Below are positions 1 to 64,000 of a DNA stretch of 64,000 nucleotides, piece by piece. Source of the stretch: Guillardia theta CCMP2712 (Eukaryota; Protista; Cryptophyta); assembly GCF_000315625.1 (NCBI RefSeq), contig NW_005434479.1:19599-83598 (forward strand), in the 5' to 3' direction. The translations under genes and the position numbers were made by a program. The notes under the pieces are model-generated. The model searched no databases, was not told the DNA's origin, and saw nothing but the letters and a program-made list of their open reading frames with translations. Positions within the stretch are counted from its first letter, which is position 1; every line of letters starts with the position of its first letter.

Positions 1-1192
1 ACGGATACGTTGCTCTGCATCCTAACGCGCCGCCTGAAGCCAAGGACAGGGTGCAATCGATGTTTCCGGTGTTTCTGCTCCGATCCCATCCTCTTGTGTA
101 TGACGATGGAGCAGCCGTTGACAAGTGGGGACAGTCCTCCCATGGAAATCAAGAAATTCGAAGTCAGCCCTCACATCCTACCTACATCCTACTTCCCCGT
201 TGACTTTATGTCAGGATGCTTCCAAGCTCCCCGACTGGCAGGGCTTGTGCTTGTGCTTCACCGAGCAGCCGGTGAGCATCAGCGAAATGACGTAGCCGAG
301 GGATGATAAGAACTGCAGGGGCCCGATGGAGCTCCCAACGACAAGTTCAGGAAGCTGCATCTCTCTCTTACCAAGCACAACAAGTTCGCCTACGTCATCG
401 CAAACACTGTCTGCCAACTGCTCCTGCTCTCTCTCATCTTACCCTGCCATCCAGCAAGGAGCTCCGCGAATCTTCGCGTTGACCCCCGACGGCAACCCCA
501 AGGTCTGCAGCTCACGCATTCCCCCCCCTCCCCCCCCTGACTGCTGCTGCTGCAACAGAACGCGAACTCGACGGACTGGAAACTATTCGGCATCATTGTT
601 CAGGTTCATTTCCTCGCTTCCTCTGCACTGAGGTCGCTAATGCTCTTCTCGACCATCAGAGGCGTCAAGCTCAGCCTGGTCAGCCAGGGGTAAAGGTCTT
701 CCTCCGAGGATACTGCAGGACCTGATGTCGCTCCCAGCAGCAGCCCGGGCAGCCGCAAACTCACCAGCAGCCTCCTCAGGGTCAGCAAGCCATGGCGCAG
801 GCTCAGGTTTCATGCCCCTTATCCTCCTTCCTGCCCTCATCCTCTGCGTCAGCGGCAGTATCCTGGAGGAGCAGCCGGCAACCCTGGGGTGATGCCGGCG
901 CACATGCAAGGTGAGCAGGGAAGGGAACGGAAGAGAAGAGCTGAGACGCTTCCAGGGAGACAACCTGTGCAGCAGGGGAGGCCAGGGTCCGTGCCCATGG
1001 CGCCAGGTATGAGCTGGGGACGCTGAGGTGACGGAGTGACGCGTGTGCTCAGGCGTAGCGCAACATCAGCCCTACATGAGTAAGTGGAGGGGGGCGCCGA
1101 CGCCCTCGGAGGCTGGAGGAATTGGAGCTAATGTTGGTTTTGCGTCAGATATGCCAGGGCGAGGTGGAGCACAGCGACCCAAGGGGAGGTAG
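1..1192 (+). CDS. 3' part of a multi-exon gene; possible MED25 ACID/SPOC-like domain followed by a Q/P/G/M-rich tail
   Basis: Manual GT-AG splicing gives ...QSMFP|PLTSGDSPPMEIKKFE|DASKLPDWQGLCLCFTEQP|GPDGAPNDKFRKLHLSLTKHNKFAYVIANT|QGAPRIFALTPDGNPK|NANSTDWKLFGIIVQ|... and then low-complexity exons (GGAAGNPGVMPAHMQ, MPGRGGAQRPKGR*). The family call is by pattern resemblance only. Confidence 0.35.
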
Positions 1193-1924
1193 TGACAGGA
1201 AGGCATGCCTGAGCGGAGTGCAGCTGCTGAGTAGGAGGCTGAGACGGTACGGGTAGAACTTCGGAACAAGCCCGAGTCCCGGACTGGAGTCCCGGCGGAC
1301 TCCGGCGGGCCGGGAGGCTCCCGGACCGTACGACTCACTGCCGCTGGCCCGGAACCGTCTTAGTAAAGTACTATAGTAGACTGTCGGTCACTGTGACGCC
1401 CCGAGTCTGCTCATTCATGCATGAACTTAGCCGGGCCTTACTGCACTTAGCCTTCCCGGCCCTGACCCGGAGCGGCAGCACTGCGGCAGCCTTCAAGGCT
1501 TACTCGCCTGAATTCACTGCCGGCCTCCGGGCCGTCGCCGCCGCCGCCCAGCCCATAGCGCTATGCGGTCACGGAAGTTGCTACTAGCCAGCTACTAGCG
1601 CCTAGTCGCTGCGGCCGGGCGGGCCCGATAACGTCTTAAACCGTCTGCGAGGTCAACGCAAAAGTACTTGGCTGATGAATTTTGAAAATAAACGACATGG
1701 ATCGTATTTTCTTTGGTAATATTTCAAAACTCTAGAAACAAATCTGCAAATTTTGTTTATGTAAAAGTGCCAACTCCAAAGGGCAGTGCGCGAAGAGCCA
1801 TCAGATCAAAATGACCCTACCGCCGGGATTGGTAACATACTACCCCCTACCCCCAATAAAAAATGGCATTACCCATCTCATATGGGGTGATCATACTACC
1901 CCTTACCCTCTAGGGCTACCGACA

Positions 1925-3407
1925 ATGGCTGGATCAGTACGAGGGCCTTTGGGGATGGCGGCGGCGACGCTGGCAATGCTGATGGCAGGAGCCGCCCTGA
2001 CTGCTCTTGTTGCACATTCGGTAAGAACGTGAGAAGAAGAGTGCGTGAAGATGCGAAAGAGGATTGAGGACATGGAGGATTCCGCCAAAGGAAATGGAGG
2101 GTCTGAAAGAAATTTGAGTGCAATGCAACTTGGATTGCATGTAGCTTGAGCATGTTGTGTAGCAAGATATAGTCGTGTTTTTGATTGCTGAATGGATGAA
2201 CAGAACATGTGTTGTTGTATTGTGAAGAACATCTCTTGTTGTCCTTGGACGTATCTCCTGTTTGCTTGTGGAATGAGGATTTCCAACCAAACCTAGGACT
2301 CACATTGTGCTGTTCCCATCTCATGGTGTTCTTACCTCGATTTCATAATTGTAAATGGTCGTCGCATGATCCTTCCTTGTGATCTTAGTTGAATTCTTTG
2401 TGATGTTTGCAATTTTCTTCTGCCACACTGTTGAACAACTGTGTCTCTCGCATAGCTTGTCTCATACACTTGTTTTATAAATGTCCTCCTGACTGAAATA
2501 TTAGTGGTCGATGATGTAGAACATGTCTTCTGTGCCAAATGCATTTTTCCTGTGCATTTCTGACCTCACAACTCTGGCAGCAATACAATTCCAGTGGCGT
2601 TAGGACCGAGCTTGCATCGATGAACAGGAGACAGCGCTTCACAATGTTGGACCATTTGGATGCAGGAGAGAGCGCCGATGGAGAGTATGAGGATCAGACT
2701 GGAGACGGATATGAGTGCTGCTGGCATGCTCCTAACCCAAAGCTTGCAAGGTATTCCTGATTCTCCTCTCTACTCCTGTCCTCTTCATCCCAAATGCTTT
2801 CCCACACAACTTTAGGGTCGTCCTATAGCTCAACTTGCTCGTCTGCATATGCTGCTACGATGACCCTGTTGCCCTCACTACTCTAACTTGAACCTCGTGC
2901 AGCACCACTGTCGCTTCCAAGGTTGGACCCAACGGATGGGGCTCCAAGGCAGATGCTGATGGTTCTGTCGACCACTACACCAACGCTCTCGGAGATGTGA
3001 GGATTGTTGATCCTGTCTTCTTCCTCCTCCCTCTCACTTCTTGTCTTGCTATGTTGCATGCTGTACATTTGCAACTGCGGCACCTGTCTGTTTGCCAATG
3101 ATGTTTGTCGTTCACCTTCAACAGCTTACTTCGCTCGATCACAATTCCAGTATCATTGTTTGTCTTTCTCTGTTGTGTTTTCTTTCCTTGTTGCTTGTAC
3201 ACTTTGTTTTACATCCACTCCTTGTTGGTCCCTGTGATCGTGGTCGAAGAAGATTTCCATGCTCTCATCATGTACTTACTTGACTCTGCCAAGGTCCCCG
3301 AGTGGGTCTTCAAGGGCACTGCCGATCATCAGTGGAAGGACTACGACTCGGTGTACGGGCAGCAGTGGTATGAGAACACTTATCCCTCCGGCGAGTCAGG
3401 CATTTAA
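1925..3407 (+). CDS. Small 4-exon protein with an N-terminal hydrophobic signal/anchor, unknown function
   Basis: Exons 1925-2020, 2581-2750, 2903-2996 and 3294-3407 join in consistent phase through GT-AG sites: MAGSVRGPLGMAAATLAMLMAGAALTALVAHS|QYNSSGVRTELASMNRRQRFTMLDHLD...|STTVASKVGPNGWG...|VPEWVFKG...ESGI*. Confidence 0.65.
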
Positions 3408-3783
3408 AGCTGCTCTATTTCCTGAGCGTGTGCAAGTAAAGACTTGAAAACTCATGGCGGCTGTGGACTAGGAATCAATGCGGACGAGTGTGTTGTCCTG
3501 GGATCGGCAATAATGTCATGCTGACTTGACATCTGCTTACTTCATCGTCAACTGAGTCACACATCAACTTGTATCTCATCACCATGATCGTCATCGTCAT
3601 CGTCCGTCCTTCTTCCGTCCCCGTCCCTCTCCCATGCTCATGGTTCCGACACTCACTCCATCACCCTACCCCCTGGTATACTTTGAATACCCTCACCCCC
3701 TGAACAACAGGAAAATAACCCCTCCTCAGAGAATCTTTTGACTGACCCTACCCCTCATCATCCAATTCCCGCCAAGGGCGATC

Positions 3784-5205
3784 ATGGCGGGATCGCTTCG
3801 TACCCGCATAGCAAGCTCAGGAGGAGCCGCGTCGCCGTCCTCCACTGCAGGGTCAACCTCCTCCTCCTCCTTTCGGTCTTCAAACACCACCAGTTCTCTC
3901 CCATCATGCTCTTCTTCCTCTACCCCTTCGCCCTCCTCCTCGTCTCAAAGTAAGCCACGAGCTTCGCATCCATACTCCAATCGATCGGATCATTGCCGAT
4001 CGGAAACCAACAGCACACACTATGCTTATCAATCGAAATCTTGCAAGTCATGCACAGCGTCCTCTTCAACTTCGTCATCATCAGTATCATCTTCCTCTTC
4101 CCCTGTCCCCTCTGAGATAATCTACTCTCCCGCCTCTCCATTCAAGATAAGCTCCTCTCCTCCGTTTTCAGTGCCTTCTCCAGATGATTCTCGATACTCT
4201 CTATCATCGGGCCAGAGTCTTCGAGCCCCTCTGGATGTCTCGCATGCTCGCAAAAATCGATTCAGCATTGCAAGGAAGTCGAAACGAGGCAGCAGTTTGA
4301 CAACCATGGTGAAGGAGGAGACGCCTTGGATCAAGACATGTGGGGATCCCTGGTGGATAGAGCTGATAGGAGGCAAGGGAGGTAAATCAGGAGAATGTTT
4401 TGAGAATAAGTTTGACAGCAAGGAGCAAGGGAGGAGAGTAACGTTTGATCCGAGCCATGCGAGGAAAGAAGAAGGGGGTGATTGCTGGACAAAGAGCAGG
4501 AATTTCTTTGGGAAGCGCAGATCAGCTATGATTTTCTCGAATTTGGAGAGAATGCTAGAGGAGGCAGAGGAGGTCCTTGATCCTCCTCGCGTGCAGCTGA
4601 AGGAAGCATCGCCGCGTGAAGGCGACGGGCACTGTAGAATGATCGACTGGGTTCTGGAAGCTGAGGAGGGGAAGGAGACGGAAAGAGAAAACGCAGAAGA
4701 TGAAAATTTAGAGAGTGTCTGCGATAACAAGAGCGTCCAATCACCGTCTGAAAGCTCAGAGCAACCGTCTTCTTCGCACAGTCAAGACATCCTTGGTGAT
4801 CAGCAAGCAGGTGGGTTGGTTTGATTCCATTGGAGCGTCCATTGACTTCCCAACAGCTAGACGGGTCGAGGATGATGAAGAGAAACTCAAGACTTCACTG
4901 AGCAACGCCATTGACATCTGCCTGCAGCAGTGCAGGGCAATCATGGAGCTCCAGGTGGTGGAAGAGAAACAGTTCTCCTGCTCCCTCACATCCTCTTGCA
5001 GAGTGCGAACCAGCGACTGGTGGCTGGATGGAACATGGCGAGAGAGCAACTGATAACGGAACGGGAGAGGAACTCGAGCTTGCAAGCACTTCTGACCGAG
5101 AAAGACGAAGAGATCGCTCTCTGGAGAAAGATAGTAGAACAACTTGATGGCAGACTAGCAAGCATGGAGAAACATGACCCAAATCGTTCGTTCGATGAAC
5201 AATAG
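3784..5205 (+). CDS. Ser-rich disordered protein with C-terminal coiled coil (3 exons), unknown function
   Basis: The 346-aa ORF at 3784 is linked by two ~45-nt GT-AG introns (~4811-4856, ~4955-5000) to helical exons (ARRVEDDEEKLKTSL...; SANQRLVAGWNMAREQLITERERNSSLQALL...). Confidence 0.6.
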
Positions 5206-5463
5206 TTTGTTTGTGTATGACTACAACCTAGACAAGAGTAACTGATCAATTCGTTTCCCAGTAAGGGAGAATCTATGAAAGGTGCATGAGAACCGAAGGA
5301 TCTCGGCAAGATTGCATGTAACATGTTTCATATACAAGAACCAGATTGAAGAGATCCAAGCTTCAGCTGAATCACTGACATAGATATCATTAAAGAGATC
5401 TCGCAGAGCATTGAATGAATAAAAATGTTTAATTGAAACAGGTACAACAGAAAAAATAATGAT

Positions 5464-5895
5464 CTAGATGCTGTTCTTGCGTTTGGAAATCGCAGAGCTC
5501 AGATTGTTGAGAAGGAGGTTGGGAGGTCCAGAGCAATTCACTTTCAGAGAGACCTTGGACATGAGCTGCTCAACCTGATCAACAGGGTCGTTGGGAATCT
5601 CGATTATGTCGATGAGCTCCTGATGGCGATGCGGGATGTCCTCCTCCTCCTCCTCCTCGCTGGACTGAAACTCCTCATCCTCGTCGAACTTGCGCTTCTT
5701 GGAGGCCTTGGCTTGGAGGAGACATTCAAGATTCTTGTGATCGCCGTAAATTTCACGGGTGTCCTCGTTGGAGGACGAGTCTGTGCCGCTGAAGAAGACA
5801 GCAGCAGCAATCTGCTCGTCCTCAAAGGAATGGAGATCATCGAGGGTCTCGTCACGATCAATACAATCGCACGAGAGGTTGTCAAACGCACTCAT
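5464..5895 (-). CDS. Intronless small acidic protein (143 aa) with basic NLS-like patches
   Basis: ATG-initiated ORF with coherent codon usage, KKRK and KRK patches, and a TATATA box about 100 nt upstream (5993-5999, minus strand). Confidence 0.55.
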   Translation of the reverse strand: MSAFDNLSCDCIDRDETLDDLHSFEDEQIAAAVFFSGTDSSSNEDTREIYGDHKNLECLLQAKASKKRKFDEDEEFQSSEEEEEEDIPHRHQELIDIIEIPNDPVDQVEQLMSKVSLKVNCSGPPNLLLNNLSSAISKRKNSI

Positions 5896-7231
5896 CTTGC
5901 TTGCAAGTAGACTATGGGTAAGGGATGGGAGAGCACGAGTGTGTGAGGGAAAGATGGAAGAAGATTCTGCTGTTAAGGGTTGTTTGAGCTAGATATATAG
6001 ACACGGGGGGAGGCGCTAGAATACCAGGGGTGGTGACACTGCCTTTGCCCTCGTACCCTACTATTTCCTCCTCGTGCTTTTAGTACCGGTTCATTTCTAT
6101 GCGAATTGTTCTTTATGCGTAGGGTAGTTGAAAGACATTTGGTGTGATGGAAAGGCAGTTGTGCAGTTGATGGGGTAGTGGGGGTGCCAGGGTAGTATTA
6201 CGAGGGTGGTATCTGTGGGGTGCGCTCGACTCGAGCGAGCAATTGCATTGTTCCTTCTTGGGAGGGGGTAGGGTGATGAGGGAGGGCGTAGGGGTAGGTA
6301 GTCATTTTATTGATTACCCCTACAATATCGGTGAACTATGGGGGTATTTGACTCATTTGTTGGAACAGGAGGGTGTGAGGAATGGTGTTGAAGATCGATA
6401 CCTGGGGTGGGTAGTTGGGGTTGAAGCGTGAGCAGCGATGAGCTCTCCAGGGCTCCGAGCGGATTGAGACCACGGGTACCACAATCTGGTACAGATTGGG
6501 GTGGTGGTGGTCTTAAATATACCAGGGGTATCATAATATTTACACGACCTGGCATGAGCCATGTCTTCTATATGATTTGTTGGGATTGTGTACCCCTCCT
6601 TTGATAACACTTTCCTCTTTAAGCTCTGGTTAGCCCTCCCATGCCGTGACTGATTTGAATCGTCACGGAAAGTTTGGGCAAGGACTCTTACCCACCCCTC
6701 CATAACCAGATTCTAGAGGTACCAAGGAGGATCTCTGTAATCACCAGGGTCTATTTCGAAGAGTTGCATGTTTGGGACATGAAAATAGGGGTCGACACGG
6801 GGTACAGTGTTGAAACGTTGCTAAAGAGGTATATTTCGATTTGACCATCAAGGTCTGATGGTATCTCTTTACGAAACGAGATGTTTTCATATCAAGAGAT
6901 CACGTATCGGCACTGGGCTCCGGGATACCCTCTTCGCTCGGAGCACGGTTTCATAAAAGTCCGCCCCAGATATTACACTTGGGCAGAGAAGACAGAAACT
7001 AAACCGTATAGTTCTGTCTTTTGTAGTCTCGGGCTCGCCTCCGGTCAGTGCAAACGAAAGGTAAATCTATTAGAAGACAACCTGCCTCAGAGGACATATA
7101 GAACGTTTGATAAGACAGCAATTTTCTTGAGGATATGATGAGGGGAGTTCGGCGAAGACAGCCCAGTAGCTCTTGCGATGCGGAACTCACCAAGCTAGAC
7201 GCCTACTGAGGTCCTGGGGTTGATGTGGGGG

Positions 7232-7286
7232 GAGAGGTTGAGCAAGTTAGAGAGGTTGAGTAAGTCAGAGAGGTTGAGCAAGTCAG
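7232..7286. repeat. 18-bp tandem repeat x3 (GAGAGGTTGAG(C/T)AAGT(C/T)A)
   Basis: Seen directly in the sequence. Confidence 0.8.
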
Positions 7287-7329
7287 TTGGAGCGGCGCCG
7301 ATCGGGGATCTCGAAGACAGAGGGTCATC

Positions 7330-7700
7330 GATGAGCTTGTGAGGTACTGCGGTCATTTCGGAGAACAAGAGGGCGAGTTTGTACAACATGTGAATAAACG
7401 ATGATGTCTAGCAGTTGAACATGAATTCTGCTGAATGCATGTGAAGTTTGGGGAACGTGAGACGAGGTTGTCATATAGCGCGAAACAATTGTATCGATGA
7501 CTTGTGTTTTACTTGAGTCCAATACGAACAAGTGCCAGTGGCCATGTTCGAAATGGATTCATGCGGGGATTCAGTACAGAAGACTCATGGCATCTTGGTC
7601 TTCTTGGAATGAAGAGTGTATCAGGATTCTTGAGAGCGAGTGAGCCCATGGCGACAGGAAGAACATTCATTCAATGATAAGCATCATTGCAGAGCTTGCA
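7330..7700 (-). pseudogene. Degenerate Ulp1-like (C48) cysteine protease remnant, possibly transposon-derived
   Basis: Minus-strand pieces in shifting frames read NDAY..., HFEHGHWHLFVLD (catalytic His motif H-W-x-L-x-V-x-D) and IQQN...NC, in the order expected for C48, broken by stops and frameshifts. Confidence 0.35.
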
Positions 7701-7809
7701 CTGAAGGGCAGTCTCAGCATGATTCATGTGAGGAAATCACATATCCGAGAATGTCCCCTCCTACTCTCTCCTGCTCTTCACACGGGTTGCATTCCTGACT
7801 GGCAGCGCG

Positions 7810-10800
7810 TCAAACTCGCCTGTACTGGATGAGAAACTCCGGGTAGGCCTGTCGGCGATCGTAAACGACAAACTCTCGATGCCACTGCAGGAAGGACCCT
7901 GGGTGGGTCTCCCTTGTCAGAGCTATAACGGAGTCGAAGAGCCGGGAGTCAGAGCCAGCAGGAGGTCGCCGTTGGTTGGTCATCTTCGCCGTCGTCTCGT
8001 AGGGCGACCCCAAGGCTGCACGCACCAGGAACATGCAGCACAAGCCGTCAGCGTCAGGCGTGCAGTACTCGTCGCTCTTGCTCGAGTTCTCTGCTAGGTA
8101 GACTCCTGCTCCCAAGTGCCCCGACAGCTTCGAGACGCGCTCATCGAGCCCGTAGCCCGAGGAGAGGATCACGTCAGTCACTTCGTGCTGCGTGCCATGG
8201 AAGAGGAAGACCTCGTTGCTCAGCTGGTCTCCCAGCAGCTCCTCCCTCATCCAGTCCCTCCAAGTGCTCACTGCACTCGTCGGGTGCTGCTTCCCCTGCT
8301 CCATCATCGAGTTGCCGATGCTCTTGCGCTGCAGCGCGTACGCCGACCACAGGTTCTTGTCCTCGACCCGGAAGACGCGGTCCACCAGGAACCCCTTGTG
8401 TGTGCAGCCTCGGTTGTTCCTGCCGCGCCCGATGCACTGCTGCTTGCAGGTCGAGGTCATGAGCTCTTGTATCTTCTCCCTCCACTCCCGCGTCACGTCC
8501 ACCTTGGTGCTCGTGTGCTGCAGACTCTCTACACTGACGTGCTGCCAGTACAGGGGAGGGTCGAGGACCGCGCGGTGGTTGCCGAGCAGCAGCTTCTTTG
8601 ACGTCAGGGTCTTGCGCTCCTGCTCTAGGTCTGCCTCTCCTCTCCTTAACACCTTGAGATCCTCCAGTACTTGCTCCTGCTGGGCGTTCACCTGGGCCTC
8701 CAGCTCGTCGAGCTCCTTCCTTGCCTTTTGCAGCTGCTCTCTCCGTCTCTTGTCGTCGGCCTCGAGCTCTTTTCCTCTCTCCAGCATCTCCTTGCGCTGC
8801 AGAAGCAGCTGCCTCTCATCCGTGCGCAAGCTTTCCCTCCTTGCGGTGACACACCTCTCCTGCTCCCTGAGCTTCTCCTGCCGTACCAGCAGCTCCGCGC
8901 ACATTCGCTCATGCTCCTCGTGCTTCTGCTTCTGCTGCTTCTCGAACTGCTCCATCTCTCGGATCGTGGAGCGATAGAAGTAGGGATGCGTCAGCGCCTC
9001 CGCAGAGGATGGTCGTTGCTGAGGATCACTAGACTGCAGCCTGCCGATGAGGTCGATGGCCTCTTGGTTTCCACCTGCGAGCACGAGGCTGCTGCTGTCT
9101 TGCTCGACGTCCTGACTTGTCTCGGCGAGGACTTCAGTCATGACGATGCCGTACGCGTACATGTCCGACTTGTGCGAGGCTCGTCGCTCCTCGGTCGTAG
9201 GGAGCAGCAGCTCAGGCGCGAGGTACTGGAGGGTCCCGACCACATGAGTCGCCGTTACTGTCGCCACCAGGTCCCTCGCGCGGTCCTCCTGCTCCTTGGA
9301 GACGTCGAAGTCAGCGATCTTGGGCTCGGCGTGCTCGTCCACAGAGGACATGAGGATGTTGTCAGGCTTGATGTCGCCATGGATGATCCGGTTCTGCCGG
9401 AGATGCTCCAACCCTTGCAGCACTTGCATCAGCACCCTCTGCCTGTGGATCCTACCCGGCCTGACTCGCTTCATCCAGCTGCTCAGACTCCCTCCGAGGA
9501 GGAAGGGCATCTTGAGGTATCCTTTGACCTCCCTGGGGCCATGCTCTCTGTGCTCTTCAGTGAAGGCGCTGCACAAGGTCATGAGGTAGGGATGCTTCAG
9601 GCGACGGAGGATGCTCGCTTCCTTGAGGAAGTGCCGTCGGTCCCTCGGGTCCTCGGAGAGGCTGAACTCTTTGATCACAAACTCCTCCTCCTCCTGCCTC
9701 ACGTGCAGCACGTTGTGTCGCGCCCCTCGCTGCCCCGCCATGGACAACCGGCTGATGAGCTCGAACATGTCCATCCTCTCGTGCCCTCCCACGTCGACGT
9801 CCAACGATCCTCTCACTTGGCTCGAGTACTCCGGGTAGTGGAGGAAGAGCTTCCACAGCACCTGCTCCAACTGCTCGAGCTCTCGTGCCGTAGCCACTTT
9901 GTCCCTCCTCAGAGCCTTGAGCTTCTCCTCGATCTCTTGGCAGTCCAGCTCCTTCCGCTGGTTCACGCGCAGCATGAGCAAGAGCTCGGAGTGCTTATCG
10001 TTGAGATCCTCCAGCCTTTCCTGGAGGTCATCGCAGGTTTCAAGGATGGGTTGAGGATCCTGCAAGCTCCGAAGCTGCGCCAAGTTGGCCTGCACCGCCT
10101 GCACGTCTGTGATGTGGTCGAGGCAGTAGAGCCTGCCGTTGATCCATGACAGCGCGTAAGGCAGCAACGACCAGATCCTCTCATAGGGGAACCGCTGGAT
10201 CAGGCACGAGTCAGTGAAGACCTCCTCCTCGCACAGGAAGGCTTTTTCCAGCTCCAGGTGGTCCTCAACGATCGCCTTGTGCAGCTTGCTGGCCTCCTTC
10301 AAGCTGCGCAAAGAACCCTCGCCCTGCAGCATGCGGCCGAGCTCGAAGAAGCAACCGGCATATCGGTCCGCGATGCTCCTCCTCTCTTTCTTGCAGGACG
10401 CCAGTCTTTGACTGACCATGTCAAGCCACTGCGACACCCTTGTTGCCGCCTCGCTTAGTTGTGATCGAAACTCCTCTGTCGTAGGAGGGCTGGTAGCAGG
10501 AGCATCGTCCTGCTGCTGCCCGCACTCCAACAGCGTCTCGATCTTTCTGGCAGACTCTTGGAGAGCCTGCTTGTACTCGACCAGGAGCGAGGAAAAGCTT
10601 GAAGGGTCGAGGGGGTCGAGCATCTCTATCAGGCTTCTGCTTTCTTGCATGAGCGTCCTCCGAACCTCTTCGCGATACATTATCGCTCCTGTCAACTCTT
10701 CTGACCTGTCAGCCTTCCCTTGCAGCCTTCTTCGCTTCCCTCCGCTACCAACCGCACCGGCCCAGCTGTCGTCAGCGAGCTTCCTCACAACCGCTTGCTG

Positions 10801-11164
10801 ACTGTCGAGTAGATCTTGCAGGCTTTTCACTTGCGACCAGGCGAACTGAACCTCATCGTGCGCAACATGACTTGGCTGGTCCAGCAGAGCCATCAAGGAT
10901 AGCAGCAAGTTGTGTCCTCTCACTGCCTTGGACAACTTGCGACTATCAAAGTTGTTGGTCAACTCTCTCAGCGCCTCTCTCTCTCCATCCTCCTTCTTCC
11001 TCTCCATCGCTGCTTGCTGACGCACTGCAAGGCGCAGCACAGCCTGTAGAGAGAACACTTGTTCTGGCTCATGTTGAAGATTCTCTTTCTGTGCTGAACG
11101 AGTTCGATGCGGTGCTTGCACCTCTTGTTCTTCTGACTTGCGCTGACGACAAAGCTGTGCGAGT
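7810..11164 (-). CDS. Helical N-terminus + protein kinase + coiled coil + PARP catalytic (ART) domain fusion; large terminal exon, with small upstream exons likely to ~11.7 kb
   Basis: 1103-aa ORF. Kinase (~9770-8970): VIK lysine, alphaC E (FLKEASIL), HGDIKPDN, DFD, GTLQYLAPE, SDMYAYG. PARP (~8550-7810): NEVFLFHGT, GAGVYLAENSSKSDEYC, EFVVYDRRQAYPEFLIQY. Confidence 0.9.
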
Positions 11165-11792
11165 CTGCATCAAATCAGAGTCAAGGGGTGTGGGAGAAGC
11201 GCCGGGCTGATCTCAAGTGTGACACAAACATGATGACCTCACTCACTCTCTCAGGTCTCACGCCCTGCTTGCCTCCCCATCATCTTCTGGTTGTGATCGG
11301 AAAACCGTCGCTCGGTCAGCTTCTACTCTAATCTTGCAACACGATGATTGTCGTATCCTCTATCTCTGCTTACATTTGCCTTGGATTAAGCTTGGCGTTG
11401 CTGTTTCCAAGAGACTGATTAATCAGACTGTCTCGTCAAGGAGAACGTTCAGAAGTTTTTCAATGCTCTTGTCAGTGCATACCCATCTGTACCATCTGTG
11501 CTTGATGTTCTAGCCGGGATCTTTCCAACCTGAAGCAGCAGAAGAAGCAAGTCAAAGGTCACAAGTCTATGGCCGTTCTGTCACCTTGGTTTTCTTCTGA
11601 GGCTACAGTGAGGGCATGACATTACGTCAGTTTGTGTTTGACATTGCATGTGAACCTCTCACGCGCAACTTGAAGGAATCCGAATCCACTTCGTCTCCGA
11701 GCTTGTCAAAGTCAAGGTCAATCTCTCCCTGCGAACATTGTTATGATCAACATGGTCGTTAGCATCGTCATCTCCATCTTTGTCATCTTTTC

Positions 11793-11862
11793 CATCATCA
11801 CCACCATCACCACCATCACCACCACCACCACCACCACCACCACCACCACCACCACCACCACC

Positions 11863-11896
<34 letters not shown>

Positions 11897-11906
11897 TCAT
11901 CATCAT
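11793..11906. repeat. (CAC)n/(CAT)n microsatellite abutting an assembly gap
   Basis: Seen directly; followed by the N run 11907-12122. Confidence 0.95.
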
Positions 11907-12355
11907 NNNNNNNNNNNNNNNNNNNNNNNNNNNNNNNNNNNNNNNNNNNNNNNNNNNNNNNNNNNNNNNNNNNNNNNNNNNNNNNNNNNNNNNNNNNNNN
12001 NNNNNNNNNNNNNNNNNNNNNNNNNNNNNNNNNNNNNNNNNNNNNNNNNNNNNNNNNNNNNNNNNNNNNNNNNNNNNNNNNNNNNNNNNNNNNNNNNNNN
12101 NNNNNNNNNNNNNNNNNNNNNNTCTTGAATGTCGGATCGGAAGCCGCCGAGCGGCCTTGGCTTCAAGTCACGGTTTCGGAAGGCCCGCCGGGCAGCCTGT
12201 TTCCGGGCCGCGGCGGATCCGATCAGGGCACTGGCGCGGCGGCACTGAGACTCTGAGAGTCACGGGTGACGGCAAGGAGTTGAGTAAACGGCAAATAAGA
12301 CTCTCACATTAGCACCCCATGGGCTACACCTGTCTCTGCCCCCCGGCGGCCTCAT

Positions 12356-12530
12356 TTTGACCAACTTTGACCGTGGTCAAATGCAAGGGGATAGGTCACG
12401 CCGGGGTCAAATCGATGTAAACCGAGGTCAAATTAGAGTCAAACCGAGGTCAAAGAGTGAAAGAGGGGTCGAAGTGGTCAACCAGCGGTCAAATCTAAGG
12501 GGTTTACACGGAATAAAGGGGGTATAAAAC
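12356..12530 (+). promoter_or_regulatory. Cluster of GGTCAAA/TTTGACC motifs plus a TATA box upstream of the small gene at 12756
   Basis: Palindrome TTTGACC-gt-GGTCAAA at ~12366-12381, several further GGTCAAA-like copies to ~12493, and TATAAAA at ~12523. Confidence 0.45.
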
Positions 12531-12755
12531 AGTAAGCATGTGCCTTCATGTTCACAATACCGGCGGATCGCACGACAGCCCTTGCTAGCAGCACACAAGC
12601 GTCATAGTTTCGTCCTGCTGATTCCTGCACTTGCTCTCGAGCCTCAACCTCCTTACTTCAACGCTCTCTTCTGCTTCCGCAACTCTTCGTGGTGCTGGAG
12701 CTTGTCATCGGAATCTGAACTTGTTCTTGCGCATTTCCTTCAACTAGAATCGACC

Positions 12756-13055
12756 ATGCAGCGTATTCAACTTGCCGTGTATCAGGCCAATCTCTTTCGT
12801 GCCATGAGAAGAATGTCTTCCATTGCACTGGAAGAATCCGGGTCACGTGGATTTGGCTTGGACAAAACTAGAGTTGCTCAACAGGGCAAGAACTTCCAGA
12901 CGTATCATTCTTCTAGCTTTTCCCAGCCATCCATCAAGGAAGCTCGTGTGCAGTCGAAACAAGACCCTGCCACTCCTCTCAAACAGATTATACCTTTGAA
13001 GTCGGCGGAGGAGTACAAATCGGTCCTTCGCAAGTTCAATCAAAGTAGGCAGTAG
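12756..13055 (+). CDS. Small intronless protein with C-terminal PLxQIIPxKxxxEYxxxLRxFNxSR motif (paralog A)
   Basis: ATG at 12756 within ORF 12540-13055; C-terminus PLKQIIPLKSAEEYKSVLRKFNQSRQ matches the ORF at 15762-16178. Confidence 0.65.
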   Translation: MQRIQLAVYQANLFRAMRRMSSIALEESGSRGFGLDKTRVAQQGKNFQTYHSSSFSQPSIKEARVQSKQDPATPLKQIIPLKSAEEYKSVLRKFNQSRQ

Positions 13056-13635
13056 ATGTGTATCATAGCAGCCCTGTACTTTCATCTTGTATTATGAATG
13101 AACGTTGTTCTTTTCTGATTTCGACATTACTCGGTGGATCCTGATCTAATTTGAAAATCTCTGACGTTTCAGAATGACACTTGAAAGTAATTGATTACGC
13201 CAGTGTTTGGTTCTGCCTGGATTCTGTTGAGATCGTTGCAAGGTTATGTTATGTACTCTGCAAATCAAGCTGAAACGTCAAGTATGTCAGCGGGCGTGAA
13301 GTTCTATAGCAGTCAGCAACACATAGTCAAAACCATCATACGTATGGCTTTGTAGTAAGATACTGCTGTAAGATATCAACTCAGATCATTAGCGATGTGA
13401 TTTCGACTGAGTTCTGTCTAGAATATTGTATGCACTAGTGCTTCAGCAATCTCATCCCTGAAGTATGCATCCTTTGTAGAATCATCTCAAGAAGACATGC
13501 AAGTGCTCATGCAATTGGGTGTTCTTCCTGGTAATCAAGTATATTCCAAACAAAGAATACAAAGAACAATGAAATCAACTAACTATCAATAACAAGCTCA
13601 TGCGCGCTGCATGCGAGCTAAAGAATAATTAAAAT

Positions 13636-14829
13636 TCAGAAAACTTCCCCGAAATGAAGTTTCCTCCACGAGAACTTTTGTTGTCGGGTTGTTTTCGCTC
13701 CAACATGGGAAGAGATCCTCGCCTGATGAGAATGCTTGGGCCGAAGAGCGTTGGATTTCAACCTATCATTCCCTCCATTGAGGCTTCGAAGCACACTATC
13801 GCATGCCATGAAGTGTTGCAAAGTACTTCGTGCACCCATCAGAGGCTTCAGCTCAAATGTGCACTTGCTTGGAAAGCTGAGGCCAACGGGCTTGCCATAT
13901 TTCGCCTTCCTCGAGCCCGTAGCCTGCGCAGCTTTTGAGTTGGACATCCAGCTGAGGTAAACATTCCAAATCAATCCTCCCACAGCGAAGGCGTTGACTT
14001 GCTCTTCCACTGGGATGGCTGTGTACACCATTGCTCCCCATGCAGGCCAGAACTTGAACTCTGACTTAGTCACTGCCATGATGGTATTCTTCCAACTACT
14101 GTAAGCTTCCGACAAGGAATCGCCGCCTGCAAGTCTACGAAGCACAATGTTGGCAGAGTTCATGAAGGTCCCCCATGTTGCAGAGTCGAAAACCACTTTG
14201 ACAAGGAGCGCATTAAATTTTCCCAGGCTGTCAAATCCTACCATCTCACGGGGGAAAAGCATGTTGAGGTTGGAGAGCCAAACTGTTGTGCCGAAGCCAG
14301 CAAGGACAGTCCCAATGGCTCCAGCATTCACAGTCCTCTTCCAGTCTATCTTGGTTACTCCGGAGAGCTTCTGGGCAACTAAGTCTCCAAGGGCACTGCA
14401 TGATATGGCTAGAGGAACATTGCGAACCATCATGATCAAAGTCTCAGAGTTGAGAGCTACTTCTTCACTGCCTGGGAAGTTGCAAACGACAATAGCCGAC
14501 ATCATTCCCGCAGTAGCAGTGGTAAAGAGAGCCTGAGACGCTCTCTCTGGGGTAATGCTAGACTCTGGGGTTTGAACAGTTTCTGAGACAGTACAGGCAT
14601 TTGCCATTTCTGTCGCCGAAGTAGAAGAGAGATCCTTTGATGCAACTGTGGGTAGGAATGTCTTGGAAGTCGTTGCTGGCCACGCCTTGATTGGAAGCGG
14701 TCTCCTGACACAGACGGGCCCTGATATTGACGTATACGTTGCAATGCTGTTCTGAACCCTTGTATTTCCATGTCTTCTTGCGATTGACAACGAAGATATA
14801 CGAGGATACAACATGTTCTTGATCTCCAA
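13636..14829 (-). CDS. Mpv17/PMP22 family membrane protein, intronless
   Basis: Motifs LGDLVAQK, DWKRT, KVVFDSATWG and FKFWPAWGAMVYTAIPVEEQVNAFAVGGLIWNVYLSW are typical of Mpv17/PMP22; long N- and C-terminal extensions. Confidence 0.85.
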   Translation of the reverse strand: MEIKNMLYPRISSLSIARRHGNTRVQNSIATYTSISGPVCVRRPLPIKAWPATTSKTFLPTVASKDLSSTSATEMANACTVSETVQTPESSITPERASQALFTTATAGMMSAIVVCNFPGSEEVALNSETLIMMVRNVPLAISCSALGDLVAQKLSGVTKIDWKRTVNAGAIGTVLAGFGTTVWLSNLNMLFPREMVGFDSLGKFNALLVKVVFDSATWGTFMNSANIVLRRLAGGDSLSEAYSSWKNTIMAVTKSEFKFWPAWGAMVYTAIPVEEQVNAFAVGGLIWNVYLSWMSNSKAAQATGSRKAKYGKPVGLSFPSKCTFELKPLMGARSTLQHFMACDSVLRSLNGGNDRLKSNALRPKHSHQARISSHVGAKTTRQQKFSWRKLHFGEVF

Positions 14830-15651
14830 TCGATCAATTTAGATCATTCAGATCAGTGGACGGCTTTTGGACAGATATATCGAACTTCGATTGTACAGTG
14901 ATTCTCTTTGGAGCAAAGGATCCTATACTGTAAAGAGCAGAAGAGGAGTGGAAGATAGATGAGAGTATGAAAGGCGAGAGAGGAGGAGGAGAGGAGGAGA
15001 GGAGGAGAGGAGGAGAGGAGGAGAGGAGAAGGAGAGGAGGCGAGGAGGAGAGGAGGAGGGTTCGGTTGGAGACGCACTTGGAAACTTGTGCGATGAGGGA
15101 GGATTAATGGCGGGAGGGATGGGGGATGGCGCCTGGCAGGTCTTGCTGTGGGCTGTTGTGGAAGGTAGGGGTCCCTCGATGGTCAAATTTTGGGGTAGAG
15201 CCTCGAAAGCATCTCGTGGGGTGGGGGCGCAAGCGTCAGGTAGGGTGGTAGCAACAGTGCGTTTAATTGGCACCGGTCATAGCTCTTCCATGTATGGGTA
15301 TGGGTAGTCACCCCCGTCACAAGTTTGATTATGTTGGAACAACTTCGCTTGTAGTGGTGGGTAGAACTTGGGTTTATCATGGGTGGGTGAGTTCGAGTGT
15401 GTGAGTTGGATCATATTGGAGCAACGTGGTAGGTGGTGGTTGTGATGGAGGGGGTGGGGGTGGGGCAATCCCTGCACCCCCTGCCAAAACCCTGCTCAGA
15501 ATGAAGGGACAGCAAGGGATGGTAGGGGGGGGGGGTAGTCTCAAGGTAAAGCCAGTACGTAATCTGGGGGTGGTCTTGAGAGGTACGTGATCCGGGGGTG
15601 CGGAGCGTACTGGTCATACGAGTAGAACGCTGCGTTTTCAAATCGATACAG

Positions 15652-15746
15652 TTTGACCGTTCGGGTCAAACTGCATCGGTCAAAGATAACGGCTTCTATT
15701 TGACCACCCGTTAGACCCTTGTGGGATTTGACCTGGGGTCTCAAAG
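15652..15746 (+). promoter_or_regulatory. TTTGACC/GGTCAAA motif cluster upstream of paralog B
   Basis: Palindrome TTTGACC-gttcg-GGTCAAA at 15652-15670, plus GGTCAAA, TTTGACC and TTTGACC copies. Confidence 0.45.
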
Positions 15747-15761
15747 ATTTGCCTCACTGCT

Positions 15762-16178
15762 ATGGCCGCAAAGAAATGCAACAGCCCGCGCATGCTGTCA
15801 ACATCGCCCTCTCCCTCCTCCTCACCGACTTGTTCAGCTTCCTCCTCCTCTCTGTCAAGCTCACCCCTTGCATCGCCTTCGTCATGGCCTCAGGAAGCCT
15901 TCTTGGATTGCCCCGCATCGCCGCTGTCGATGCTTGGCGACGTCTCTTCATCCATGAGATCTCCTTCCTTTCTCTCCTTGTCGTTCAACGTTGCAAGTGG
16001 ATCAGGAGAAGAGAAGATGAAGAGCACGGGGAAGGGGAAGGGGAAGGGGGATGCAGATGATTCGATCAACAACTCAGAGCACTCTAGGCTGCCTTTGAAT
16101 CAGATTATCCCCATGAAAGCTATGACGGAGTACAGGGACATCCTTAGGCGGTTCAACGATAGCAGGAGATACCCTTGA
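15762..16178 (+). CDS. Small intronless Ser-rich protein with C-terminal PLxQIIPxKxxxEYxxxLRxFNxSR motif (paralog B)
   Basis: 138-aa ATG ORF ending PLNQIIPMKAMTEYRDILRRFNDSRRYP. Confidence 0.65.
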   Translation: MAAKKCNSPRMLSTSPSPSSSPTCSASSSSLSSSPLASPSSWPQEAFLDCPASPLSMLGDVSSSMRSPSFLSLSFNVASGSGEEKMKSTGKGKGKGDADDSINNSEHSRLPLNQIIPMKAMTEYRDILRRFNDSRRYP

Positions 16179-16322
16179 GTCCGCTCAGAACCAGCAGCGG
16201 TTTGTGTAAGAGCAGCTGCAAGATGGTCAGGGGGGAAGGAGGAAATGTAGTGTTGTGTGAACTGTAGACTGTTGTATTGTTTATATTGTTTCTAATTCTT
16301 TATTATTGAAATTCTCGGAATA

Positions 16323-17700
16323 TCAATCATTGGTATAGCATGTGTACTCCTCTCCTCGCCCGTCCGCCTCCTGTCCCCACTGTCCTACTGAGCATTCATT
16401 GCCATCTTTGACTTGACAATATGACGGAAAGCAACTTCTAGCGGCCTTGCTGTTCGAGATGGAAGGAGAGTACGGAGGCCTGCCCTTCGCTGGAAACCTC
16501 AGGTGCTCCTCCTCCTTCGTCGTCACTGTTGTACTCGGCCAGCTCTTCTTCTGTCCTCGGTGCCTAGTAGAGAGTGTCACGTCTGAAGGAACCGGAAGAC
16601 AGAGAAGGACAGTGAAAGCTCCGAGGGAAAAGTTGCAAGGCAGAAGGAGAGGAGAGGAGGAGAGGAGGAGAGGAGGAGAGGAGGAGAGGAGGAGAGGAGG
16701 AGAGGAGGAGAGCAAAGAGAAGGGAACCAGGAGCGAGTAGATATCCGGCTGTTCCGAAGTATCGCGTCCAAAGAAGTTGTCGAGGAAATTGGAAGCAGAA
16801 GGGTCGGCGATCATTGTGTCAACAGCCTCTGCCTCTGCCATGGAGTCAGGAAGATCTTCGAGATCAAGAGGAAGAGAGCAGGAGGTCAGAGAGGGTTGGA
16901 GAGGAAGTGAGAGGAAGGCGGTAGGGTGAGCAGGAAGTGGGCAGGGAACGAGGACGAGGGCAACGAGAGGTTCTACCCTCCTCTCCTGGCAATGTGACGT
17001 CGAGCTTCTCAGCGAGGTCTCGGCAGCTGTTAGATGTAAGCAATACAGCATGTGAGATGAAGATGGAGGGAGGAGACGAGGTGGATAGCGGGGAGGATGC
17101 AGAGGATGAAACATTGAGCGGAGAGAAGAAGAGGAAGGAAGGAGGGCAGTGTAGAGGATAGGGTTGAACGACGAGAGGGAAGCAAGACAGAAGACAATGA
17201 GGGATGAGAAAGGCGGTGAGAGACAGGTGGAAGAAGGAAGGCAGGAGCAGGAGAGGCATTCAAGAGGAGGAAGAGAGGAAAGGAGGAGCTAAGAAGAAGG
17301 AAAAGGAGACAAAAGAGGAGGGAATGTTGCTAACATTGTCAAGAGCTCAAGAACGACTTTTCTTCTCTCCTCCACGAAGGGTTTGAACCCGATACAAGAT
17401 TCGCAGTTCTGCACACCATGGCAAGTCAAGAGGAAACGTCGACGACGAAAACCAGGGGAGGGGAGAGAGAGACAAGAACGAAAGGGACCAAGTAAAGAGC
17501 AGAGAGCAGAAGACGATGAGAAGGAGAAGCGAGATGAGGAAGAGAAAGAGGACGGAGGGAGGGAGGGAGGGAGGGAGGGTGGGTGGGTGGGTGGCAGGGA
17601 GGCAGGCAGGGAGGCAGGGAGGCAGGGAGGCAGGGAGGCAGGGAGGCAGGGAGGCAGGGAGGCAGGGAGGAGCAAGAGCAGAAGCAGAGGCAGTAGCAGT

Positions 17701-17737
<37 letters not shown>

Positions 17738-19870
17738 CCAAGAAGTAATTCTACCTCATTGATGTTATCAAATCGTTTGAGTTGGCGCTGAAGTTCCAAC
17801 GAGAGGACGAGAAGAACATCTTCAATCTCTGAGGCGTCCTCGACCACAGAAATCCCTATCCCCTGTTCTCCTCCCCCTCCTTCATCTCCTCCCTGAGACC
17901 TTTCGTCTCTTTCTAGCGATAAAAGCGCTCTTTCCGTGTACTAGAAACAGCTCAGTGGTTTGGATTGCAAACCTGTTAAATCTCCAGCTCATCCCTCCTC
18001 CTCGTCTTCCTCCTCCTCATGCATCCATTACATGTGTCACTCCCTGACCTTCTTTCTCCTTTCTTCCTCTTCCTCCCCCATTTCTGTCCCTCTCCTCTTC
18101 ATACCTTACTGCTATCCTCCTGCTCCAATATCTCCAAGACGAGCTTCCTGGGGATGGCGGGGATGGAAGGCGGCAGGCTCACTCGGTCCTCTTCATTGTT
18201 CTGCTCCACAAACCCAAACCTCGTGAAGATGGCAAGGTTGGGAACCTGCAGGAGGAGAACGATGGGGAGAGAGGGAGACGAAGAGGGAGACGAAGAGGGA
18301 GAGGGAGAGAGGATGTAAGAAGGGAGTTGAAGGTAATTTGCAAGTACGACATGCCAGACAAGACGAGGAAGAGAAGCAGGGGGAGCACGGGGGGGCGGGG
18401 GGAGAGGGGGGTAGAAAGGTGAGTGGGAAGAGCGCGCAGGAGGGGGAGAGGGGCAGGGTGTCAGCTGAAGAAAGGGGGCAGGAATCTCACATTGCGAGCA
18501 TAAGGATGGGTCAACTCTTCTCCGGCCTCGATGTCTCTGCACGCTTCTGCACAGATCCGATCGCCATGCTGGATGAGGCGACAGTTCGGCTCGCGATCGT
18601 GATTGAGCAGGTCGATGAAGGGAACAAGCCCTCCTCGCGACCTCTTCTTCCCATCAACCTTGTCACTGGATCAGGCACAGAGGTAGCAGCAGCAGCAGCA
18701 GCAGCATTCACCTGCTGATCCCAGAAGTGGAAGCATCTTGACAATACCTGATGAGGAATGAGAGATGGGCGGGCAAGAGTGTCGAGGAGGAAGGAAGGTA
18801 ACGACAGAGAGGGAGGGGGCGGCTAGGTGAAGAATGCTGACCATGCTGTTGGCCCAGAACAGCACAGGAGGGACCCCTCCCGTCCCCTTGAGCTTCTCCC
18901 ACGCAGCTCGCAGCTTCGCGCGATGGTCAAGGAGGAGGAGAGAGACATGCGGGTCGACGGTTGCGAACTCCTCGAGCATGGCGCGGGTGAGGTTGGAAGG
19001 GATCTCCTTGCTGTCGGTGGTTGGGAAGAGCCACCAATACTCCGACCAGAAACCTTGACAGAAGTCATGAAGCATGTAGAAAGAAGAGGAGGAGAGAGGA
19101 AGGGAGAAGAAGGGAGAGGAAAGGAGAGGAAAGGAGAGGAGGAAGGAGACGTGCTAGTGGCAGTGGTGGAAATGTGAAGGATGGAAAGGAGGAAGAAGTC
19201 TGGGAGAAATGAGATATTGGAAGGATAGAGAGGGAGCTGAAGAGAGGAGGTAGTGAGAGGAGAGAGAAGGAGAGGAGAGGAGAAGGTAGTGAGAAATGAG
19301 GAAAGAGAAGGAGAGGAGAGTTTAAGCAGAGATCACCCGTGCCATCGAAAGCGGCTTTCTCAAGCACCTCCATCAGTTTGCCAGTCAAAGCGATCTCAGA
19401 GGTCCAGGCAATTCGCTTCTTGTCGAGGTCGCTTATGTTTCCTGCCACACGTGCTGTCAGAGAGATTCAAGAGAGAAGAGAACATGCCTGCTGCATCTAT
19501 CACCACCTGCCCGTCCTCGTACTTCACATCCTCAAGATCGATCTCGTGGAAGATGCAGAACTCCAGAGGAACAGCAACTGTTACATCCCCTGACGACAGA
19601 TGTTCAAAGTTTGAGGAGGCAGAGACATCGAGAAGAAGGCATTGACAAGGTCTCACCTGCCTTGAACGATCTGTTTGCGAACAACCCTCGTCCTCGCATC
19701 CCACTGTCAAGATCAGCATATACCTCCAAAGGATACTGCAAATGCACACAAGTCAGGGAGTCTTAAACATTGTTCACCATCCCACCTTGGAAAGAATCTC
19801 ATGAAACCTTTCCTTCGTCCTCTCTTCATCGGATTTTTTCATTTCTTGCTGATTTCATTCAACAAGGACC
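16323..19870 (-). CDS. SET-domain protein lysine methyltransferase (Rubisco LSMT/SETD6-like), multi-exon
   Basis: Spliced exons: GMRGRGLFANRSFKAG (~19660-19720), FWSEYWWLFP...FWANSM|VLSRCF, LVPFIDLLNHDREPNC...RDIEAGEELTHPY (~18490-18665), NLAIFTRFGF (~18200-18245). Both termini are approximate. Confidence 0.8.
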
Positions 19871-20203
19871 TGTCAAGAAGGAACTCAATGGAGTATAAAT
19901 TGCTGGAGATGCGAAGACTTCCTAATGTACAGACAAGAAACTGGAACAACAACCGTCTTATTCGCATCACTTCACCTCCTTTCCTCCCTCCCTTCACCCT
20001 CCCTCTCTCCTTCGCCCTGCACTTCGTGCTTCAATCATTCCCCGACGGCCTCATTTCGTAAAGTCCACATCCCCACTCTGACCAATAGGATGGTACCGAT
20101 TGATATGCCACCACCATACTCCCTAGCACCTTCCTACGACTCCTATAACCCTACCCCTTCCGAGCTAGACATACGGAGGGGTGCTTCCAATCGTGGCTTT
20201 TAG

Positions 20204-20466
20204 CATCGCTCCATATCTACATGACCATCGCTCCATATCTACATGACCATCGCTCCATATCTACATGACCATCGCTCCATATCTACATGACCATCGCTCC
20301 ATATCTACATGACCATCGCTCCATATCTACATGACCATCGCTCCATATCTACATGACCATCGCTCCATATCTACATGACCATCGCTCCATATCTACATGA
20401 CCATCGCTCCATATCTACATGACCATCGCTCCATATCTACATGACCATCGCTCCATATCTACATGA
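20204..20466. repeat. 22-bp perfect tandem repeat (CATCGCTCCATATCTACATGAC) x~12
   Basis: Seen directly; no spacers; partial copies recur at ~22093-22136. Confidence 0.95.
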
Positions 20467-20715
20467 TCGTCACTCCTTCGTGCCCTCTTCCCCTCCTTTC
20501 CATGATCCTCTTTCCTCACAACACGATCATCCCCTCCTCGTCGCTTGCATTTCTCGTCCTTACTTATCACTCTCTCGTATCCTTCTATTTTTCGATTGAA
20601 ATTCATCTCCCTAATGTTTCACACACTTTCCTCCCATTGTCTTGTCTTCCACCTTGTCGTCTTGTGCATCAACTCATCGATGTAGAATGACGTTTATCCC
20701 TTTCATATTATTGAC

Positions 20716-20796
20716 GTGATAGTCCTAGTCTTCCAAGTTCATTCGTGATAGTCTTAGTCTACGAAGTTCATTCGTGATAGCCTTAGTCTTCCAAGT
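20716..20796. repeat. ~29-bp imperfect tandem repeat x~3 (GTGATAGTCTTAGTCTTCCAAGTTCATTC)
   Basis: Seen directly. Confidence 0.75.
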
Positions 20797-22083
20797 GTGT
20801 CACTCGTCTCATTCATGCATCTTTGCCCTCCTTTCCCATTTGTCCTCATCACGATCCTACTCTTGCTGAATGACCTCCCCTCCATACCTCCCCCCCTCCC
20901 CCCCCGACCTTCACCCCCTATGGTGCCTTTGCTTGTCGTAGCGCTTCTCGTCATTGCGTATCATGGCATCCTGTCTTTCATCCACTGCCATGGTTGTCGA
21001 TCAATCGACACAGTCAGCTGCTCCCTCCTCGCCTGCCAGCTCTTTCTTGGCTGAGAAGTCTGATCAACTCGAGCAGGCGCGGGAAGCTGTAGACAGGAGA
21101 CTTGACGGATGTACTGACAACTGTGTCGTCAATGCCGTCGGCAGCCTGTCTACAACCCCGAGAGCACACGAGAAAGCGCACTTCCACACCAAAGGATTCT
21201 TGTGAAGGCATGTAAGCTCCCCATGAATGATGTAAATTGCCACTTGGGTGGGTTCAAGACCTGGAGTATTATAAAAAGAGAATCTGCTTTACAGCGCTTT
21301 GTTGACAGTGCCCAGGGAAATTGGCGTGAAGAGAGCAGGATCAACAATTCTTACAGCATTTAGTTCATATTAATCTATCCAGAAGTCGATGGCGTTGAGG
21401 TTCATCGACATGATCTTTCCGTATGTGAGGGCCCTGACCTGCAGCGGCAGTGAGATCAAACATCCTCTGCCGGCCAGCCCCGACCTGTCCGTTCCGGCAG
21501 ACGTGGATCGAGTACTGACAGAAGTGACCCTGAATGAGAGTGAGCACAGAGAGGAGGAGATGGCTTCCAGAACAACAATGATCTACAGAGAAAGGAACGA
21601 GGGGTGTGCTAGGAGGAGGAATGTGTGTAACGACCTCTGCCGTGCAATAGCTTCCGTTGAAAATCAAGCGGTAGGGAGGCCACCTGAGGCATGGCTTGTC
21701 AAGAGCGTCTCGATCGAGATGTCTTGTGCTCACAAGCTGTCGGGCAGTGTGAGCATCAAAGCTCCCTCATGGTCTCCTCTTGGTGAACTTCCTGTGACTA
21801 GCCCGTTGAAGAGGCAGCGACGTCCTTCACGCCTGGCGAACACAGGGCCGTAGACCTTAGCCATGATCAGCACAAGAAGAGGCCATGTGGGTGTTGAGCA
21901 AGCACCGGCTCGTTTGTCGCTTTGAAGCTGAGAGGTGCCAACACTCGTCAGGCTGGACAACAACGCTCGAGCTTCACTCACCCGTTCTGCAAGTTGAGCA
22001 TATGCTGCTCGTAGTCGCCCAGTAGGATTGATACCTGCCGTTCGAGCTGGAGGAAGCGAGCTTCGAGAGACGTGTTCCTGCGC
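20787..22083 (+). repeat. Direct duplication, copy 1 (copy 2 at ~32943-33953); contains 3' exons and introns of the gene at 33.2-35.3 kb
   Basis: 20787-20877 matches 32943-33033, and ~21165-22083 matches ~33036-33953 nearly identically (identical ORF translations at 21389/33260 and 21365/33236); copy 1 carries an extra ~285 bp. Confidence 0.9.
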
Positions 22084-22439
22084 ACTACATCACCATCTAC
22101 ATGACCATCGCTCATACCTTATCTACATGACCATCGATAACCCTTTCATACGGGGGCAAGCCACTGACAATCATTTGAGATCCATCTTCCTTGAATCCAA
22201 TCTTGCGATAAATTGGTAACCATTTCTCAATCAATAGAGTCTTATCCTGATCCGTTGCCCTAAGCTGATACATACCTAGATACTTAACTCCCTTCCATCT
22301 CTTTGTCTGAATAGGATCCAAAGGTATTTCCACTAACAATATTCTGAAAATCTGCTTGCTGAACCGGAAATCCTTCGGTAGTGTCAAAGGGTACATACCA
22401 CAACTTGATCTTTGTATTTTTACAAAATCACCCTGCAAG

Positions 22440-24864
22440 ATGCGAATGCTGATATCTATTCAGCTGAGGAATCAGCTAGTGCTGAATCCTCTGATCAGGA
22501 ACCAGTCCTCTCCAATCGGACTCTCGTGAATGTGCTGATGAACTCCAAAAATTTCAATTCTAGTCGCATTCCGATCTACAAAGGTTCTCCTACATGCTCG
22601 AGCACGATATCATCGAACCGTCCAACAGTGAGTTTGTCTTTCCTGTGCTTTTCAGTCGACGTCCCAACGATCCACGCTCCCCAACTGATCCCAAAAGCTA
22701 CCGTTTTTGCTGCGACCTTCGCCGCTTGAACCAAGTCGTCTTCAATCAGCAGACCGCCGCAACTCCTACAGTCGACGAGATCACGGTTGGAAAAGATCGC
22801 CGACATCGTCCGTCAAGGCCAGCAAGTCCTTCATGATCTGCCCAATACGTTCGCTCATATTGATGACATAGTAATCGCTACGTATTCGACCTGGGAAGCC
22901 CACGCCGATCATGTTCGAGCCGTGCTGACACGCTGTCGCGAACATCAGATTTTTCTCAAGAAAGAGAAAGCTCAATTCTTCCGTACCAGTGTTGACTTCT
23001 TAGTTTAGTTAGGCCACCGCGTCTCCGCCGACGGACGGTGACGACGCAACATTCCAAGACGGCGGCTATCTCCGCGTTGCCGCTACAAACGACTACCAAA
23101 CGCCCCGGCCTGACTGACCTTCTCCGCAAGGGCGCTCAGTTTCTGTGGACGGCAGCATGTCAAAGCGCGTTCGACAGCCTTTCTCGACTGCAGTCGCTCC
23201 TCATCACGAGCAACTCTCTCGCCCAGAGGACGGCTTCTTGCTCGCCTTCACCGTCAGCGCCTTGCAGCCTTTGTTGGACCCCTATTATCCAACGTCTCTG
23301 CGCCAAGTCTTTTGTAACTTCTTGTTTTACACAGATTCGTTGCGCCGCATTCGCCTGTGTATTCCGCAAGCCTTGCGTCGAGAAGTTCTCTTCCGCGCCC
23401 ATGACCTTCAGTCCCACCTCGATTGGCCCCAGCTTCGGAAAGACACCGAGCTCTACATCCTGTCACATGCCAGCATTGTCTTCAAGGGAAATCTTACCGT
23501 CAACGACCCATGGGCAAACCTCATTCCCATGCCGTTCCCTCGACACGCTTCGAAGTCGTCAGTCTCGACTTCAAGCTGACTGGCTCCCACGAACTCGAGA
23601 CAAGAACGATGCCAATCTTCTCTTCATTGACGAGTTCACAGGGTGAGTTTACACTCACCCCCTGCAAGAAATCGATCACCTCCAAACAAGGCTGCTCAAA
23701 AATTCATCATGCAAAACCGTCAAGTCCTTATCAGCGACAGCGCTGCCATCTTTTCGTCCAGCCTGATTCTGGAACGCGCTCTTCAAGATGCTAAACGTTC
23801 ACGTGAAGCATTCGTCGCCTTCTATGCCTCAAAGCAATGGTCGACCCGAGCGTATGAACTCCGTCGTCCTCGAAGCTCTACGTATCTACACCACGCAGTA
23901 TCTGGAGACTCACCTTAACTCAGCTGTCCGCCGTCCCATCGGTTTCAGCCCTTTCGAAGTCATGTTCGGCAAACATATCAGGACGCAACTTTCTCTGCCT
24001 TCACCTGACGATCATCAGCACGAGACCCTCGACTCCGACATTCGCGAAGCAACCGAGGTCAGCGCCGAAGCGAGCTGCTCTCGAAGCTGCAGCGCGTGCC
24101 ACCGAAGCTCGCCTTGCCCAAGTCCGTCGTCCCTGCCGCTATCAAGTTGGAGATCTGGCTTGGCTCTCAACCACCAACCTCAACATCCCCCTCGCTTCGT
24201 TGGTCCCTTCCGCATCCTGGAATTTGTTTCAGACAACACCGTTCGTCTCGACCTCTCTCCTCGCTTCGCATCGATCAGAAACACCGTCATCAACATCAAG
24301 TGGCTTCGTCCGCATACAGAGCGCGACCCTGCCTATCAAGATCCCCAGCGACCACCCGAACCTCTGGCCACCAGAGACGGCTTGGAATACGAGATCGAGA
24401 GCATCCTCAGCAAACGTCGTCGCGGTCGAGGTATTCAGTACCTTGTTAAGTGGACAGGCTATGATCAAGTCAGCGAGAACAATTGGCTTCCTGCTCGTGA
24501 ATTGCAGAAGAAATCAGGTCTCCGCGAACTCATTCGTCATCCAACGCGCTGGGCTCATCCGACTGGTTTGAAGTGGAACTTTAATTCCTGTCGTTCCTCT
24601 CCTCATGGTAAGAGCGAAGGTCAAGTTGGAACTGAGTTGTCTAGCGCAGGTGGGAGCCTAGCGATGTTGTATCAATGAGGATCCGGAAACACACGCCGAT
24701 ACTCGTCGGAGTCTGAATTTCCCCCACTTGCATGCACAGCGAGTGTGGTGGTTGTGCGTAGTTTACCTCCCAGTAAACTTAGAGACTTCTATCTTCTGCT
24801 TCTCTATCTTCTCCATCCTTACTTTACTCGTGTCGTTGACAATCTCTGTGTTGTGTATACAACA
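22440..24864 (+). mobile_element. Decayed Ty3/Gypsy chromovirus LTR retrotransposon (RT, integrase, chromodomain, 3' LTR)
   Basis: RT: PSNSEF...YRFCCDLRRLN, FAHIDDIVI, KAQFFRTSVDFL. Integrase: RLCIPQALRREVLFRAHD, RFEVVSLDF, PQSNGRPERMN, PRFVGPFRIL. Chromodomain: EYEIESILSKRRRGRGIQYLVKWTGY. Many frameshifts and deletions. Confidence 0.9.
24665..24864 (+). repeat. Putative 200-bp 3' LTR
   Basis: Bounded by an 8-bp perfect inverted repeat TGTTGTAT...ATACAACA (TG..CA) and preceded by a short purine-rich stretch; no 5' copy found in the window. Confidence 0.5.
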
Positions 24865-25073
24865 GACTTGGTTAATTTCAACATCGTCAAAACAGATAAC
24901 ATCGCGAGCGTCGCAACCGTCGAACCACTACGGACCGTATATTTTCAACCGCTACTAAACCGAATAGGCGTAATATCGCAGTGATCCACAATGATGGCTG
25001 ACCTGAACGTCCAAGTCACTCATGACCGTACGGTCCACCGTCAGTCCAAGTCCTTGCTAAAAAAAACAGGTGC

Positions 25074-25168
25074 GACCGTAACTTAATAAAGAACACGAGA
25101 CCGTAACTTAATAAAGAACACGAGACCGTAACTTAATAAAGAACACGAGGCCGTAACTTAATAAAGAA
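25074..25168. repeat. 25-bp tandem repeat (GACCGTAACTTAATAAAGAACACGA) x~4
   Basis: Seen directly. Confidence 0.9.
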
Positions 25169-25801
25169 AACTGACACGAGTTTTTGGTGGAAAGCTCCAT
25201 GCATTCACATTCTTCCGCGTATCCTGTACGATCTCGGACCTACAGCAGGTCACAGAGGGCTGATCGGCAGATCGGCAACGCCGAATAATGTTTTAAAGCG
25301 ACCAGCTGTAGGTCACTGCTGCTCGCTGTGATAGTAACGGCGGTACTAGGAGGGAGGAGATCACAACATAGTGTAATGTTACGCGTTGCTATCGGAAACA
25401 AGATGTGTATTGCCGTACTGTTTATTACTCATCGCCACTCAAGGGCCTCTTCCTCTGGGCTCGGGATTGCGCTTTAAAACATTATTCGGAGTTACCGATC
25501 GGTGGCACCACCCACCTCAGGGCTCACTGCAGGCGGGGGTAGTCATTACTACCGCAATCACTTCAAAAGGGAAGGAAGGGACCGGAAAAAGGCAGAGGAG
25601 CGGATGTACAACCCTGCAGGGAGGGCGGGAGGGAGGGAGGGAGGAGAGGGAGGGAGGGAGGAGAGGGAGGGAGGGAGGGAGGGAGGGAGGGGGGCAGGGG
25701 GAGGGAGGGAGGAAGGGAGGGAGGGAGGGAGGGAGGGAAGAGCAGAGCAAAGCAGGAGAGGGATGGACAATCTGCTGGATTGATGATATACACTCTTGCA
25801 G

Positions 25802-28800
25802 GAAACATGGAAAGCTTATTTTCATTGTCTGTACAACCTGCAAGAAAGAACTTGTTCAGAGATGATGAAGGGCGACTTGTATTTCTGAATTACGTTGTCA
25901 GGTGTCCTTGCATTTCTCTCTTCCTCGCGATCATGATTGCCCTTGCCGTGTCTATCATCCCTCTTGCTGCTTTCAGCGAGAATCCATTCACTGACGATCA
26001 AGCACAATATGTGTTGAATGACGTCAGATCGATCAAGTATGATACATTGCGACTCGCATCAGAAGCAGTTTCAGCGGATAGAAGCAAAGTCATGGTTGAA
26101 GTTGAGAAGACGCCTCTAAAGACCCAATCTGAGTCAGTCGGCATCTTCTACTGGATATATGAAGCCAAGACAGATCAAGGCATCTTCACAAGAGATGCAA
26201 TGATGGACATCCACAAGGCAGAGACAGAGATCATGAAAGATCCCCGTTACAAAGATTACTGCTTGAGAAGTTACGGTAACGCCACGATGTATGAGCAGAC
26301 AGAATGTGCACGTCCCTTGTCGGCGACTCTCATTTTCTTTGCGGAAGAATGGGATTCAGCGCTTGTGAAATCCGTCACTGACCGTCTCAAACAACCAGGA
26401 CTGGCCGAGTTGTACAAGAAGCTTGGTGATGACATTCATGTCTTGTCCTGTTCACTGACTCATTGTCTTGTAGCTCCATGCCTTGAGTTCTACAGTAACT
26501 GTGAGACGGCTCGCAAAGGTGTGTCAGTAGCGGACTATGCGGAGGCACAGAAACTCTCTGACGACATCACGGGCATCATGAAATGGTGGAATGGGAAGAA
26601 CACGGAAGTGGCTGGAGATGCAAAGTGAGTTGAATGCGTCTTTGAAGTTCCCTGACTTGACTGACATGATTTGCTTTCCAGAGAGATTGCACAGTTCTGT
26701 GCTCTTCTACGACAGTTTCCTACGAGACTACCTTACATCGACTTCTACTTTGATGGAGGCTTTACTTCAGAGAATCCGATCAGCATGTACTCACGCTCCT
26801 TGTACCAATGGGGGGGACCACTGAAGGGCTACACGCTCGTGGACGGAGAGCAAAAAGACAAACAGGATCAAGGTCTGTAAGCGAGATGACTGTTGAGAGA
26901 ATGACAACTAACTTGCCAGAGTTGAAGAAATGGATCGTAGACAATCATCTCAACGAAATCAACAAGGCAGCAAGCTCGAGCTACAGTAATCATGTAAATT
27001 TGTTCTACTTCATGTCCGCATTGATCTTCGATGTCTTCACACGGATCCTTGCCGCCGACGCAATGAACGCCTTGATGAGCCTCCTCATGGTCTTTTTCTA
27101 CGTCTGGTACATGACCGGCTCGGGCTTCCTCGCAATGATCGGCATGATCGAGATCATCCTCAGCCTCCCGACCGCCTGGTTCTTTGTGCGATTCATCTTC
27201 CAAATCAAATATTTCGGCGGGCTGAACATGCTGTGCATCTTCATTGTGTGCGCGATCGGAGCCGACGACATCTTCGTGTTCATGGACGCGTACAACCAGT
27301 CCAAGGTCAAGGGGAAGCATGTCAACAAGGACTTGGCCACGAGGATGAGCTGGGTCTACAGGAAGTCAGGACTCTCCATGTTCCTCACCTCTGCTACGAC
27401 TTGCGCTGCATTCCTCTGTTGCCTCTCCTCCCCCATCGCCGGCACTCAAAGTTTTGGCATTTTTGCGGCTCTTGTCATCCTTGCTGATTATCTCTATGTG
27501 ATGAGCATGTAGGTTTTGTTCACCTGCTGAGCTTCAGCTGGTGTGTGCTCTTCTCACATTTTCCTTGCAGATTTTGTACGGCTGTAGTCGTCTATCACGA
27601 TTATTTCGAAAAGCCGCCGTTGTGCCGGTTGGCAGGATGTTGTGGATGCTGCGTGAAAGATTGTTCAAGAATCAGACCACGCTCGACCGAACTTGCTCTT
27701 CAAAACAGCCACGAGGACGGGAGAGAATCTGAAGCAGAGGACAAGATCACTGTCTTCTTCTCCACTACCTTCTCCAACTTCATCTTGGACTACAGGTCGA
27801 GGATAGGGATTGCCATTGTCCTCATCGGATGGTTGATCCCTGCGCTTATCTACACGACCAAGTTGAAGCCCACGACCAGGACTGAGCAGTTCTTGAAGGA
27901 CAGTCATCCCCTGCAGCGTTCACTCTCCATTCTCGCCGACCAGTTTCCCACCTCCTCGCAAGACCGCGGGCTTGACGTGTTCTACGTGTGGGGCCTGGAG
28001 GACCTCAGCAGGAAGGGAGTGAACCAGCTGTTGGATGACAAGTTCCTCGGAGAGGCAACGTTCAATTCCTCCTGGAAATTTTCTCCTGCATGCCAGCAGA
28101 AGATCTTCGAAGTCTGCCTTCACATCTACAGTTCGCAAGACCTGAACGAGCTGATCAAGCTCAAAGACGATGCGACTCTGTCACATCGCTGCTTCCTCTC
28201 TGAGTGGAAGGAGGCAGTGGACAAGGAGAGCTGGGGAAACTCACAGGGATGGGTTGACACCGAGCAGGTGGACAAAAAGATGCAGCAGTTCTTGTCAATG
28301 TCGACGAGGCAGTCAACCAGCAACCAGCTCATGCTGGACTACTACAACGAGCTGGGAGCTGACCAGATTGGCTTTGATGGGAGGCAGCTGAGGTTTATAG
28401 CCATCTCTGTGGAGGCTAAACATCTCGACCAATGGAGCAATCCGTCAGAGAGCTTCACTCGCTCCTACTACGACCAATTCAGCCGGCTCGGCGACGAGTT
28501 CAACAAGATAGCCGAGGCAGAGTGCGGGGAGGTGACGATGACGGATATGGACAAGAGGTTCATCTTGATGAACAACCAGAAGATCTATCGCACCTCGGCC
28601 ATCCAAGGAGCGGGTATCGGGATTGCAATAGCCTTTGGCGTGCTTCTTCTGGCCACGCGGTCCCTTCTCATCTCCTTCTTTTCCTCTCTGTCCATCCTCG
28701 CGACCATGCTCTCCGTGATCGGCCTTACGACGATGATGGGATGGGAGCTCGGGACCATCGAGGCGATCTTGTTCTCCATCCTTGCAGGCTTCAGCGTGGA

Positions 28801-29310
28801 CTACGTCGTTCACTTGGCGCACTCATACGCAACATGCTGCGGAACGAGAGAAGAACGACTCCGCAAAGCCTTTACAGAGATGGGATCTCCTGTCTTCAGC
28901 GGTACCTCCATGTCTTGTTCCTCACTCCTCATGCTCCACATGCTGCTGATCCCAGAAACTCGTGCAGGCATGGTCACGTCAGTCATGGCTTCTATCCCTT
29001 TGTTCCAATGCCAAGTCGGTCAGTTGCCGCCAACTTGTTTGCTTCTCCTCCTCCTGCCTTCTTACTTGTTTCAGTTTTCTTCTCTGTGTTTGGCACCTTC
29101 TTGTGCTTCACTATCCTTTTCTCGTGGATATTCGCCAACTTTGGCTTCATGTGAGTTGAGTTGACTCCTACCCCTGTCATCCTTTTCAAACACTCACAAT
29201 GCGCATCTCGAAGGAGCATCATGGCCACTCTTGGCCCCGCCACAGCTGACAAGGAGGAGCAACCTGGCGCGGATCCAACAGTGGTGTTCTCATCAGAAGA
29301 AGTTGACTGA
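25802..29310 (+). CDS. Dispatched/Patched-like RND transporter with sterol-sensing domain, multi-exon (5' end uncertain)
   Basis: ORFs 25780-26628, 26808-27512 and 27545-29164 joined by short introns; TM4 AIGADDIFVF, MFLTSATT, second repeat GFSVDYVVHLAHSY, terminal SIMATLGP...EEVD*. Confidence 0.85.
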
Positions 29311-30093
29311 GATCAACAAGAATGCTGCAAAGTCTCGCAATTTGATGGACGAAAACGAAACATCACACACTTGTCACAAAACGAGCACTAAGTTGGTGCC
29401 GGGTTTGCTACTATCTTTTGCTTCCCACTTTTCAGTAAAAGAGGTTCACAATTGTTGTGCCCTGGAGCGCACTACTGGCACTACGCACGACCGCTGCGAG
29501 TAGCACTGAAGATCGGATTCTTCGTCGATCTTGCTGTCCGAGAGATGAGTTGTCGTCTGAAGTTTTCAACCCTTCCTTTCACACCGACTTGCTCCCTCTG
29601 ATCGAGCTGCTTGAGCGTCGGACTGGAACTCGTGCCGTGAAGGGAGTGCTGCCTGAGGAGGAGGAAGGGAGTGCTGCCTGAGGAGGTTGCTGATGTTACC
29701 GGTGGAACTCGAGAGCCGCGGGAGGAGTCACCGAGCCATCGCCGGGCCTCGCCAACTTAATCCGCACTAACTACCCTCTTTCTTGCTAGCAAAGGTCGCC
29801 GGTAGCGCACATGGACGATGAAAACCAGTGCGGTTACATGAACTTCTTAGAGAGAAAGTAGTAGATCGGACTCCGAGCCCGGGGTAGAACCTCGTAGCGA
29901 TGAGAGAGGGCCCGACCAATGACTTCGCTGACATGACGCAGGATGGACGATCACGGGGCTTCGGAGAATCTACAGGCCTTGAAGCACAGCAGGAAAGATG
30001 CCAAGGGTAGTCTTTCCTTGTACCCTATTGGCCGATCGGAGTGAGCACCCATGCTTCTTGGGAGCATCGCTCATAAAAATTAGCAGGGTCTAC

Positions 30094-30177
<84 letters not shown>
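30094..30177. repeat. (CTGT)n microsatellite
   Basis: Seen directly. Confidence 0.95.
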
Positions 30178-30178
<1 letters not shown>

Positions 30179-30592
30179 ACTCCCCTCTCTCAGTCTTCTT
30201 TTTTCTTCAGCTGTCTCCTCTCGAGCCTAGGAAACTCAACTTGCAGACAATCCATCAGGTACTGAGGCTGTTGTAACACTGAATCCGATGCCATGATCTC
30301 TCAAAGATGATGTGGTAATGATCCACGAGCGCAAGCAATTTCTGACGAAGCTCTTCTCGAATGTTGAGAAGAGGGGAAAAGGATCAGCACTAGTAGAGAT
30401 GGCGGCAATGGATGCAAGACGGGGGTAGGATCAGAGTCAAGGCTCCAAGGCAGAAACAAGAGGAGTTGCTTCCCTCTGGCGCCATGAAAACGCAGAAGAG
30501 CCGCCATCTCCCCTTGTCCAAGCAGAGCAGACAGAGCAGATAGACAGTCAGACAGTCCGACAGACAGGAGAGGAGAGGAGTGTCTCGTCACC

Positions 30593-31110
30593 ATGAACGA
30601 CCATCTACCTTCCCGGCCCTCAAGTGCATTCCTTCACAAAGGAATCATCTCCGATGGAAGTTCGGTTGTTGAGCATGATGATACGCGTTTGAGTGGTGGC
30701 ATCACCTCAGGGAACGATGAACCCAAGGCAACATCTTCAACACCTCCCGGAGAGAATTCTGATGAGATCCAATCAGAGTCAGTGATAAAGAGAGTGAGCA
30801 GTCTGAAGCATCGAGCTAGTCTTCTCCACCATTTGTCGGCGACGACTGTTTCCCGGTCGAGGTCTCCTTTGGAGGTCCCCGATGCGAACGTGCCTGTCAG
30901 GCCATGCTCTTCTCCTCCCACGAAGACCATCTTCTCCAGTGTCACTGGAGTCTTTGAGCCTGGTAAGTTCACCGCCATCATGGGATCAAGCGGAGCCGGC
31001 AAGACGACGCTTCTCAACGCCGTGGCTGGGGAGACAGCTGGTGGCAGCCTGTCGGGAGCTGTGCATTTCAATGGAGCCACAGTTGACACGGCAACGATCC
31101 GAAGGCAACA
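30593..31110 (+). pseudogene. Truncated ABCG-type transporter NBD fragment
   Basis: KTIFSSVTGVFEPGKFTAIMGSSGAGKTTLLNAVAG...SGAVHFNG (Walker A, ABCG-like context); no Q-loop, signature, Walker B or TM domain follows. Confidence 0.7.
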
Positions 31111-31479
31111 AGTGATTTCTGAGTTTCTGTTTGCACAACTCATCAGATCAGACCAAGGTTCAATATCACTATCAAAATTAATGTACTTGGATAAGATCAC
31201 CAGCTTGCTTTTTGCGGCAAAATTGTTTTTCCTACAGGGAAAAGCGATGAGATGCGGAGACAAACTTGCCATGCCTTGCAGACCTGATGGGTTCATTATC
31301 ACCTTTCCATCCTTTCCATCGCTCGTGATCCAACCAAGCAACAAGGAATTGGGAAAGTTGACGTGCTCCTATAAAAACCTTGCTGTGAGATCACGAGACC
31401 GAAAAGAAGTGCCAGACAATCTACATTGGCATCGGCATCACATGCAGAAATAAAACAAGGAGCAAGCAAGCGAATAAGT

Positions 31480-31537
<58 letters not shown>
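31480..31537. repeat. (GAAAAC)n microsatellite
   Basis: Seen directly. Confidence 0.95.
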
Positions 31538-31539
<2 letters not shown>

Positions 31540-32104
31540 AAAAGAAAGCAAAAAGAAAAGAATTCAATTCCGTTCTGCATGATCGAGTTGATATCACTAA
31601 CTTCGTCTCAGCAGATCGCAGGTAGATTTCACTCCCCTGAGCGAATTCTCCTCATTTCGCTACTCCTCCCCTTATTTCACAACAACCTTTGATTGATCTA
31701 GAATGTCGCGAGCCTCTTTTCAGTGAGAGGCAACACGAAATGTCAGCAACGTCACCTCTAGCGCTGACACCGCCATGATGCGCCGACTGCCAAAACAAAT
31801 GAATCGAACCATGCAAGCTGAATCATCCTCTTCAACATATTCAAACTCACGAGAAAGAATTCTTGGATACAGGTCGTTCAAGTCTGTCTGACTATCCTGC
31901 AGCAAGGAGGTTTCCGTTCAGTCTGCACTCTGACGTGGTCGAGATGAATCTACAGGATCGCAATCAGCCACAACCACTTTGATGTCTTTTTTGTTGGGTC
32001 CAATCTTCTTCCCAGGCTTTTCATATCTCAGTTACTGCCATAGTTTGACGTAAGAGAAAAGAACCTGACGATAAGCTTGGAGAGCTTGCTTGGGGTGGGG
32101 TGGT

Positions 32105-32945
32105 TTACGGAGGATAAAATTTTTTTTTCATCTCTTTATGTTTAAGGAGCTCCTTATCGTCGACCAAGTCCCTCCAATCCGTGGATGCCCTGTGGGCCTG
32201 GATCCTCTGCAGGGTGTCCTCCATGAGGTGATACAGGTCGTCCGCCTCGGAGGCGATGAACTTGGACTGCTCGTAGGCGGCATCGTCGTACACCAACAGC
32301 AGCGGCTTGAGGTCCTGCCCGCTGGGGGTGCCGCTCAGAACGCTGGCGTTGCAGCGGTAGGCGTCGAAGAGCTGGTACAGGTTGGTGTAGTTGGCGACGT
32401 AGGTCTTGAAGACAGACTCACAGGTGGACCTCCGGATCTCGCCCCACTCCTTGAGCTGCTTGGGGAGGGTGGATTTCGCCATGTTGTCGGAGAGGAGGAG
32501 CTCGACGGCATCCAGCCGGGAGAGCGACTTCCCGGATACCGTGCCCGACAGCATACCATGCGCAAGCCCGTGGATCTCATCGATGGCGGAGATGGCGTGG
32601 GAGACATCACCATCGCAGGAGGGGTCCATCTCCAGCAGCGTCTTGCAGCGCTCCCTGATCTTCAGCGCCTTCTCCGCACTCTGGACGACGAATCCCATGT
32701 CCTTCGGGCCCTCGGTTTCAAGATGCAGCCGAACAAATAAGTCCTCCACTGACTGCCTGACGGCGCTGCTGTCCATGATCTCGTCCAGCTTATCGAGCTC
32801 CTCGGTGTTGATGTCGTACTTGTCCAGCCAGGAGATCATGGAAGAGAGATTCAGCACCACGGCCTGCGAGCCTCTCCTTGCACCGCTTGATGTCGATGTC
32901 AGTCCTGACGAGATAATCGATGGTCTCGAGGTGCTTCTTCAGGTC
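32105..32945 (-). pseudogene. GC-rich helical-protein coding fragment, apparently truncated at both ends
   Basis: 251-aa ORF with strong GC3 bias. Its upstream continuation (EDLKKHLETIDYLVRTDIDIKRCKERL) is in another frame and is cut by the duplicated block at ~32945; the 3' end runs abruptly into AT-rich sequence. Confidence 0.5.
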
Positions 32946-33244
32946 TTCCAAGTGTGCCACTCGTCTCATTCATGCATCTTTGCCCTCCTTTCCCATTTGT
33001 CCTCATCACGATCCTACTCTTGCTGAATGACCTCGCGCACGAGAGAGCGCACTTCCACACCAAAGGATTCTTGTGAAGGCATGTAAGCTCCCCATGAATG
33101 ATGTAAATTGCCACTTGGGTGGGTTCAAGACCTGGAGTATTATAAAAAGAGAATCTGCTTTACAGCGCTTTGTTGACAGTGCCCAGGGAAATTGGCGTGA
33201 AGAGAGCAGGATCAACAATTCTTACAGCATTTAGTTCATATTAA

Positions 33245-35270
33245 TCTATCCAGAAGTCGATGGCGTTGAGGTTCATCGACATGATCTTTCCGTATGTGAG
33301 GGCCCTGACCTGCAGCGGCAGTGAGATCAAACATCCTCTGCCGGCCAGCCCCGACCTGTCCGTTCCGGCAGACGTGGATCGAGTACTGACAGAAGTGACC
33401 CTGAATGAGAGTGAGCACAGAGAGGAGGAGATGGCTTCCAGAACAACAATGATCTACAGAGAAAGGAACGAGGGGTGTGCTAGGAGGAGGAATGTGTGTA
33501 ACGACCTCTGCCGTGCAATAGCTTCCGTTGAAAATCAAGCGGTAGGGAGGCCACCTGAGGCATGGCTTGTCAAGAGCGTCTCGATCGAGATGTCTTGTGC
33601 TCACAAGCTGTCGGGCAGTGTGAGCATCAAAGCTCCCTCATGGTCTCCTCTTGGTGAACTTCCTGTGACTAGCCCGTTGAAGAGGCAGCGACGTCCTTCA
33701 CGCCTGGCGAACACAGGGCCGTAGACCTTAGCCATGATCAGCACAAGAAGAGGCCATGCGGGTGTAGAGCAAGCACCGGCTCGTTTGTCGCTTTGAAGCT
33801 GAGAGGTGCCAACACTCGTCAGGCTGGACAACAACGCTCGAGCTTCACTCACCCGTTCTGCAAGTTGAGCATATGCTGCTCATGGTCGCCCAGTAGAATT
33901 GATACCTGCCGTTCGAGCTGGAGGACGCGAGCTTCGAGAGACGTGTTCCTGCGCGCTGAAGTCAAGCGCCGACATCAATTCCTTCAGAGGATCGACCTCT
34001 CTGTCAGCTCGGCGTTGATGGCCTCTAGAGCTGACGCCCTTTCGGTGACTCTCATGTGGTCTTGTCTAAGGCGCAAGTCAGCTCCTCTCACCAGCAAGTC
34101 GCTCACCTCAAGTCAAGAATCATGTCCTGCAAACGACTTCCGTCCGCTACTGTCGTCACCTACACCCGCCCAGTGAGTTCTTGCGCTCCTTGATCAAACA
34201 CGTTTGGTTCACACGTCGGGGAGTTTGAAGTCATAGGTGCTCTCATCGAACTCGCTCCGTACGATCACAGAGACAAGGAGCGCCAGGTCGATGCCAGTGT
34301 TGCCAACCAGAGAGCAGCTTGATGCCGAGTCAGAGCTGAACTCTTGGATGTTGTCGTAAATTACCTCACAGACGCTGATTTGCTTTCCCCGGACAGCGCT
34401 TTGGTAAGGAGCTGGTACCTAACAGTAATTCAGACTTCGCGCCACAAGCATGAATATTAAAGCAAGTCATGCCGCTTACACGAATCTCAACGGTTTTCTC
34501 ACTATCCGAATGGCGTCAGCATCGCCATAGACGGCACGATACTCTCGTTTGGTCCACCTGCAAGGTTGTCACATCTGAGCCGAGAGAGTTCTGTGATAAT
34601 GCACCAGTTCTGTGCAAAGATCTGAATCATCCCGGGCTTGTACTGATCGCCTGGCCGATGCTCGAGATCGAATCGAAGTTGGCTACACATGCAGTCAGAA
34701 TCTGCTGTTGACCTATATGGTTTCACGCACGCACCCCGAAATGCCTTGAAATTCCTGGGGCTGAATCTGGGCCTTTTCTATGCCCGTCCCCTCATTGACT
34801 TCGGTAAGGATTGACTTCCTACACGTTCCTCTCCATCATTCTCAGTTGTAATGATGTGCAAAATCAAACCTGGGCCCATCCTTACTAGGGGAGGTCATGG
34901 GACGGCGGATGGGTTTGTTGTTTCCTCGGGGGGTTGGAATCATCTTCCATGATGCAGGAGGGACTCCCGAGCTCTTCATTGTCTATTCTACGCTGATGTG
35001 AGTGACTGTGTTGGTAACCCGATGACTCTGAAACGTCAGGGTGACGACCGGATTCTCGCTGCCACGGTTCAAGAAAGGTGCAGATCATTTGTAGAACTTT
35101 TCTCCCACGCCAGGCGCAGCATCCTCGAGGATCGAGCCATGAAGAGTGAAGCTTTCATCGTTGCACAAGCTAGTTAGTACGTCCCCTCACTCTCAAGCGG
35201 CTCAGTCTTCTTCGCGGCTGTGGCTGGCTGAATCACTCAGTTGACGGGGGCTGAGCGGATCATGGCAGCG
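33245..35270 (-). CDS. Multi-exon protein: unknown N-domain, coiled coil, C-terminal small beta-rich domain
   Basis: Spliced exons include LRFDLEHRPGDQYKPGMIQIFAQN, CSLVGNTGIDLALLVSVIV, RQDHMRVTERASALEAINAELTE|RNTSLEARVLQLERQVSILL, VYGPVFARREGRRCLFNGLVTG, WPPYRLIFNG, IHVCRNGQ|VRALTYGKIMSMNLNAIDFWID*; start approximate. Confidence 0.55.
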
Positions 35271-36179
35271 GCATGGGCAGCGGGAGGGATAGCAGATGAA
35301 TCGGGCCACTAGATTGAATCTTTACTCAAATTGAATTATGCGGTAGGTCCGGCCCCGCCTCCGAGCCTTCACTGGCACTGAATCACTGAGGCTTCGCCTG
35401 AGCCCGGCGTCCCGGCCCGGCGTCCCGGTCCCCCGGGCAGTAAGATCGGGCTTGCCTCAGAGTTTGTGTTTAATTCCCTTTACAGGACAGCAATCCGTAG
35501 TCCTAAAAGACTAATAGGATGATCTTCTGCCTTAATTTTTCGTGCGTCATGCCGTGGAGCGGCATCGGGTTCAGGCAGGTAAGGAAATGGGGAAGAGAGG
35601 AGGAGGAGGAGGAGTTAGGACGCAGATCCAGTAGAAAGATTAAATCAGTGGAAACAAGCTCAGGATAGCAGAGCGGCGAAGGAGAAAGTCATCTGAGAGC
35701 AGAAGACGAGGGAGCATCGCAAGAATGAACAGTGGGTTACAAAGAGACAGAAGGAGTCAGGCAGGGAGAGGGCATGATCAATGAGTGAACTTGAAATTAG
35801 GCCGAGAGGTTTCTTAGTACCATCGTGCAGTGCCGTGCATGTCTTTTGTTGGCGCTTAAAGTACGAAGATGTGTGCAGCAAACCACAGGGACAGGATTGA
35901 AAGAAAACAAGGCCAGAATGAAGTCAGAAATGGTCTCAGATTCTGTAGTAGAAATGCATTCATATTGTGGTCGTTACTAGATGGAAAGATTCTTTCAGTG
36001 ATGCAAATATTTGTGTAATAGATTGCAAGAGTAATGTCGAATTTCGAGTTTGTGCCATGGCTCGTATCATGCCACAAACCGAATAGAATGAATGCACCTG
36101 CTGTTCATCTTTTTTTTGTTTCATTGTTCGCACGACACATTTGCTGACATGATGTCTACTACCTTTTGTTTTCAGCTGG

Positions 36180-37698
36180 GCCAAATATTTCGGAAGCGAG
36201 TTATGTTGTACACACAACAAACATCTGGAAGTTATCATAGAGTTTTGTTGGGCGTGTCCGCATCAGCAGTTTTCTGCTCGATGGGAGGTGAGTTATCTCA
36301 GCTGTGTCTCATTGCATTTGAGTGGTCGAGCAGCAGGTGTGGCGTTAGCGGAGCACAAGGCAGCGGAAGATGCATTGGGACGAGATTCGAAAGAGGTTGC
36401 CTCATTTCTCTGCCCGCCCGTCCTCCTCGATACTGCCTCCTCCTTGCTTCTTCTCCTTCCGTTCTGCTACGTCTACCATTCCTATATTTGTTCTGGTGCT
36501 CTACGTCTTTTGCTCGCAGTTTTCTAGCATCATGTGCTAAGTTATGCTCACAGCAGCATCGTCCCCTGTCTCATCTGGTGCTGTGCTGGGGAGGAGGGCT
36601 GTCAGGTGAGCAGTGAGTCACGGATTTGGGAGCAAGGAGAGGGAGAGGGAGAGGGAGAGGGCGAGGGCGAAGACGATGAGGATGATGAGGATGAGGATGT
36701 TTCGAAGTGACATACTCGTTAGGTGCGTTGGGGATCGGAGAGACGAGAAACTCAGCAACACCGAAGCATGTGGAAACTCTTCCAAAGGTAATGCAGATGA
36801 TGGGCATTAAGGCGAAGAGCTGGTTTGTTATGAGTCTGTTGAAATCATTATTCAAGATGCTCATGGTAGAAAGAGTGATGGCAACAATGAAAGCAGTATA
36901 GATGCTCTCAAATATTTCACTTCGTTAATTTCATTCAGAGGATATGACTTTGTTGTTGTCTCTTTCAGGATGTCACTCAGGTCGATTGCGGCGATTCTTG
37001 GAGCGCATGTATTGCTGGGGACTGTGAGTGAATTTCCTTGTTCGAAATATGAATGATGGCGTACTGCCCAGCTCTTTACACCTGGGGAAAAGGACAGGAT
37101 GGCAGGCAAGTTGGTACAGGAGGGGAAGGGAGGGAGGAAGGATGCCAGACAAAAGGAAAGGCATGATGCTATTCGCCTTTCACAGATTGGGGCTTGGGGA
37201 GACTCTTGACGTTCTTTATCCTCAAAAAGTGAATCTTGAAGGTGAGTTTGTTCTCTTGCTCAAATCCTTTCTCCTCCTCCCCTTCTCGTATGCTCGTACT
37301 TGAACCTACTTTTACCCTCCTTCTCTCTCTCCTCAGTATTCGTCTTCGCTTCGTTTTCTCTCTCCGCGATCTGCTTATCGAGCTTGATGGTAGAAGGCTC
37401 GTGAGCGTATGACGCTGGGTTGCAGGTGTGACTTGTGTATCCGCTGGGCATCGTCATGCTGCTGCGATCGTGGGAGGAGGAGACGTTTTTGTGTGGGGAA
37501 GAGGGTTCTCCGGCCAGCTGGGGCTGGGAACCAACAAGAGTCACTTCACTCCGCAGGTACTCTGAAATTGCTCAACTCCATGCTGTCCTGACTATCACCT
37601 TCTTACTTGCCTGCCCTCCCTCTTCTTTGCTGGGTCTACCTGCTGTTTGGTCCTTTCGTGTTTCGCCTGAAACCTGCGCGACTGTCTCTTTTTCTCTG

Positions 37699-37767
<69 letters not shown>

Positions 37768-38892
37768 CCTGGTCTCTCTCTCTCTCTCTCTCACTCTCTC
37801 TAATTTCTTCTCTGCTGATCCCTTCCGACCTGTGTCAACTTCCTTGTCTAGCCTCTCTCTTTCCCCATGCCAGTGAAAGCATTATCCTGCGGGGGCTCTC
37901 ACTCTCTCTTCATCACCGAGGACGGGCGCCTGTACGCGACAGGAAGGTGAAGTCTGCGTCTCTTGTCGGCCCGCAACTTCTCAGCTCCTGACAGGGGCAA
38001 GGAGGGTCAGCTGGGAACGGGCAGCCAAGAGAGCGTGCTCTCACCGGTTGAAGTTCAGATGCCTGAGGGGTCGGGGCGGGTGAAGGCGGCAGAATGCGGG
38101 AAGGACTTCTCGGTGATCGCGACGGAGAGCGGGCAGGTTTTCACATTCGGCTCGGACGACTACGGACAGCTGGGATTGGGGCAGTTCGCACGGTGACCCC
38201 CTGCTCCTGCTCTGCTGCTGCTGCTGGACTTACGCTCTTGGAAGGTACGCCATGACGCCGAAGGAGGTTGCGGTGCTGGCAGGAAAGAACGTGAGGAGCA
38301 TAGCAGCCGGTTGACTCCTGTCCTCCTCTCAGCCTGCACCTGCTCGTCTCAACTTCCATGCACAGGAGACTATCACGCCGCTGCCGTCACGTCTGACGGC
38401 AAACTGTACACGTGGGGTTACGGAAGATCCGGCCAGGTGAGCTTGTTGGGCTTCTGCTGGAGATTTCTCTTAGCGTAAGTGTCGCTGCCCCAGCTCGGCA
38501 ACGGCAACACAGTGGACGTCTCTCTCCCTGTCCTTGTGCGGGAGCTGCAGAACCTTCGGGTGCAGTCGGTAGCTTGTGGATGCGACCATACCGTCGCGGT
38601 AATTGACAGGGGATTGAAGGAGCAACTGATGCTCATCTCCTCTCAGGTTCTCGAGTCAGGAGAAGTGTTTGTGATGGGAAGAGGACGTGAGGGGCAGCTG
38701 GGACGGGGAGACATTGTCGAGAGCCCAGCTGTGTACAGAAGCGTTCCTCTTCAGGTGACCTTCCTTGCTCAAGAGAGAATTCGCGTGAGAACTTTGTCTT
38801 CCCCTTCCTCCCACGACTGTCTGATGCCTCCCCAGGTCCAGCAGGTTGCATGCGGCACCAGTCACACGCTTGCTCGAGGAGTCCGAACATGA
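36180..38892 (+). CDS. RCC1-repeat (beta-propeller) protein, multi-exon; 5' end uncertain
   Basis: Repeated RCC1 units: LCWGGGLSG|ALGIG, VSAGHRHAAAI...FVWGRGFSGQLGLG, LSCGGSHSLF, FTFGSDDYGQLGLG, YTWGYGRSGQ|LGNG, VACGCDHTV, VACGTSHTL. Confidence 0.9.
37697..37800. repeat. (TGTC)n/(TC)n intronic microsatellite
   Basis: Seen directly. Confidence 0.9.
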
Positions 38893-39726
38893 TCGCAAGT
38901 CTCTGATTCCAAGCTCTGCTCGTCTTCCCCCTCTCTTGTCGCTTGACAATAAATTCCCCGTCCTTCACCTGGCTGACATCTTAACGCAAGGCTCCAGAGC
39001 AGCTCCTGGCTCCTGGCTCCCGGCTCCTCCCTCCTCCTCCTCTCTCGCTCCTCCCTCCTCCCTCTTCCTTCCTCGCTCCTCGCTCCTTGCTCCTCTCTCC
39101 TCTCTCTGCTCTCTGCTCTCTGCTCTCTGCTCTCTGCTGTCTCTCCCCTCTCCTCTCCCTCCTCTCTCCTCCCTCCTCTCTCCTCCCTCCTCCCTCCGAT
39201 GTTTGTCGTATTCCTCTCCTGTTGCACTCTCATCTCCGTCACATCTTTCTGCATCGCAGTGAGTAGCTTGGTATGATTCCTGATTGCTGCTGTCAGGTTG
39301 GATACACCGGTGTTGTTCTTCAGCCTCGTTTCCAAGGATCCGATGTTATCATCTCAACAGCTGCCAACCACTCAGGACAGAGGAAATCTGCCTTCCTGAT
39401 GAGCAGCTAATGAGGCGGACTCGCTGGGGCGGAAAAGGCGGGCAGTGAATGGCGGGGCGAGAGGGGCGGGAGAGGTGGAGAGGAGGAGAGAAGTGGATGG
39501 AAGGAGGAGAGACGATGAAATGAGGTAGAGGGAGGGTGGGGAGACAGAGCGAGAGAACGAGAGGACGAGAGAGAAGGAGATTGATTCAAACTCTAGCTGT
39601 CACAGATCCAACATGGCTCAGAAGCGTTGAGCATCGTCAGAACTTACAAGACGATTCAGCAGAAGCCACGAGCTCACAAGCCCTACGCACTTGCCCAGCA
39701 GCTGTCTGACAGGTCGAGGTTAAGGC

Positions 39727-42450
39727 ATGAGCACACCGGGAGGGGACGAGAGGCAGGAGGGATACGACGGGGAGTCGAACAACTCCTCCAACTCTTACGC
39801 GACTGTCGCGTCCTCTGGTTCCAACGTCGCGCAGAGGCTCATGGAGCTTGATGGTGGCGCTCAGGAAGCGCAAGACGAGGCAGTCACCGACAAGTCGGCG
39901 TCTCCCTCCATGCACCAAGGAAGCGCGTCAGTGCTGGTCCCTGACTTCAGCTTCCGGCCTAGACCCCGATCATCATGCAGCCACTCGCCAAGGAAGGAAG
40001 ACGCGCCGACCAGACGTGAGGAGGTTGTCGAGAAGGCTCAGCATGTTCAGGCGCATCTGAGAGCATGCGGATTCGAGGGGTTCCCGATGAACGTGGAGGA
40101 CAAGGGGCTGAGCTCGGACGTGCAGGACAGATCAGCCACCATGAGCGTGACTGAGGATTTCATGGCGCAGCTGCTGATGAAGCTGGAAGAAGTGATTGTT
40201 CAGTACAAGAAGCGAGGAGTTCTGGTAGAGGACTTCTTGACTGGGGACAAGTCTCCGTTGAAGCACAAACAGGGGCAGGAGGGTGTTGGTGAGAATTCTC
40301 CCGAGAGCTTCGCTGACTCTCGTTTCTCTCCTCTCACAGACTCATCCAACCTCTTCCTCCTCCATGACTCCGAGAGGTCGAAGAAATCTTCTCCTGACAG
40401 CCACCACCGCAAGGCGTTCAACCAGTGCCAGATCGACTGGAGCTGCACGCAACCTGACCAGGGGCAGCAAGCGCGGGAGGACGAGCTGTTGCTGAGGATC
40501 GATGAGATGAGGAGGAAGGAAGCGAAGCTCATGCACATCCTGCATGAGAAGGAGCAGATGCTGGAGCAGTGTCAGGAGAGGCTGCGTATCATGCTCAAAG
40601 AGAACGATAGACGGAAGGAGACTGCTCTCAAAGTGGTCCGGGCAACTCAGATGAAGCTGGGGGGGAAAGAGAAGGCGACTGCTGGACTAGACCCGCGGAC
40701 AGCCTCACTGATCCATGAGCTGGCGGAGATGAACCATGCGCTGGAGAGAGACAAGGGCAGGCTGGAAGAAGAGAACAAGTCAGTGATGGCGAGGCTTCGA
40801 GACATGGAGAATGCGATGACTGTGCCCTTGAGGGGCAGGGACCAGGAGGCTGTAAACTTCGGGCGGCTGCGAGAGGAGCTGATCAAGAGCCAGCGGGTGA
40901 TGGAGGAGTTGTCGGACAAGATCAGGCAGAAGGAAAGTGAAGCTCAGGTGGCGAACTCGCGCAAGGAGTCGATCCTCGCGTCCTACGAGCAGCTGCAGGA
41001 GAGGTTGAAGATGATGGAAGCCCAGCACGAGGAAACGCCGAAGCCGGAGTATGTTGACTCGTTGGAGAGGGCGATGTGGAGCATGGAGAAGGAGATGGCG
41101 CAAATCAAGCACAGGCTGAAGAGCGACCTCAATGTGTTCAAGGACCTCGGCCTTCTCCTCGGCACGCAGGACCACAGCAATTTCATCCCCACCATCCGAG
41201 ATCTGAAGAAGAAGGCGGCGGAGATGGAGGTTATGGCGGGAAGAATCCATGAAGTCTTCATGGAGCTGCCCATGGAGGAACGAGTTTCTTGCGGTGAAGT
41301 GAAGAGCGAAGACTGGGACTTGATGTTGACGTTGCTGGCTGAGAGAAAATATGGTACAAAGATCACGCTCGATGCTCGGAAATTTCAGGAGGAGCAGACA
41401 CAGGAACAGGAAAATCTCAGGAGGAAGGAGGAGGACCAGAAGCTGGTCGGGAAGGAGGAAGAAGCGGAGGCGATCGCTGTGCTTGCTGAGATCGAAGCTG
41501 TGCTTTCACAGCGCGTCAGCCCCTTGGCCCTCAACGCCATCAAAGCCGGCAAGAAGCATGGCGATGCTCACGTGCTCGGCTCTCAGGGCAAGGAGGTGGT
41601 GGAGGAAGTGAGAGACTTGGTAGCGTACGAGCGTTGCTGTCTGGCGCGTACATTTCTGGAGGGTGAGGAGGAGGAGGAGAAAGAGGAAGAGAAGGTCTGC
41701 AGAGAGCTGCTGATGCAGGTCCAAGCTCTCCTTGGGGTCGACTCTGTCTCGAGCATCCTCCCCAAGATCTCTTGGATGAGGGAGATGGCCAAGGAAGCAG
41801 ATCGTGCTCGCGCGTCCCTGCTTCTCATGCTACAGCTGCCGCTCGATGCTTCCTGGCAAGACTGTATGCTGGCTCTCAAGCGGGTCGGCACTGATTCGAA
41901 GCCTCTGGCTCCGGATGAACCTCCTTCAACTCAGGAAGTCGCAAAGACTCCGAGCCCCGACAAGCAAGTACGACCCGTGGAGACTGAGCCTTATAGCACA
42001 AAGGAGGAGGAGCAGGAGGAGCAGGAGCGGGAGCAGCAGGAGTATGATCATGAGCAAGAGAAGAAGGTTCATTGCGTCAGACCAGCGTCAGCGAGGAGGC
42101 AGAAGCCGGTAGCCTGGGAGCTCAGGTTGGATTCGCACAGGAGCATGAGCATGCGCGAGGACATGTCCAAGGGAGCGCCTGGGGCTCACCATGACCTGAG
42201 AAGGAGCCTCCAAGTTACGCTGGTTCCCTTACCCGAGGAGGACCCCAGCTCGTCTTCTCCCCGGGCTTCCCAGGGAGTCTTGCAAGAAGCCTGCGGTCGC
42301 CACCTCCTCGCTCGCGCGCGCATGTCGGCGGGTACGGCACTGCAGCCTCCTCGTCGCTGGAGGCCTCGGCCGGTGAGCTCGACCAGCCTCGTGCAGGCTG
42401 CGGGGAAGAATGGGACGAGAACGTCGCAGAGGATGAGAAGTCAGCGGTGA
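39727..42450 (+). CDS. Large coiled-coil protein, CEP70-like
   Basis: 907-aa ORF with long heptad regions. N-terminal VQAHLRACGF and C-terminal VQALLGVDSVSSILPKI...ASLLLMLQLPLDASW resemble the conserved CEP70 segments as recalled; not searched. Confidence 0.55.
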   Translation: MSTPGGDERQEGYDGESNNSSNSYATVASSGSNVAQRLMELDGGAQEAQDEAVTDKSASPSMHQGSASVLVPDFSFRPRPRSSCSHSPRKEDAPTRREEVVEKAQHVQAHLRACGFEGFPMNVEDKGLSSDVQDRSATMSVTEDFMAQLLMKLEEVIVQYKKRGVLVEDFLTGDKSPLKHKQGQEGVGENSPESFADSRFSPLTDSSNLFLLHDSERSKKSSPDSHHRKAFNQCQIDWSCTQPDQGQQAREDELLLRIDEMRRKEAKLMHILHEKEQMLEQCQERLRIMLKENDRRKETALKVVRATQMKLGGKEKATAGLDPRTASLIHELAEMNHALERDKGRLEEENKSVMARLRDMENAMTVPLRGRDQEAVNFGRLREELIKSQRVMEELSDKIRQKESEAQVANSRKESILASYEQLQERLKMMEAQHEETPKPEYVDSLERAMWSMEKEMAQIKHRLKSDLNVFKDLGLLLGTQDHSNFIPTIRDLKKKAAEMEVMAGRIHEVFMELPMEERVSCGEVKSEDWDLMLTLLAERKYGTKITLDARKFQEEQTQEQENLRRKEEDQKLVGKEEEAEAIAVLAEIEAVLSQRVSPLALNAIKAGKKHGDAHVLGSQGKEVVEEVRDLVAYERCCLARTFLEGEEEEEKEEEKVCRELLMQVQALLGVDSVSSILPKISWMREMAKEADRARASLLLMLQLPLDASWQDCMLALKRVGTDSKPLAPDEPPSTQEVAKTPSPDKQVRPVETEPYSTKEEEQEEQEREQQEYDHEQEKKVHCVRPASARRQKPVAWELRLDSHRSMSMREDMSKGAPGAHHDLRRSLQVTLVPLPEEDPSSSSPRASQGVLQEACGRHLLARARMSAGTALQPPRRWRPRPVSSTSLVQAAGKNGTRTSQRMRSQR

Positions 42451-42819
42451 GAGGAAAAGAATCTTAAGTCTAATCAAAGTTATGAATCAAATGACAGTGA
42501 TATACAGGAGGAGAGGGGAGGGGAGGGAATGGGAGGAGAGGAGAGGGGAGGGAGGGGAGGAGGGGAGAGGAGAGGAGGGGAAGGGAGGGGAAGGGAGGAG
42601 AAGGGGAGAGGAGAGAATATGCACTTCATTATGTATCTCACTTGGATGCTACAAACACTTCGATAACGATTGATGCCGAAGGACGTGGAAGAAACCTTGC
42701 TGGTTGTTGTTGCATTGCTTCTTCTGCTGCTGCTTCTGCTTCTGAAAGGATTTCTTGGTTCCGTCAAGACTCGTAGGGCGAGTAGAAGAAGTCAAGTGAC
42801 TTCACTTGGACCTCATCTG

Positions 42820-43518
42820 AGCCTGCAGCTGCATGTCAACCGGTCTTCCTCTCTCCTTCCTGCTACCTGCAGCGTTGCAGTAGCCAAGGCGATGAGCCAG
42901 GCTGGAGCTCGAGTGCCAACCTACGCAGTGAGTAGATGAGACGGGAGGAGACAACGAGACGGAGGAGAGGAGAAAGGCCGGAGGCTGGACAGGAAGGACG
43001 AGGGAGAGTAGAAGTGGCGAGGTGAGGATGTGGGGGAGATGTGGGGGGTTCGACCTTGAGGCCTTCTAGCAGATCTCTCTCCGCCTCTGCTGATCGTCGT
43101 CTGCTCTCGTTGTAGTCCACTATCAGAGCGTAAAAAGTCTCTCCTGCTCCCGCCAGCTTGGGAGTGAAACGCCAGCCCAGGTGCTGATAACCATCGCACG
43201 ACGAACACACCAAGATATCCCCTGCAAGTACATCAACAGAACCAGAGCACAAGAAGGGAGAGGTGAAGAGTAGAAGAAGAGAAGAGAGAGGGAGGAAGGA
43301 GTGGAGGGAGGAAAGAAGGAGGGGGACGAGAGGACTGAAGATGTGTGGGGTCTGAAATCTTAGGTATCTCTGCCTTGGCTTACATTGGTAGTCAGGGAAC
43401 CAAGAGTCGCTTGCGGCGGCAGCATCAACGGGGATGATGAGAAGGCCTTCGGGATTGATCGTCCTCGTCCTAATGAGCTTGAAGGGCAGCTGCTGCGGGT
43501 TCAGCCTGTCGGGCTGCT
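42820..43518 (-). CDS. Cereblon-like CULT (thalidomide-binding, Yippee/Mis18 fold) domain protein; 5' exons uncertain, next to an N gap
   Basis: Spliced: ...LNPQQLPFKLI...SDSWFPDYQ|WDILVCSSCDGYQHLGWRF...FYALI, matching the CULT motif SWFPxYxW...CxxC..HxGWxF. Confidence 0.75.
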
Positions 43519-43833
43519 TGAAATGATAGATGGGAACCTAAGCTGAAGTCAAACCTACTCCTTACAGGAGGGAGGAGGGAGGAGGGAGGAGGGAGGAGGG
43601 AGGAGGGAGGAGGNNNNNNNNNNNNNNNNNNNNNNNNNNNNNNNNNNNNNNNNNNNNNNNNNNNNNNNNNNNNNNNNNNNNNNNNNNNNNNNNNNNNNNN
43701 NNNNNNNNNNNNNCCCTCCCTCCCTCCCTCCCCTCCTCCTCAGCTTCGCTATCTCATTCTTCGCTTTTCAGGTTCGCCTCCTCTGGCGCCCTCTCAACGT
43801 CTCTACTCTCTTCGCCTGCTAGTGGTGAAATTT

Positions 43834-43959
<126 letters not shown>

Positions 43960-44976
43960 TTCCTCCTCTGCCCCCCCGTCTCCCGGTCCTCTTCTCGCTC
44001 CTGCTCCTGCTCCTGCTCCCCGTCTTCGTCTCTTACATCTAACAGGCGTCAAGCGCGACTCTACCAAGACAAGTCTCTTGCCTGTGGGATCGCCCAAAGG
44101 TCCCTCCCCTCAGCTGTTCCTGCTCCAATTCTACTGCTGCTGCTGCTGCTGCTCCTCCTCCTCCTCCTCCTCCTCCACCTTCTCCTTCCCCACTGTGTCT
44201 CCGGCTCATTCCATGGCTCAGGGACTGCCCGTCAAAGAACGTCAAGAATGGGAGGAAGATGAAGAGAAGACGAGAGGAGGAGGAGGAGGAGGAAGAGGAG
44301 GAGGAGGAGCAGCAGCAGCAGTCAAGGGTAAGGGGAGTAACAAACGAATTTCCTTGCTCAACGATCTGCTCTTGTCTGGTTCTACACCGCAGGGAAGAGG
44401 GGCGAGGAGGAGGTGGACGAGGAAGAGAAAGAAAGAGAGGAAAGAAGATGCAGGGAGGGAGGGAGTGGGTGGGTGGGGGGGAGGAGGAAGGGAGGGAGGG
44501 AGGGAGGAGAAGGAGGGAGGGAGGGAGGGAGGAGAGGGAGGGAGGAGAGGGAGGGAGGAGAGGGAGGGAGGAGAGGGAAGGCACAGCGGAGGGTGGAGAG
44601 CAGAGGGAGGGAGGGAGGGAGGGAGTCAGGGAGAAGGTGAGGGGAGGGCAAGGTTGGGCAGTGGGGAGAATGTGAGTTTGTGGAGAGGTGAGTTCAAGGA
44701 CAAGAGAGTCGGGTCGAGGTATCAGAGTTACACCTGCAGGTAGTCGATGCGTTCAGCGTCCACATGGAGGAGGAGGAGAAGGGGAAGGAGGAGGAGGAGG
44801 GAGAGAGGGGAACGAAAGGACGACGTTGTGTTGATCTTCATTGCTGGAGAAAGGTCAAGGGAAATGAAAGAGGGGTAGGGGGTTCCTACATACGGGTCTT
44901 TGAAAGCGTAAATGGGGTCAAAATAACGGTGGGGTATATGAAATGCCACTGCATGGGTAGGGTGAGTCAGGAAGCC

Positions 44977-46140
44977 ATGGCAAGGAGGGCGAGAATGGGC
45001 GAGCGGGTGCTGCTGCATGTGTACGACCTGTCGCCGATGAATGCATACGCGTAATGCTGCTCCATGCTCCTGCTCCTGCTCCTGCTCCTGCTCCAGCTCC
45101 AGCTCCAGCTCCAGCTCCTCCTGCGTGCCATCTCCCCTCCCCCCCCCCCTCTCCCGCTCCTCCATGATCTCCTTCAGTCCCTCGCTCAGCTCTCTTTCTT
45201 CGTCCCCTTTCTCCCCTTCGCTCTCTCCTCTTCCCTCAAGTATCTTGTCACGCCCTGCTTTCCTCTGCTGCCACCGTCGGCCTCCTCTGTTTTCCCCTCC
45301 AGCTCATTCCTAGCTATTCATTGACCGACATGCTCAGCTACGATTTCGGGTTCGGTGCTTTTCATAGCGGGGTGGAAGTGAACAGCGTGGAGCACACGTT
45401 TGCAGGGAACGAGAGCTCATCCTCAGGCATAGTTCGCCATCCGCCCAAGCAGGTTCCCTCCGCTCGCTTCCGGATCAGCATCGACATGGGCGAGACGAAC
45501 AAGTCAAGCTCGGAGATCGAAGCGGAGGTTCGATGGGAGGGAAGATTTAGAGAAACGTGACTTGGCAGTCAGCTTGCGTTCTTGGGGCAGCACTTTCAAG
45601 GGAACACGTATCATCCCGTGATGAAGAACTGTAATCACTTCTCGGATGTAACATTTGTTGTTGTTTAGTTGCTTTGTTGCTGATGGTTATTTGCAGGCGT
45701 TCTGTCAAGCTCTTGTTGGCAAGCGGATTCCTGGTTGGATCAACAGGTGAAATCTCGAGATGTTATTTGAATGCAAGGCAAGGCATCTCGTTGAGATTTG
45801 CCGTCGCAGATTGGCAAACATGGGATCATGCTTCTCGTGTCTCCTTCCCACCGGTAATAGGAGCTATGATTGAAAATTTCGAATCTAACTTTCAGTTTAC
45901 AGCGAACAGGAGCTCTGATCAAGTTTGAGATGTCTTCGATTATACATCATGTTTGACGTGCATGACAAGGGCTTTCTGACGAGCCAAGCAAGTTCCTTTA
46001 GTGCCTTCAGGGGAGAGGTGAGGGAGGCGGTTGGTAGAGCTCATCTGACTTGTTCTCGTGTAGGGATTTACTCTCAGTCCAGCTCAAATTCAGATGTCGA
46101 GAAGAGAGACAACAGCTGCAGACAAAGATCCCGAAGAAAG
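44977..46140 (+). CDS. PPPDE/DeSI-type deSUMOylating/deubiquitinating peptidase (C97), multi-exon; 3' end approximate
   Basis: VLLHVYDLS, GFGAFHSGVEV (catalytic His), YHPVMKNCNHFSD (catalytic Cys), IPGWINR|LA. Confidence 0.9.
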
Positions 46141-46156
46141 GTTATCCCTTGCCCTT

Positions 46157-46230
46157 GCCCTCGCCCTCGCCCTCGCCCTCGCCCTCGCCCTCGCCCTCGC
46201 CCTCGCCCTCGCCCTCGCCCTCGCCCTCGC
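46157..46230. repeat. (CCCTCG)n hexanucleotide repeat
   Basis: Seen directly. Confidence 0.9.
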
Positions 46231-47141
46231 CACCGTCCCCCCGCCCCCGTCCTCGTCATCTCTGACGATGTTTTGCTTATCTTGATGCTTCTATCTTCTT
46301 ATTTATGTTCCCCCCATTGTTTTCTTTCCACTTTCCTACTTTTTATCCTCCCTCTCTGATACTTGGTTGGTCTTTACTTGGGTTGTGGATCTTCGGCCTC
46401 TTCCCTCCTCCCTCCACTATTTAGCATAATTTTAATTAGACTTGGTAATAAAAAANNNNNNNNNNNNNNNNNNNNNNNNNNNNNNNNNNNNNNNNNNNNN
46501 NNNNNNNNNNNNNNNNNNNNNNNNNNNNNNNNNNNNNNNNNNNNNNNNNNNNNNNCCTCCTCCTCCTCCTCTACTTGGTCTTGACGTGCGTGCAGCCGTG
46601 CCTTGCTAGCTTCAGCAGCTCTCGCCCGTCTGGGAAGACAGCACGAGGTCTCCCAAGACTAAGAAAGCTCCCCTGCCAATCTGCTGTCCTCCTCCTCCTC
46701 CTCCTCCTCCTCCTCCTTTTTTCCTTCCTCCTCCCCCTCCTCCTCCACCACTTCCCCCCCCTCTCCTCCACCACCACCTTTTCCTCCTCCTCCTCGTTCC
46801 ACCCTCCTCTGTCCTGCCTTCCTTCCAATCGTGATCATCACCATCATCAGAAGTCAGTCCCTATTCGAGTGATATTGTTTCAACCCCCATGCATTCTTGC
46901 CTTTCTTCCTCCCATCTCCTTGAACTGCACAATTTTCATATTTCTTTTTTCCCTCAATGTTCTTTCTCCGTTTCACATTTTATGTTTCTCAATTGTGCTT
47001 GTATATGACTTTTCTCTTCCTTACGAAAATATCACGCCTATTTCTTATTCTTTACATAATGATGCGGCAAATAAACTCATCTTTCAAGAAAACGACCTTT
47101 TTGTCAGAGTGCTTTGGTTCTCGCTGATCTAAGAAACACTT

Positions 47142-48640
47142 TCATATAATTTTCGTTGCCATCTCCAACCCTCGAGCAAAGCAGTGAAGTTTTCCGTCGA
47201 CGGCCATTCCTTGGGCGATCATTTCGTTAAGTTGACCCCTGAGGTTCTGTAGAGGAAAACGCCTCAGTTCTCCCACTCCCCTCCCTTCCCCTCCCTTCCT
47301 CGTTTCCCTTCTCTGCTTTTCCCTCTTCTCTATTCATTTCCCAGTTCATCCCCTTTCTTCCTCTCCCTTGGTTCATTCTTGGTCTCCTCTTCCTCGGCTT
47401 GGTACTCCCCGTATTCCTCCAACGAACCTTGAGAGGCAGTCGGAGCACTTGGATCGCTTCTCCTTCCTCTGCTACTCCGAAGAGCTTCATAGACGTGAGC
47501 CAGAGCAAGTTGGAGCGAGAAGAGCGAGCAGCAACACCTTCCCTTCCTCTCCTCTCTTCAACGACGCTCTGTTTTCTTCCGTGTCCCCGTCAACCTCTAC
47601 AATCTGTGACCAGTCTAGTCAGCACTCAGCACATCTCTTTCTCATCTTTACGATAAGTTTGCATGCCGCGTTGGTGATGCCTGGGTCATTGCAAAGAGCT
47701 GTCTCATCCTCATCCAGCACCTTCCCAGCTCGCAAGCCAGTCTCCTCCAGCAGCTCGCGGGTCTGGGGGAAGGAGGTGAGGCAGGAGGAGAGGTGGATCG
47801 TCTTACCGCTGCTTCCTCCACCTTCTCGTTGGGATCCACCAGACCTGTGCAGCTGAGGTAAGCAAGACGAGCAGGACAAGAGCAGCTGGATGATGCGAGC
47901 AGAAGGCAAGAGGAACGCGAAAGGAGGAGGAAGCGATCAGGTACCGGCAGGCGCCTCTATGCATATCTTTCCTAGCGCAGGACGGAATTGAGTGATGAGG
48001 ACAACTTCGGAGTCAAAGCCTGAGCCACGATGAGCTAAGGAAGAGAGGGAGAGGAAAGGACCTGCGCGGCGAACGATAGGGAGGATGGCAACAGCACTGG
48101 CTTGCGGAGACATAAAGGGGGGGCCTATCAGCTGTGAGGGAGTCTGAAGAAGAGTGAAGAGGGAGGTGAGAGATTGAGATCGAGCAGGGAGAGAGCAAGA
48201 AAGACGAGTGGTCCAAGGGGAGAGGGGAGAGAGAGGAGACCAGGAAACGAGCCTGACCTGAAGGGCTGAACCCAGGACGCTCAGCCGCATCCCACTGCAT
48301 GACGCCTCCTCTTCCATCCCTCCAAGTCAGTTTGACAAGCTGCAGCCATCTGTAGCAGATGTGTCATGAGAAGTTGCGAGGAGAAGCTGGCGTATGAGAT
48401 CAAGAGAAGGAACAGTAAAGAATGATGAGCAGCACGTTGGACGTTGAGGAAGTGACAGCCGAATGTCTACAAATTGAGAAGCAGGATCAAAGATGAGGAG
48501 GCGAGAAGTTGAGAGGAAGAGCAAAGGAGATACCTTGTGGATGCGATGACTTCCTTTGCAACGATTTGTGGCGGATGTTTGTCATCAGCTGTAACATCAT
48601 TTACTTTCATGGTGAATGCTCTTCTTTCTCTTGTCGCCAT
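47142..48640 (-). CDS. Nudix hydrolase, NUDT5/YSA1-like ADP-ribose pyrophosphatase, multi-exon
   Basis: QWDAAER, AVAILPIV, LITQFRPALGKICIEAPAG|LVDPNEKVEEAA|TRELLEETG (Nudix box), DPGITNA, EEGEAIQV, VDGKLHCFARGL. Confidence 0.85.
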
Positions 48641-49460
48641 CTTCGTCCAATATGCTAAGGAAGTTTCAGCAGAGCTGGAGAAGAAGAAGCTAGTGACAAC
48701 ATGGAGAAGAAAGGCAGCTCCTACACAATCCCCGCATCCTCATTTGATGGCTGAGAACATTCTCCTGTTGAAATATCAACAACTGATGATGATGGAGATG
48801 ATGATGATGCAGATGATGATGGAGATGATGCTGATGGAGATGATGCTGATGGAGTTTACGGAGATGAAGACGATGATAATGACGATCATGAGGAAGACTT
48901 GTCTCTCACCAACACAGATGGGCGACTGGACATAACTGGAGCGAACAAGACTGTTCGATATAAATGCATCTTGTCTGATGACCATGATTCAAATGTCATT
49001 GACAACATCACAGTTCATTGTACTTGAAATGATACTCTTGCCCAGCTTTTCTTGTAACTATTCACATCCTCGCTTTGCCTATGCTGGATATTCACGTCTG
49101 GGCTGCTGCTGCTTCTTCCTGCATGTCTGCCCTATCTGCTGCTGCTGCTTCCTTCATATCTGTCTCATGTTTTTCGTCAGCTTCTCCTCCTCCGCTCTTC
49201 TGCTCCTGTGTTCGCTGCTGGTTGCTCCTATGGCCGCATCGTCACGATCCGCCCTATTCCGAGTTCCACGACGGTTGCTGGGGAGGTACTGACCGGAATG
49301 TGCCCTTGTACTGATTTTTAACTTAACTTTGAGTAAACTGAAGTCACCGGGAATGGTGGTTGTGAAGTTGGAGGGAGAGAGCGTGGAAGAGGGGGAGGGG
49401 GAGGTGAACGATTAAGAAGGAGAAGGAGCTCGGAAGAAAGGAGGAGCAGGCGGAGAGAGA

Positions 49461-52400
49461 ATGTCTCAACGCTCCGACGAAGCCTCAGAAATCGAAGATG
49501 AAGTAATCAGCGAGGAAGAAACATACGAGGACGAGGAGATGCGCAAAGATGATGGTGACGGCACGGAGTCTGCCGATGACGACGAGGAAGCAAGAGGAAG
49601 AGCAGGAGACGAAGAGAATGAGGCATGGGGTGAGGGCGTTGGAGAAACCGGCTGCCAGGCACAAGAACATGGGACTTTCAAGGAGCAGTCTGGTGAGGCA
49701 AATAGAGAGAAAGGAGGAGGAAACGTCAACGAAGAGGAAGGAGGAGGGCAAGCAAATGAGGAGGAGAAAGAAACTGGAGGAGAGGGAGGACAAATGAAAG
49801 GAGATATAGCATCGCCTTTTGCAGACGAGGAGCAGCCCGAGGTGGAGCTCCCGCGTTATGATGGGGCAGACTTATGGCTTCACAGCATGAAGGACGGTAT
49901 CAGAGCTGGCTCTGTCAGCAGCACTTCGGTGGAGCGCGACAGGTCTGATAGCTTCGAGCCGGTCGTGCAAGACCAGGAGGAGGATGAAAACTTTCTACAA
50001 CACGACGAGGAGGAGCATGCGGAGTACGCGACGATCACACAATTCAGGAGCGAGATTGCAGAGGTGGACAAAGAAGAGCAGGAGAAGCTCCGAGTCGAGT
50101 CGATGTGGCCCTCCTTTCAGTGCGTGTTCTACGACTACCTTCTCCGACACGTTCGGAACCCAATCGTTCGAAAGGTTTTCTTCTGCCTCAGCAGGAGGAA
50201 GCATGAGGAGTGCGCGAGGTTTGTTGAGGACGAGGTGAACGGAGTTCTGAGCAGGAAGGCGAAGGGGGAGGAGGAGGCAGCTCAGCTGCTCTCTGTCGTT
50301 GGTAACTACTGTGCGATGCATTTCCTGGGCATGTGTGAAGACCCGGTAGCAGAGCGAGTACTGAAGAAGGTGGAGGTAGTCACGGGTCACTACACCCCCT
50401 CCTTCCCCATGAAGCGCATCCTCCGCTGCTGGACGCTGTGCAACCTCGCAGTCTTCTTCTGCTCCTCCCGCATGCAGCCCGTCGCCCTCGAGTACTTCGA
50501 CTGTGCGATTGAGCAGGAGAAAACCAAACCGCGGGAGGAGGCGAAGATCTTGATTTGTCTCGCTCGCTCCTCCTTTCTTTGCCGCGCAGCACGTTTCATG
50601 GAGGCCATCCGAGACCTCAAGCTTGCGCAGCATTTGATGATGAAAGGAGGGGAGGGAACAGGAGGAGGAGAAGGAGGCGGGCGAGCAGGAGGTCGAACAT
50701 CAGAGTACGAGTCTTCAGTTGCTCCTTTTGCCCGACACCATCACTTGATCATCTTGAATTTCAACATGTCGATCGCAACCATGTGCGACCCCACCAACTT
50801 CAACATCCAGATTCCTCGAAGCTTCTCGCAGGTTGAACTTTCTCTGTTCTCTCTGCTCGCCTTCTTCCTGACATGTCTCACTTACTTGTGTCTTGCTCTT
50901 CGATTCACTGCCTCCCTCAGCTTGCTTGGGAAGAAGCACGCGGCTCGCGCTTCACACAGGTGAGCATGGTGGAGAGCAACATTCGCAAGCTGGTGCTGCA
51001 GCTGAGGAACACGCTGAGCAGCGACGTCGAGTCGGACGTCTTCCTCGACTTCCTCAATGCTGTCAGATCGTCCTCAGCTCTTCCTCACCCGGACTTTGCG
51101 GGCACTTCGAGCGACTTCCTGGTCATCAAGACCATCGCCCACGAAAGCTTTGCCCGCCCTTCCAGCAGGTTGGATCGCCCTCGGTCTGGAAGGCTCGGCG
51201 ATAGAGGGGAAAGGCGGCGCCCGTCTCCATCTCTACAGGTAGAACATCCGCTGAGACAGGGAGGAGGGAGGGAGGAGGTGAAGAAAAACGAGCTCGGGCG
51301 AATGTTATCATCTCCCTTTGCACGACGGCACGTCAGGACAGAGTGGCTGTTGCATGCTCCGGTGCTTGACCTTGTCGTGTCAAAGTCGCTGCTGCTCTTC
51401 CTCCGATCCGTTGAAGACATGATGGAAGAGGAGGAGGCAGCAGACAGTCTTGTGCGGATGGAGATGCTGAGTCAGAGCCTGAGGACGAAGGAGATGGAGG
51501 AGAGTCTCCGCCCCTCCTCAAGCAGCGACGTCAACATCTCTCTTGTCTTCACCTGCAACAAGTTCGGATTGAGTCTGCTCCTCAGAAACAGACCTGAGCA
51601 TGCTTCGGTGACTGTCCCTTCATCTATCTCTCCCTCATCTTGTTCTTTCCATCCTTCACTTGGTTCCTCACAAATGCTGCTGCTGATCGCCCATTCTTCC
51701 TCGGCTCCTGATGCTTCCCTGACTTGGTTGAATCTGCAGATTTTCTTCGGAGCTGCCATCACGATCGCGCGACATGAGAACAACCAGGAGATTTCTTCTT
51801 CGCTCCTCGTGTGGACCTTCGACACGTTGGCCTTGTCACACTACCAAGCAAAGCAATATTCTCTCTCCCTGTCAGCTCTCCAGCAGGCTCTCCATGAATG
51901 CGTGAAGGCGATGAAGGTACCCTCGCGTTGTTTTCATCAGTCCTGTGCGATCACTCCATCCTCCTCGTCTTTCTCCACTCCCTATCTTCTTGTCTTCCAT
52001 TCTGCTTCTCGCTGCATTACCTGACTGTTTCTTTTGCATATATCACTTCTGTTTTTTCGCTGAGTAATTGTGCTGGCAGATTTCGAATCTTGACCTTCAA
52101 ACTCACACGCTTGAACCATCGGATGGCATCAAGATGTTGTCACAGATACTTGACGACAGCGAGAGAGAACAATCACATATGCTGGACGAGAGAGAGAGTG
52201 AACAAGAGAGTAAAAACCAAGAGGAGGGGATGGGAGGGCAGGAGGAGGAGAGGAAGAAAGGAGGAGACCAACCAAGGCAGAAGGGAGGAAAAACATCGAT
52301 CTTTGCGGGAGAGGAAGAAGGGACTGGCGAGCAAAGAAAAACGAGCAGAGAAATCCTTAACGATCCCCTTTTTCTTCATCTCATTATCATCCTCGCTCAT

Positions 52401-53150
52401 CGACTAGAGGCTCTTCTTCTCGTTGAAAATTTCTTGCGAGCTCTCGAAGAGGTTCTTCTCTTCCCCGACCTCTCTTGTTCCCCTCCTCACCTTATCCTGT
52501 CTCTTCATCTTCCTTTAGTCTGACTGAAATGTATCCCTGCCAGGGTCTGCAGCTTCTCGCGCTCCTCCGCCGGCTCAACGAGTCCTCATGCTTTCAGGCA
52601 TCTGCTCATGTCACATCAAAAGCATGTGGGCCAGAAGGAGCCTTTCGAGTGAGGATGGTCAGCAACTAATCCTCATCTCCTTTGTTCTTCTTCTACTTTC
52701 TCTTCTCCGCTCTTATCACTTGCACCTCTTTGCATTCGCCTTCACCTTCTCTTCCTCACTCTTGTTTGCAGTCTGCCATGAAGCGTCGCAGCAAGACATC
52801 AGCGGCTCTTCTGCTCCCACGGGTCTCCTCCAACCAGTGGAAGAATGCAGACGTTCTTTCATCGTTCGCCTCCTCTTCTTCCTTGTCGCTGAAGCGAAAA
52901 CCCGTAGTGGCCATTCACTCGAGCATGTAAGCAGCTGATTCGGACACACGTGTGGAAGGGTTTGTTTATGAATATTCTCGCCCGTCTTTCAAGAGCGCAT
53001 GGAAGAGGAGGAGCACCAGAGGAAAGGAGGAGGGAAGAGGGAGAAGGGAGGAGGGGAGGAAGACGATTTCATAGTCATGCCACTATAGTTCTTTCCTTAT
53101 TCATTTATTCAGGTACATTACTGCCTACGTGGCGTATGCTGTTGCCATAG
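49461..53150 (+). CDS. Multi-exon protein with acidic N-terminus and TPR-like helical repeats; 3' end uncertain
   Basis: Long ORFs 49461-50963 and 50873-52024 linked by short introns; TPR-like segments such as WTLCNLAVFF...VALEYFDCAI and WTFDTLALSHYQAKQYSLSLSALQQAL. Confidence 0.55.
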
Positions 53151-54423
53151 CCTCGATGATGCTTGGAAGAATTTCAGATGCGCAGGGGCTGCTTACGTAC
53201 ATCACCTTTTTTTGTTCCTACCACTCGTTTGCCATCAAACCTCTAAGCTTCTCACCATTCCTGGCTTCACAAACTTGTCTCAACTTCTATTAATCGTTTC
53301 GTGCCCATCTCTCGCTTGCTACGCTTCTCTCTCTCTCCTCTCTTCTCTACGCATTGTTTCCCCTTCTTTTTTTCCCGACCATCCCATGCATCTCCTCATA
53401 CTTACTGGCAGGTTTGCTATACAGCTAGGAGCAAGGATAGAGCAGCGAGGTAGGGGAGGACTGATACAATCTCATGAAGGCCGAGAGTGCAAGAACTGGG
53501 ATGGAGAGCTGGGAGAAAGCAGCCTCAAGAGGATGGTAAATTTCTGTTACCACCACCACCTCCCCTCCAACCTCTTTCTCTTCCTCCTGGTTCTCTCCCT
53601 CCTCTACTTCGCTCCTCTACCTTCCTCCCTCCTCTTCAACAACATTCAACTCACGATGTTCACCCTTGATATCGTTTTTCTTCCATTCCTTCTTGAATTT
53701 TCTGCAACCATTACTTCCTCCATCACCACCTCCTTCTGTTTCACACAACACATCGCTCGATGTCTTACCGTCAACTGTTGTCACCTGGTGTTTTTCGTGT
53801 TCAATCGTATTATCCATTGTTGAGCTTTGTTTTCCTCTTCTGTGGTCCCGCTGACTTTTGAACTCTGAGATTGAGGACGCACGCGAGCTCTTCGAATTCA
53901 TTCGCAGAGAGGGAAGTTTCCCCAAAGAGGAGAAGTAAGTGTCAGGGGAGGACGAGCAAGAGAATAAGGAGGAACAAGAGGAAGGGAGGGCGTGGAGGAA
54001 GCAGGTGGTAATGTTGGTGGACTTGGCAGTGGCTAATATGGGGGGGGCGAGGGAAGTGAGATGAGGAGGTTAAGGAGGTGTGCGGAAAGGTGAAGGGGGT
54101 TTGATGACCAGCCGTAGCAGGTCGAACGTGAGACTTGCTACTTCACACCAGTCGCGGCCTTCCACCTCGATGAGGACGCGAAGCTCTAAGGGTTCGAGCC
54201 TACGGGAAACAACAAGCGACGTGGGTGGGAGACTGCTTCTTCCTCCTCGACCCCGTGCGTCTAATACTCGATATCCTACTTGCCTGATACGTCTGCAGAT
54301 TCAGCGCTTGCGCGGATCGAACATGGACATTGAAATGAGAAGGAAGTTCAATTGTTGTGGCAATGCATCAGGGTTGTGTAGATGAAGTTTTATTCTTGTT
54401 TTTGCTGTTGTATATTGTCAAAA

Positions 54424-56433
54424 CTACAGGGCCTTGCTGATTTCTCGTACTGAATGTATCTTCTCATCAATTCCATTCAGAATCGTTGGAAGATCAAAAA
54501 TCTCATCCTTCCCCTCCTCATCCTCATCCTCCGGTTCCTCTTCCTTGTCTTCTTCCTTTTGTTTGTTGTCCTCGTCTGCAGCGCCTTCCTTCCCACTCTC
54601 TATCATAAGAGCAGCCCTCGCCTCCTCTCGAGCCTTGAGAGCCTCTGCCTCTTTCTTGGCCTTCCACTTGTCTTTCATTCTCGCGAAGAATCCGGATGAG
54701 AAAGCTGCGATGAGGAACAAAGTGCAGAGAGCGAAGAGGCCCCAGATCTCCCAGATGTCCATCACGTTACCTCCATCTGCCACCACCTCTGTACATGTCA
54801 AGTCATTGGCTCTCAGACCGTAAGACTGCAGGTAGTCGTCTACTGCTCCGGCCTCAGTCGCTTGCAGCATTGCCGAGCTCAAGGGATGGTAGAAGATGGA
54901 GGAGTAGGGGAACCCAAGGCCGTAGCCGTTCACGTGAAAACCATCGCCGATGGTAACGAGACTACATTTGCCAGTTCTGCTGTAACGGTTGTTGAGCTCG
55001 TTATATACGACAGGCCCGTCGTAGAAGAGCGCGTCTGGTCCGCTTCCTGCCCTGGCGCTGGGGTAGAGCCTCCCGCACTGCACGATGTCGAAGATTCCAT
55101 ACGAAGCCCCAGTTGTCAATTTGCATGGATTCACCGATGTGCTTGACACCAGTGGTTGGCCGTTGGTGTAAATGGAATCCACGCGATCAGCAGTGAAGAT
55201 GGAGATGGTGATCTTGGGATCCTGCTGCATGATTGTTTGCAGATAGTTGAACTGATCCGATGGAATCATTGTGGTCGTCGAGGTCCCAGCGACGAACTTG
55301 CCAAGATAGGGAGGCTGTGGGTCTCTCGGGTTCCAACTTGGCCCGAGCACAAGAGCGCTGAATTGACCAGACGTGAAGGACTGAAAGTCTTGCACACTGA
55401 CCACAACAGCCTGCTGGGTCAGGAAAGCTGCGATGGCTCCAGTGTAGGTGGCAGTGATTAAGGTGCCGAAGAAGAGATGCGAGAGGTAGACGATTCGTCC
55501 TCCCAGTGTGAATGCATCCTTATCTGGAGCTGCACAAAGCGTACAGATCACCCAGTACCAAGTGTCGAAGAACATCGCCTTGCCCTGCCGGATGTTCTCG
55601 ACGTTGTAGGGGGACTCGATCATCAGCAACGACACAAACACAACTATACACTCCAGCAGAATCGCTCCCCACAGCCAACCTGTGAAGGGAAGGAAAACGT
55701 TGACAAGACCGTCTATGGGAATTTGAGGCGGGATCGGGCGCTTCACTATGTGTTGCTGATACTGATAGTAAGACGACGTGAAGGAAAGAAGATCTGAGAA
55801 TCGTGAAGCTACTGGAATCGCGCCTGCAACAAGATCTGGGCCTGTGCTTGCACAAGTGGGATCCCCGATGCGCGTGCAGGACGTCACGTTGCTGGGCCCT
55901 TTGTAGGCCTTTGCCGCGGCCGCGCATCTCTGCCCATTATAGGTTGTATTCCAAGACGAGGGTGGGAGTGCAGAAAATGATCCCTGACACACCTGACCAG
56001 CAGAGTCAGTTGAAGCAAGCAGGTGTCAGTACTGGACCATCTCAACCGCAGCATCAGGGGAAGTGGGGTTGACTCGAGGGATGTACCATTCGAAGACAAC
56101 TGATTCCGAAACGCCGCTCGCTCGGCACATGCTCTTCAAGTTGTTCAAGACCTCGTTGTTCATAAACTCGTACGTGAGGCCGCCTCCATTGATAAAGGCT
56201 GTTGCTGGGCAAAGCTGGTTGATGCACTTGGTCGTGTCCACGTTAATAAGTGGAGGGTAGTGATGCGTGGCTATTCGGAATTTCTTCCCACAATGCGCTG
56301 TGTTGTAAATGTTCGCAGGTACCAAAGACCTTCGCATCTCAAAACGATACAAAGATGTTGTGGAAAAGTTTTGACAAGAAACCAGTGAAGAGAAGACTAA
56401 AAAGGTCCATAAAAGATGAACTGCAGTTTTCAT
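54424..56433 (-). CDS. Ionotropic glutamate receptor-like channel (signal-S1-M1-P-M3-S2-M4), no amino-terminal domain; one short intron ~55993-56031
   Basis: Signal peptide MKTAVHLLWTFLVFSSLVSC; S1 FRIATHHYPPLI...DLVAGAIPVASRFSDLLSFTSSY; M1 FLPFTGWLW; M3 GGRIV...ITATYTGAIAAFLT (variant of SYTANLAAF); S2 with Cys and GYGLGFP; M4 IWGLFALCTLFLIAA. Confidence 0.9.
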
Positions 56434-58439
56434 CGATGCTAACATTACAAGAGGACTGGGAATACAAATATGTTCCAGCCGCCTTAGACTCCCCACGAAC
56501 AGAAGCCTGCCGTGTATGGCTTTAAGGACGTCAAGCTTTCTGGTCTCTCGACTGAGGAGCTTCCGAAGTTCCTCAGGGCCTTCTCCACTAAGTTCCTTTG
56601 CACACTGGGCCAGTCTTTTGTCAGCAAGAACATGCCAGCACCCGGCTGACGCACTGTCCGACGGTCGCCATCGGTGCCATCGGATGGGCGAAGTGTCAAT
56701 AAAAGTGCCCGTACGTTGTAAACCGGCGGTCACCGGCCGGGCGGTCACCGGGGTACGGGGCGGCCCCGGCGGCCGCGCGGCCCGGCGGCCGGGCACTGTG
56801 ATACATACATAACGGCGTAAGGCTCTTTACTCAAAGTTAAGTTAAAAATCAGTACGAGGACAATCAGGAGAGGCGAGGAGGCTTGACCCTGACACTGTCG
56901 CACAGGCCAAACGGCGAGAACTGAGAGAAAAGACAGCGAGAACCAAACCCAATCCCGAGTCCTGCCGACAGCGGCTGTCTCCTAACTTAGTAACTTGAAC
57001 TGCCGCAGTGCAGGGCTGATAGCTATCCGCAGCCGGCCCCTGCGGGATGCCCGTGACTGTCACGGGCCGCCGCGCCGGCCGGCCCGCCGCTCAGCGCGGC
57101 CTGGCCGCGCCGCGCGGCGGCGTCACAGTGATCGGACCCCCGCCCGGCCGGGCCCGGGGGCCGCCCGGCCCCACTGTCGGTCACCTCGGCGGCTCAGCCT
57201 GGGGGCGGCGGCCCCCCGGGCCCCCTCAGATTATCTGACTCGAGTGGCATCCGGCGATCGGCCGCCATCATCATCCCAGTGGGGCCGCCGTCCAGCGTGA
57301 TCGGACGGCGGGCCCCGCGACACTTAGCAGTGACGGTGACGCCCGCCCGGCCGCCGCCGGCCGCCAGGCGCCCGGCCCGCCCGGTGCGGCGAGTCATGGT
57401 CGGGCGGGCCTGTCGCCGAGGGTCGTAACTTGTGTGCCCGTTATGGACCCTGAGCTTATCATACAATGTCCCATGTGTTTCCTATGACCTCAAGTGGTAT
57501 ATCCTAGAAGGTGGTCTTGCTAAGACCTCCCTCTCCTTCCTATGACCTCCTATCAAGTAAATTGAGTAATTTGAAGCACCCTTCAGGTATCATAGGCTGT
57601 TTCTGTGACAGGCCCTCTTCCGAGGGAGTAGAACCCCCCTTTGACACTCTGGGTAGTTCAGGGGTCAGACACTACTACCCACCCATCGGTATTTGATACT
57701 TCAAAGCTTTCAAATCACCGGTCACTGTATTAGGTGAGCCCTAGCACTGCAACTGGGGGCACCATATCGCCCTGCACTTGTGGGGTGCCACTGAGAGGCT
57801 TTACTACCCCTTGCTTGTACTACCCCCACCCTACCAGACCCCTCTCTTTTCAGGCGTACATTATTTATTATTCCCACCACCCCATATGATCATTCTTCAC
57901 ACCACCCCGGTAATAATGAAAGATACTCCATGGCCTACACAACGGGTACGGCCACCAATTCGATCTCCTCGATGACCCACCTCCAAACAACACCCACCCC
58001 GCTTGTGAAGGCGCATATCAATTACACCCCTATGCTCAACCATTGCCAAGAAGACACATACACTACCCCTTCCATGGAATCTCACCCTACCCCCTTGAAA
58101 TCATCAGATCACCCTACCCTTTATCGTAGCTGTTCCCCAAACCCCGACTGCCTGCACCTCTCGGACCCACCGTGGAGACAAGCATCGGACTTGGTGATAT
58201 TTGGTGGGTGGGGTTAATGAAGAACCGGAACTTCCTGGGGATATTCTGGGGTTATCCAGCATCTTTTGTACGGTGGGGTAATTTGAACATGGGGTAGAGG
58301 TGATTAGCTCACCTGGTTTAGGTTGGTGGTCCGAGGACAACAATGCTGTGTATACACAACAATGGTTTGCGCTGAGTGTAGGGCGACGAGGTACAGGGCT
58401 CGATTGAAGACAAGTGCTGTCACATTTGTTCGGAGCAAG

Positions 58440-60270
58440 TCTTTGATCTAGCCGAACTCAAGCATGAGACCAGCCGTGATGATTATGTTTCGTGAGATCG
58501 TTAGAAAAGACAAGAGAATGCACCTTGCAAATCAATAGATGAAGATTGTCTCTAGCTTGTTGGAAGAGGACCTCTGGATGTGGAATGAACCAAATCAAAC
58601 ATCAGAGACATTGATTAGATTCTGTTTGAATATATTGAGCTTTGTGTATACGTGTAGAATGGGACAGCTTTGGTCTGAAAAACGAAATGTTTTTAGTTGT
58701 GATTTCTTGGAAGGATGGCAGGCGTTTCATCTGGAAGCAAGGTGAATGGCACGGCACATGCAAGCGAGAAATCTAAGCCAGATCAATCGACTTCGCAAGG
58801 TTTTTGATGTCTGCATCTTATACTGAGGGTAATGCTTCGTTGTTGCAGGCGCAAGCGTTAACGTGAGCCTTTGCGCACGCGGAAGGTATTTGAGGCCAAT
58901 TGACAAATGAACAGGATTCGCAGCAGGAAATGAACAGAATGTTGATTTGGTGCGCCTGCGTGGCAGTTGTTGTTTTCAGGTGGAAATTTGAGCTTATGTG
59001 AGTAGACTTGACTGGGGTGTAGTTACACTTTCCATGGCTGCTTGCATTACACATGCAGCTCTGGAGTATCCAACGTCGGTCCATCTCTGCGACCAAAGAC
59101 GAATCCGAAGTTCGGAAAGTACCTTGGCTCCTTCCCGGAAGTGTGGAGCTGCGAGCATGCGTGTATGGCGGATGGTCGGCCTGTACGTCGATAATTTGCT
59201 GTCGTCTCAGGTATCAATCAAAGTATCAAGAAGGGCGGCAAGTGCTGGAGCTACACGTTTATGGTTGACAGCGCTGATACTAAATCCGCAAAAGGACATG
59301 TGAGAGTATTTGACTTGTTTCATATAGGAGATCTGACGATTGATCAGTGCTATGGAAACTTTGCTCCTGTGTGGGATCCAATTGAGTACAACAAGTGTGT
59401 GCAGGAACGAGACCCGCACCTTGTTTAAATCTTCCACCAGGCCTGGCATTAAGGTTTTGTCTGGACGAGTCTACTCTTGGACATCATACTCTATCGCTTT
59501 CGCCAACTTGCTTCGACTGGAGAAGGCAATAGCAAATCATTGTAGAGACTCTAAGTGCTCTAACGCTCTTCTAGCTAGGAGAGTTCCTCCTCAACCTCAG
59601 AGACTCTGTCAAAGCCTGGCCCATCATCGTTGGGTGCTATATTGTCCGCAATGATGGCAAGTGCTGATTTTAGTCTCTCAGTATTCGTTCTCAGTTTGAT
59701 CGCATCCCATCCAACCAGTCTGGATGTCTTTTGACTGATGATTTGCTGTGCTAAGAATGTGATAGGTACTTCACGGCAAGCAATGTCTGGGCGTTTCTTT
59801 CACTTCTCGCTGTCAGCTGGCCCCTAGTCTTTCTGTTTGTCAAGAAAGAGCATGGAGAAACAAGGTATGGTTTCAGCATTTGCAGTCAGTGTTGGACATG
59901 CGATTGGGAATGCCTTTGAAGCTGCCGTCGTTAGAACTCCAGTTCCTGATGTTTTTTTGCAGTGACACGAACGGTGCCCGCATCAAGCTTGGATCACAGC
60001 TTAACGCTAAGCAGAACAAAGGTAGAGTGATGGTGAACTTTGTCGGACCTGTAGCCTGGTTATGTTCTGTCGTAGAATCTCCTGCTACACAAGAATCTTC
60101 TTCCTCGAAAACAAACGTGTTAACGGTGCTTCAACTTATCTGATGTTCTGTGTTTCACATTTCTCTTTGTTCGGACTAGGAATTGGAGAAATTTTTCCGT
60201 TTTGACTGGGTTGATGCTGCGAAGAAGACCAAGTAGAGGGCACAACACATGTGCTGAAGGAAGAAAGTTT
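58440..60270 (+). CDS. Micro-exon-rich gene containing a Cys-rich PAN/apple-like module; boundaries uncertain
   Basis: Spliced KYLGSFPEVWSCEHACMAD...CWSYTF...GH|CYGNFAPVWDP...SG, plus many short GT-AG introns. Confidence 0.4.
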
Positions 60271-60384
60271 CCTCATCATTTAGTTAACAGCCTGCTGTAT
60301 GCCCTTATATACTAACTTGTATGGTTTGTTTCCACATTTCTTTATATTCTGTACGTTTTAAGCATAATGGATGATGGTTTAATT

Positions 60385-61285
60385 TCACCATCTTAACGTC
60401 TCATTTTCTTCACGGAGTATTTTCTTCCACTCTTTCCATGCACGAATGCGTGTACGATCTTGAACATCCACATTGTAAGCACGTTCGAAGATAATATGCT
60501 TCCATATGGGGATGCAGCAGCCCGTAATTTTCGGTTTGTCTGCAAGATTAGTCACAGGGAACACAAAACGAGAGGGAGGAATGAAATCGTCATGAAAATG
60601 ATAGCATGGAGTTGTGGGCAGTTGCAGCAGAAATACACAGTTTGCGGATGAGGATGGTGGTACAGGCTGCGTTAGACTCGGGTTCTGAGATTCAGGTGAA
60701 GCAAATATGAAATTCATGTTGGTGATGTTGAGGAAGGATGTGAGATTCGTTGTATTGGTCATGTTAGTGCTGCCCATGACGACAGTTCTCACGACGAATT
60801 TCGTGAATTTGGATGGAAATGTGGTAGGTGTTCACCATCAATCAGCACGTCGCCAAGTATGAGAGTTTTGTCTCTTGTCAATATCATGCGATGAAGCCAT
60901 TCATCGCCCAGGTACTCCTTCAGCCATGCAAACTTGTCCCTACAACAGACACCAGGACAACAGGGATGAGGTGCCGTGACGAGCCGAACGTCAAACCCTT
61001 CTGCGAGCATTTCTTGAAGGGCTTCGATGGCGTCAGGAAGAGGTCGGAGGGAGCGATAAAACCCGGGCTGAGCGATGACTTGGAGGACAGCAGGCCTGAC
61101 ATACTCAGGGAAATTATCCTCAATCTCAAAGTGCTTTCTGTTCCTCACTAACTCTTCAATGGCCAGGTTGCTTGCAAGGTCAGCGAACGATTCGTTAAAC
61201 CTCCGCAGAAACTCTTCATCCCAATCAACGATCGTGTTGTCCATGTCGATGAGGATGAATCTCTTCCGCTCATTCTGACGCTCTC
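60385..61285 (-). CDS. 5'(3')-deoxyribonucleotidase (NT5C/NT5M family, HAD superfamily); 5' exon uncertain
   Basis: ILIDMDNTIVDW (motif I), LVTAP, DKFAWL, ILTRDKTLILGDVLID|DKP, HIIF..YN. Confidence 0.9.
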
Positions 61286-61786
61286 CTTGTAGCAGTGAAG
61301 GAGAAGAACCTGCAAACCATAAATGAACAAAGTCACCACTGAAACAGCACCGTCATGAACAACAGCACACGATGATCGGAGAGGGAGTATACTGTGTGAA
61401 GCATCCCACATTCCGTTTCTGCATAGTGGACATCTGGCACGTTGGGCATCGACTTACGCAATGTCTATACTCATACGTGCTGTCGTGTTGTATCACAAGT
61501 TGTACCTTCGCCAGGCTTCATCTCCCAATTTGCCGGGGACCCCCTCCTTTTTACTTGTTAAATAGGTTTTACTCCCTCCCCCTTCCCCCCTCCCCGCCGT
61601 GTCAGTCCTCTCCATACCCCCCCGCTCCTCCAGCCTCTTCGTCAACGCTCTGGTTGGGTTGGATCATCCCTTCTTCCTTGATCCCCTGGCCTGTTTCCTA
61701 CCAGAACTATTCGTAACCCCGCCTATCTCAGTTATTGTGACAGAAAGCAACGCCTTGTCAAGTCTGATTTCTCATGATATGGCGCA

Positions 61787-62553
61787 TGTATGAAGTCAAC
61801 TTCATTTTGGCTGTCAACCTTGTCATTGCTCTCTTTCTTCTTCAGTGCATCGAGTGCGATTTTTCTTTCATAAACACGGCTGGGTTGCTACAGCTACACC
61901 AGGTTACACCGCGGCTGTTTGACCATCCGGCAAGGCGTCTAAGGGGAGGCGAGGAAAACACGTTTGATGCAGCTGGTTTTCTTGCCTCGTACGGAATCCG
62001 ATCAAATCTCAGTCACCTTGAGGTGACCTATCATGCGGACACGGGTGCTGTGCATCTGCAAGAAGAGATTGTGATGGAATTCGATCCATCGGACTGGTGG
62101 CTGCAGAGGCAGCCGAGAGTTTCCTGGGAAGGAAAGAAAACATTGCTAATGCTTGATCCTGACGCCCCTCAGCCGAATCGTAACGTTAGCCTTGCTGGAC
62201 GGCTTGGCCCATGGCTGCATTGGCTTGTGGTTGATGCTGAGGATGAGCCGGAGAAAGGCAGATGTCTCGTGGAATACATGGGACCTGCTCCGCCTCTGGT
62301 ACATGGTGATCGAGCTGTCTACTTGTGACCAGATGTTACAGGAAAGCATCGATACATCTTTATCCTATTCGATCAGGAGGATCAGCAGCAAGTGAAGGTG
62401 AAAGATACCACTCGAGCTCGATGGGACTTCGAAACTTTCCTCTCAGAGAATCAGTGAGTTTGTTTTGCCTTATGCTTTCGATACATGAAAGAAAATATTT
62501 TCAGACATCTGGTTCCAGTAGCTATGTGCTTCTTCATCGTTCAAGCGAGCTGA
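61787..62553 (+). CDS. PEBP/RKIP family protein with signal peptide, 3 exons
   Basis: LLMLDPDAP, WLHWLV, YMGPAPP|GKHRYIFILFDQ; hydrophobic N-terminus followed by RRLRGG. Confidence 0.9.
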
Positions 62554-63740
62554 GTGGACCTTCAAGATTCATTGATTATGACATGTTTGACAACGGGCTG
62601 GACGACAGACATATGATGTGATAAAGATTTATTATCAACGTGTAGTTCATTTGTCTCAAACCTCAATCCTGAGCATGGTAGCATCAGTCAAGCCAAATAG
62701 AACAATCATTTGCAGAAATACAATCCAAGTGGAAATTTCGATCATATTGCCTTCATCGCCGTAAAAATGTACAAGAGGGGACAATCGGCTTCAAACACGA
62801 GAAGCTTATAATCAAGTGTCAATGCTTGTTTGCAAGCTCAAGCCATTCTTTCTCATCGTTCATGATGAAAGAATTCCAATGGCGCATAAGCTGGATCAGG
62901 TCTCCTTGTGTTCGGATATTCCTCTCTGAGAATGGCAAGTCCTTTGTACCCTGATCATCCACCTGTTCTTTTCCGTCGTCAGCTGCGCTTTTCCGATTGA
63001 AATTTGAATGGCTTGATCTGTAATTTCCAAAGAAGATATCAAACGCTTCCTTGCCTAAAGGAGTTACCATTGAATTGTTTTTGGTTCGCAAGATTATTGT
63101 CAACACAAATCTCCTACTATAAAAGAGCAGTCCTCCTGAGGTAAATTTTAGAGACACATCACGAAAAAGTACATATTTATTCGTCTTTCATGAGAATCAC
63201 TTAGAAATTCACACTTCTTTCCCTTTAGTATCTTTGCTAATTCACTTCTAAGGGTTGAAATCATCATGTTTTGATCAGACTGCTACATATTCTTTGTCAT
63301 GATATACTCTGTGGGAGTACTAGGAGCCGCTAAATGCATTCGCTCATCATTTCCTCTTTGACTCCTCCTCATCTTTCCCGCATGCTTTCATTCGCTTCAA
63401 GCGAATGCCTGGAAGTACAGACCTCGAAGAAGGGTTGATTGCGCAAATTATTCTAAAATTGATCAGGAAGTGCTAATTAGTTTCGAAATGAACAAAAGTT
63501 GCTCCTAGTGTTGAAAGGTGAACAGATTCTGGTTTAAACTAACTTGAATTCTTGGTTTTGGCAGCCGCATTTAGTTGGGGAATAAGTATTATAAGTCATG
63601 CATTGGGGTCATTGAGCTCTGAAAAGGAAGCATTTCGCATCAGCAGCAACATTCATCCTTTTCGCACCACCCCATCGAAGAAGCTTCGATCATTGAATAT
63701 CAAGGGTGGGTGTCAGCAGTACCAGTCAATTCGCCCCTCA

Positions 63741-63806
63741 TAGGGTTTAGGGTTTAGGGTTTAGGGTTTAGGGTTTAGGGTTTAGGGTTTAGGGTTTAGG
63801 GTTTAG
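63741..63806 (+). repeat. Telomeric (TTTAGGG)n array, 8 full units plus partials, G-strand facing the window end
   Basis: Seen directly. Confidence 0.95.
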
Positions 63807-63996
63807 AGGTTCCTTATTTCCCGGCAGGTTCCTTATTTCCCGGCAGGTTCCTTATTTCCCGGCAGGTTCCTTATTTCCCGGCAGGTTCCTTATTTCCCGG
63901 CAGGTTCCTTATTTCCCGGCAGGTTCCTTATTTCCCGGCAGGTTCCTTATTTCCCGGCAGGTTCCTTATTTCCCGGCAGGTTCCTTATTTCCCGGC
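63807..63996 (+). repeat. 19-bp perfect tandem repeat (AGGTTCCTTATTTCCCGGC) x10, distal to the TTTAGGG array
   Basis: Seen directly; followed by AGGG at the window end. Confidence 0.95.
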
Positions 63997-64000
63997 AGGG

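Follow-up and report, generated by a model that had tools for sequence, protein, structure and literature searches.

Cells normally rely on different proteins for phosphorylation and for ADP-ribosylation. A long reading frame in a 64,000-nucleotide stretch of the Guillardia theta CCMP2712 genome (the window) raised the question of whether one polypeptide could carry out both: a preliminary description had read it as a single-chain kinase–PARP protein with both catalytic centres intact. We consider it probable that the locus is a genuine nuclear G. theta gene for a predicted bifunctional enzyme catalysing two kinds of protein modification. Judged by its conserved motifs, one chain joins a protein kinase and a tankyrase-like ADP-ribosyltransferase (ART), both apparently active. 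The architecture is missing from canonical animal PARPs, as had been proposed, and no description of a kinase–PARP fusion was found in the literature. Citarelli et al. (2010) listed 'Guillardia theta' among the species without PARP genes; because the entry was placed under the red algae, we take it to refer to the nucleomorph genome and not to the nuclear genome.

Gene structure and genomic context

The frame was uninterrupted over 1103 codons on the minus strand (7810..11121; stop codon at 7810–7812) in the ORF list and its translation, which bore out the approximately 3.3 kb described earlier. It extended further upstream (11122..11169, minus strand) to an in-frame TGA at 11170–11172; the chance of such an open run is (61/64)^1118, approximately 5e-24. 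The first in-frame ATG was codon 39 (11005–11007). Since homology with the Hanusia paralogs began at approximately residue 24, upstream of this ATG, there is probably a short 5' exon. The gene had been described as a single giant exon, which is only nearly right: 1103 codons run without interruption, but a short exon probably precedes them. A candidate splice acceptor (ttgatgcag followed by A, junction at 11165–11166, minus strand) lay within the upstream extension. A tblastn search for the 5' exon with Hanusia and G. theta N-termini against 10900–13600, limited by an assembly gap at 11907–12122, gave nothing significant. The ATGATG at 11278–11283 was rejected as the start of this exon, simple donor–acceptor pairing being out of phase. 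The preliminary description ended at 11164, the base next after the candidate acceptor ttgatgcag. All searches used the single uninterrupted exon as the query and no spliced model.

In the reference annotation (scaffold JH993159.1) the locus was modelled only as a 193-aa PARP fragment; models starting at M39, or C-terminal pieces of 165 aa or 164 aa, were not on record. The locus of the G. theta paralog P0085 was annotated only as fragments of 117 aa and 162 aa.

A frame of 3.3 kb without interruption, where most neighbours in the window are split into exons, and an assembly gap 0.8 kb upstream would both fit a young, mobile or expanded retrogene-like copy, or an assembly or annotation artefact fusing two genes. 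We regard this explanation as extremely improbable. The paralog P0085, found at 100% identity and unbroken on scaffold JH992993.1, was likewise intronless (over 3.24 kb), and it was only 47% identical to the window gene, with synonymous sites near saturation (dS >1). The nearest relative of the window protein in the kinase-module tree was an ortholog from another genus, that of Hanusia phi. Transcripts of other species also contained the fusion: four transcript-derived proteins of H. phi (P0001, P0004, P0086 and P0100) carried both domains. Both were also present in the MMETSP 'complete' transcript P0002, whose 90% cluster includes two G. theta gene models. The presence of both domains on one transcript, suggested earlier as a check, was thereby confirmed in relatives; for the window locus, a word search returned no identical transcript-derived protein of at least 607 aa. 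Further single-exon genes of approximately 900 codons were present in the same window. Because of the intronless paralog, the two-domain transcripts of H. phi and the relatives in other protists, we conclude that the fusion is not an artefact.

The transposon-type relic reported directly downstream did not hold up. No ORF of at least 57 aa in 5900–7810 gave any Pfam match, whether to a transposase, reverse transcriptase or integrase or to another family, no copies of the segment occurred elsewhere in the window, and the reference annotation has no gene model in it; it contained one tandem repeat of 3 × 18 nt (7232–7286). With no relic, a diverged paralog and a nearest relative in H. phi, the proposed recent mobility or expansion lacks support as well. 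The neighbouring genes were ordinary (Mpv17/PMP22, SET and a 143-aa acidic protein). Both catalytic domains were under purifying selection: rough dN/dS values against the G. theta paralog were 0.28 (kinase) and 0.25 (PARP domain), compared with 0.44 (N-terminus) and 0.55 (spacer).

Kinase domain

The Ser/Thr protein kinase domain (aa 450–712; 8986..9774, minus strand) was delimited with Pfam, a motif table and alignment A4. Pfam PF00069 (Pkinase) matched aa 472–715 with 2e-38 (132.8 bits, cut-off 31.7), and the motifs named in the preliminary description (VIK, HGDIKPDN, DFD and APE) were all present. The retained residues were K484 of VIK, the alpha-C Glu E501, D583 and N588 of HGDIKPDN, D604 and the APE at 635–637. 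The catalytic loop was of the non-RD type (H581-G-D583). DFD replaced DFG at aa 604–606 (9304..9312, minus strand), was invariant in alignments A1 and A4, and was found in most kinase-module members of a large representative search. The Gly-rich loop was degenerate (AGQRGARHNV): the canonical GxGxxG was absent and R-H was conserved in the family, with the pattern G..G.RH.V or shorter. Given this family-wide non-canonical loop, ATP binding by the kinase could be atypical.

The missing GxGxxG, the conserved R-H and the DFD in place of DFG would suit a nucleotide-binding pseudokinase scaffold, comparable to RNase L or MLKL, whose only part would be to control the ART domain or bring it into dimers, with ADP-ribosylation as the sole catalytic output. 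We consider this quite unlikely. In alignment A4, 14 divergent members showed little or no variation at the Lys of beta3, the Glu of alpha-C, the catalytic Asp, the Asn, the Asp that binds Mg in DFD, and APE, whereas one or more of these is usually missing from a pseudokinase. MNK kinases are active with DFD.

The DFD had been interpreted as the autoinhibitory variant of MNK kinases. MNK1 and MNK2 (MKNK1/2) do likewise open the activation segment with DFD where DFG is usual, whereas in the G. theta kinase it is accompanied by a non-RD HxD, a Gly-rich loop that has degenerated, and the [FY]PE helix ahead of the kinase. Since DFD ran through the entire protist kinase module and, with either the single sequence or the family profile as the query, the 60 best solved matches listed included no MNK chain, MNK-style autoinhibition is an analogy only. 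The nearest solved kinase was PDB 9gmp_A, an 'uncharacterized protein (Map kinase kinase-like protein)', scoring 188.6 bits where the next match reached 156; it was followed, among the matches listed, by p38, IKK-beta, CDPK, CaMKII, GCN2, Rad53 and Aurora. 9gmp_A and the G. theta kinase share the non-RD HGD loop, an MPxYxxGSL motif and the activation-segment pattern, but 9gmp_A has DFG instead of DFD and is a lone kinase domain of 285 residues. A literature search found no publication on PDB 9gmp.

PARP domain

The C-terminal ART domain described earlier was confirmed as a tankyrase-like PARP catalytic domain (aa 854–1103; 7813..8562, minus strand) with Pfam, PDB searches by single sequence and by family profile, and AlphaFold2 (AF2). 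Pfam PF00644 (PARP catalytic) matched aa 902–1101 with 1.5e-20 (74 bits, cut-off 26.7), and AF2 gave a confident ART fold after the spacer (pLDDT 80–95). The family-specific N-terminal extension of the domain had the pattern PPxYW...VDVT...TC...GxGR. The family profile A5 matched aa 852–1103 with 373.9 bits, which identified a PARP of the PPxYW subtype.

All three residues of the H-Y-E triad were present. H975 (FLFHGT; 8197..8199, minus strand) aligned with LFHGS of tankyrase-2 and was invariant in A5, and Y1008 (GAGVYLAENSSKSDEY; 8098..8100, minus strand) was assigned from the tankyrase-2 alignment and A5; the segment GVYLAENSSKSDEY holds Y1008 and the second nicotinamide-stacking Tyr. E1083 (HREFVVYD; 7873..7875, minus strand) was placed with the tankyrase-2 alignment, the motif table and A5, and at its position the Hanusia paralog P0004 has I and P0098 has Q. 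Together with SKSDEY, the three residues matched tankyrase-2 residue for residue and were conserved in A5; by sequence, the NAD+ site of the domain is complete. The claim that H-Y-E denotes poly-ADP-ribosylation stood only in part: the triad is present, but it is necessary and not sufficient for polymer formation. PARP3 and PARP4 carry H-Y-E and produce mono-ADP-ribose, so poly- and mono-ADP-ribosylation cannot be told apart from the triad.

Tankyrase 1/2 (PARP5a/b) was the top solved relative of the ART domain. Against the PDB, profile A5 scored 114 bits with TNKS2, 104 with PARP15, 97 with PARP12 and 58 with PARP1; the 58–65 bits obtained with PARP1 and PARP3 were far below tankyrase. Both tankyrase and the G. 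theta ART domain have H-Y-E, GxGxYFAENSSKS and the second Tyr, and both are without the helical regulatory subdomain; Pfam gave no match to WGR or to this subdomain, which mark the PARP1–3 clade. In both proteins the ART domain directly follows a potentially self-associating module, SAM in tankyrase and the helical spacer in G. theta. The G. theta protein differs from tankyrase in lacking ankyrin clusters, SAM and the zinc cluster, and in having the PPxYW extension and an upstream kinase. Neither Ank nor SAM was found with Pfam at E values up to 0.1, and the AF2 model showed only helices and the kinase upstream. The tankyrase-type zinc-binding Cys/His quartet was not conserved in A5 between the Y and E motifs, where the segment is shorter and the tankyrase alignment breaks. 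By profile score and domain content, the PARP domain is nearest to tankyrase yet is not a tankyrase.

Helical spacer and N-terminal module

A charged helical spacer of 141 residues (aa 713–853; 8563..8985, minus strand) separates the two catalytic domains. E, R and K made up 41% of its residues, with one Pro and three Gly, and AF2 placed helices at 713–779 and 805–853 with low pLDDT. Its heptad excess was 0.35 against 0.27 in shuffled sequences, a modest signal that 6 of 200 shuffles reached. The spacer is modelled as either a coiled coil or a single alpha-helix. The coiled coil of approximately 130 aa in the preliminary description therefore survives as a charged helical stretch, but its heptad signal is modest and it is not obligatory, the gap between the kinase and PARP domains ranging from 0 to approximately 200 aa in relatives. 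Because of this variable length and the modest heptad signal, oligomerisation through the spacer, which had been put forward as the coupling of the two activities, cannot be a conserved coupling mechanism.

The N-terminal module (aa 24–445; 9787..11052, minus strand) was all-helical, with long helices; the AF2 model of aa 60–440 consisted of helices throughout (pLDDT 79). Within it lay a conserved SFP motif and also the pre-kinase helices, a pair ending in a Y-P-E-Y motif (aa 429–432; 9826..9837, minus strand) in which P430 and E431 were near-invariant across the family (alignments A3 and A4). BLASTP aligned it with the Hanusia N-terminus (2e-36, 26% identity). Pfam gave no family match to the module, and only sub-threshold matches to the N-terminal regions of ten relatives (e.g. 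MCAfunc, 0.016, in P0097). No PDB fold could be assigned: the best Foldseek hits (E 0.05, TM <0.2) were generic long-helix proteins. A word search with the N-terminal 465 residues had zero returns despite the homology seen with BLASTP, low-complexity words having probably swamped the candidate list, and so does not count against N-terminal relatives. None of these searches hinted at a ligand.

Distribution of the family

The pre-kinase helices and the kinase define a module, consisting of a helix pair that ends in [FY]PE just before the kinase, a non-RD HxD and DFD[VIL]S. The G. theta protein has all of these, and the module profile matched it continuously over positions 2–396, with support from alignments A3 and A4. 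By these features, the window protein belongs to an uncharacterised protist family marked by the pre-kinase helices and the DFD kinase module. The family was found in Paulinella micropora, Naegleria lovaniensis, Ancyromonas sigmoides, Soliformovum, Anaeramoeba and Gloeochaete, and approximately 37 module members were among the best 150 representatives of the large search. Kinase–PARP relatives came from Paulinella, Naegleria, Ancyromonas and metagenomes; the whole arrangement is kept in several distant protist lineages, and conservation of the catalytic centres across the family supports the earlier reading that both are intact.

Among 49 members examined, the effector was a family-type PARP in 35, HECT in 4 and RBR-like in 2. 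LRR, WD40, RCC1, ankyrin, FYVE or Sel1 domains lay N-terminal to the module in other members. In an unrooted kinase-module tree from a quick search, effector labels clustered (8 changes, compared with 14.1 in shuffles), and the kinase–HECT proteins of Gloeochaete, Soliformovum and Anaeramoeba nested in the same kinase-module family. Kinase–HECT proteins of Naegleria and Ectocarpus were mentioned in one sentence of a 2013 paper (PMC3673628). They likewise combine a protist kinase with a protein-modifying effector, a likeness by architecture, but their effector is HECT and that of the G. theta protein is PARP. Viral contigs gave only generic kinases (22–30% identity) and distant PARP cores (26–31%), with both domains in none. 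A giant-virus origin was rejected on present data, since no viral match covered both domains.

Proposed function

In the mechanism that we propose, the kinase module would act as a shared switch or adaptor between a recognition module on its N-terminal side and a protein-modifying effector on its C-terminal side. In the cryptophyte branch, the input would be the helical bundle and the output ADP-ribosylation. The same bound target might be phosphorylated and then ADP-ribosylated, or the ART domain might be gated by autophosphorylation. The spacer would serve as a tether for the ART domain and might bring about its dimerisation, but would not be essential for the mechanism of the family. RNase L and IRE1 offer an analogy, with a sensor, a kinase-fold switch and a C-terminal catalytic effector in a single chain, as in this family. 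Homology with them is limited to the kinase fold, their effector is a nuclease and not an ART domain, and they are activated by dimerisation; the likeness to the G. theta protein is one of domain layout alone.

An antiviral or cell-death role had been suggested earlier, and the protein could be an effector of innate immunity or programmed cell death in which a sensor that detects infection or stress turns on the kinase, and the ART domain then either uses up NAD+ or attaches ADP-ribose to viral or host targets. The relatives resemble conflict systems in layout, with sensors (LRR, WD40, Ank and Sel1) and exchangeable PARP, HECT or RBR-like effectors, which is suggestive only. The kinase is non-RD, a class unusually frequent among the kinases of pattern-recognition receptors. 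There are also several paralogs per cryptophyte (at least two in G. theta and at least four in Hanusia). However, neither induction, association with viruses nor genomic clustering was seen, the neighbouring genes were ordinary, viral contigs never carried the fusion, and the G. theta copy had no recognisable sensor repeat. Immune effectors usually turn over rapidly, whereas here the catalytic domains were under purifying selection and Guillardia and Hanusia share a clear ortholog pair. We consider an immune effector unlikely.

A broader and speculative reading, which we also hold to be rather improbable, is that the module defines a class of single-chain receptors, ancient and spread throughout the protists, in which a kinase replaces the NTPase of NLR/STAND proteins, sensors (LRR, WD40, RCC1, Ank, FYVE or a helical bundle) and effectors (PARP, HECT or RBR-like) are interchangeable, and the G. 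theta protein is an immune or stress receptor. If so, its activation would trigger ADP-ribosylation or NAD+ consumption.

For the bifunctional enzyme that we favour, several consequences follow. The fusion would be overlooked at both loci by any survey that takes its proteins from the G. theta reference proteome. The PARP field gains a predicted tankyrase-like H-Y-E domain under a wholly different regulatory context, and a conserved natural fusion would provide a direct system for studying cross-talk between phosphorylation and ADP-ribosylation. The occurrence of the module with PARP, HECT or RBR-like effectors behind LRR, WD40 or ankyrin domains points to a general and undescribed wiring in protists, leading from recognition to protein modification.

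Gene structure and genomic context

The minus-strand reading frame at window positions 7810–11121 comprised 1103 codons in the ORF listing and stayed open upstream until an in-frame TGA at 11170–11172; the chance probability of an equally long stop-free run was ~5e-24. The single giant exon of the preliminary description stood for at least 3.3 kb. Upstream of it a small 5′ exon is likely, because homology with the Hanusia relative already began near residue 24, ahead of the first in-frame ATG (codon 39). The upper boundary originally proposed, 11164, is the base following a candidate splice acceptor (ttgatgcag). No 5′ exon was identified upstream of the frame, and all searches used the uninterrupted exon rather than a spliced model. 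An assembly gap (a run of 216 Ns, 11907–12122) lies just upstream of the gene, and an extended microsatellite of (CCA)n/(CAT)n type leads straight into it, the two together covering 11756–12122 (~0.6–0.8 kb upstream of the gene); either the 5′ exon or the promoter may lie hidden in this region.

Exact matches of two neighbouring ORFs placed the window on Guillardia theta CCMP2712 scaffold JH993159.1 (assembly GCA_000315625.1), where window base 1 corresponds to base 19599. The sole reference model at the locus was a 193-residue 'PARP' (about 7819–8397), which left the kinase and the first 700 codons unannotated. The flanking genes were unremarkable. Downstream lay the gene for a 143-aa acidic protein; upstream were a 99-aa ORF and genes for an Mpv17/PMP22 and a SET-domain protein. 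The transposon-type relic reported directly downstream was not recovered, as 5900–7810 contained no Pfam match, dispersed repeat or gene model. The only repeat there was a tandem array of three 18-nt units (GAGAGGTTGAGCAAGTYAG) at 7232–7286, downstream of the stop codon. Long intron-less genes were not peculiar to this locus, since a 907-codon single-exon gene without a Pfam match (39727–42450, plus strand; P0112 in the reference proteome) occurred in the same window. The window also encoded an RCC1-repeat protein (36544–38892, plus strand), a NUDIX hydrolase (47175–48640, minus strand) and a 522-codon ORF with a Lig_chan match (ligand-gated ion channel, glutamate-receptor type; 54424–55992, minus strand; 8.7e-10). 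NUDIX enzymes are able to break down ADP-ribose, and the N-terminal module of one family member (P0152) consists of RCC1 repeats; at 25–40 kb from the kinase-PARP gene, any link of these two genes to it is probably coincidence.

Domain architecture of the window protein

The HMM search confirmed a kinase and a PARP in one frame: aa 472–715 matched the protein kinase family (2e-38) and aa 902–1101 the PARP catalytic domain (1.5e-20), both far over the curated Pfam cut-offs. Every motif quoted in the preliminary description was present (VIK, HGDIKPDN, DFD, APE, FHGT, GVYLAENSSKSDEY and REFVVYD), and H975, Y1008 and E1083 aligned with the H-Y-E catalytic residues of tankyrase-2. Judged from sequence, one polypeptide carries two complete, conserved active sites. 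The full-length AlphaFold2 model (pLDDT 77) contained a kinase fold (450–712), a confident ART fold (870–1103) and, at low confidence, two long helices (713–779 and 805–853). The proposed helical N-terminus was borne out by a separate AlphaFold2 model, in which aa 60–440 were predicted to be all-helical (pLDDT 79); this module matched no Pfam family, and comparison of the model yielded no structural neighbour. The ~130-aa coiled coil corresponded to a 141-residue spacer (41% E, R and K), which was helical in AlphaFold2 with a modest heptad signal. Since the kinase-to-PARP distance varied from 0 to about 200 residues among relatives, the spacer is a tether of variable length rather than a conserved device for coupling.

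In all kinase-bearing members of family alignment A2, a hydrophobic residue and Ser followed DFD, the catalytic loop was non-RD (H-G/C/L/F-D), and APE, the beta3 Lys and the alpha-C Glu were present. The Gly-rich loop was degenerate, with Arg-His conserved in it. Paired helices ending in [FY]-P-E led straight into the kinase, with P430 and E431 nearly invariant. The nearest solved kinase was PDB 9gmp_A (188.6 bits), a 285-residue 'Map kinase kinase-like' kinase for which no publication was found, followed by assorted CAMK, STE and other kinases. 9gmp_A shares the non-RD HGD loop with the family, but has DFG instead of DFD. No MNK chain appeared in the list of the 60 best solved matches.

Against solved structures, the PARP-domain profile (A5) scored highest with tankyrase (114 bits), followed by PARP15 (104), PARP12 (97), PARP14 (80), PARP3 and PARP10 (65 each) and PARP1 (58). 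By these scores the ART domain is nearest to tankyrase, with which it shares H-Y-E and the lack of a helical regulatory subdomain, yet it is not a tankyrase, because ankyrin repeats, the SAM domain and the conserved zinc motif are absent. H-Y-E is necessary but not sufficient for poly-ADP-ribose synthesis, as PARP3 and PARP4 illustrate, so the triad was confirmed, but either mono- or poly-ADP-ribose may be the product. In Hanusia phi P0004 (H-Y-I) and in P0098 (H-Y-Q) the triad Glu was replaced, giving the pattern of mono-ADP-ribosyltransferases, and paralogs may therefore differ in their product.

Paralogs and age of the fusion

The closest relative was Hanusia phi P0001 (62% identity), and three further Hanusia paralogs (P0004, P0100 and P0086, the last sharing a 90% cluster with P0003) also carried both domains. 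An MMETSP transcript (P0002) and an extended version of it (P0085) shared 47% identity with the window protein; two gene models of G. theta fell inside their 90% cluster. P0085 mapped unbroken at 100% identity to G. theta scaffold JH992993.1 (L001:3247–6486), so that G. theta has at least two kinase-PARP paralogs, both intron-less. The reference models there were a 117-aa kinase (L001:4831–5181) and a 162-aa PARP (L001:6001–6489). With both paralogs annotated only as fragments, the fusion is invisible in the reference proteome.

Between the two G. theta paralogs, dN/dS was lowest in the catalytic domains (kinase 0.28, PARP 0.25) and higher in the N-terminus (0.44) and the spacer (0.55), rough Nei–Gojobori figures because synonymous sites were near saturation (dS above 1). 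These values point to an old duplication with purifying selection on both catalytic domains, and contradict the recent mobility or expansion suggested earlier. In the kinase-module tree, which was unrooted and built with a quick search, the window protein was sister to P0001 within a six-member cryptophyte clade, both nodes with full support. The kinase-PARP fusion is real and old.

A kinase module with exchangeable ends

Proteins of the same type were found in Paulinella micropora (Rhizaria), Naegleria lovaniensis (Discoba), Ancyromonas sigmoides and on many metagenomic contigs. No viral copies of the fusion were found. Word and family scans had left the module unassigned; its profile (A4; pre-kinase helices plus kinase) was searched against 1.84 billion representatives, with a single continuous match from the pre-kinase helices through the kinase end defining a true member. 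About 37 of the best 150 matches were true members, and the family is larger than counted; many remaining top matches were proteins with several kinase repeats.

Among 49 members examined, the C-terminal effector was a family-type PARP in 35, a HECT domain in four (three of them from Gloeochaete, Soliformovum and Anaeramoeba) and a Cys-rich RBR-like region in two. In the latter two, P0009 (JGI metagenome, 771 aa) and P0203, a Cys-rich, RING/IBR-like C-terminus replaced the PARP behind the module; an IBR match, sub-threshold, was obtained only in P0203, and the region in P0009 had no Pfam match. The N-terminal part was LRR (P0162, P0212, P0223), LRR plus filamin (P0187), WD40 (P0190), RCC1 (P0152), ankyrin (P0249), FYVE (P0219, P0250), Sel1 (P0195) or, in the window protein, a helical bundle. 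Effector labels were clustered on the kinase tree (8 changes versus 14.1 in shuffles), and PARP-bearing members were scattered throughout it. The PARP subtype with a PPxYW extension also occurred without a kinase in P0098. Neobodo designis P0008 (787 aa) combined a C2 domain, a ~250-aa Ala/Glu-rich coil and a PPxYW-type H-Y-E PARP domain; this subtype is therefore also combined with a membrane-binding module.

No paper on kinase-PARP fusions was found in the literature, and the existing database entries bore nothing but automatic names, for example UniRef 'Poly [ADP-ribose] polymerase' and 'hypothetical protein'. Kinase and PARP domains are each separately well known; what is new is their conserved combination, together with the modular family to which it belongs.

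We propose that the N-terminal part would recognise a target or ligand and the kinase module would couple this recognition to the C-terminal effector. The kinase might phosphorylate the same target, leaving a dual mark, or its autophosphorylation might gate the effector; the predicted output of the window protein is protein ADP-ribosylation. A role in defence or cell death is compatible with these data, in that the modular arrangement and a kinase of the non-RD type fit it, but the missing viral copies, the lack of a conflict-type gene neighbourhood, and the purifying selection with clear orthology lend it no direct support. As judged from domain combinations across the family, the kinase module serves as a reusable unit, paired with different sensors and three kinds of protein-modifying effector.
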